IMG/VR virus record: IMGVR_UViG_3300048599_000734
Location: 1-25,448 of that record
DNA from: a virus
Taxonomy: Duplodnaviria; Caudoviricetes
Length of the DNA: 25,448 nucleotides
Reading direction: 5' to 3' (one strand)
Shown: positions 1 through 25,448 of the stretch, piece by piece
Layout of the letters: each line of letters begins with the position of its first letter
How positions within the stretch are numbered: position 1 is the stretch's first letter
The notes under the pieces: model-generated
The model's database searches: none
Told to the model about the DNA's origin: nothing
The model's input: only the letters and a program-made list of their open reading frames with translations
Program-made: the position numbers and the translations under genes

Positions 1-630
1 AGCTGCGCCATAGGTGATCGTTTTGCCGTTGGCTGTGAAGGAGATCGTGCTGCAGCTGCCGCTGATCCGGATCAGCGGCTTGACGTATGTCCCTGGGTTA
101 TAAACCGAATAGGCGGCTGCGCCAGCGACCACAAAGGTCGTCGGTGACATATCCAGTCGGTATCCATAGCCCAGCATCAGACCCATACCAAGCTGCAGTG
201 CTTGGTCAGATCGCACCCGGCTGAAGCCGAACGGTCTGCATTTGAACTGCAGCGTGAACCGTCCGATCCGGCCGATCTCCGTGGCCAGGTCCAATTTGTT
301 GGAGATCCGCGCAAGATAATAGACCGCCGTTTCGTCGTCGAATATCAGCTGCTTTTCGCCGCAGGCCAGCCATGAGGCAATTTCATGTGCCTTTATCCGC
401 AGATAGGCCATATCCTTCCGGAGACAGGAACATTCCACCTCAATGGGCAGGGGCTTGTATTTGGTCCTGCCGTCCGGATTGGCTTCAGAGAAGTCGTATT
501 CTCCGTCCCTGCATAGGATTTCTTCGGCTATGATCCTTGGTTCCGGAAGGATCGGGCGGTTTTTACTCTTCATGACGATCCCCATATCATTAAATGAATG
601 CTTGTTATTGAAAACGAAGCCTTTGATCAT
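1..630 (-). CDS. Distal tail protein (Dit), 3' end beyond window edge
   Basis: Not in the ORF track. Hand translation MIKGFVFNNKHSFNDMGIVMKSKNRPILPEPRIIAEEILCRDGEYD...LIFDDETAVYYLARI...FTLQFKCRPFG...VYNPGT is open to position 1. ATGA overlap with the tape measure stop; motifs typical of Gram-positive siphophage Dit. Confidence 0.85.
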   Translation of the reverse strand, partial: MIKGFVFNNKHSFNDMGIVMKSKNRPILPEPRIIAEEILCRDGEYDFSEANPDGRTKYKPLPIEVECSCLRKDMAYLRIKAHEIASWLACGEKQLIFDDETAVYYLARISNKLDLATEIGRIGRFTLQFKCRPFGFSRVRSDQALQLGMGLMLGYGYRLDMSPTTFVVAGAAAYSVYNPGTYVKPLIRISGSCSTISFTANGKTITYGAA

Positions 631-3600
631 GAATTCACGCCTCCCGATCCCCTCGACATATCCTTGGCCGCATTCATCAGTTCATTGCTATAATCGCCGA
701 CGTCATCAATACCATACAGGTTCTTGTTCCCATAATCATTGATCGTAACGATTGAATTTCCCCCAGAAGCAGCAATTACAGGAGTATTTCCGGAAAAAAG
801 GCCAGGTGCCGAAAGTTCCGACGCTATGCGTTTATAGTCATCAACAAACTTCCGGATCTTCTTCAGGCCGTCGCTGATGAAGGTGTCCTGGTTCGCGTTG
901 AATACCTTGGTTGCATTGGTAAGCGCCTCCTTCAGCTTTGTGTCCGCGCTGGTAAGGGAGGATACCCCTTCCTGGGCAAACTTTTCAGTAGCGGCCAACA
1001 TTTGCTGCTGCTCCGTTTCAAGGTCAGCCCGCAGCTTCTGGTATTTGGCCTTGTTATCCTCAAGCTCCTGCTCAATCGCTTCCTTCCTGGAATCCTTCTC
1101 CCGGTCGCGGGCGTCCTGGGCATCCTGCCGGTCAAGCTCCCGGATTTTATCCTGGGCATCCTTCAGGATACGCTGGCCTTCCGGAGTTGCAGCGCCGGCA
1201 TATTTCCGGATAATAGCTTCAGCGTCAGCCCGTTCGCTTGCACGATCCGCAGCCTTCTCCTGATCCTCAATCGCCTGGTATTCCTTATCCAGCGCTTTCA
1301 GCTTATCGTTCAGCCGTTTTTCTTCCTGGTCTTCTTCCCAGTCATACTGCGATTTTTTCTTGTCGATATAGTCCTTGACCATTTTGTCCAGCATGGTTTT
1401 GTTGTCCTGGACTTCCTTATCGGCCATTTCCTTTTTCAACCGGTTCAGGTTCTTTGTGGCTGCAGCGACGGCTTCAATATTATCCTTCTGGTTTTTATAC
1501 ACCCTGGTCCAGGCAGCGATTTCATCCTCGGCCGACAGCTTGCCCAGTTCCTTCTGGGTGGCGATCCAGTTCACGGAGTCCTGCAGCCGTTTTGTCTGGA
1601 TGGATTTCTGGGCGGTATAGATGCGCTCCTCGATGTCCATACGCTCATCGGCGGTTTTGACATAAGCGCTCTTGATCGCCTGCAGGGTCTTGACCTCATC
1701 TTCCAGGGAGAGCTGGTTCATGGCCTTTCTATGCTCCAGGACTTTCAGGGCGGCGTCCAGCGCCTCGTTTTTATAGGTCTGCGTGCTGGCCCGAGAGGTA
1801 TTATCCAGGTCGGAATAGGTCTTTCCCGTGCCGGCCGACGAGGATTTGGTCACCTGGGTGACCCATGCCGGCAATTCATAGGTATTCGGATTCTTCAGCT
1901 TGTCGGCGGCGACAATCGCCTCCGCATATTTGTTGATATCTTCCTTGAGCTTTGCCTGCTTCTCATCCAGGCTGCTTAACTGCCCATTGAGCTTCTCCCA
2001 TTGGCCGATCTTGTCCTGCATTTCAAAGATAAAGCCCGTAGTATGATTGTATCCGGCTTTGTAGACCTCATCGATGAGCTTCTGGAATTCCTTGTCCGAG
2101 CTGTTATTTTCGCCTTTGGCAATCTTATCCGCCAATTTGTTGTACAGATCCTGATTACCCTGGAATTCCTTCTTGACCGCATCCCGCTGCTGGGTCAGCT
2201 GCGCCCGTTGGGTATCCAAATCAGACAGCTGCGCCCGGAGGCTGCTGATCTGCATTTTCCCCTGAGACGCCAGCAGTTCCACGTCCTGCTGATATGCTTT
2301 TTTCTTTTCGCTGCTCAATTGTTTTACGAGATCGATCTGGGTCGTATATTTCTGGTTCTCACTGTCAATCCCGTCGGCAGCAGCCGGATACAGGTCAGCC
2401 AGCTTTTTCTCGATGTCATGGAGCTGCGTCTTTTCTTCCGTGGTCTGGCTCGTCTTGGACTTTAGCGTTTCATATTTTACGATGAGCTGATCCGTATTAT
2501 CCAGTTCCTGACGGGTCGCCTGCAGCGTCTTCTGTGTCTGTTGCTCCGCCGCTTTTGTAGCGGCGGTATATCCGATGATTCCGCTTACCAGGGCGGTAAT
2601 CCCGGCCGCAATAGCGATATACGGATTGGCGGCCGCGCTGATATTAAAGGCCGCCTGCACGGCAGCTGCCACCTTCAGCGCCGCGCTCAAGGCGGTAACA
2701 GCGCTGATGATTCCCACGATTTCCTTGCCGTATGCGGCCATGATCTCAATGGCTTCCGTCAGGCCGTCAACCACCTGGACGAGGAACCCGCTGATTCCAT
2801 CAGCGATTTTGTCCAGCGTGCCGTTCTGGCTCCATTCGTCCCAGGTCGACATGAAATCGGACTGCTTTTCCTTCAAACTCTCGAAAACATCCTCTCCAAT
2901 TTGTCGGCCAAAGGCTGATAGATTATCCTGGATCGTGGACATCAGGCCATTAAAGGTCTTGGACTGCTCATCCATCATACCTTTATATTTGGAATCCATG
3001 ATAGCCATAACGGCATCCATGGTCTGTGCTATGGAAGAGGTTAACTGACCGCCTTTATCAAACTGGATATCTTGCTCCGTCAGCAACTTCATGGATATGC
3101 CCAACCGTCGCAGTTGCTCCATTGCCTCTCCGGTTTGTCCGGATGAAAGCCGGCCTATGGCGTCGGCCACCTGTGTCATCGGTACGTTGAATGCGCTTGC
3201 CGCATTACCGATTTGAGTAAGATATTTCCGGGTATCCAGACCGAACGTTTCAAGCAGCTTTGATGCTTCCACTACTTGCGGCATGTCAAACGGCGTCTTA
3301 GCTGCGAAATCGAATAAGTATTCCAGATGCTCTCTGGCACGATCTGCGCTGCCGAGCAACACATTAAAGGAGGTGGTGTATTGCTCAAACTGCGCGTTGC
3401 TTCCCACGGTGAAATCGAAGAACTGCTTTCCGGAATAAACCATGATAGCACTTTTGATTAATGTAACGAGAGAATTTAATTTCCCGCTTAATAAGCCTAT
3501 TTTACCACCCATGCCATCTATTGATTTTTGCGTTTTCTGAGTTTGATCGTCCAGGCCTTTGGTCTCGTTTTGCAGCTTTTTCATCGCAGTGCTTTGCTTA

Positions 3601-3926
3601 TCAATTTCACTATTCGCACGCTGCATAGCAGTTTGTATGCTATTTTCCCGTTCCTGAGCCCTCATTAGCTGTAAGTGTAATTTTTCCGTAGCTTCTGCAT
3701 CAGAACCCTTGGTTCTTATTGATTCTTGATATTTAGCGTTTAGTGAACTGACAATATTTTTTTGTGCGTCGAGTTTCTGACTAAGCAATTGCATTCTGGC
3801 ATTTAGTTGTATTGATTTGCTTTCGAAATCAGATAGGGATACTGTCGCTTTCTTAGTTTCATTGACTATACCTGAAGCATCGCCACCGATTCTAACTAAT
3901 ATTTCCCCAACAGTCAAATAACTCAC
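627..3926 (-). CDS. Tail tape measure protein
   Basis: 1099 aa, coiled-coil and Ala-rich, with tape-measure motif FAAKTPFDMPQVVEASKLL and ANPYIAIAAGITAL segment; lies between tail chaperone and Dit. True start may be TTG at 3917 (MTVGEILVRIGGD). Confidence 0.95.
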   Translation of the reverse strand: MSYLTVGEILVRIGGDASGIVNETKKATVSLSDFESKSIQLNARMQLLSQKLDAQKNIVSSLNAKYQESIRTKGSDAEATEKLHLQLMRAQERENSIQTAMQRANSEIDKQSTAMKKLQNETKGLDDQTQKTQKSIDGMGGKIGLLSGKLNSLVTLIKSAIMVYSGKQFFDFTVGSNAQFEQYTTSFNVLLGSADRAREHLEYLFDFAAKTPFDMPQVVEASKLLETFGLDTRKYLTQIGNAASAFNVPMTQVADAIGRLSSGQTGEAMEQLRRLGISMKLLTEQDIQFDKGGQLTSSIAQTMDAVMAIMDSKYKGMMDEQSKTFNGLMSTIQDNLSAFGRQIGEDVFESLKEKQSDFMSTWDEWSQNGTLDKIADGISGFLVQVVDGLTEAIEIMAAYGKEIVGIISAVTALSAALKVAAAVQAAFNISAAANPYIAIAAGITALVSGIIGYTAATKAAEQQTQKTLQATRQELDNTDQLIVKYETLKSKTSQTTEEKTQLHDIEKKLADLYPAAADGIDSENQKYTTQIDLVKQLSSEKKKAYQQDVELLASQGKMQISSLRAQLSDLDTQRAQLTQQRDAVKKEFQGNQDLYNKLADKIAKGENNSSDKEFQKLIDEVYKAGYNHTTGFIFEMQDKIGQWEKLNGQLSSLDEKQAKLKEDINKYAEAIVAADKLKNPNTYELPAWVTQVTKSSSAGTGKTYSDLDNTSRASTQTYKNEALDAALKVLEHRKAMNQLSLEDEVKTLQAIKSAYVKTADERMDIEERIYTAQKSIQTKRLQDSVNWIATQKELGKLSAEDEIAAWTRVYKNQKDNIEAVAAATKNLNRLKKEMADKEVQDNKTMLDKMVKDYIDKKKSQYDWEEDQEEKRLNDKLKALDKEYQAIEDQEKAADRASERADAEAIIRKYAGAATPEGQRILKDAQDKIRELDRQDAQDARDREKDSRKEAIEQELEDNKAKYQKLRADLETEQQQMLAATEKFAQEGVSSLTSADTKLKEALTNATKVFNANQDTFISDGLKKIRKFVDDYKRIASELSAPGLFSGNTPVIAASGGNSIVTINDYGNKNLYGIDDVGDYSNELMNAAKDMSRGSGGVNS

Positions 3927-3931
3927 CCGCC

Positions 3932-4124
3932 TTATATCTGGTCAATGAACACTTCCTCGTCATTTTCAATGCTATGGGCTTTCCGGTGTTCATCCAGCAA
4001 AATAAAAATCTGGCGTAATGTCTTACGCCAGAAGGCTTCTTCCGATTGCTTCAATTCAACGGTCCAGATATAGTACAGCTTCCGGAAGTCGATATCCCCA
4101 TCCTGGTCTACATAGTTTTTTTTT
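3932..4124 (-). CDS. Frameshift-extended C-terminal part of tail assembly chaperone (gpT-like)
   Basis: -1 frame after the A9 run reads NYVDQDGDIDFRKLYYIWTVELKQSEEAFWRKTLRQIFILLDEHRKAHSIENDEEVFIDQI*, ending just before the tape measure gene. No in-frame ATG; EEAFWRKTLRQI resembles the gpT-type motif. Confidence 0.8.
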
Positions 4125-4725
4125 CTTCATCTGCTTCGATCTCATCCCGTTCCGGCATCGTCATGAGCAACGCCTCGGTGATATATTCTTCAAAATCGCT
4201 TCCGAGCATCTCCAGTTTTGCGCTCTTCAGGATGCTGTTGAAATCGGCGACCGTTTCAATATCGAACATTTTACCGATCTCAAACAGGGATGGAGCCATT
4301 CCTTCAGGATAGGCATTCAGCATTCCTGCCCGGAGGAATGCCTTGATGCGCTTTGCGCTTCTCAGATCGACATTCATAATGCCTTTCATTGGAACGCCGA
4401 ACGCTTCCGACAGGTATTCGAATGAATTCAGGTCATAGACCAGGTTCCGGTCACAGATCGATATAGACATCAGGACAAAGAGCTTGCTTATATCGAACAG
4501 GGAAGGAGCCTGGTCTTCCGGATATTCATGGAGAAGGCCGGCCCGCAGGAAAATCTTGATGTTCCGGACATTCTCCAAGTCGATTTCATAGAGATCCTTG
4601 ATGCTGCCGAATTGTTCTTCCAGGTATTCGAGGGCGTTGGTGTCATATTTGATCAGATGGATCTTACCGTCGGAAAGCTTGATCTTTACGCCGGATTTTT
4701 TGATATATCTCAATGATTTGTCCAT
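4108..4725 (-). CDS. Tail assembly chaperone (gpG-like) with internal tandem duplication
   Basis: Between major tail and tape measure genes; YDTNALEYLEEQFG motif; ends EEKKTM over a slippery A-run; AAGGGGGA RBS. Confidence 0.85.
   Translation of the reverse strand: MDKSLRYIKKSGVKIKLSDGKIHLIKYDTNALEYLEEQFGSIKDLYEIDLENVRNIKIFLRAGLLHEYPEDQAPSLFDISKLFVLMSISICDRNLVYDLNSFEYLSEAFGVPMKGIMNVDLRSAKRIKAFLRAGMLNAYPEGMAPSLFEIGKMFDIETVADFNSILKSAKLEMLGSDFEEYITEALLMTMPERDEIEADEEKKTM
4116..4124 (-). promoter_or_regulatory. Programmed -1 ribosomal frameshift slippery site (A AAA AAA)
   Basis: Minus strand GAA GAA AAA AAA ACT ATG TAG; nine consecutive A just before the stop, with an open -1 frame. Confidence 0.8.
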
Positions 4726-4736
4726 ATATCCCCCTT

Positions 4737-4768
4737 GAAACGACGGGGGAGAGATCCCCCTCCCGTCG
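4737..4768 (-). terminator. GC-rich hairpin after major tail gene (weak terminator or stabiliser)
   Basis: CGACGGG...CCCGTCG outer stem followed by only TTTC on the minus strand. Confidence 0.4.
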
Positions 4769-4782
4769 CTCTCCGCCGATCA

Positions 4783-5667
4783 TCAGGCGGTCGTGAATTT
4801 GCGTACGTCGTTTGCGGCCAGTCTGTTGGCGCTCAGGTCGCATACATCCGAGGTACAAATGGCCCTATATGCAGTGGCAGCCGTCAAGTTCGCCGAAGGT
4901 GTGAAGGTGATGACCGTCTTTGCCGCATTCTGCGACAAGGTTCCCGCGATGATCGACCCGTCCGTATCCTTTATGATAAAGAAATTGGAACTGTTGACGC
5001 AGCTGGGCAGGATCGCTTTGGAGAAGGTCCAGGCGAAGCTGCTGCCGACCGCGACGCCGGTGGCATTGTTCGCTGGCGTCGTGCTGCTGATGGTGGGTGC
5101 TGTCGTATCCGGATTGATGTCTCCTGATGTGAACCAGTTTGTCCCCACACTGGCCGTATAGGTAGGTTCGTCTTCATCCGCCTCCCGGATGTCTTTTCCG
5201 TCGTACAGACGCTGAATGCCGACTCCCTCCAGCACCGGCGTCTGATAGGCCAGTTGCTGCTTTTTGGTTTCGAAGTCTTCCTTGACTTCCTGGAACTGCA
5301 CCTTCAGAACCTTTTCATACCTGTATTTTCCGTTGGACTTCAGCGATTTCCACATGACGCACCAATAGGGCGGGGTATCCGTGTTACCGCTCGTTCGTAT
5401 GCCGTTCACTATGGTCTGGCCGAGAAACATTGCCTTCTCCGACAAGGTGAGATCGGTAACGTTGATTACAACCTTTGTGTCTCCTCTTCCGGACATCGTG
5501 TCGACGATCTGGTCATCCGCCTCGAGGATCGCCCTGGTCACGGAGGGTTCAAAGCCTATCTTCATAAGCTTTTTTTGCAGGGCGTAGGGGACATCGTATG
5601 TAACGCCACCGGCATCATCGGTGAGCATTTTCGCAACCACCAGGTTGCATGCGCCAATACGTTTCAT
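4783..5667 (-). CDS. Major tail (tube) protein, phi13-like, with C-terminal Ig-like domain
   Basis: N-terminus MKRIGACNLVVAKMLTDD..LEADD..PPYWCVMWKSLKSNGKYRY typical of siphophage tubes; C-terminal DTTAPTISSTTPANNATGV..TFS..TFTPSANLTAATAY resembles SbsA/Big_5 Ig domains. Confidence 0.9.
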   Translation of the reverse strand: MKRIGACNLVVAKMLTDDAGGVTYDVPYALQKKLMKIGFEPSVTRAILEADDQIVDTMSGRGDTKVVINVTDLTLSEKAMFLGQTIVNGIRTSGNTDTPPYWCVMWKSLKSNGKYRYEKVLKVQFQEVKEDFETKKQQLAYQTPVLEGVGIQRLYDGKDIREADEDEPTYTASVGTNWFTSGDINPDTTAPTISSTTPANNATGVAVGSSFAWTFSKAILPSCVNSSNFFIIKDTDGSIIAGTLSQNAAKTVITFTPSANLTAATAYRAICTSDVCDLSANRLAANDVRKFTTA

Positions 5668-5685
5668 TGTACAACCTCCTTCAGG

Positions 5686-6084
5686 TCAGTCTTTTTGTGT
5701 TGTGACGATATAGTTGCAGACAAATACCGTCCGTTTCTTGTCATCCTCCTCCAGCTTGACCGGCGGAGCCAGCGCGGAAACCACGGCCCACCGGTCTGCG
5801 TCAAGCTGAAGGATGTCTTCCGGATCTTCCGGTTTCGCCAGGATACTGAAAATGGCCCATGCTTTCGCTTTGGCCGCAGCATAAGAGGAATCCCTCGTCA
5901 GTATCTGGACCTTCCGATCCAGGCAATCCGCTCCGGGTTCCACCGGCGATCCGGCATATTCGAACAGGCAGCAGGCCCGCGCTGGCGTATCCGGTTTGCC
6001 GTCCAGGAAGATGTCAGTACCCAGCCTGGCGTAAATGCCTTTTGAAATCAGGAGTCCCGCTAGTCCTTCCAATAACCCGATCAC
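5686..6084 (-). CDS. Tail terminator / 'minor capsid 3'-like protein
   Basis: 132 aa directly upstream of tube gene; IFLDGKPDTP, VQILTR, DDKKRTVFVCNY motifs. Confidence 0.7.
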   Translation of the reverse strand: MIGLLEGLAGLLISKGIYARLGTDIFLDGKPDTPARACCLFEYAGSPVEPGADCLDRKVQILTRDSSYAAAKAKAWAIFSILAKPEDPEDILQLDADRWAVVSALAPPVKLEEDDKKRTVFVCNYIVTTQKD

Positions 6085-6095
6085 AGGATCACCGC

Positions 6096-6533
6096 CTATC
6101 TGATGGAATTTTTCACCTCACCGGCAAGGTAATTGATGTACTTCTCCATGTTTTCATCCAGCGTCTTTTCCAGGTACTTGGCTTCTCCGCCCTTCGGATG
6201 GTTCAGGGTCAGATCCTCGTGCTGCTTCAGCGCGTATGGTTCTTCAAAGCCAATCACGCCTTCGAGCTTTTCCACGCCCGAGGCCGATGCCGATCCCATC
6301 GAGGAGACACCGCCATCCGGTGAGCCCTTCGCAATAGTCCGTCCATTCAGTTTGGCATATCCGCTGCCGCGCAGGTCCCCGAGATCCACCGGGGCACGTT
6401 CCACCGATCTGCCGAGACAATCCAGGCATACATCAGCAAGCCCTTTGGCCGATACCGTTTTGATCTTTTTCAGCCGGCTGTTCAATTCCCGTGTTACTTT
6501 TTCCAGGCCCTCCAGTTCCATCGACGCGCTCAT
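6096..6533 (-). CDS. Neck / tail completion protein (HK97 gp10-like)
   Basis: APVDLGDLRGSG, PYALKQHE, AKYLEK motifs; synteny. Confidence 0.8.
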   Translation of the reverse strand: MSASMELEGLEKVTRELNSRLKKIKTVSAKGLADVCLDCLGRSVERAPVDLGDLRGSGYAKLNGRTIAKGSPDGGVSSMGSASASGVEKLEGVIGFEEPYALKQHEDLTLNHPKGGEAKYLEKTLDENMEKYINYLAGEVKNSIR

Positions 6534-6814
6534 AGGGACACCTCGTATCCGTCCGTGTTGCCGTCCAGATCGATGCTCGGTTGGGCGGATATCACCACGC
6601 GATCATCAATGAGATCATCCACCTGGATTTGTTCCGGCGTAAACAGCCTTGTGTCGGACACGACCTGGTTGCCGTTTTTATCCCTTACAAGCCGGAGCTT
6701 TATCTCCTTTCGGCAGGGGATGCCAACCGGATCGGCATAGATCGTCTCGGCGTACTCGTTTGGACCGACGGCTTTTTTCCATACTGCCGACTGATTGCAA
6801 TAGTCTGCCATCAT
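6530..6814 (-). CDS. Head closure protein (putative)
   Basis: 94 aa beta-rich, LVRDKNGNQVVS motif; 4-nt overlaps with neighbours; synteny. Confidence 0.65.
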   Translation of the reverse strand: MMADYCNQSAVWKKAVGPNEYAETIYADPVGIPCRKEIKLRLVRDKNGNQVVSDTRLFTPEQIQVDDLIDDRVVISAQPSIDLDGNTDGYEVSL

Positions 6815-7317
6815 ATAATGGTCACGCTCCCCGCCATATATTTACGCAGTAGTTCCTTCGCGTCCGGGCTCAACAGCTTTACCACTTCGCCGGTATAGGT
6901 CTCCGTGAGGTTACCGATCTGGAAGGAATGCACGCCCTGGGCTTGGAGCTCGATGCGCTTGGATACTCCCTTCAGCAACGCCAGCGCTTCCTCGCAGACG
7001 GCTTCCTTTACCTCCCGCGACACTTCTGTTTCCACAACCCAGCCGGGCAGGGAAGTATATGTCACCGAGGTCGACAGGATCGCGCTGGGGCTGTCCATAT
7101 AAACCGCCCGCGGGAACTTCATTGTTTGATTGACATCCGCCTTTTTCCCACGGAGCTTCAGCCGGTCGATCCGCTTTGACGCCATGATAAGTGCCTGGGC
7201 CTTCTGGTCTGCGCCGGCGCTCTGCCATACGTCTGTAAACAGACGTATGGCGAAATATTCCTCCGCCTCGGGAATAGTCACATAGGAATTGGTGCCGATA
7301 ATAAGGTTAACAGCCAC
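6811..7317 (-). CDS. Head-tail adaptor (family often labelled DnaT-like)
   Basis: NSYVTIPEAEEYF, ALIMASKRID, KFPR, VKEAVCEEAL, GVHSFQIGNLTETY motifs; directly after capsid gene. Confidence 0.75.
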   Translation of the reverse strand: MAVNLIIGTNSYVTIPEAEEYFAIRLFTDVWQSAGADQKAQALIMASKRIDRLKLRGKKADVNQTMKFPRAVYMDSPSAILSTSVTYTSLPGWVVETEVSREVKEAVCEEALALLKGVSKRIELQAQGVHSFQIGNLTETYTGEVVKLLSPDAKELLRKYMAGSVTII

Positions 7318-7330
7318 GGTATCACCTGCC

Positions 7331-7362
7331 TAAAAAAAGAATAGGGGGAGCTCATCCCCCCA
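7331..7362 (-). terminator. Intrinsic terminator after major capsid gene
   Basis: Minus strand GGGGGA-TGAGC-TCCCCC then TATTCTTTTTTT. Confidence 0.75.
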
Positions 7363-7365
7363 ATG

Positions 7366-8463
7366 TTAGCCGAGCAGCCTGCAGGCCAGTTCGGGCGTAA
7401 GTGTCTTGACGCCACAGAGGAAGTCGATGGACACGATATCTGCTTTTGCCTGCATATCATATCCATACACGATCCTGACCGTAACGCCATTGTAGGAAAG
7501 CACTTCGGCTTTGGCAGCTCCGAGCGGCAGCTCCAACGGCCTGGTGACCAGCGCAAACGCGTTCCGGTGGAAGGCGAGGTTCTGCCTGACATTGGTGACC
7601 AATGTGATGGCAGCTCCCGCCGGGCTTGTACCCAGTGCCGGATAAATGGGCAGGGAAGCGATGGAACCGGACGCTGCCGTTGCGTCGGCCGTAGCAACAT
7701 ACATTCCAGGATCGCCGGCAATCGTGAACACATCACCCTTCTTTAATGTGCCGGTGGTGGGAGTGACGGATGCAAGGGCCAGCGTCGACTGCCCTGCGGT
7801 TCCGGTTGCGTTTCCAGCGGTAACTGTACCCTTGGTATGCGTCTTGATGTTCTGGTCCATGTAGGAATCCAGACCGAGCACCTTGCCCATGCTTGCGGTA
7901 CGCAGGGCTTCAGTCGATCCGGCTTTATCCGCATGCAGCACTGCATCCAGTACAACATACTTTGCATGAGTGATCGGATCGAGGGCTAAGTTGCGGTTGA
8001 TCAGCGGCACCTTATTTGTGTTCATGACCGCTCCGACATTAGCGAAATCACCGATAGCCGGAGTGCCGCTGACAGATACAAAATACGGGATGTCGACATA
8101 CAGACCTGCGATGAGAGCGTCCAGATATTGGGCGTGCGCGTTCATTGCCGGCACAATGAACTGCTGGGAGAAGTCATTCAGGGATAGGGACATTTCCTTT
8201 GCTGTGATCCTGAAGCTGACGTCGACGATCTTGTCCATCTTGACCGCTACACCTGTTTCCGTCGCATCCTGAATCTGGATGCTCGAACCATTGTACTCAT
8301 TGGCGACAAAGGTGGCAGGCTTCCGGACCGTGATGGTATCGCCCTTCTTTACGAATTCCTCGGAAAAATCCCGGTGCACCAGGCCAGCCAGAACCATGTT
8401 GTTCAGCAGAACCATAATGGCTTCTTTCGCGATGACCGAAGGAGTCAAAAGTGTGTTTGCCAT
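7366..8463 (-). CDS. Major capsid protein, P22 coat-protein family
   Basis: MANTLLTPSVIAKEA, GDTITVRKP, FSQQFIVPAM, LKKGDVFTIAG (insertion domain), NLAFHRNAFALVTRPL; strong AGGAGG RBS. Confidence 0.9.
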   Translation of the reverse strand: MANTLLTPSVIAKEAIMVLLNNMVLAGLVHRDFSEEFVKKGDTITVRKPATFVANEYNGSSIQIQDATETGVAVKMDKIVDVSFRITAKEMSLSLNDFSQQFIVPAMNAHAQYLDALIAGLYVDIPYFVSVSGTPAIGDFANVGAVMNTNKVPLINRNLALDPITHAKYVVLDAVLHADKAGSTEALRTASMGKVLGLDSYMDQNIKTHTKGTVTAGNATGTAGQSTLALASVTPTTGTLKKGDVFTIAGDPGMYVATADATAASGSIASLPIYPALGTSPAGAAITLVTNVRQNLAFHRNAFALVTRPLELPLGAAKAEVLSYNGVTVRIVYGYDMQAKADIVSIDFLCGVKTLTPELACRLLG

Positions 8464-8541
8464 ACAATATTACCTCCTGTTAAATATTTGTTGTGTGAAA
8501 AATACCTATGAAATTGACAAAAATGGTGAGAAAATCAGAGC

Positions 8542-9123
8542 CTATTGCTGCTTGGTTCTTTCGTTGTAATACTGGGCATATTCGTCCATATTCATCTTCT
8601 CCGGATCTTTCTGCCCGTTTCCGCCGCCGCCCATAGGGTTGAACCCGCCGCCTGCCGGAGTGGCATCTCCAAACAAATATCCCTTGGAAGTTGTCAGTTC
8701 CTTGATCTGATCATCGAGCCCTTCGATGCTGTCATTGTCCTGTACGGTGATCTTGGACATATCCAGGAGTTTGAACAGATCGTCCGGGCTCTTCGCCTTT
8801 GCGTTCAAGGCCGCCAACTTAATAGCCGAATCCCGGACTGCTGTTTTATATTTGTCCTGCAAGTCCCCATGGGCTTTCTGCAGATCCCCGTTGGCTTTCG
8901 TCATGATTGCCAAGTCCGTTGCGGATTGCTCCAAGGTTGCCACCTTCCCGCTGATGTCGTCAAACTGTGCTTTGTCCACATAAGCAGGTTCCTTCTCGTT
9001 ATTGGCCAGAGCGACAAAGCCGGATTCCTGCATCTTGTCGACAACGGCCTTGACCACCTCTTCCGCATTCGGAATGCCTGCAAATGCTTCCGCATTCTTT
9101 TTTAAATACTCCAGGATCTTCAT
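8542..9123 (-). CDS. Capsid scaffolding protein (GP20-like)
   Basis: Coiled coil, then IEGLDDQIKELTTSKGYLF and Gly-rich tail ending KMNMDEY; upstream of capsid gene. Confidence 0.85.
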   Translation of the reverse strand: MKILEYLKKNAEAFAGIPNAEEVVKAVVDKMQESGFVALANNEKEPAYVDKAQFDDISGKVATLEQSATDLAIMTKANGDLQKAHGDLQDKYKTAVRDSAIKLAALNAKAKSPDDLFKLLDMSKITVQDNDSIEGLDDQIKELTTSKGYLFGDATPAGGGFNPMGGGGNGQKDPEKMNMDEYAQYYNERTKQQ

Positions 9124-9164
9124 TAAAATGCTCCTTTCTGGTTTTTACTTGAAATTTTATACAA

Positions 9165-9198
9165 TAAAAAAGGATCTCCGCCTGAAGCGGTATCCTAT
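9165..9198 (-). terminator. Intrinsic terminator after minor capsid gene
   Basis: Minus strand AGGAT-A-CCGC-TTCAG-GCGG-AG-ATCCT-TTTTT. Confidence 0.65.
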
Positions 9199-10269
9199 TT
9201 ACTGACTTGTTTCATTGGCTTTCAGTCTGCTTTTGTATTCTGCCTGCAGCCGGTTCCATCGCTCCGAGGCGGCCGATTTCATCCGGAGAAAGCCCTGGAA
9301 GGATTTCGGCGCATCGTCCGGAACCACCAGCCGCATCTTCTCCCAAAGCCTTCGATTGTCCCGGAGGGTCTTCCGCTGCTGCTGCACCATGTTATATATA
9401 TCCATCTGTTTCTGGCTCCGGGGATCAAGATCGAAGGGCTTCCGACTGTGCTCCCGGTCTCTTTCCGGATCATCTGCCAGTTCAGGGATGTACGGCTCTA
9501 AAACATGGCTGCAGTTCGGGTGGATATTGGCATACGGTCCGGAAAACGCGATACTCAAAGGCGGATATCGCGGGTCTTTTCCGGATATGCTGTAGACCCG
9601 TCCCTCCATTACTGCGCATATCGGGCAGCTGGATTTATGGCTGCTAACTTTTACAAGGTCATATCCCAGGGAAGTCAGCTGATTCAGCGTAGCGGTATTA
9701 GTCGCCTCTCTCGTCTTGCTCCTGGCCACAACCGACGCATAGGCATCCAGCGACATTGTTCGCCCGTTTTTTCCCAGAATACCGGTAAAGCCATCTTCCA
9801 ACAGCTTCCTGACCAGGTTCTTTTTACATTCCCGGACGGTTTGCCCCTGGGCGAGCTTCTGCATGACAGCTTCCCTGACCGACTGCCGCAGGGAGGCGGA
9901 TATGCTTTCGCCAAGAAATTGATTTGCGCCGTGCAGTTCGTCCAGCGTTTCCTGCATCAGCACTTCAATAGCATCCGTATGCAGCTGCGCGAAGGAGACG
10001 TTTACTGAAATTCCATTCCCGGCAAGCCACTTGTTTACTGCATCGAAGCCGGCGCGGTAGCTTTGCGGCAGGGTGCCTTTTATCCAGTCTTCCGCCTGTC
10101 TGTCCAGTTCCTTCAGGATCTCGGAGACCTGCCGGAGGAGGCTTTTCTGATAGTAGGTGACGTTGCCCCTGGCCTCCTTGGTGGCGATGGTCTCCACCAG
10201 CGCCTGCTGTGCCTTGGTATATACTTCAATCAACTTCTGGGCTTCCAGGATTGTTTTCTGCTGGATCAT
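9199..10269 (-). CDS. Minor capsid / head morphogenesis protein
   Basis: GRTMSLDAYA, VSSHKSSCPICAVMEGRVYS and HPNCSH motifs; follows portal. Confidence 0.88.
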   Translation of the reverse strand: MIQQKTILEAQKLIEVYTKAQQALVETIATKEARGNVTYYQKSLLRQVSEILKELDRQAEDWIKGTLPQSYRAGFDAVNKWLAGNGISVNVSFAQLHTDAIEVLMQETLDELHGANQFLGESISASLRQSVREAVMQKLAQGQTVRECKKNLVRKLLEDGFTGILGKNGRTMSLDAYASVVARSKTREATNTATLNQLTSLGYDLVKVSSHKSSCPICAVMEGRVYSISGKDPRYPPLSIAFSGPYANIHPNCSHVLEPYIPELADDPERDREHSRKPFDLDPRSQKQMDIYNMVQQQRKTLRDNRRLWEKMRLVVPDDAPKSFQGFLRMKSAASERWNRLQAEYKSRLKANETSQ

Positions 10270-10279
10270 ACCTTTTCTC

Positions 10280-11905
10280 CTAAATTACGGAATCCTTCGG
10301 CAGCTTCACCTTCAACTGATTCGCAACGATCTCCCGGGCCATCTCCTGATCCATCCGGAGGAACTTGACCAGCATGATCACCGCTGTATCTGGGGTTATG
10401 GTCCCTGCACTGACATTCTGGATAATCTCAACCGCACTGCTGATCTGCGCCCCGTTATATGACAGGTCACTGTCCATATTTCCGGATGCGGTCCCTTCCG
10501 GAATGCCGGCTTCTGAAGGAACCATTTGGCTGAAGGGGGCAGGGGACAAAGGATTGGCTGCAGCTTCATCTTCCGCGATCCGATCCATTTCCTCATCTAC
10601 CTCCGCATCCGTCAGATTGTCCAGGCGCTTGATGGCCGTGCGCCGGCTGATAGTACGGTCACCGCCGGTGGCTCCGGTCCTTATCCCCATGATCTCCGCG
10701 TCTTCCTTGTCATCCCTGGGCAGCCCTTCCTTCCAGAAGATATTGAGCGGCACCTTGGTCAGATCGACCGTAGCATTGATTTGGCTGCAGAGCTTCAGGG
10801 CCTTTTTGATTGCCGGGTCAAGGCGCATCCGGATGCGCTGCGTCTTTGCCAAAGGCGCCATCATGAGACGCTTCAGCGCGGCACCGCTTTCCGCAAGCCC
10901 CTGTTTCAGTTCCCCGAAGCAGGCAGCGGAGGTCTCGCTCAATATATATAGCTGCGAAAGCAGGAAGTCGAGTTCCTTCCAGTTGGCCTCCAGTTGCGCG
11001 TCCCACACAAGGTACCCCGGCTTTTCACCACCCTGCGAAACGGGGAAGAACTTACCTCCGCCCCGGAAGGTCGTTTCTCCGGTTTCCGGGTCTTCCTCTA
11101 GAGCGTTTTCATCGCCGTACATGTTGGGGTCGGAATGCTTGTCCAGGATACGGCTGATCTGGGCAATGCGGATCTCCATCTCCTGTATGATGCTGTCGAG
11201 GTCCGTATAATCATCGGCCCCAATCACCTCATCGCTGGTCACGATATTGTTGACCGGAATGATGGCGAAGTCCGAAAGTCCGGTATCGATCACCTGCGGC
11301 GCTTGTGTTTCTTTTTGGATCACATCGCCCTTCAGCTTATATTTCCGGATCGTATATCTGCCCTTTTCATGGATCTGTACCTGCAGGAACTTTTCTTTTT
11401 TATCGCCGATGCCTATTGTATAAGTCTGCGCCAGAACATGATAAATGACGTTTTTTATATTCAGGACATCCACGACCGGGAACCAGGTATCTGCCGGCGT
11501 AACACTTATAACGCCTTTTTCACCATTATTATAAATATTAAACAGGCCGGTCCCGAATCGGCTTATGTCCAGCACCAGCTCGTATGCGGTATTCAGCAGG
11601 CCATTGTCCTCCAGCATGTTGTCCAGCTCTGCCTGCTCCTCCGATCCTTCCTTGCCGGCGGTGAATTTCGGCGGCTCACTCAGCAGCAAATCCGCCCAAA
11701 GCAGAGACAGCCGTTTATGCCAATTCAGGATCAGCTCCAGGGTCGCCTTTTTATCATCGCGGAGCAGCCGCACCCAGTCCTTATATACTTCATTGTGCCG
11801 GCCCTTGAACAGCAGCTTGTTCTCCTGGTATTTCTGCAGCCGTTCCCTTTCCCCGTAAGGTGGCCACGGCTGACCGATATTAAAAAAACTTAAATCTGTA
11901 AGCAT
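10280..11905 (-). CDS. Portal protein (SPP1 gp6-like)
   Basis: 541 aa after TerL; LNWHKRLSLLWADLL, GADDY, ESGAALKR, ISRRTAI, VDEEMDRIAEDE motifs. Confidence 0.9.
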   Translation of the reverse strand: MLTDLSFFNIGQPWPPYGERERLQKYQENKLLFKGRHNEVYKDWVRLLRDDKKATLELILNWHKRLSLLWADLLLSEPPKFTAGKEGSEEQAELDNMLEDNGLLNTAYELVLDISRFGTGLFNIYNNGEKGVISVTPADTWFPVVDVLNIKNVIYHVLAQTYTIGIGDKKEKFLQVQIHEKGRYTIRKYKLKGDVIQKETQAPQVIDTGLSDFAIIPVNNIVTSDEVIGADDYTDLDSIIQEMEIRIAQISRILDKHSDPNMYGDENALEEDPETGETTFRGGGKFFPVSQGGEKPGYLVWDAQLEANWKELDFLLSQLYILSETSAACFGELKQGLAESGAALKRLMMAPLAKTQRIRMRLDPAIKKALKLCSQINATVDLTKVPLNIFWKEGLPRDDKEDAEIMGIRTGATGGDRTISRRTAIKRLDNLTDAEVDEEMDRIAEDEAAANPLSPAPFSQMVPSEAGIPEGTASGNMDSDLSYNGAQISSAVEIIQNVSAGTITPDTAVIMLVKFLRMDQEMAREIVANQLKVKLPKDSVI

Positions 11906-11920
11906 AGCAGATCACTCCCG

Positions 11921-13438
11921 TTACCAGCCTCTTGGCTTTTTGACGCTGCCTTTCTTGTTTCGCTTGCCCTGGATCATTTCTCCCAATCCGGTCGTGGCAT
12001 CTGGGGCATCGTCGTGCTTGTTTTTGCCTTCGCGCTGGAAGCCACACATGGCCTTATAGTATTCCGGCCAACGCTCCGCCCAGTTCCACGGAAAATAGAT
12101 ATGCTCCATAACAAAGGTGCTGCCGGATAAGATCCTGGAGATCTTGTTAGCGGACTGATGGAACCAGCGGACAATGACCCGGCGGGTCTTGTGGATTGTC
12201 CAGATGATACGCTCCACATTCCGGGCAAAGCCCTTGCCGCCGTTGTTGCTTTCGATCATGGCAAGGTTGACCTTGTTGTCCACCAGCATCTTGGCCGTAG
12301 CCGGCTCCGTAACTTCCATTCCGGCCCCGGAAAACAGGACATCAATTACAAAACCCTCGCCCTTATACTCAACGGCGCAGATGGAACACAGTTTGTCGGA
12401 CCCTTCATCGGCCGTATCGGTATAATTGATGATCCGGTCACAAAGGAGATTCCCCCGATCGTCCCGGGGCAGATCCTTATATGTTTTGAAGTAAGCATAC
12501 AGCCGCCCCTTAGCGTCCACCGGTTCCTGCTGATAGTTTGCCAACGCAATTTCCGGGGACATTTTTCCCGGCTTGGTTTTATCCGTATAGCTCGCAAAGC
12601 TTAATATCTCCGGGCAGAGCATTTCTCCCGTCTCAAAGTTCAAGACCGCCTTCAGCTTCATTTCAAACCATTCTTCCGGTTCAATCTCCAGGAGCCGGCC
12701 GCAGATATCTTTTGTGCTCCAGCGTGTCATGATGATGATCTGGATCGCGCCTTCCTCCAGTCGGGAAAGCCAGGTGTCATTGTGCCATTCCCAATGCCCA
12801 TTCAGAAGGTTTTCATTGTGAGCCTCATCAGCCGTTTTGATCTGGTCGTCGATAATGCCGATTTTGCAGCCGATACCCGTTACGGTCCCGTTGAAGCTGG
12901 TGGCCAGGTAATTAAAAAACTGTCCCTCTAATGACCATAGGCTTGCGGCGGAATCCCCGTATTTGATATGGGTCGTGGGGAAGATATCATTAAAAATGAC
13001 CCTTTTGGGGTCAAGCTTTGTTTCGTCGATCCCGTCCCGGACGGCTTTCCCGAAGCGGGTTGAAAGCGTCTCGTTATAGGAACAGGTGATGATGGTATTC
13101 TCATTGTTCTTTCCCAGTACCCACTGGGAAAACAGCGAGGCCGTGAAGGATTTATAATGCCGGGGAGGGACATTCAGCATCATCTTTTTACAGACCGTAT
13201 ATCCTTCAAGGCCCTCCGTGGTTTCAACGATCTGCCAGGCATCGTCTTTCCCGAACTTGATGATCCGCCCTTCATAGAGCGCCTGGAAGGCCTCGCAAAT
13301 CCGTTTCTGATATGGTCGGCTCTCTTTATAGTGTTTCGGGTACCTGAGCTTGCAGTATTCCCAGAAGCTCTCACGGGCCTTCAGGTATTCGTCCTTTATG
13401 GAATTGTCGTTTTTGACCAGGCTTTCCAAAAGGCTCAT
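11921..13438 (-). CDS. terL: Terminase large subunit
   Basis: Walker A-like PPRHYKS, Walker B IGIIDD, MTRW coupling motif, YQQEP, nuclease YTDTAD...HDDAPD. Confidence 0.95.
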   Translation of the reverse strand: MSLLESLVKNDNSIKDEYLKARESFWEYCKLRYPKHYKESRPYQKRICEAFQALYEGRIIKFGKDDAWQIVETTEGLEGYTVCKKMMLNVPPRHYKSFTASLFSQWVLGKNNENTIITCSYNETLSTRFGKAVRDGIDETKLDPKRVIFNDIFPTTHIKYGDSAASLWSLEGQFFNYLATSFNGTVTGIGCKIGIIDDQIKTADEAHNENLLNGHWEWHNDTWLSRLEEGAIQIIIMTRWSTKDICGRLLEIEPEEWFEMKLKAVLNFETGEMLCPEILSFASYTDKTKPGKMSPEIALANYQQEPVDAKGRLYAYFKTYKDLPRDDRGNLLCDRIINYTDTADEGSDKLCSICAVEYKGEGFVIDVLFSGAGMEVTEPATAKMLVDNKVNLAMIESNNGGKGFARNVERIIWTIHKTRRVIVRWFHQSANKISRILSGSTFVMEHIYFPWNWAERWPEYYKAMCGFQREGKNKHDDAPDATTGLGEMIQGKRNKKGSVKKPRGW

Positions 13439-13492
13439 TTATGTGACAACTCCTTTTTGGGATTGCATATCTGCTTTTAATTTCGCCGGAAA

Positions 13493-13518
13493 CCCCGTTA
13501 TAACGCGTTATAACGGGG
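13493..13518. repeat. Perfect 26-bp palindrome
   Basis: CCCCGTTATAACGCGTTATAACGGGG equals its own reverse complement; core is two tandem CGTTATAACG palindromes. Confidence 0.9.
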
Positions 13519-13554
13519 GTGAAAAACGGAAAACGATGAATTACTCGCCTGAAT

Positions 13555-13580
13555 GAAAAAAGCCCTTTTAAAAGGCTTTA
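13555..13580 (-). terminator. Candidate intrinsic terminator in the terL leader
   Basis: Minus strand AAAGCC-TTTTAAAAG-GGCTTT-TTTC; weak stem. Confidence 0.45.
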
Positions 13581-13599
13581 AAAAAATACTCGTACGGAC

Positions 13600-13691
13600 A
13601 GGCTTCGCCATCCGGATGAATGGTCCGGTAAAGGGAGCCTGTGACGTCCTCGCTATTGTCGTGCGACGAGTCAAGCACGCAACAGCTCGGA
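13600..13691 (-). ncRNA. Candidate cis-regulatory structured element downstream of NusG paralog
   Basis: Hairpin GCUGUUG-CGUGC/UUGACUCGUC/GCACG-A-CAAUAGC, then CCGGA/CCAUUCA/UCCGG followed by AUGGCGAAGC. Folded by hand only. Confidence 0.5.
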
Positions 13692-13723
13692 TTTTATAAA
13701 GGGGTGTAAGGGGGTATATTGGA

Positions 13724-14227
13724 TCAATCGACTTTGGATATATCGACGATGCCCAGTTCCACAATCCGGGGTTCTCCCATCAGGGAGATATTAACCTTTG
13801 CCCGGAATCTTCTCGCATCGACCTTGATGATCTGCCCTTCCAATCCAACCAGGGGGCCGGATATGACATATACCATGTTGCCCTGGCGATATACTTCCGA
13901 CAAGCCGAGCGGATCGCCTTCATTCCCGAGCCGGAGGATCACCTGCATTTCCTCCAGCGGTACCGGGTCCGGTTTGCCCGTTCCCAATATCCGGATCACC
14001 GAGGGGATGGCCATGAGCCGGTAATATAGGTCAGTATCCAGATAGGCACTTATAAACACATAGCCCGGAAACAGTATCCGGGATACTTCCTTCCATTTTC
14101 CATTGATCCGTTCCCGGAGCGTCCGCTCCGGGACCAGATGAACCACTCCAGGGAGATCCCGACACAGGGCGGCTTTTGTATCATGCTCTTTTCCGGTTTT
14201 CACATGGAGGACATACCAATCATTCAT
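13724..14227 (-). CDS. NusG-family transcription antiterminator (LoaP-like paralog)
   Basis: NGN domain WYVLHVKTGKE...ILFPGYVFI...VIRILG and KOW domain VYVISGPLVGLEGQIIKVDARRFRAKVNISLMGEPRIVELG. Confidence 0.92.
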   Translation of the reverse strand: MNDWYVLHVKTGKEHDTKAALCRDLPGVVHLVPERTLRERINGKWKEVSRILFPGYVFISAYLDTDLYYRLMAIPSVIRILGTGKPDPVPLEEMQVILRLGNEGDPLGLSEVYRQGNMVYVISGPLVGLEGQIIKVDARRFRAKVNISLMGEPRIVELGIVDISKVD

Positions 14228-14795
14228 TTTCGCCCTCGATCTTCTTCATAACCTTGTCTTCGACCCGCTCCGTGAGTTCGATCATCTTGGCCAGCAACTC
14301 CGGTTCCGTCTGCAGCTCGGCCTTGAGTTCAAGCTTCACCTCGTTGATGGCCTTGCGGTAATGCTTGTTCAGTTCCGCCTTGATCTTTTCCTTATAGGCG
14401 GCGGTCCGGCTGATCGCGACCATAAGGCGACCGGCCTTATCCGGTTCCATTTCGTCAATCTCTTCCTGGGCTATCGCCATCTTTTTGATCAACAGGTCCA
14501 TCAGGATAAACAATCCGGCATCCGTATAATCCGTTTCCGGGCTGTTTTTAACGGCGTTCACCAGCACCTTGGTCTGTGCCTGGGCTTCCATCATTCTGTT
14601 GAGGACAGCGCCCTGGCGGATCGCATAGCGACCGATAGAGGATCTGCTGATTTCATATCCTTTTTTACAGATCTCTTCCGCAATTTCGTTGTAGGTAATA
14701 TTCACATTTGCGAGACGTTCGTCAACGATGCTCCGGATCTCTTCCGGCAGTTCGTCAATGCGGGATCTGTTTCTGGTACGCTGCCGTTTCTTCAT
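14220..14795 (-). CDS. Mu gp27-like (DUF3486) putative terminase small subunit
   Basis: RSRIDELPEEIR...TYNEIAE...GYEISRSSIGRY N-terminal HTH; Mu-like synteny. Confidence 0.85.
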   Translation of the reverse strand: MKKRQRTRNRSRIDELPEEIRSIVDERLANVNITYNEIAEEICKKGYEISRSSIGRYAIRQGAVLNRMMEAQAQTKVLVNAVKNSPETDYTDAGLFILMDLLIKKMAIAQEEIDEMEPDKAGRLMVAISRTAAYKEKIKAELNKHYRKAINEVKLELKAELQTEPELLAKMIELTERVEDKVMKKIEGENE

Positions 14796-15104
14796 TTATA
14801 TATCAACTCCCGGATCGCTGCTTGTTCCCTCCAGGAGATCGACCCCCTGGGCCGTCAGCTCGACCAACTCATCGTCGGCCATCTCGATCAGATTGCCTTC
14901 CCTGGTTCGGATGTACCCCTTGTCCTCCAGGTAATGCAGAACCTTCTGCGTGTCGGCGGTAATGGTCAGGCCCCTTTCCAGCAGCGCTCCCTTGAGGCTG
15001 CGGATGGTAATGGGGGAGGGGTAAAATAATGCCAGGCTTCTCAGCACGACGCCCCGTAATTGCCTGTTCTTCAGGGCCTGAATCTTGTCGATGTTCTCCA
15101 TCAT
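14796..15104 (-). CDS. Mu gp26-like winged-helix protein
   Basis: RGVVLRSL...LHYLEDKGYI...LTAQGVDLLEG..DPGV pattern; precedes gp27-like gene. Confidence 0.75.
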   Translation of the reverse strand: MMENIDKIQALKNRQLRGVVLRSLALFYPSPITIRSLKGALLERGLTITADTQKVLHYLEDKGYIRTREGNLIEMADDELVELTAQGVDLLEGTSSDPGVDI

Positions 15105-15427
15105 GATTCGCAGTCACTTCCTTTCTTGGTTATGCAGTCATAGATCTTGTCAAGCTTCCGGTCGACGTTGGTCATGGCCCGAATGAATTCATCCCTGGTG
15201 ACAAAGTTGAAGGGCATATCCGCTTTGTATTTGTTGTAATCGTCCTTCAGCAGGGACAGCTTGTCCTCGAAGACCTTTTTGGTCTCCTTGATTTCGAGTT
15301 CGTTCGCGACATCCTTATCATCCAGTCTTTTCAGCTCTCTTTTGATAAAGAACCCGAATAATGCTATGGCCAGCGTGCATATGATCTGGAAAATGACTGT
15401 AATGGAAACTCCGTTTGTACCTGACAT
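15101..15427 (-). CDS. Single-TM coiled-coil protein (Mu gp25-like position)
   Basis: N-terminal hydrophobic helix, FVTRDEFIR..VDRKLDKI. Start moved to ATG 15427, which has a GAGGTG RBS. Confidence 0.65.
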   Translation of the reverse strand: MSGTNGVSITVIFQIICTLAIALFGFFIKRELKRLDDKDVANELEIKETKKVFEDKLSLLKDDYNKYKADMPFNFVTRDEFIRAMTNVDRKLDKIYDCITKKGSDCES

Positions 15428-15448
15428 TTCGCACCTCGTTTTATGCAA

Positions 15449-15481
15449 AATAAAAAATCCTAGCTGTTATACTAGGATTTT
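15449..15481 (-). terminator. Inverted repeat/terminator after mor, overlapping late promoter
   Basis: AAAATCCTAG-N8-CTAGGATTTT (15454-15481) followed on the minus strand by TTATTTT. Confidence 0.6.
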
Positions 15482-15505
15482 AGCAAGGTCGCGATATGGT
15501 GTGAA
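15477..15505 (-). promoter_or_regulatory. Candidate sigma-A late promoter
   Basis: Minus strand TTCACA-17 nt-TAAAAT with extended -10 TG (TGC TAAAAT), between mor and the first late gene. Confidence 0.6.
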
Positions 15506-15556
15506 ACGCTGGTGTCTGCGCCATTGGCAAAGAAACGGACAAGCGCATTGCTGCTG

Positions 15557-15868
15557 TTATATTGACATGGCTATCTGTCCTTCGATGGGAATGTCCTTAA
15601 TGCCTTCCACCCACCTGTATACGGTGCGTTCGGAGACGCCATATTTTTTCACCAGAGATTTGATATTATATCCACTGTATTCCTCCCTGATCCGCTGACA
15701 TACCCAGTCGGACAGGAGTTCCTGCGTCTGTGGGATATAATATCCGCTGCCGCCCATCGTTTCGCAAAGCTTGATCAGGTTGTCCAGTCCGATGATTTCG
15801 GCATACTGCCTATGCTGCGGCGGGAGATCCTCAATCCGGATTTGCGTAATCAGTTCATTAATTTTCAC
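15557..15868 (-). CDS. Mor/C-family transcription activator
   Basis: EIIGLDNLIKLCETMGGSGYYIP...IREEYSGYNIKSLVKKYGVSERTVYRWV. Confidence 0.92.
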   Translation of the reverse strand: MKINELITQIRIEDLPPQHRQYAEIIGLDNLIKLCETMGGSGYYIPQTQELLSDWVCQRIREEYSGYNIKSLVKKYGVSERTVYRWVEGIKDIPIEGQIAMSI

Positions 15869-15906
15869 GTATATTACCCCCTTTATACCTTATGACATCG
15901 ATTCTG

Positions 15907-16236
15907 TCAATCCGTGTCTTTTTGACAAATATGATGAGAACGAAGCAGCTGGTTCACGATTGACAATTCTTTTCGCCGGGCATCCATGTACATCTCTCGG
16001 AGGAGCTCCGTCTTCTTCCTGTAGTCCTCATCTAAGCGGCATATCCTGGCCTTCAAGTTTAGTAGTTCTTCAGTGGCGGCCTTCAGGTCCGTTTCAACCG
16101 CCATGTATTCTTCCGGCCTAATTTCAATAATTTCATTTCTGGGAACATACAGCTCTTCATCACCGGCATGTATATCCACCATTTTGCCCCCGCCATCTTC
16201 AAAGCTAATAATTCTTCCGTCGTATATGCCGTACAT
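15907..16236 (-). CDS. Hypothetical protein (beta N-terminus, coiled-coil C-terminus)
   Basis: Co-oriented and tightly packed ORF. Confidence 0.6.
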   Translation of the reverse strand: MYGIYDGRIISFEDGGGKMVDIHAGDEELYVPRNEIIEIRPEEYMAVETDLKAATEELLNLKARICRLDEDYRKKTELLREMYMDARRKELSIVNQLLRSHHICQKDTD

Positions 16237-16237
16237 T

Positions 16238-16453
16238 TCAGGTCACCTGTTGGTTATAATTACAGTAGCCGTTCCGCCAGGCTCCGCACTTTTCTTGCTG
16301 GCATTGCATCAAAGTATATTCTTCGACCAAAGCGCTTTCGGTCTCCCGCGAGTCTTGATCATAGGCGTACTGGACAATCGTAATGGTTATTGCTCTATGA
16401 TATGGACAAATCATACTGATCGCTCCTATTTTAACGTCATTTGCTATAACCAT
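16238..16453 (-). CDS. Small Cys-containing hypothetical protein
   Basis: CPY...CQQEKCGAWRNGYC; start could be the internal Met (MICPY) after GGAG. Confidence 0.6.
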   Translation of the reverse strand: MVIANDVKIGAISMICPYHRAITITIVQYAYDQDSRETESALVEEYTLMQCQQEKCGAWRNGYCNYNQQVT

Positions 16454-16710
16454 GTTTCCACGATGATCGGATCGTCCATCGCCGACGGGCCGAGCCTCGT
16501 CATTGTTACCGGGATGCCGGCACGGATTTCTTCGAGTGTGTCTGCTACCATAGCATAGGCTGTCGCTCTTTTGTTGATGTCCCAGAGACGAGCCACATAT
16601 TTGCCTGGGAAGTCAGATGGGGAATTGTAGACTGCAATGATCGGCATATCGCAGAGCTGCTGCAAGGGGAGTGATATAAAAGAGTCCACAATAATACTCA
16701 TTCTTGCCAT
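16444..16710 (-). CDS. Hypothetical phage protein
   Basis: VYNSPSDFPGKYVARLW...TLEEIR...DDPIIVETWL; GAGGAGG upstream. Confidence 0.7.
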   Translation of the reverse strand: MARMSIIVDSFISLPLQQLCDMPIIAVYNSPSDFPGKYVARLWDINKRATAYAMVADTLEEIRAGIPVTMTRLGPSAMDDPIIVETWL

Positions 16711-17174
16711 TGCGTACCCTCCTCAACTGCCAAAGTTTCCAGGGCTTTTTCCGCTTCCTGCCTCGTCAGGAAAACCAGTCCCGGCTCATAGTCAGATGCT
16801 CCTACTTCGTCATGTGTGGTATAGAATTCCCGGTCACCTTCTTTTATGTACCCCGACAGTTTAGTCTCTTCGATGCCGGCATCAACGGTTCCATCGAGGT
16901 CCCGGAATTTGTACGGTATATAGATGGCTCCCCCGATGGGGACCGGCAGCATCACAATTCGTCCTTCGGCCTTAGCTTTAGCCAACTCACAAATTTCTTC
17001 TGGGCTGAGGCCGCTATCCTCATATTGGGACAGCCGAATGATTTGGTCCTCGATCTCACGTCTGTTTTTATGCCATACATCCAGATCCGATTGACTTTTC
17101 ATCATGTGTGGATCTGGCAATGGAATGTCCGGTAAAAAAGTTTTATCGCCCCATTTTTTTGTCAGTCTGTCCAT
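16698..17174 (-). CDS. Hypothetical phage protein
   Basis: MDRLT...RLSQYEDSGLSPEEI...EGRIVMLP...VFLTRQEAEKAL, a pattern familiar from Firmicute phages. Start moved to ATG 17174 after AAGGAGG. Confidence 0.75.
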   Translation of the reverse strand: MDRLTKKWGDKTFLPDIPLPDPHMMKSQSDLDVWHKNRREIEDQIIRLSQYEDSGLSPEEICELAKAKAEGRIVMLPVPIGGAIYIPYKFRDLDGTVDAGIEETKLSGYIKEGDREFYTTHDEVGASDYEPGLVFLTRQEAEKALETLAVEEGTQWQE

Positions 17175-17187
17175 TCTCAATTCCTCC

Positions 17188-17358
17188 TTACCTATCATAA
17201 AACGTATCTTCAGCGCTTAGTATTTTTGTATGACAATAGGGACATTTATTGTTATCTCCGCCCAGAAACTTAAAGCCCCAAATGGAAAAACTTTCTTTCC
17301 CACATATTGGGCAAATTATAATTGCTGGTTCACAATACGTCTCAAAGATAATTTTCAT
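17188..17358 (-). CDS. 56-aa zinc-ribbon protein
   Basis: Not in the ORF track. MKIIFETYCEPAIIICPICGKESFSIWGFKFLGGDNNKCPYCHTKILSAEDTFYDR; AAGGTGA RBS; fills the gap. Confidence 0.7.
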   Translation of the reverse strand: MKIIFETYCEPAIIICPICGKESFSIWGFKFLGGDNNKCPYCHTKILSAEDTFYDR

Positions 17359-17375
17359 ATTTCACCTTTTCCTGC

Positions 17376-17654
17376 TTATGCGTATTTCTCAATTTTGAAC
17401 GCTTGATTCGTTTTCGGCACCCATGAAAATGTAACCGGTAAGTCACCAGGATTATCTATCACGCAATCACAAGTGTGTAGCCTAAACGCTTGTTCTATCG
17501 CCTCTTCAGAAAAATCTGAAACAATATAACGAATCTCACTCCATGCCACAGGGATTTCAACTCCCATAGGTGATTTTCTAACGACTTGCCCTGCGTATCG
17601 TCCGCTCGTGGATTTGTAACAATCTCTCGGCATAATAATCATGTGTCTACTCAT
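17376..17654 (-). CDS. Hypothetical protein
   Basis: 92 aa, GGGAGG RBS. Confidence 0.7.
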   Translation of the reverse strand: MSRHMIIMPRDCYKSTSGRYAGQVVRKSPMGVEIPVAWSEIRYIVSDFSEEAIEQAFRLHTCDCVIDNPGDLPVTFSWVPKTNQAFKIEKYA

Positions 17655-17684
17655 TTTAATCCTCCCTTACTTCGACTACTTTAC

Positions 17685-17840
17685 CTATTCCGAATCTTTG
17701 GTAACCAAGATTATTTCATCCCTAGTAATCCGAATTTTTGAAATGGGTAAGGTTTTTTCGTTTATTTCGATAACCACATCTTTGTCTTGGTTTGATTCCC
17801 TCGTTGCTGTGTGTACAGTTTTGGTCAGTATTCCGTCCAT
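17685..17840 (-). CDS. 51-aa hypothetical protein
   Basis: Not in the track. MDGILTKTVHTATRESNQDKDVVIEINEKTLPISKIRITRDEIILVTKDSE; GGGAGGG RBS. Confidence 0.6.
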   Translation of the reverse strand: MDGILTKTVHTATRESNQDKDVVIEINEKTLPISKIRITRDEIILVTKDSE

Positions 17841-17864
17841 TTCAATCCCTCCCAATCTATAAAA

Positions 17865-18020
17865 TCAATCCTTTCTCGTTGCGCATATTTTAAATTTTGC
17901 GCAGCAGTCATCCTTTTTAACATGCTTATGCTTTATTGTACAAACAGCCGTAAAACCTTCCTCGCAAACAACACAGATGCATTCATCGCACCATTTACAT
18001 ATTTCACATCTGGCAACCAT
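17865..18020 (-). CDS. 51-aa Cys-rich protein
   Basis: Not in the track. MVARCEICKWCDECICVVCEEGFTAVCTIKHKHVKKDDCCAKFKICATRKD; GGGAGG RBS. Confidence 0.65.
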   Translation of the reverse strand: MVARCEICKWCDECICVVCEEGFTAVCTIKHKHVKKDDCCAKFKICATRKD

Positions 18021-18032
18021 CTGAGATCCTCC

Positions 18033-18176
18033 CTAGTCTCTATCCAGCTTGCGGCATAGCTGCCGGCACAATATAAAAATCTCTCGCACATATTCGCGGC
18101 TGGATCGCCTGCCGAAGGCGATCCGGTTGGCCTTGATATCGGCTGTGACCATATCAAGCAATTTTTTAGTATCCAT
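18033..18176 (-). CDS. 47-aa basic hypothetical protein
   Basis: Not in the track. MDTKKLLDMVTADIKANRIAFGRRSSREYVREIFILCRQLCRKLDRD; AGGAGG RBS inside the end of the kinase gene. Confidence 0.6.
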   Translation of the reverse strand: MDTKKLLDMVTADIKANRIAFGRRSSREYVREIFILCRQLCRKLDRD

Positions 18177-18756
18177 GCTGGCCTCCTGTGCATTCCAGAT
18201 CCCCAAGGGACTGTATGATCTGGCGCACCAGCTCGATCACGTTCTCAGCCGAGTTGTTCGCGTCGACCACCCAATCGCACCGGAGCCGTTTGAAAGCTTC
18301 CCGGTCATATCCGACCCTTCGGCCGACATCCAGCATACTGCGACCCTGGTCCTGCATCCGGAAGATCCGTTCCTCTTTGTCAACCTTCAGGTATATGATG
18401 ACAATAGCAGCATCGGCGACATTCCTGCGGAGCATTTCAACGCCATCCGGATCGACAACGTAGATGCTCACGCCCTTGCCGTGATACTGGTCTCGCACCG
18501 CCCAGTAATGATTGTTGTCATAATGCTTGTAGGCGACGATATACCCAGGTATGCCCTGATGCTCCTGCAGGAGGGCTTCAGCCACAAACAAGTGACCCCA
18601 TTCGTTGATCTCCCGCTGCGGCCGGGTGGTGTAGGAGTGGATAACATTGTAATGCTCGCCCTCCAGGGCCTTTGCTATGGTGGATTTGCCGGAGCCGCTT
18701 TCTCCGACCAGGCAGATGATTGTGTCTTCAGCTATTTTCATAAGTCCGTTTTTCAT
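18166..18756 (-). CDS. Guanylate kinase-like P-loop NMP kinase
   Basis: ICLVGESGSGKST, SYTTRPQR, YVVDPDGV, ERIFRMQDQG. Confidence 0.85.
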   Translation of the reverse strand: MKNGLMKIAEDTIICLVGESGSGKSTIAKALEGEHYNVIHSYTTRPQREINEWGHLFVAEALLQEHQGIPGYIVAYKHYDNNHYWAVRDQYHGKGVSIYVVDPDGVEMLRRNVADAAIVIIYLKVDKEERIFRMQDQGRSMLDVGRRVGYDREAFKRLRCDWVVDANNSAENVIELVRQIIQSLGDLECTGGQHGY

Positions 18757-19076
18757 ATCGCGATTCCTCCGTTATCCGCATTTTTCTTTTGCTGCATGAT
18801 TTTTGCCGCCGCCCGCCGGAACCGGTGTGGCAGCTCCAGGACAGTGACCAGGATCTCACCGGAGAAGATATAGACTTTGTCGGCATAGATCCGGATGTTG
18901 TTGGCCGTTTCGTTGTAAAAATACTGCGCCGTTATGTATTTATTCAGTGCTCCGGTAGTTTCGCAGTGTCTGATTCCCTGGTCAAAAGCCATCTTGGCAA
19001 TCCGGGCAACGGATTTTTTCGGAACCCCGCAGCGGCTTCGGATTCGCTTGTTTCCGTGATTGGATACCCTTACCAT
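18753..19076 (-). CDS. Hypothetical basic phage protein
   Basis: 107 aa, GAGGAGG RBS; SNHGNKRIRSR...YIFSGEILVTV. Confidence 0.75.
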   Translation of the reverse strand: MVRVSNHGNKRIRSRCGVPKKSVARIAKMAFDQGIRHCETTGALNKYITAQYFYNETANNIRIYADKVYIFSGEILVTVLELPHRFRRAAAKIMQQKKNADNGGIAI

Positions 19077-19102
19077 ATCACGACCTCCTCACATTAATGT
19101 CC

Positions 19103-19576
19103 TTACGACCGGCGGGCAGCCTTCATTCCGGATTGGCTTGCCTGCAGCCCCTTGAGTCCCTCAATGACGCGCCATGCCTGCGCGGCGTTCAAAAAGTTGA
19201 TGCTGTCCACGCCGGCATATTTCCGCAGGAAGCCCTGCAACCGCTGTTCAAGCTGAACCGCCGCAGGCTCCGGATCATGCTTCCGAATTTCAAACATCAG
19301 CGCCCATATCTTTGCTTTCTGGGCCTGGGTAGCTCTGTTTGGGATATCCGTGGCGGCGGTCCTGGCCTTTGCGACCCGGCCGGCACCCTTCATGCCGGAT
19401 TTCAGCCTGTCAATTATTTGTATGGCCTCCAGGCTGGTCAGATCGGACACATGGCTTTTGCCGGCCATGGCTTCGATCATTTCATGCAGGGTATCCCTGG
19501 AGGCCAGCCTGTCGACTAGGCCCAATTCCTGGGCCAGCGTATAGATAATCTTGATCTGCTCCTTTGATATCTTCAC
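19103..19576 (-). CDS. gemA: GemA-like regulatory protein (Mu gp16/DUF1018)
   Basis: QIKIIYTLAQELGL...GKSHVSDLT...LQGFLRKYAGVDSINFL...AWRVIEGLK. Confidence 0.85.
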   Translation of the reverse strand: MKISKEQIKIIYTLAQELGLVDRLASRDTLHEMIEAMAGKSHVSDLTSLEAIQIIDRLKSGMKGAGRVAKARTAATDIPNRATQAQKAKIWALMFEIRKHDPEPAAVQLEQRLQGFLRKYAGVDSINFLNAAQAWRVIEGLKGLQASQSGMKAARRS

Positions 19577-19599
19577 CCGCGATTCCCTCCCCTTGAGAC

Positions 19600-19624
19600 G
19601 GAGGGCGGCACCGCGCCGCCCTCC
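19600..19624. repeat. Perfect 10-bp GC-rich inverted repeat upstream of gemA
   Basis: GGAGGGCGGC-ACCGC-GCCGCCCTCC. Confidence 0.8.
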
Positions 19625-19630
19625 TAGTGA

Positions 19631-19879
19631 TCAAATCTTTTCAACCTGCAGAACCACCCTGTACCGGCACCGCTTATCGACGGACCCGCAGAGCTCCGTA
19701 AATTCCGCCAGCACCTTGTTCAACTCTTTGCCCTGAAGGCTATCCTTTGACACGATCAGCGCCGGCGGCATTTCATTCGGATTGGCAGGATGGCTTGCCG
19801 CCTGCTTATAGTTCTTGCGGACCTTCTGCGGCGTATTGGCGTATATAGTGGCCGGCGTTAACTTGTTTTTCCCGTTCAT
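19631..19879 (-). CDS. Hypothetical protein
   Basis: 82 aa, ATGA overlap with gam stop. Confidence 0.6.
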   Translation of the reverse strand: MNGKNKLTPATIYANTPQKVRKNYKQAASHPANPNEMPPALIVSKDSLQGKELNKVLAEFTELCGSVDKRCRYRVVLQVEKI

Positions 19880-20367
19880 CCGCCGATCCTTTCCTCGGAA
19901 ACCTTATAGAAAAATGCGTCCCCGACCTGACGTTTTGCGCCGACCTTCAGAATGGACTCGTCGTCATAATCCGCCAGTTTTTCCTTGTTCAGCTTCTCTG
20001 TGACGTCAATGCAGTCGGTCATTTTGTTCTGCTTCAGCGCCTCAATGATCGCCTTGACATTCCGGGTGATAATTCCGGTACGCTTCCGGAAGCCGACTTC
20101 ACCGAACAGGAGCTTACGGGATTTCTGGGTTTTAAAATCGTCGATGTGCTCCTCGGTCCATGCCTGCACGTCCTTTTCAAGTGCTTCCTTCCGCTGCTGG
20201 AGGCCCTTTGTCTTATCCTCTGCTGTTGCCTTCACCAGGTTGATGGTCTCATTCATGTCCGCCGTGATAATGGTTACCTTGCGGTCAATCTCTCCGATTT
20301 CCTTTAACGCCTGATCTACCTGGTCCCAGTTTTCGAACGTGGAAGTGATTTTCTTGGGCTTTGCCAT
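19876..20367 (-). CDS. gam: Mu Gam-like host-nuclease inhibitor
   Basis: WDQVDQALKEIGEI, long coiled coil, KSRKLLFGEVGFRK, LNKEKL, DAFFY. Start moved to MAKPKK. Confidence 0.9.
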   Translation of the reverse strand: MAKPKKITSTFENWDQVDQALKEIGEIDRKVTIITADMNETINLVKATAEDKTKGLQQRKEALEKDVQAWTEEHIDDFKTQKSRKLLFGEVGFRKRTGIITRNVKAIIEALKQNKMTDCIDVTEKLNKEKLADYDDESILKVGAKRQVGDAFFYKVSEERIGG

Positions 20368-20368
20368 C

Positions 20369-20521
20369 TCAGTCATCCTTTCTTCTATAGTCCAGCATAA
20401 TGCTGTTGTTTGCCTGCAGGATTCGGACGAAACGCATTTTGCGTTCGCGCTCCTGCCGGACCTGCTGCCGGTACGCTCCGTCAACCAGGCATCTAAACCA
20501 TTGCAGCGCGCGTCTGTTCAT
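20369..20521 (-). CDS. 50-aa basic hypothetical protein
   Basis: MNRRALQWFR...; AGGAGG RBS; fills the gap before gam. Confidence 0.55.
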   Translation of the reverse strand: MNRRALQWFRCLVDGAYRQQVRQERERKMRFVRILQANNSIMLDYRRKDD

Positions 20522-21470
20522 GATGGCCTCCTGTGGCAGCGGCCACGCCGTTATTTTTGTCCAGGATCGTGAGCAGCTCGTCCAGTTCCATGATGAGATC
20601 CGGAATGTCATCCGGCTGGATGTCCAGAAACAGGTTGTTGTTCTGCCTGTTCATGATCAGCACCTTGCCGGCACAAATGGAGTAATCTGCGAGGCTGCCG
20701 CGCAGATGTGTCGCCACAAGGCGCTTTTTTACCTCCAGCATCATCGCCGGGATAGTGGATACATCCTCTGCCGGCATTTCCGGCATTTGCCCATGACCGG
20801 TCCGGAGCCACTCCTCGTCGATACCGAATTCAAGACTAATAAGGTGAAACAATGCGTCAGAAGGTAAGTCCTTCGAAGCTTCAATATTGCAAATATGGGA
20901 GCGTGATACTTTTATTCTCTTGCCAAATTGCTCCATGGTCAGATCAAGCAGGTTCCGAAGATACTTGATCCGTGGACCGATAGGATTATTGGCTTCCGCT
21001 TCGTTTTCTTTGACAGCTTCTTCAGCGAGAGCTTCCGCCTGTTTCCCGTGTTTCTTCGCAGGGCTTTGCATTCCAAGTACTTCGTATATGCCGAGGCTCT
21101 CAAGGTATGCTTTCACCCTGGGCAGCGACAACTGAAACGTCCTTACTGCCTCGCGCATGGAATCGTCGCTGATCCCCTTCTCGTGGAAATGCTGGATAAA
21201 ACTCATTTTGTTTTCATCTGTCATACGTGCCATCCAATCATAACCTCCCTTATCGTTTTTACTGGTAATTCTGATTTTTGCCTTTCCTGTCCGAGCCTTG
21301 TCCCTAATACTCGCCAGGTCAAGAGTTGTCGTATAGTTTCCGTTCGTCGCTATCACGAAAGGCTTGCCCGGCATCACCTGCAGGACCAGGTACTCCACAA
21401 CGTTTGTAAACCCCGTGGTATTTCGTCTTTTGTAGGCTATCTGAATTAAATCACCTGCCTTTATGGCCAT
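20493..21470 (-). CDS. Multidomain protein with internal XRE-family HTH
   Basis: aa 164-229 IGPRIKYLRNLLDLTMEQFGKRIKVSRSHICNIEAS...FGIDEEWLRTGHGQM. Confidence 0.75.
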   Translation of the reverse strand: MAIKAGDLIQIAYKRRNTTGFTNVVEYLVLQVMPGKPFVIATNGNYTTTLDLASIRDKARTGKAKIRITSKNDKGGYDWMARMTDENKMSFIQHFHEKGISDDSMREAVRTFQLSLPRVKAYLESLGIYEVLGMQSPAKKHGKQAEALAEEAVKENEAEANNPIGPRIKYLRNLLDLTMEQFGKRIKVSRSHICNIEASKDLPSDALFHLISLEFGIDEEWLRTGHGQMPEMPAEDVSTIPAMMLEVKKRLVATHLRGSLADYSICAGKVLIMNRQNNNLFLDIQPDDIPDLIMELDELLTILDKNNGVAAATGGHHEQTRAAMV

Positions 21471-21482
21471 ATTTCACACACC

Positions 21483-21683
21483 TCATTCCAGCCAGTCGGC
21501 TACACGGCTTTCAATATATTGGGGTCCGTAACCGTTCTGCAGGTACTGCCGGAGCATCAATATGGATACGCCGAGCTGCCTGGCCATATCGAATTCCGTC
21601 AAGCGGCACCTGCGCATTTCGGCCTTCAGGAGGGTGCAATTGTCCGCTCGTTTCACCTGGGTTCCGTACATCAGGGCATTCAT
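21483..21683 (-). CDS. Small HTH protein
   Basis: LKAEMRRCRLTEFDMARQLGVSILMLRQYLQNG. Start moved to ATG 21683 (AAAGGCGG upstream) to avoid overlap with the ATPase. Confidence 0.65.
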   Translation of the reverse strand: MNALMYGTQVKRADNCTLLKAEMRRCRLTEFDMARQLGVSILMLRQYLQNGYGPQYIESRVADWLE

Positions 21684-21712
21684 GGTTTCCGCCTTTCTGC
21701 CGGCGATGAAGC

Positions 21713-22672
21713 TTACAGCATCATCATTCGGCTTGCTTTCGAAATAATGTCCAGGGTGACTTCCTGGCAATCCGGCAGCTCCTGGAGGAGGCGCACGATG
21801 TTCTTCAGTGTGCGGTCCAGCAAGCGGAAGCAACCTGTCTGGCCGTTTGTCGCCCGCTGGATCATCTCTTCCATCGCTGCCGGCTGAAAATTTAGGCCGG
21901 TCAGGTATTGCTCGACCTCTTTACGGGACAGCCCTTTCAGGTTTGCGTAGAAGTCGACACGGTTTGCGAAGCGGGGAAGGTAGGACTTGATCATCGCTTC
22001 CAGCTTCGGCTCTCCGGCAATGATCAGCCCGACGTCAGACTGATCAAAAATAGAACGCAGGATCTCCATCTTCTTTTGGGTATACTTGTTCAACAGCTTG
22101 TCCGCCTCGTCAATGATGAGCAAATAGCCCTTGTTGGTGTTGAAAAACTTCTTGATCTGCTTGGTGCGCTTGGATATGGTTCCGTAGGTGGTCGGAATCC
22201 CGATGGCGTCCTCAATGCCTTCCACCAGATCCCGGCTGCCCATACTGTCGTCGCATTCGATATAACAAACGCGCTCGGCGGCAGATGCATAATGCTTGAG
22301 GGCATAGGTTTTCCCGTACCCGGAACGGCCGACAACCACGCCCAGTGACATGTATTCCTGGCAGGACTGACATACTCCGATGATGTTGTTTGCATCCTGG
22401 GTCTGTGAAAGTGCGCTTGCGGGTTTGAAAGCCTTCCTGGAATCCGCTTTGTCATCCGTGGCCCCGGAATCCCTCAGAAATCCGATCAGGACCTTTTCGA
22501 TGTTCTCCGGGTTGGAGCCATATTTGCCGGCAAGATACTGGGAGATTGATGTGCGGGAAAGGCCGCACTTCTCCGCCAGTTCGGTGATGGACATTTCTGT
22601 CCTCGCAAGATAGGCTTTTGTGGTCGTTGCCACATCTTCCTTCAGGTTGTAGATTTTCGCCGTGTTTTCCAT
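21713..22672 (-). CDS. MuB-like transposition AAA+ ATPase
   Basis: N-terminal HTH (SITELAEKCGLSRTSISQYLAGKY), Walker A GRSGYGKT, Walker B LLIIDEAD; follows transposase. Confidence 0.93.
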   Translation of the reverse strand: MENTAKIYNLKEDVATTTKAYLARTEMSITELAEKCGLSRTSISQYLAGKYGSNPENIEKVLIGFLRDSGATDDKADSRKAFKPASALSQTQDANNIIGVCQSCQEYMSLGVVVGRSGYGKTYALKHYASAAERVCYIECDDSMGSRDLVEGIEDAIGIPTTYGTISKRTKQIKKFFNTNKGYLLIIDEADKLLNKYTQKKMEILRSIFDQSDVGLIIAGEPKLEAMIKSYLPRFANRVDFYANLKGLSRKEVEQYLTGLNFQPAAMEEMIQRATNGQTGCFRLLDRTLKNIVRLLQELPDCQEVTLDIISKASRMMML

Positions 22673-22691
22673 AAATATATACCCCCCTCTT

Positions 22692-24806
22692 TTAGTTGGC
22701 TTGCTTGGTCTTTTTATAGAACTTCTCCGCCTGCGCGGCGTAGAATTCGTTCACATCGTCCTCCTGGTGCTTGGCCTTTTTGCTCTTCATTTCATCCCTG
22801 TACTGCTTGTCCTTCGGCATGGAAACGACCTGCTGCGGTTCGTCCTTCAGGCCCGGAAGGAGGACCTTCCTGTCCTTTGAATCCGTCCTGGCCGCGATCC
22901 GTTCCTCATACGGCGTGCGCAGCTGCTTAAGCGATTCGCGCGTCCGCTTGATCTGCCGATTCTGCTCCATCATGTGCTCCTTCAGACGAGCGTCATCATG
23001 GCCGGCAATCGGGTCAAGCCCTTCATAACTGCTGACCTCGCAAATTTTCTCACCATTTTTGTCATAAACGAATATGTAATCCGGGTTCATGGGATTGTAC
23101 CGGATATTGACCCATTGTCCGAAGTGCGGAGCCAGCAGCTCATGCTGGAAGTGCCTCTTGTTGGCGATGATTCCCATGGGCGTGACCTTCCTGGCTTCGC
23201 ATTCCATCAGCATGGTGAGGGTATGCTCCAGCGGGGGAGCCGGTTTGTAGTACCGATCCGCTGTAGTGAAAACATCCATCGGGATCGGGCTTTCCTCGTT
23301 CTGCTTTCTCAGGCCCTCATGCTCCCGGACATGGTAAACGGTATTCAAAAAGTACTCGAAGCGCTCCGCTACTTCCTCAATGGTCGGCAGCTCTCCGCGC
23401 TTGAACATACCCTTGATGTCTTTTTTGACTTTTGCCTCGGTCTTGGAGCCTGTCAAAGTGCCGGTATATGAGGCAAACCAGGAAGAAAACTCTGTGCATA
23501 GGGTTCCGAAGAAGCGTTCGATTTGTGCTTTCGTCCATCCCTGGTACGGGAGGCTGCGCTTGTCGGCTTCTATTTCGATGCTTTTGAAAAAGCCTTCGGT
23601 GGCACTGTCAACGGAGAACCGTTCCGTCCTCGGCCGGCCGGTCATCGTCTTGGATGTGAATTCCTTGCCGTTATCCAGAAGAAGATACCGAGGCACTCCG
23701 TCGATCCGGCTCCCGACCTTCGGGTGGATCATGTGCATGAGTACCTGCTTGATCGTTTCGGAGCAGGGGACTTCACAGACTGCCCAGCCCGGCAAGCAGC
23801 GGCTGCGCGTATCAATAAACGCGACCAGGTACGGCTTGATGACGGCCTGATGACCATTTTCACGGTCAACTGTGCACCAAAAGTCGAAGGTATGGCCGTC
23901 GCCCTGGACCAGTTCCATAACCTGCAAAGAGGCCGTATCCCGATAGCGTTTGATCATGTTGTTTCGCCGGAACTCGCGTATTCCCTTGGTTGCCAGGTCT
24001 TTTTCGTTCTTATGTTTTGCGTTGAGCTCATTTATGTACCGGTTCACCGTCTGATACGACGGCAGGGGATACCATCCCATCCGGAGGGCGTGTTCAGAGA
24101 AATATGCATAAGCCCGTTTTTGGTTTCTCCGGTTCTCTGAAAATGTTTTGTCAAACCAGATGTTTTCAATGCAGGATTTCATTTCCGCATTCAAGATCAC
24201 CGTATAAGCGGATTTCGGCTTCCTGCAGAGCGCCAGAATTTTATAGTAGTCGTAGTTTTTGCCGTCCGTATTCTTCATTTCCAGCGCCCAGGCAGATCCT
24301 TCGAAATATTGGTCAACTTTGCGTCTCAGGCTGCGGCCGCTCATGCCAAGCTTCGCCGCAAAAGCTTCGGTATACTCTGTCTTGTCGTCTCCGTCGTATG
24401 CCAGGTACTCCTTGATCCTACCGGCAAGAGCGATGGCTTCGTAGTATCGCGTTTCATTTTTTTGCAGGAATGCATTTAGGCTATATCCCACATACCATGC
24501 TTCATCCTCGTCGCCATCTGTGGACTTGGTGGAATCAATGTACAAGGAAATGTCGATAGGATATTTGTCGGCTAAATAATTCCTGCGACCAATTGGAGAT
24601 AAGGAGTTGGACGAGATAAGCAGTCTGTCCCACCCACCATTCTCAGAACGGCAGGTCTTTTTTGTATACTTCTCAGGACATCTACTAAGACTCTGATAAA
24701 GCGCCTTAATTTCTATCTCTTCATATTTTGCGAACTCTTTTGCAGTTAAAAAAGTTTCCTTCATTTCAACACCCATATAGCCTATCTTTTTCAATGCCGT
24801 TACCAT
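22692..24806 (-). CDS. MuA-like DDE transposase
   Basis: VQGDGHTFD, LLLDNGKEF, KAQIERFFGT catalytic motifs; PSYQTVNRY HTH; C-terminal VNIRYNP beta domain. Start may be ATG 24764. Confidence 0.95.
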   Translation of the reverse strand: MVTALKKIGYMGVEMKETFLTAKEFAKYEEIEIKALYQSLSRCPEKYTKKTCRSENGGWDRLLISSNSLSPIGRRNYLADKYPIDISLYIDSTKSTDGDEDEAWYVGYSLNAFLQKNETRYYEAIALAGRIKEYLAYDGDDKTEYTEAFAAKLGMSGRSLRRKVDQYFEGSAWALEMKNTDGKNYDYYKILALCRKPKSAYTVILNAEMKSCIENIWFDKTFSENRRNQKRAYAYFSEHALRMGWYPLPSYQTVNRYINELNAKHKNEKDLATKGIREFRRNNMIKRYRDTASLQVMELVQGDGHTFDFWCTVDRENGHQAVIKPYLVAFIDTRSRCLPGWAVCEVPCSETIKQVLMHMIHPKVGSRIDGVPRYLLLDNGKEFTSKTMTGRPRTERFSVDSATEGFFKSIEIEADKRSLPYQGWTKAQIERFFGTLCTEFSSWFASYTGTLTGSKTEAKVKKDIKGMFKRGELPTIEEVAERFEYFLNTVYHVREHEGLRKQNEESPIPMDVFTTADRYYKPAPPLEHTLTMLMECEARKVTPMGIIANKRHFQHELLAPHFGQWVNIRYNPMNPDYIFVYDKNGEKICEVSSYEGLDPIAGHDDARLKEHMMEQNRQIKRTRESLKQLRTPYEERIAARTDSKDRKVLLPGLKDEPQQVVSMPKDKQYRDEMKSKKAKHQEDDVNEFYAAQAEKFYKKTKQAN

Positions 24807-25178
24807 CTATTGTCCTAGCGATTTCCGGAGGCGTTCGACTGAATGTATAGTTTCGTCAATGGCGTCAATGCAATGATCAATAGTAATGAGAAGATGCGTT
24901 GTTTCCCGAAATGCTTTATTTGTAATGGATATTTTCTGATATTCAATAGTGCATTGGGGCTGCGTGCGATTCTCCAAAATAGACTTGTGAATAAAAATGC
25001 GGGCTTTTCCACCTTGTGCGGGTAAGCGCGTTTGAATCACGTATCTTTCAGGATGTCTGGATATATCTCTTGCTAAGGTATGATATTTTATCCCTAATCT
25101 ATCTGCAGCATCTTTGAGTGCAATAAAATCGTCCTGTTGAACAAAGTCATTAATTGGCTGCCTCGTTTTATTCATCAT
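24807..25178 (-). CDS. DNA-binding protein paralogous to the transposase N-terminal domain
   Basis: 16 of 53 identical residues, ungapped, to transposase aa 17-69 by hand alignment; GGAGGGAG RBS. Confidence 0.75.
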   Translation of the reverse strand: MMNKTRQPINDFVQQDDFIALKDAADRLGIKYHTLARDISRHPERYVIQTRLPAQGGKARIFIHKSILENRTQPQCTIEYQKISITNKAFRETTHLLITIDHCIDAIDETIHSVERLRKSLGQ

Positions 25179-25241
25179 TTAGTCACTCCCTCCATTTGCT
25201 TCATTATGATTAGCTATTTTTCCCGGCAGAGATAGATGAAC

Positions 25242-25448
25242 TCACATCCGGTAGAACAAATCATCCACTTTACAGCCAAGAACTTCTGCGACCGCTTTTG
25301 CTCTCAGTGGATGCACAGCATATTCTGCTTCCTCCATTCTATAAACAGCAGAATTACCTAAACCTGCTAACCTCGACAATTTATGCTGTGACAAACCGGC
25401 TTCTACTCTTTTTTGTTTGATGACCTTTTTCTTTGCTCTTAAATACAC
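25242..25448 (-). CDS. Cro/Ner-like XRE HTH regulator (may be 5'-truncated)
   Basis: RVEAGLSQHKLSRLAGLGNSAVYRME...VAEVLGCKVDDLF; position of ner in Mu-like phages; GTG at the window edge. Confidence 0.8.
   Translation of the reverse strand: MYLRAKKKVIKQKRVEAGLSQHKLSRLAGLGNSAVYRMEEAEYAVHPLRAKAVAEVLGCKVDDLFYRM

Follow-up and report, generated by a model that had tools for sequence, protein, structure and literature searches.

A LoaP-family NusG paralog and an adjoining RAGATH-28-type RNA element between the terminase genes of Mu-like prophages: a candidate antitermination cassette for late genes

What is a gene for a NusG paralog doing between the two terminase genes of a Mu-like prophage, and what is the role of the long gap that follows it? 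These questions are raised by a 25,448-nt stretch of viral DNA (the window) contained in a provirus record that is 68% complete. On the minus strand its genes follow the order MuA, MuB, Gam, GemA, Mor, two small genes, Gp27 (terS), the NusG paralog (loaP, see below), a 285-nt gap, terL, portal and then head and tail genes. Using marker genes for Mu-like transposable prophages taken from sections of PMC8705779, all of MuA, MuB, GemA, Mor/C, Gam and Gp27 were identified in the window with Pfam and PHROG, and by gene content the phage is a Mu-like transposable prophage. Its close relatives came from Bacillota assemblies, and 25 records of the GenBank phage collection were matched with a top identity of 37%. 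A guanylate-kinase-like gene was also identified in the early/middle region (18166–18756, minus strand; Pfam, PHROG).

The gene for the Mu Gp27-like terminase small subunit (14220–14795, minus strand) was assigned by PF11985 (E 2.3e-26) and phrog_426, and that for the large subunit (11921–13438, minus strand), the first gene beyond the element described below, by phrog_30251 (E 1e-153) and TIGR01630. Between loaP and the terL start at 13438 lies the intercistronic gap (13439–13723), which a first-pass annotation of the sequence had called the longest non-coding gap in the window, in agreement with inspection of the open reading frame list by eye. The same annotation had described a complete NGN and KOW domain protein overlapping the end of the gp27-like gene, with virion genes downstream. 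The two domains are present, the loaP start overlaps the 3′ end of the gp27-like gene by 8 nt and the roughly 13 kb beyond the gap are taken up by head and tail genes. The gap folds better than all of 200 shuffled sequences (z −4.1) and contains two unrelated elements, namely a RAGATH-28 RNA and pause half followed by a phased-repeat half.

The NusG paralog (13724–14227, minus strand; 167 aa, P0001) contains a NusG (NGN) domain at residues 3–97 and a KOW domain at residues 116–145 (Pfam). It scored 166.8 bits against the NCBIfam LoaP model NF033641 (cut-off 125) and fell below the cut-offs of the models for housekeeping NusG (TIGR00922, 83.5 bits against 135.7), UpxY (NCBIfam, 56 against 100) and RfaH (NCBIfam, 37 against 144.5). 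By these scores the protein encoded between gp27 and terL belongs to the LoaP family, which refines its earlier description as a NusG paralog. An AlphaFold model of the protein (pLDDT 91.7) gave as best fold match the whole chain of 8F5G (titled as a NusG-RNA complex; TM 0.77–0.89), which was also the top PDB match by sequence and which we take to be the LoaP-RNA structure; the remaining NusG and RfaH chains among the fold matches listed had a TM of at most 0.61. E39 and R40 of the phage protein are aligned with the ER motif of 8F5G, and E40 and R41 are given as RNA-binding residues of LoaP in excerpts of PMC12691694. A basic KOW patch is present, and 49 of 51 phage proteins retain R139, a position at which none of six NusG-like outgroup rows has Arg. 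PHROG 6386 labels the protein family 'transcription antiterminator', so the presence of the gene in phages is already on record in databases.

Directly behind loaP, positions 13602–13680 (minus strand) match the RAGATH-28 RNA (RF03052) over its full length with 42.2 bits (E 2.8e-4), just below the gathering threshold of 45.3, and in 5 of 13 related loci the Rfam match at this place lies above that threshold. The conserved RNA and pause element occupies only the first approximately 125 nt of the gap. From 154 elements, 58 non-redundant ones were retained and 54 of these aligned, with four divergent ones left out; the alignment showed the order P1 hairpin, linker, P2 hairpin and then GGCGNAGC. 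In the window P1 spans 13649–13688 (minus strand) with the loop U-GA-CUCG-UC at 13665–13673 and is predicted to be the LoaP-binding hairpin, whereas P2 (13612–13629, minus strand) is the predicted pause hairpin, its end lying at −13. The unfitted alignment contains 154 double-sided changes against 64 in shuffled versions, and none of 500 shuffles reached its covariation score, although this score is inflated by the relatedness of the loci. Double-sided changes were found at all seven P1 pairs and all five P2 pairs, with slid controls all lower. Covariation of a local hairpin between the octamer and a downstream CCC was not above that of shuffles. A related prophage (L004) also has a type II hammerhead ribozyme in its early region (2617–2683, minus strand).

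The loop of P1 is a two-pair stem capped by a YNCG loop, an architecture it shares with the core of the hairpin in the dfn leader of Bacillus velezensis. Among 55 elements the loop is UUCG in 40, CUCG in 9 (including the window), UCCG in 3, UGCG in 2 and UACG in 1, so UNCG in 46, these counts being partly circular for loci found by pattern. A CUCG loop folds like UUCG. The YNCG loop is retained across changes of the closing stem (GA/UC, GU/GC and GG/CC), and in a quick protein tree (117 of 185 proteins after dereplication, with an unresolved backbone) the loop type largely tracks the protein clade. The supplement of PMC12691694 gives the dfn hairpin core as UGUUUCGGC, and this core was found in two of the phages (L017 and L295) and beside chromosomal loaP genes; a UACG loop occurs in L296 and L298, and L094 combines a near-exact dfn hairpin with P2 and GGCGAAGC.

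The least variable part of the element is the octamer GGCGNAGC. The conserved 3′ part reads GGCGNAGC-N-Y|R and is similar to the pause sites of RfaH ops and Bacteroides opsX; in the window it is GGCGAAGC-C-T|G (13599–13609, minus strand), with the pause 3′ end predicted at 13600. The pause consensus is G-10/Y-1/G+1, and the GCG..AGC motif at such a consensus-type pause is found at the sequence level only. None of the search patterns included the Y|R step; 57 of 58 elements from phages and all 27 from chromosomes have it in one of two registers, against a background of 46%. P2 ends 13–14 nt ahead of this step in 43 of 55 elements, and the ops-like pause lies 65–87 nt past the P1 loop (about 73 nt in the window). 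For comparison, excerpts of PMC11685472 describe opsX as YGCGNAGCR with a pause hairpin, which is placed at −9 to −16 in the opsX classes, and ops as GCGGTAGC. The dfn-like YNCG hairpin, the spacing from P2 to Y|R and the likeness to opsX and ops together give the element the appearance of a LoaP hairpin combined with an ops-like pause.

As the first-pass annotation had proposed checking, the order gp27, NusG paralog, gap and terL and the motif within the gap are conserved among relatives. GGCGNAGC was found behind loaP in 51 of 58 phage-type loci, four of the misses being contig ends and three real. An RNA-only pattern search of IMG/VR found 118 stretches. Where at least 600 nt of upstream sequence was available, 70 of 75 matches had a same-strand loaP ending within 400 nt, and the five without loaP pair at only two to four of the seven P1 positions; with shorter upstream sequence, loaP stood directly before the match in 33 of 43. 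The loaP-linked matches were preceded by gp27 in 62 of 65 cases and followed by terL in 57 of 62. Where tested, the upstream gene was Gp27 in 37 of 41 loci and the first large downstream gene was a terminase in 34 of 37, with tail sheath in the other three. Conversely, 33 of 41 gp27 loci carry loaP, and in all eight without it neither GGCGNAGC nor a match to the RNA model was detected; terL overlaps gp27 in three of these eight. The loaP gene and the RNA element are thus gained or lost jointly, and the absence of the cassette from eight gp27 phages indicates that it is dispensable in these kin. It should be noted that the loci are related and redundant, and locus counts are therefore not independent events. 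An RNA model (R1), which matches its own 54 training sequences by construction, missed seven loaP-carrying loci that have the octamer and variant hairpins. In loci L013, L016 and L035 loaP and P1 are retained and the ops-like octamer is lost. L109 (1541–12092) and the similar L006 and L066 are Mu-derived, with MuA, MuB, Mor, loaP and the RNA followed directly by contractile-tail genes; gp27, terL and head genes are absent from the stretch of L109 seen, where loaP and the RNA stand before tail genes, and this type of element is possibly a transposable tail-only particle.

The pairing extends to bacterial chromosomes. Across 70 sources, model R1 matched at 30 loaP loci on chromosomes, in 17 cases at E ≤ 0.001; 14 of the matches lie upstream and 16 downstream of loaP, and many are at polysaccharide operons. 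The model gave no match in any of 17 NusG-like or distant loci. Whole-genome scans gave 27 matches, 23 with loaP within 1.5 kb; twelve were loci already in the set, and 11 of the 15 new ones have loaP. A class-wide RNA search, in which few candidates were scored, returned at least 3 of 151 genomes, and a search of 401 genomes of the order Bacillales with the B. velezensis dfn hairpin gave only five matches, with two mismatches each. The cassette of loaP and RNA is real and widespread. In gut Lachnospiraceae-type polysaccharide operons a third hairpin type and the same ops-like site lie upstream of loaP, which is the UpxY layout (L105, L110, L111, L113, L118–L120, L122–L124, L130, L131, L137 and L140).

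Upstream of the terminase genes, a Mor/C-family activator gene (15557–15868, minus strand; Pfam PF08765, E 5.5e-14; PHROG late transcriptional activator) is predicted to provide a first tier of control. It is followed by a predicted late promoter (15454–15505, minus strand; 10/12 match, TG-extended) with a −10 box overlapping a terminator hairpin (−12.6 kcal/mol, z −3.6), and inspection by eye showed this overlap behind mor in most of the 33 loci that have a mor match, whether or not they carry loaP. Owing to the overlap, the hairpin could form only in transcripts that started further upstream. Activation of the promoter by Mor is inferred from the protein family only, and the conserved overlap is as expected under the two-tier scheme of Mor/C-type initiation and NusG-type elongation control that had been proposed for this locus.

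It is considered probable that LoaP loads onto RNA polymerase at the adjoining hairpin-plus-pause element, such that the late virion genes would be transcribed without premature termination at a level below Mor-type initiation. One transcript would start at the Mor-activated promoter near 15477 and run through the two small genes, gp27 and loaP. The YNCG hairpin of P1 would be bound by LoaP once it has left the polymerase, which would then pause about 73 nt past the loop (13600), held by P2 and by a GCG-N-AGC mini-hairpin in the non-template DNA. The tethered LoaP would occupy the NusG site and counter NusA, as shown for Bacillus LoaP, and the modified polymerase would pass terminators such as those at 7362 and 4032. 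With loaP upstream on the same transcript, the virion genes would rise only after LoaP has accumulated, giving a delay. According to PMC12691694, LoaP does not antiterminate without the dfn hairpin, and the downstream pause assists.

Two candidate read-through targets were found in the window, namely a terminator-like hairpin after the major capsid gene (7342–7362, minus strand; −13.6 kcal/mol) and a perfect 10-bp one just before the tape measure gene (4009–4032, minus strand; −16 kcal/mol, z −5). The earlier statement that the virion genes contain internal terminator-like hairpins thus applies to the window, with two sense and no antisense strong terminators in the first 9 kb and the hairpin at 4009–4032 in addition, but not to the family, as strong intrinsic terminators in the first 9 kb past the terL start numbered 7 sense and 7 antisense in 15 loaP-carrying loci (133 kb). 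A terminator-laden late operon was accordingly rejected as a family trait. In 28 other phages with a related terL, 49 sense and 15 antisense terminators were counted in 252 kb. Between the element and the next gene, a terminator was called in only 11 of 32 loci on the sense strand and 5 of 32 on the antisense strand, and none in the window at that threshold; a conserved leader attenuator was thus not found. The scanner is crude and misses weak NusA-dependent and Rho sites, and LoaP may counter pauses, Rho or weak terminators that depend on NusA. Counting against antitermination are the few strong terminators, the lack of a conserved leader terminator, the eight gp27 phages without the cassette, the three loci without the octamer and the CUCG loop in the window. 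The tail assembly chaperone gene (4108–4725, minus strand) ends in an A9 run with the −1 frame open for approximately 60 codons (3932–4126, minus strand); from the sequence, a programmed frameshift is likely here, and the hairpin at 4009–4032 lies within this extension. Transcription of the tape measure gene from a restart promoter, a sigma-70-like site at 3917–3889, was considered and discarded, as the site overlaps the probable start codon.

The few strong intrinsic terminators downstream would also suit an arrangement closer to UpxY and RfaH, in which recruitment is mainly by DNA (the GCG-N-AGC non-template hairpin and the upstream duplex), the protein acts against Rho or pausing and not against hairpin terminators, and P1 is secondary. 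The octamer, the least variable part of the element, matches the opsX YGCGNAGCR, and the region of the pause hairpin is read as DNA in Bacteroides according to excerpts of PMC11685472. However, P1 covaries as RNA and its YNCG loop survives changes of the closing stem, the protein carries the basic KOW patch, with its domains arranged as in the RNA-bound structure, and three loci keep P1 without the octamer. This arrangement is therefore regarded as unlikely, although it is the best placed of the alternatives.

A purely post-transcriptional role for RAGATH-28 is judged somewhat less likely still. Here LoaP would bind its own 3′ UTR, or the P1 loop would form a pseudoknot with GGCGA, setting mRNA stability, processing or the terS:terL ratio and leaving the polymerase unmodified. 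The element does abut or overlap the loaP stop codon, the helix between the loop and GGCGA is the one selected by RNAalifold, and a helix between linker and tail shows a cognate bias (p 0.03 for phage elements; 0 of 5000 permutations for chromosomal ones). The position of the element upstream of loaP in 14 chromosomal loci, however, shows that it is not tied to a 3′ UTR. In the loop-GGCGA pairing 95% of cells are paired with one double-sided change, but the variable loop position acts as the N of YNCG and breaks the pseudoknot pair without compensation. The fixed spacing from P2 to Y|R, moreover, suits a pause.

The second half of the gap is of a different nature. Positions 13451–13555 show the strongest 10.5-bp A/T periodicity in the window and consist of phased repeats of the CGTTATAA/CGTTTAAA type, with a CGTTATAA pair at 13493–13518, resembling the arm of the Mu strong gyrase site. 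The remaining hairpins of the gap arise from these phased repeats, which are palindromic; a weak terminator-like hairpin at 13559–13579 (minus strand; −8.3 kcal/mol, z −1.4, 18 of 200 shuffles as good) is more likely part of the repeat. The gap had been portrayed as a hairpin-rich leader on which the protein would load. It does exceed all shuffles in folding, but its second half is separable, gyrase-site-like DNA, which excludes the whole gap as one leader RNA, and it is no 5′ leader but an intercistronic region approximately 1.8 kb past the predicted late promoter.

In Bacillota Mu-like phages the repeat occurs at two alternative places: in the gap, or 4–5 kb further on between head genes as for the Mu gyrase site, with or without loaP (L298, L300, L322, L327 and L067). 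In 20 of 40 phage loci and in no chromosomal ones, a repeat cluster lies no more than 450 nt past loaP. Taken alone, the periodicity peak falls into this interval in only 10 of 36 loci from phages and 5 of 58 from chromosomes. In L015 and L068 the repeat precedes the RNA element. The phased repeat is independent of LoaP. In a 10.5-kb stretch of the Mu late region the gyrase-site arm gives the top 10.5-bp periodicity peak, located 36 bp from the cut site as annotated. Like the strong gyrase site of Mu (PMC10052514), 13451–13555 has phased bending repeats, of the TTTAAAC/TTATAAC type, in an intergenic site of the late region; the Mu site is further marked by strong gyrase cleavage, a central position and its requirement for replication. 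By this analogy, 13451–13555 is probably a gyrase site for transposition; the Mu site lies between G and I, whereas that of the window stands before terL and is probably off-centre.

These observations also bear on an independent promoter in the gap, with the TTATAA repeats serving as −10 boxes or Mor sites, which would drive terL and make loaP and the RNA an incidental cassette. TATAAC is similar to a −10 box and the repeats are phased like protein sites, but no sense-strand sigma-70-type site was called in 13439–13723 and other phages, whether they carry loaP or not, have this repeat among their head genes or ahead of the RNA element, making such a promoter very improbable. The weakest proposal has the protein working chiefly in trans, on polysaccharide operons of the LoaP type in the host, and altering the lysogen surface. 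It draws on genome G001, where the prophage element is accompanied by a second one, of the dfn type, next to another loaP, and on an element without loaP in 12 kb (L286), but is scarcely credible as the gene is part of the late operon and is followed immediately by its own element, and as most phage and chromosomal clades differ from each other in loop type. L286 (G278:C114:16096–16225) is itself a complete dfn-type element and a candidate target for regulation in trans.

The reading of the locus as a LoaP system can be set against those already described. Going by its sequence features, the cassette probably works like LoaP. It shares with the LoaP-dfn/mln system of B. velezensis, as given in excerpts of PMC12691694, a family score above the cut-off, a hairpin core U-G-N-YNCG-N-C after the gene, a pause-like site downstream and a long operon. 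Bacillus velezensis LoaP, however, controls polyketide or polysaccharide genes, whereas the phage gene precedes a virion operon; unlike dfn/mln, the phage element lies between cistrons and shares its predicted transcript with loaP; and the upper stem of P1 is GA/UC in most phages against GU/GC in the dfn hairpin. The dfn leader has a terminator (PMC12691694) while the phage elements have no conserved one, and the octamer, intact in phages, has by eye only a degenerate look-alike in the published dfn leader, just before the marked pause region (PMC12691694 supplement). With Bacteroides UpxY-opsX (PMC11685472, in excerpts) and Escherichia coli RfaH-ops it has in common the GCG..AGC non-template hairpin motif and a NusG paralog beside the site, and the phage pause hairpin at −13/−14 is within the range of the opsX classes, but the phage element has an extra upstream RNA hairpin, and ops differs in its 2-nt loop and lack of a pause hairpin. 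RAGATH-28, typed as an sRNA in Rfam, is here tied to loaP and extended in the 3′ direction to the Y|R step. Lambdoid N/nut and Q and Mu Mor/C are likewise phage-encoded controls of long operons, and in the window a Mor/C-family gene precedes the late operon. Lambdoid N and Q are not known to be related to NusG. In Mu itself, gp27 and gp28 lie 7 bp apart with no loaP-like gene between them. Excerpts of PMC7593976 mention rfaH-like genes on prophages, and in the literature searched, which lay outside the RAGATH-28 supplement and the original LoaP papers, no description of phage LoaP or RAGATH-28 was found; the novelty of the phage LoaP-RAGATH-28 cassette is thus provisional.

A broader reading, towards which the balance tips only slightly, is that transposable phages of Clostridia run their late genes by a captured NusG paralog, a means distinct from N, Q and put, and that RAGATH-28 represents, in phages, a general two-part loading site for LoaP, an RNA hairpin with an ops-like DNA pause about 73 nt later, uniting LoaP and RfaH/UpxY recruitment, with the clade-specific loops as natural orthogonal protein-RNA pairs. 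If the proposed LoaP mechanism is right, a function would be given to the orphan Rfam RNA RAGATH-28 and a NusG paralog would be added to the means by which phages control their late genes. It would also offer a testable answer to an open point about LoaP, namely how a hairpin-bound protein reaches the polymerase. The conserved pause-like element provides a motif with which LoaP targets may be found across Bacillota, including the capsule operons of gut bacteria, and the compact protein-RNA pairs may be of use for the expression of long gene clusters in Gram-positive hosts.
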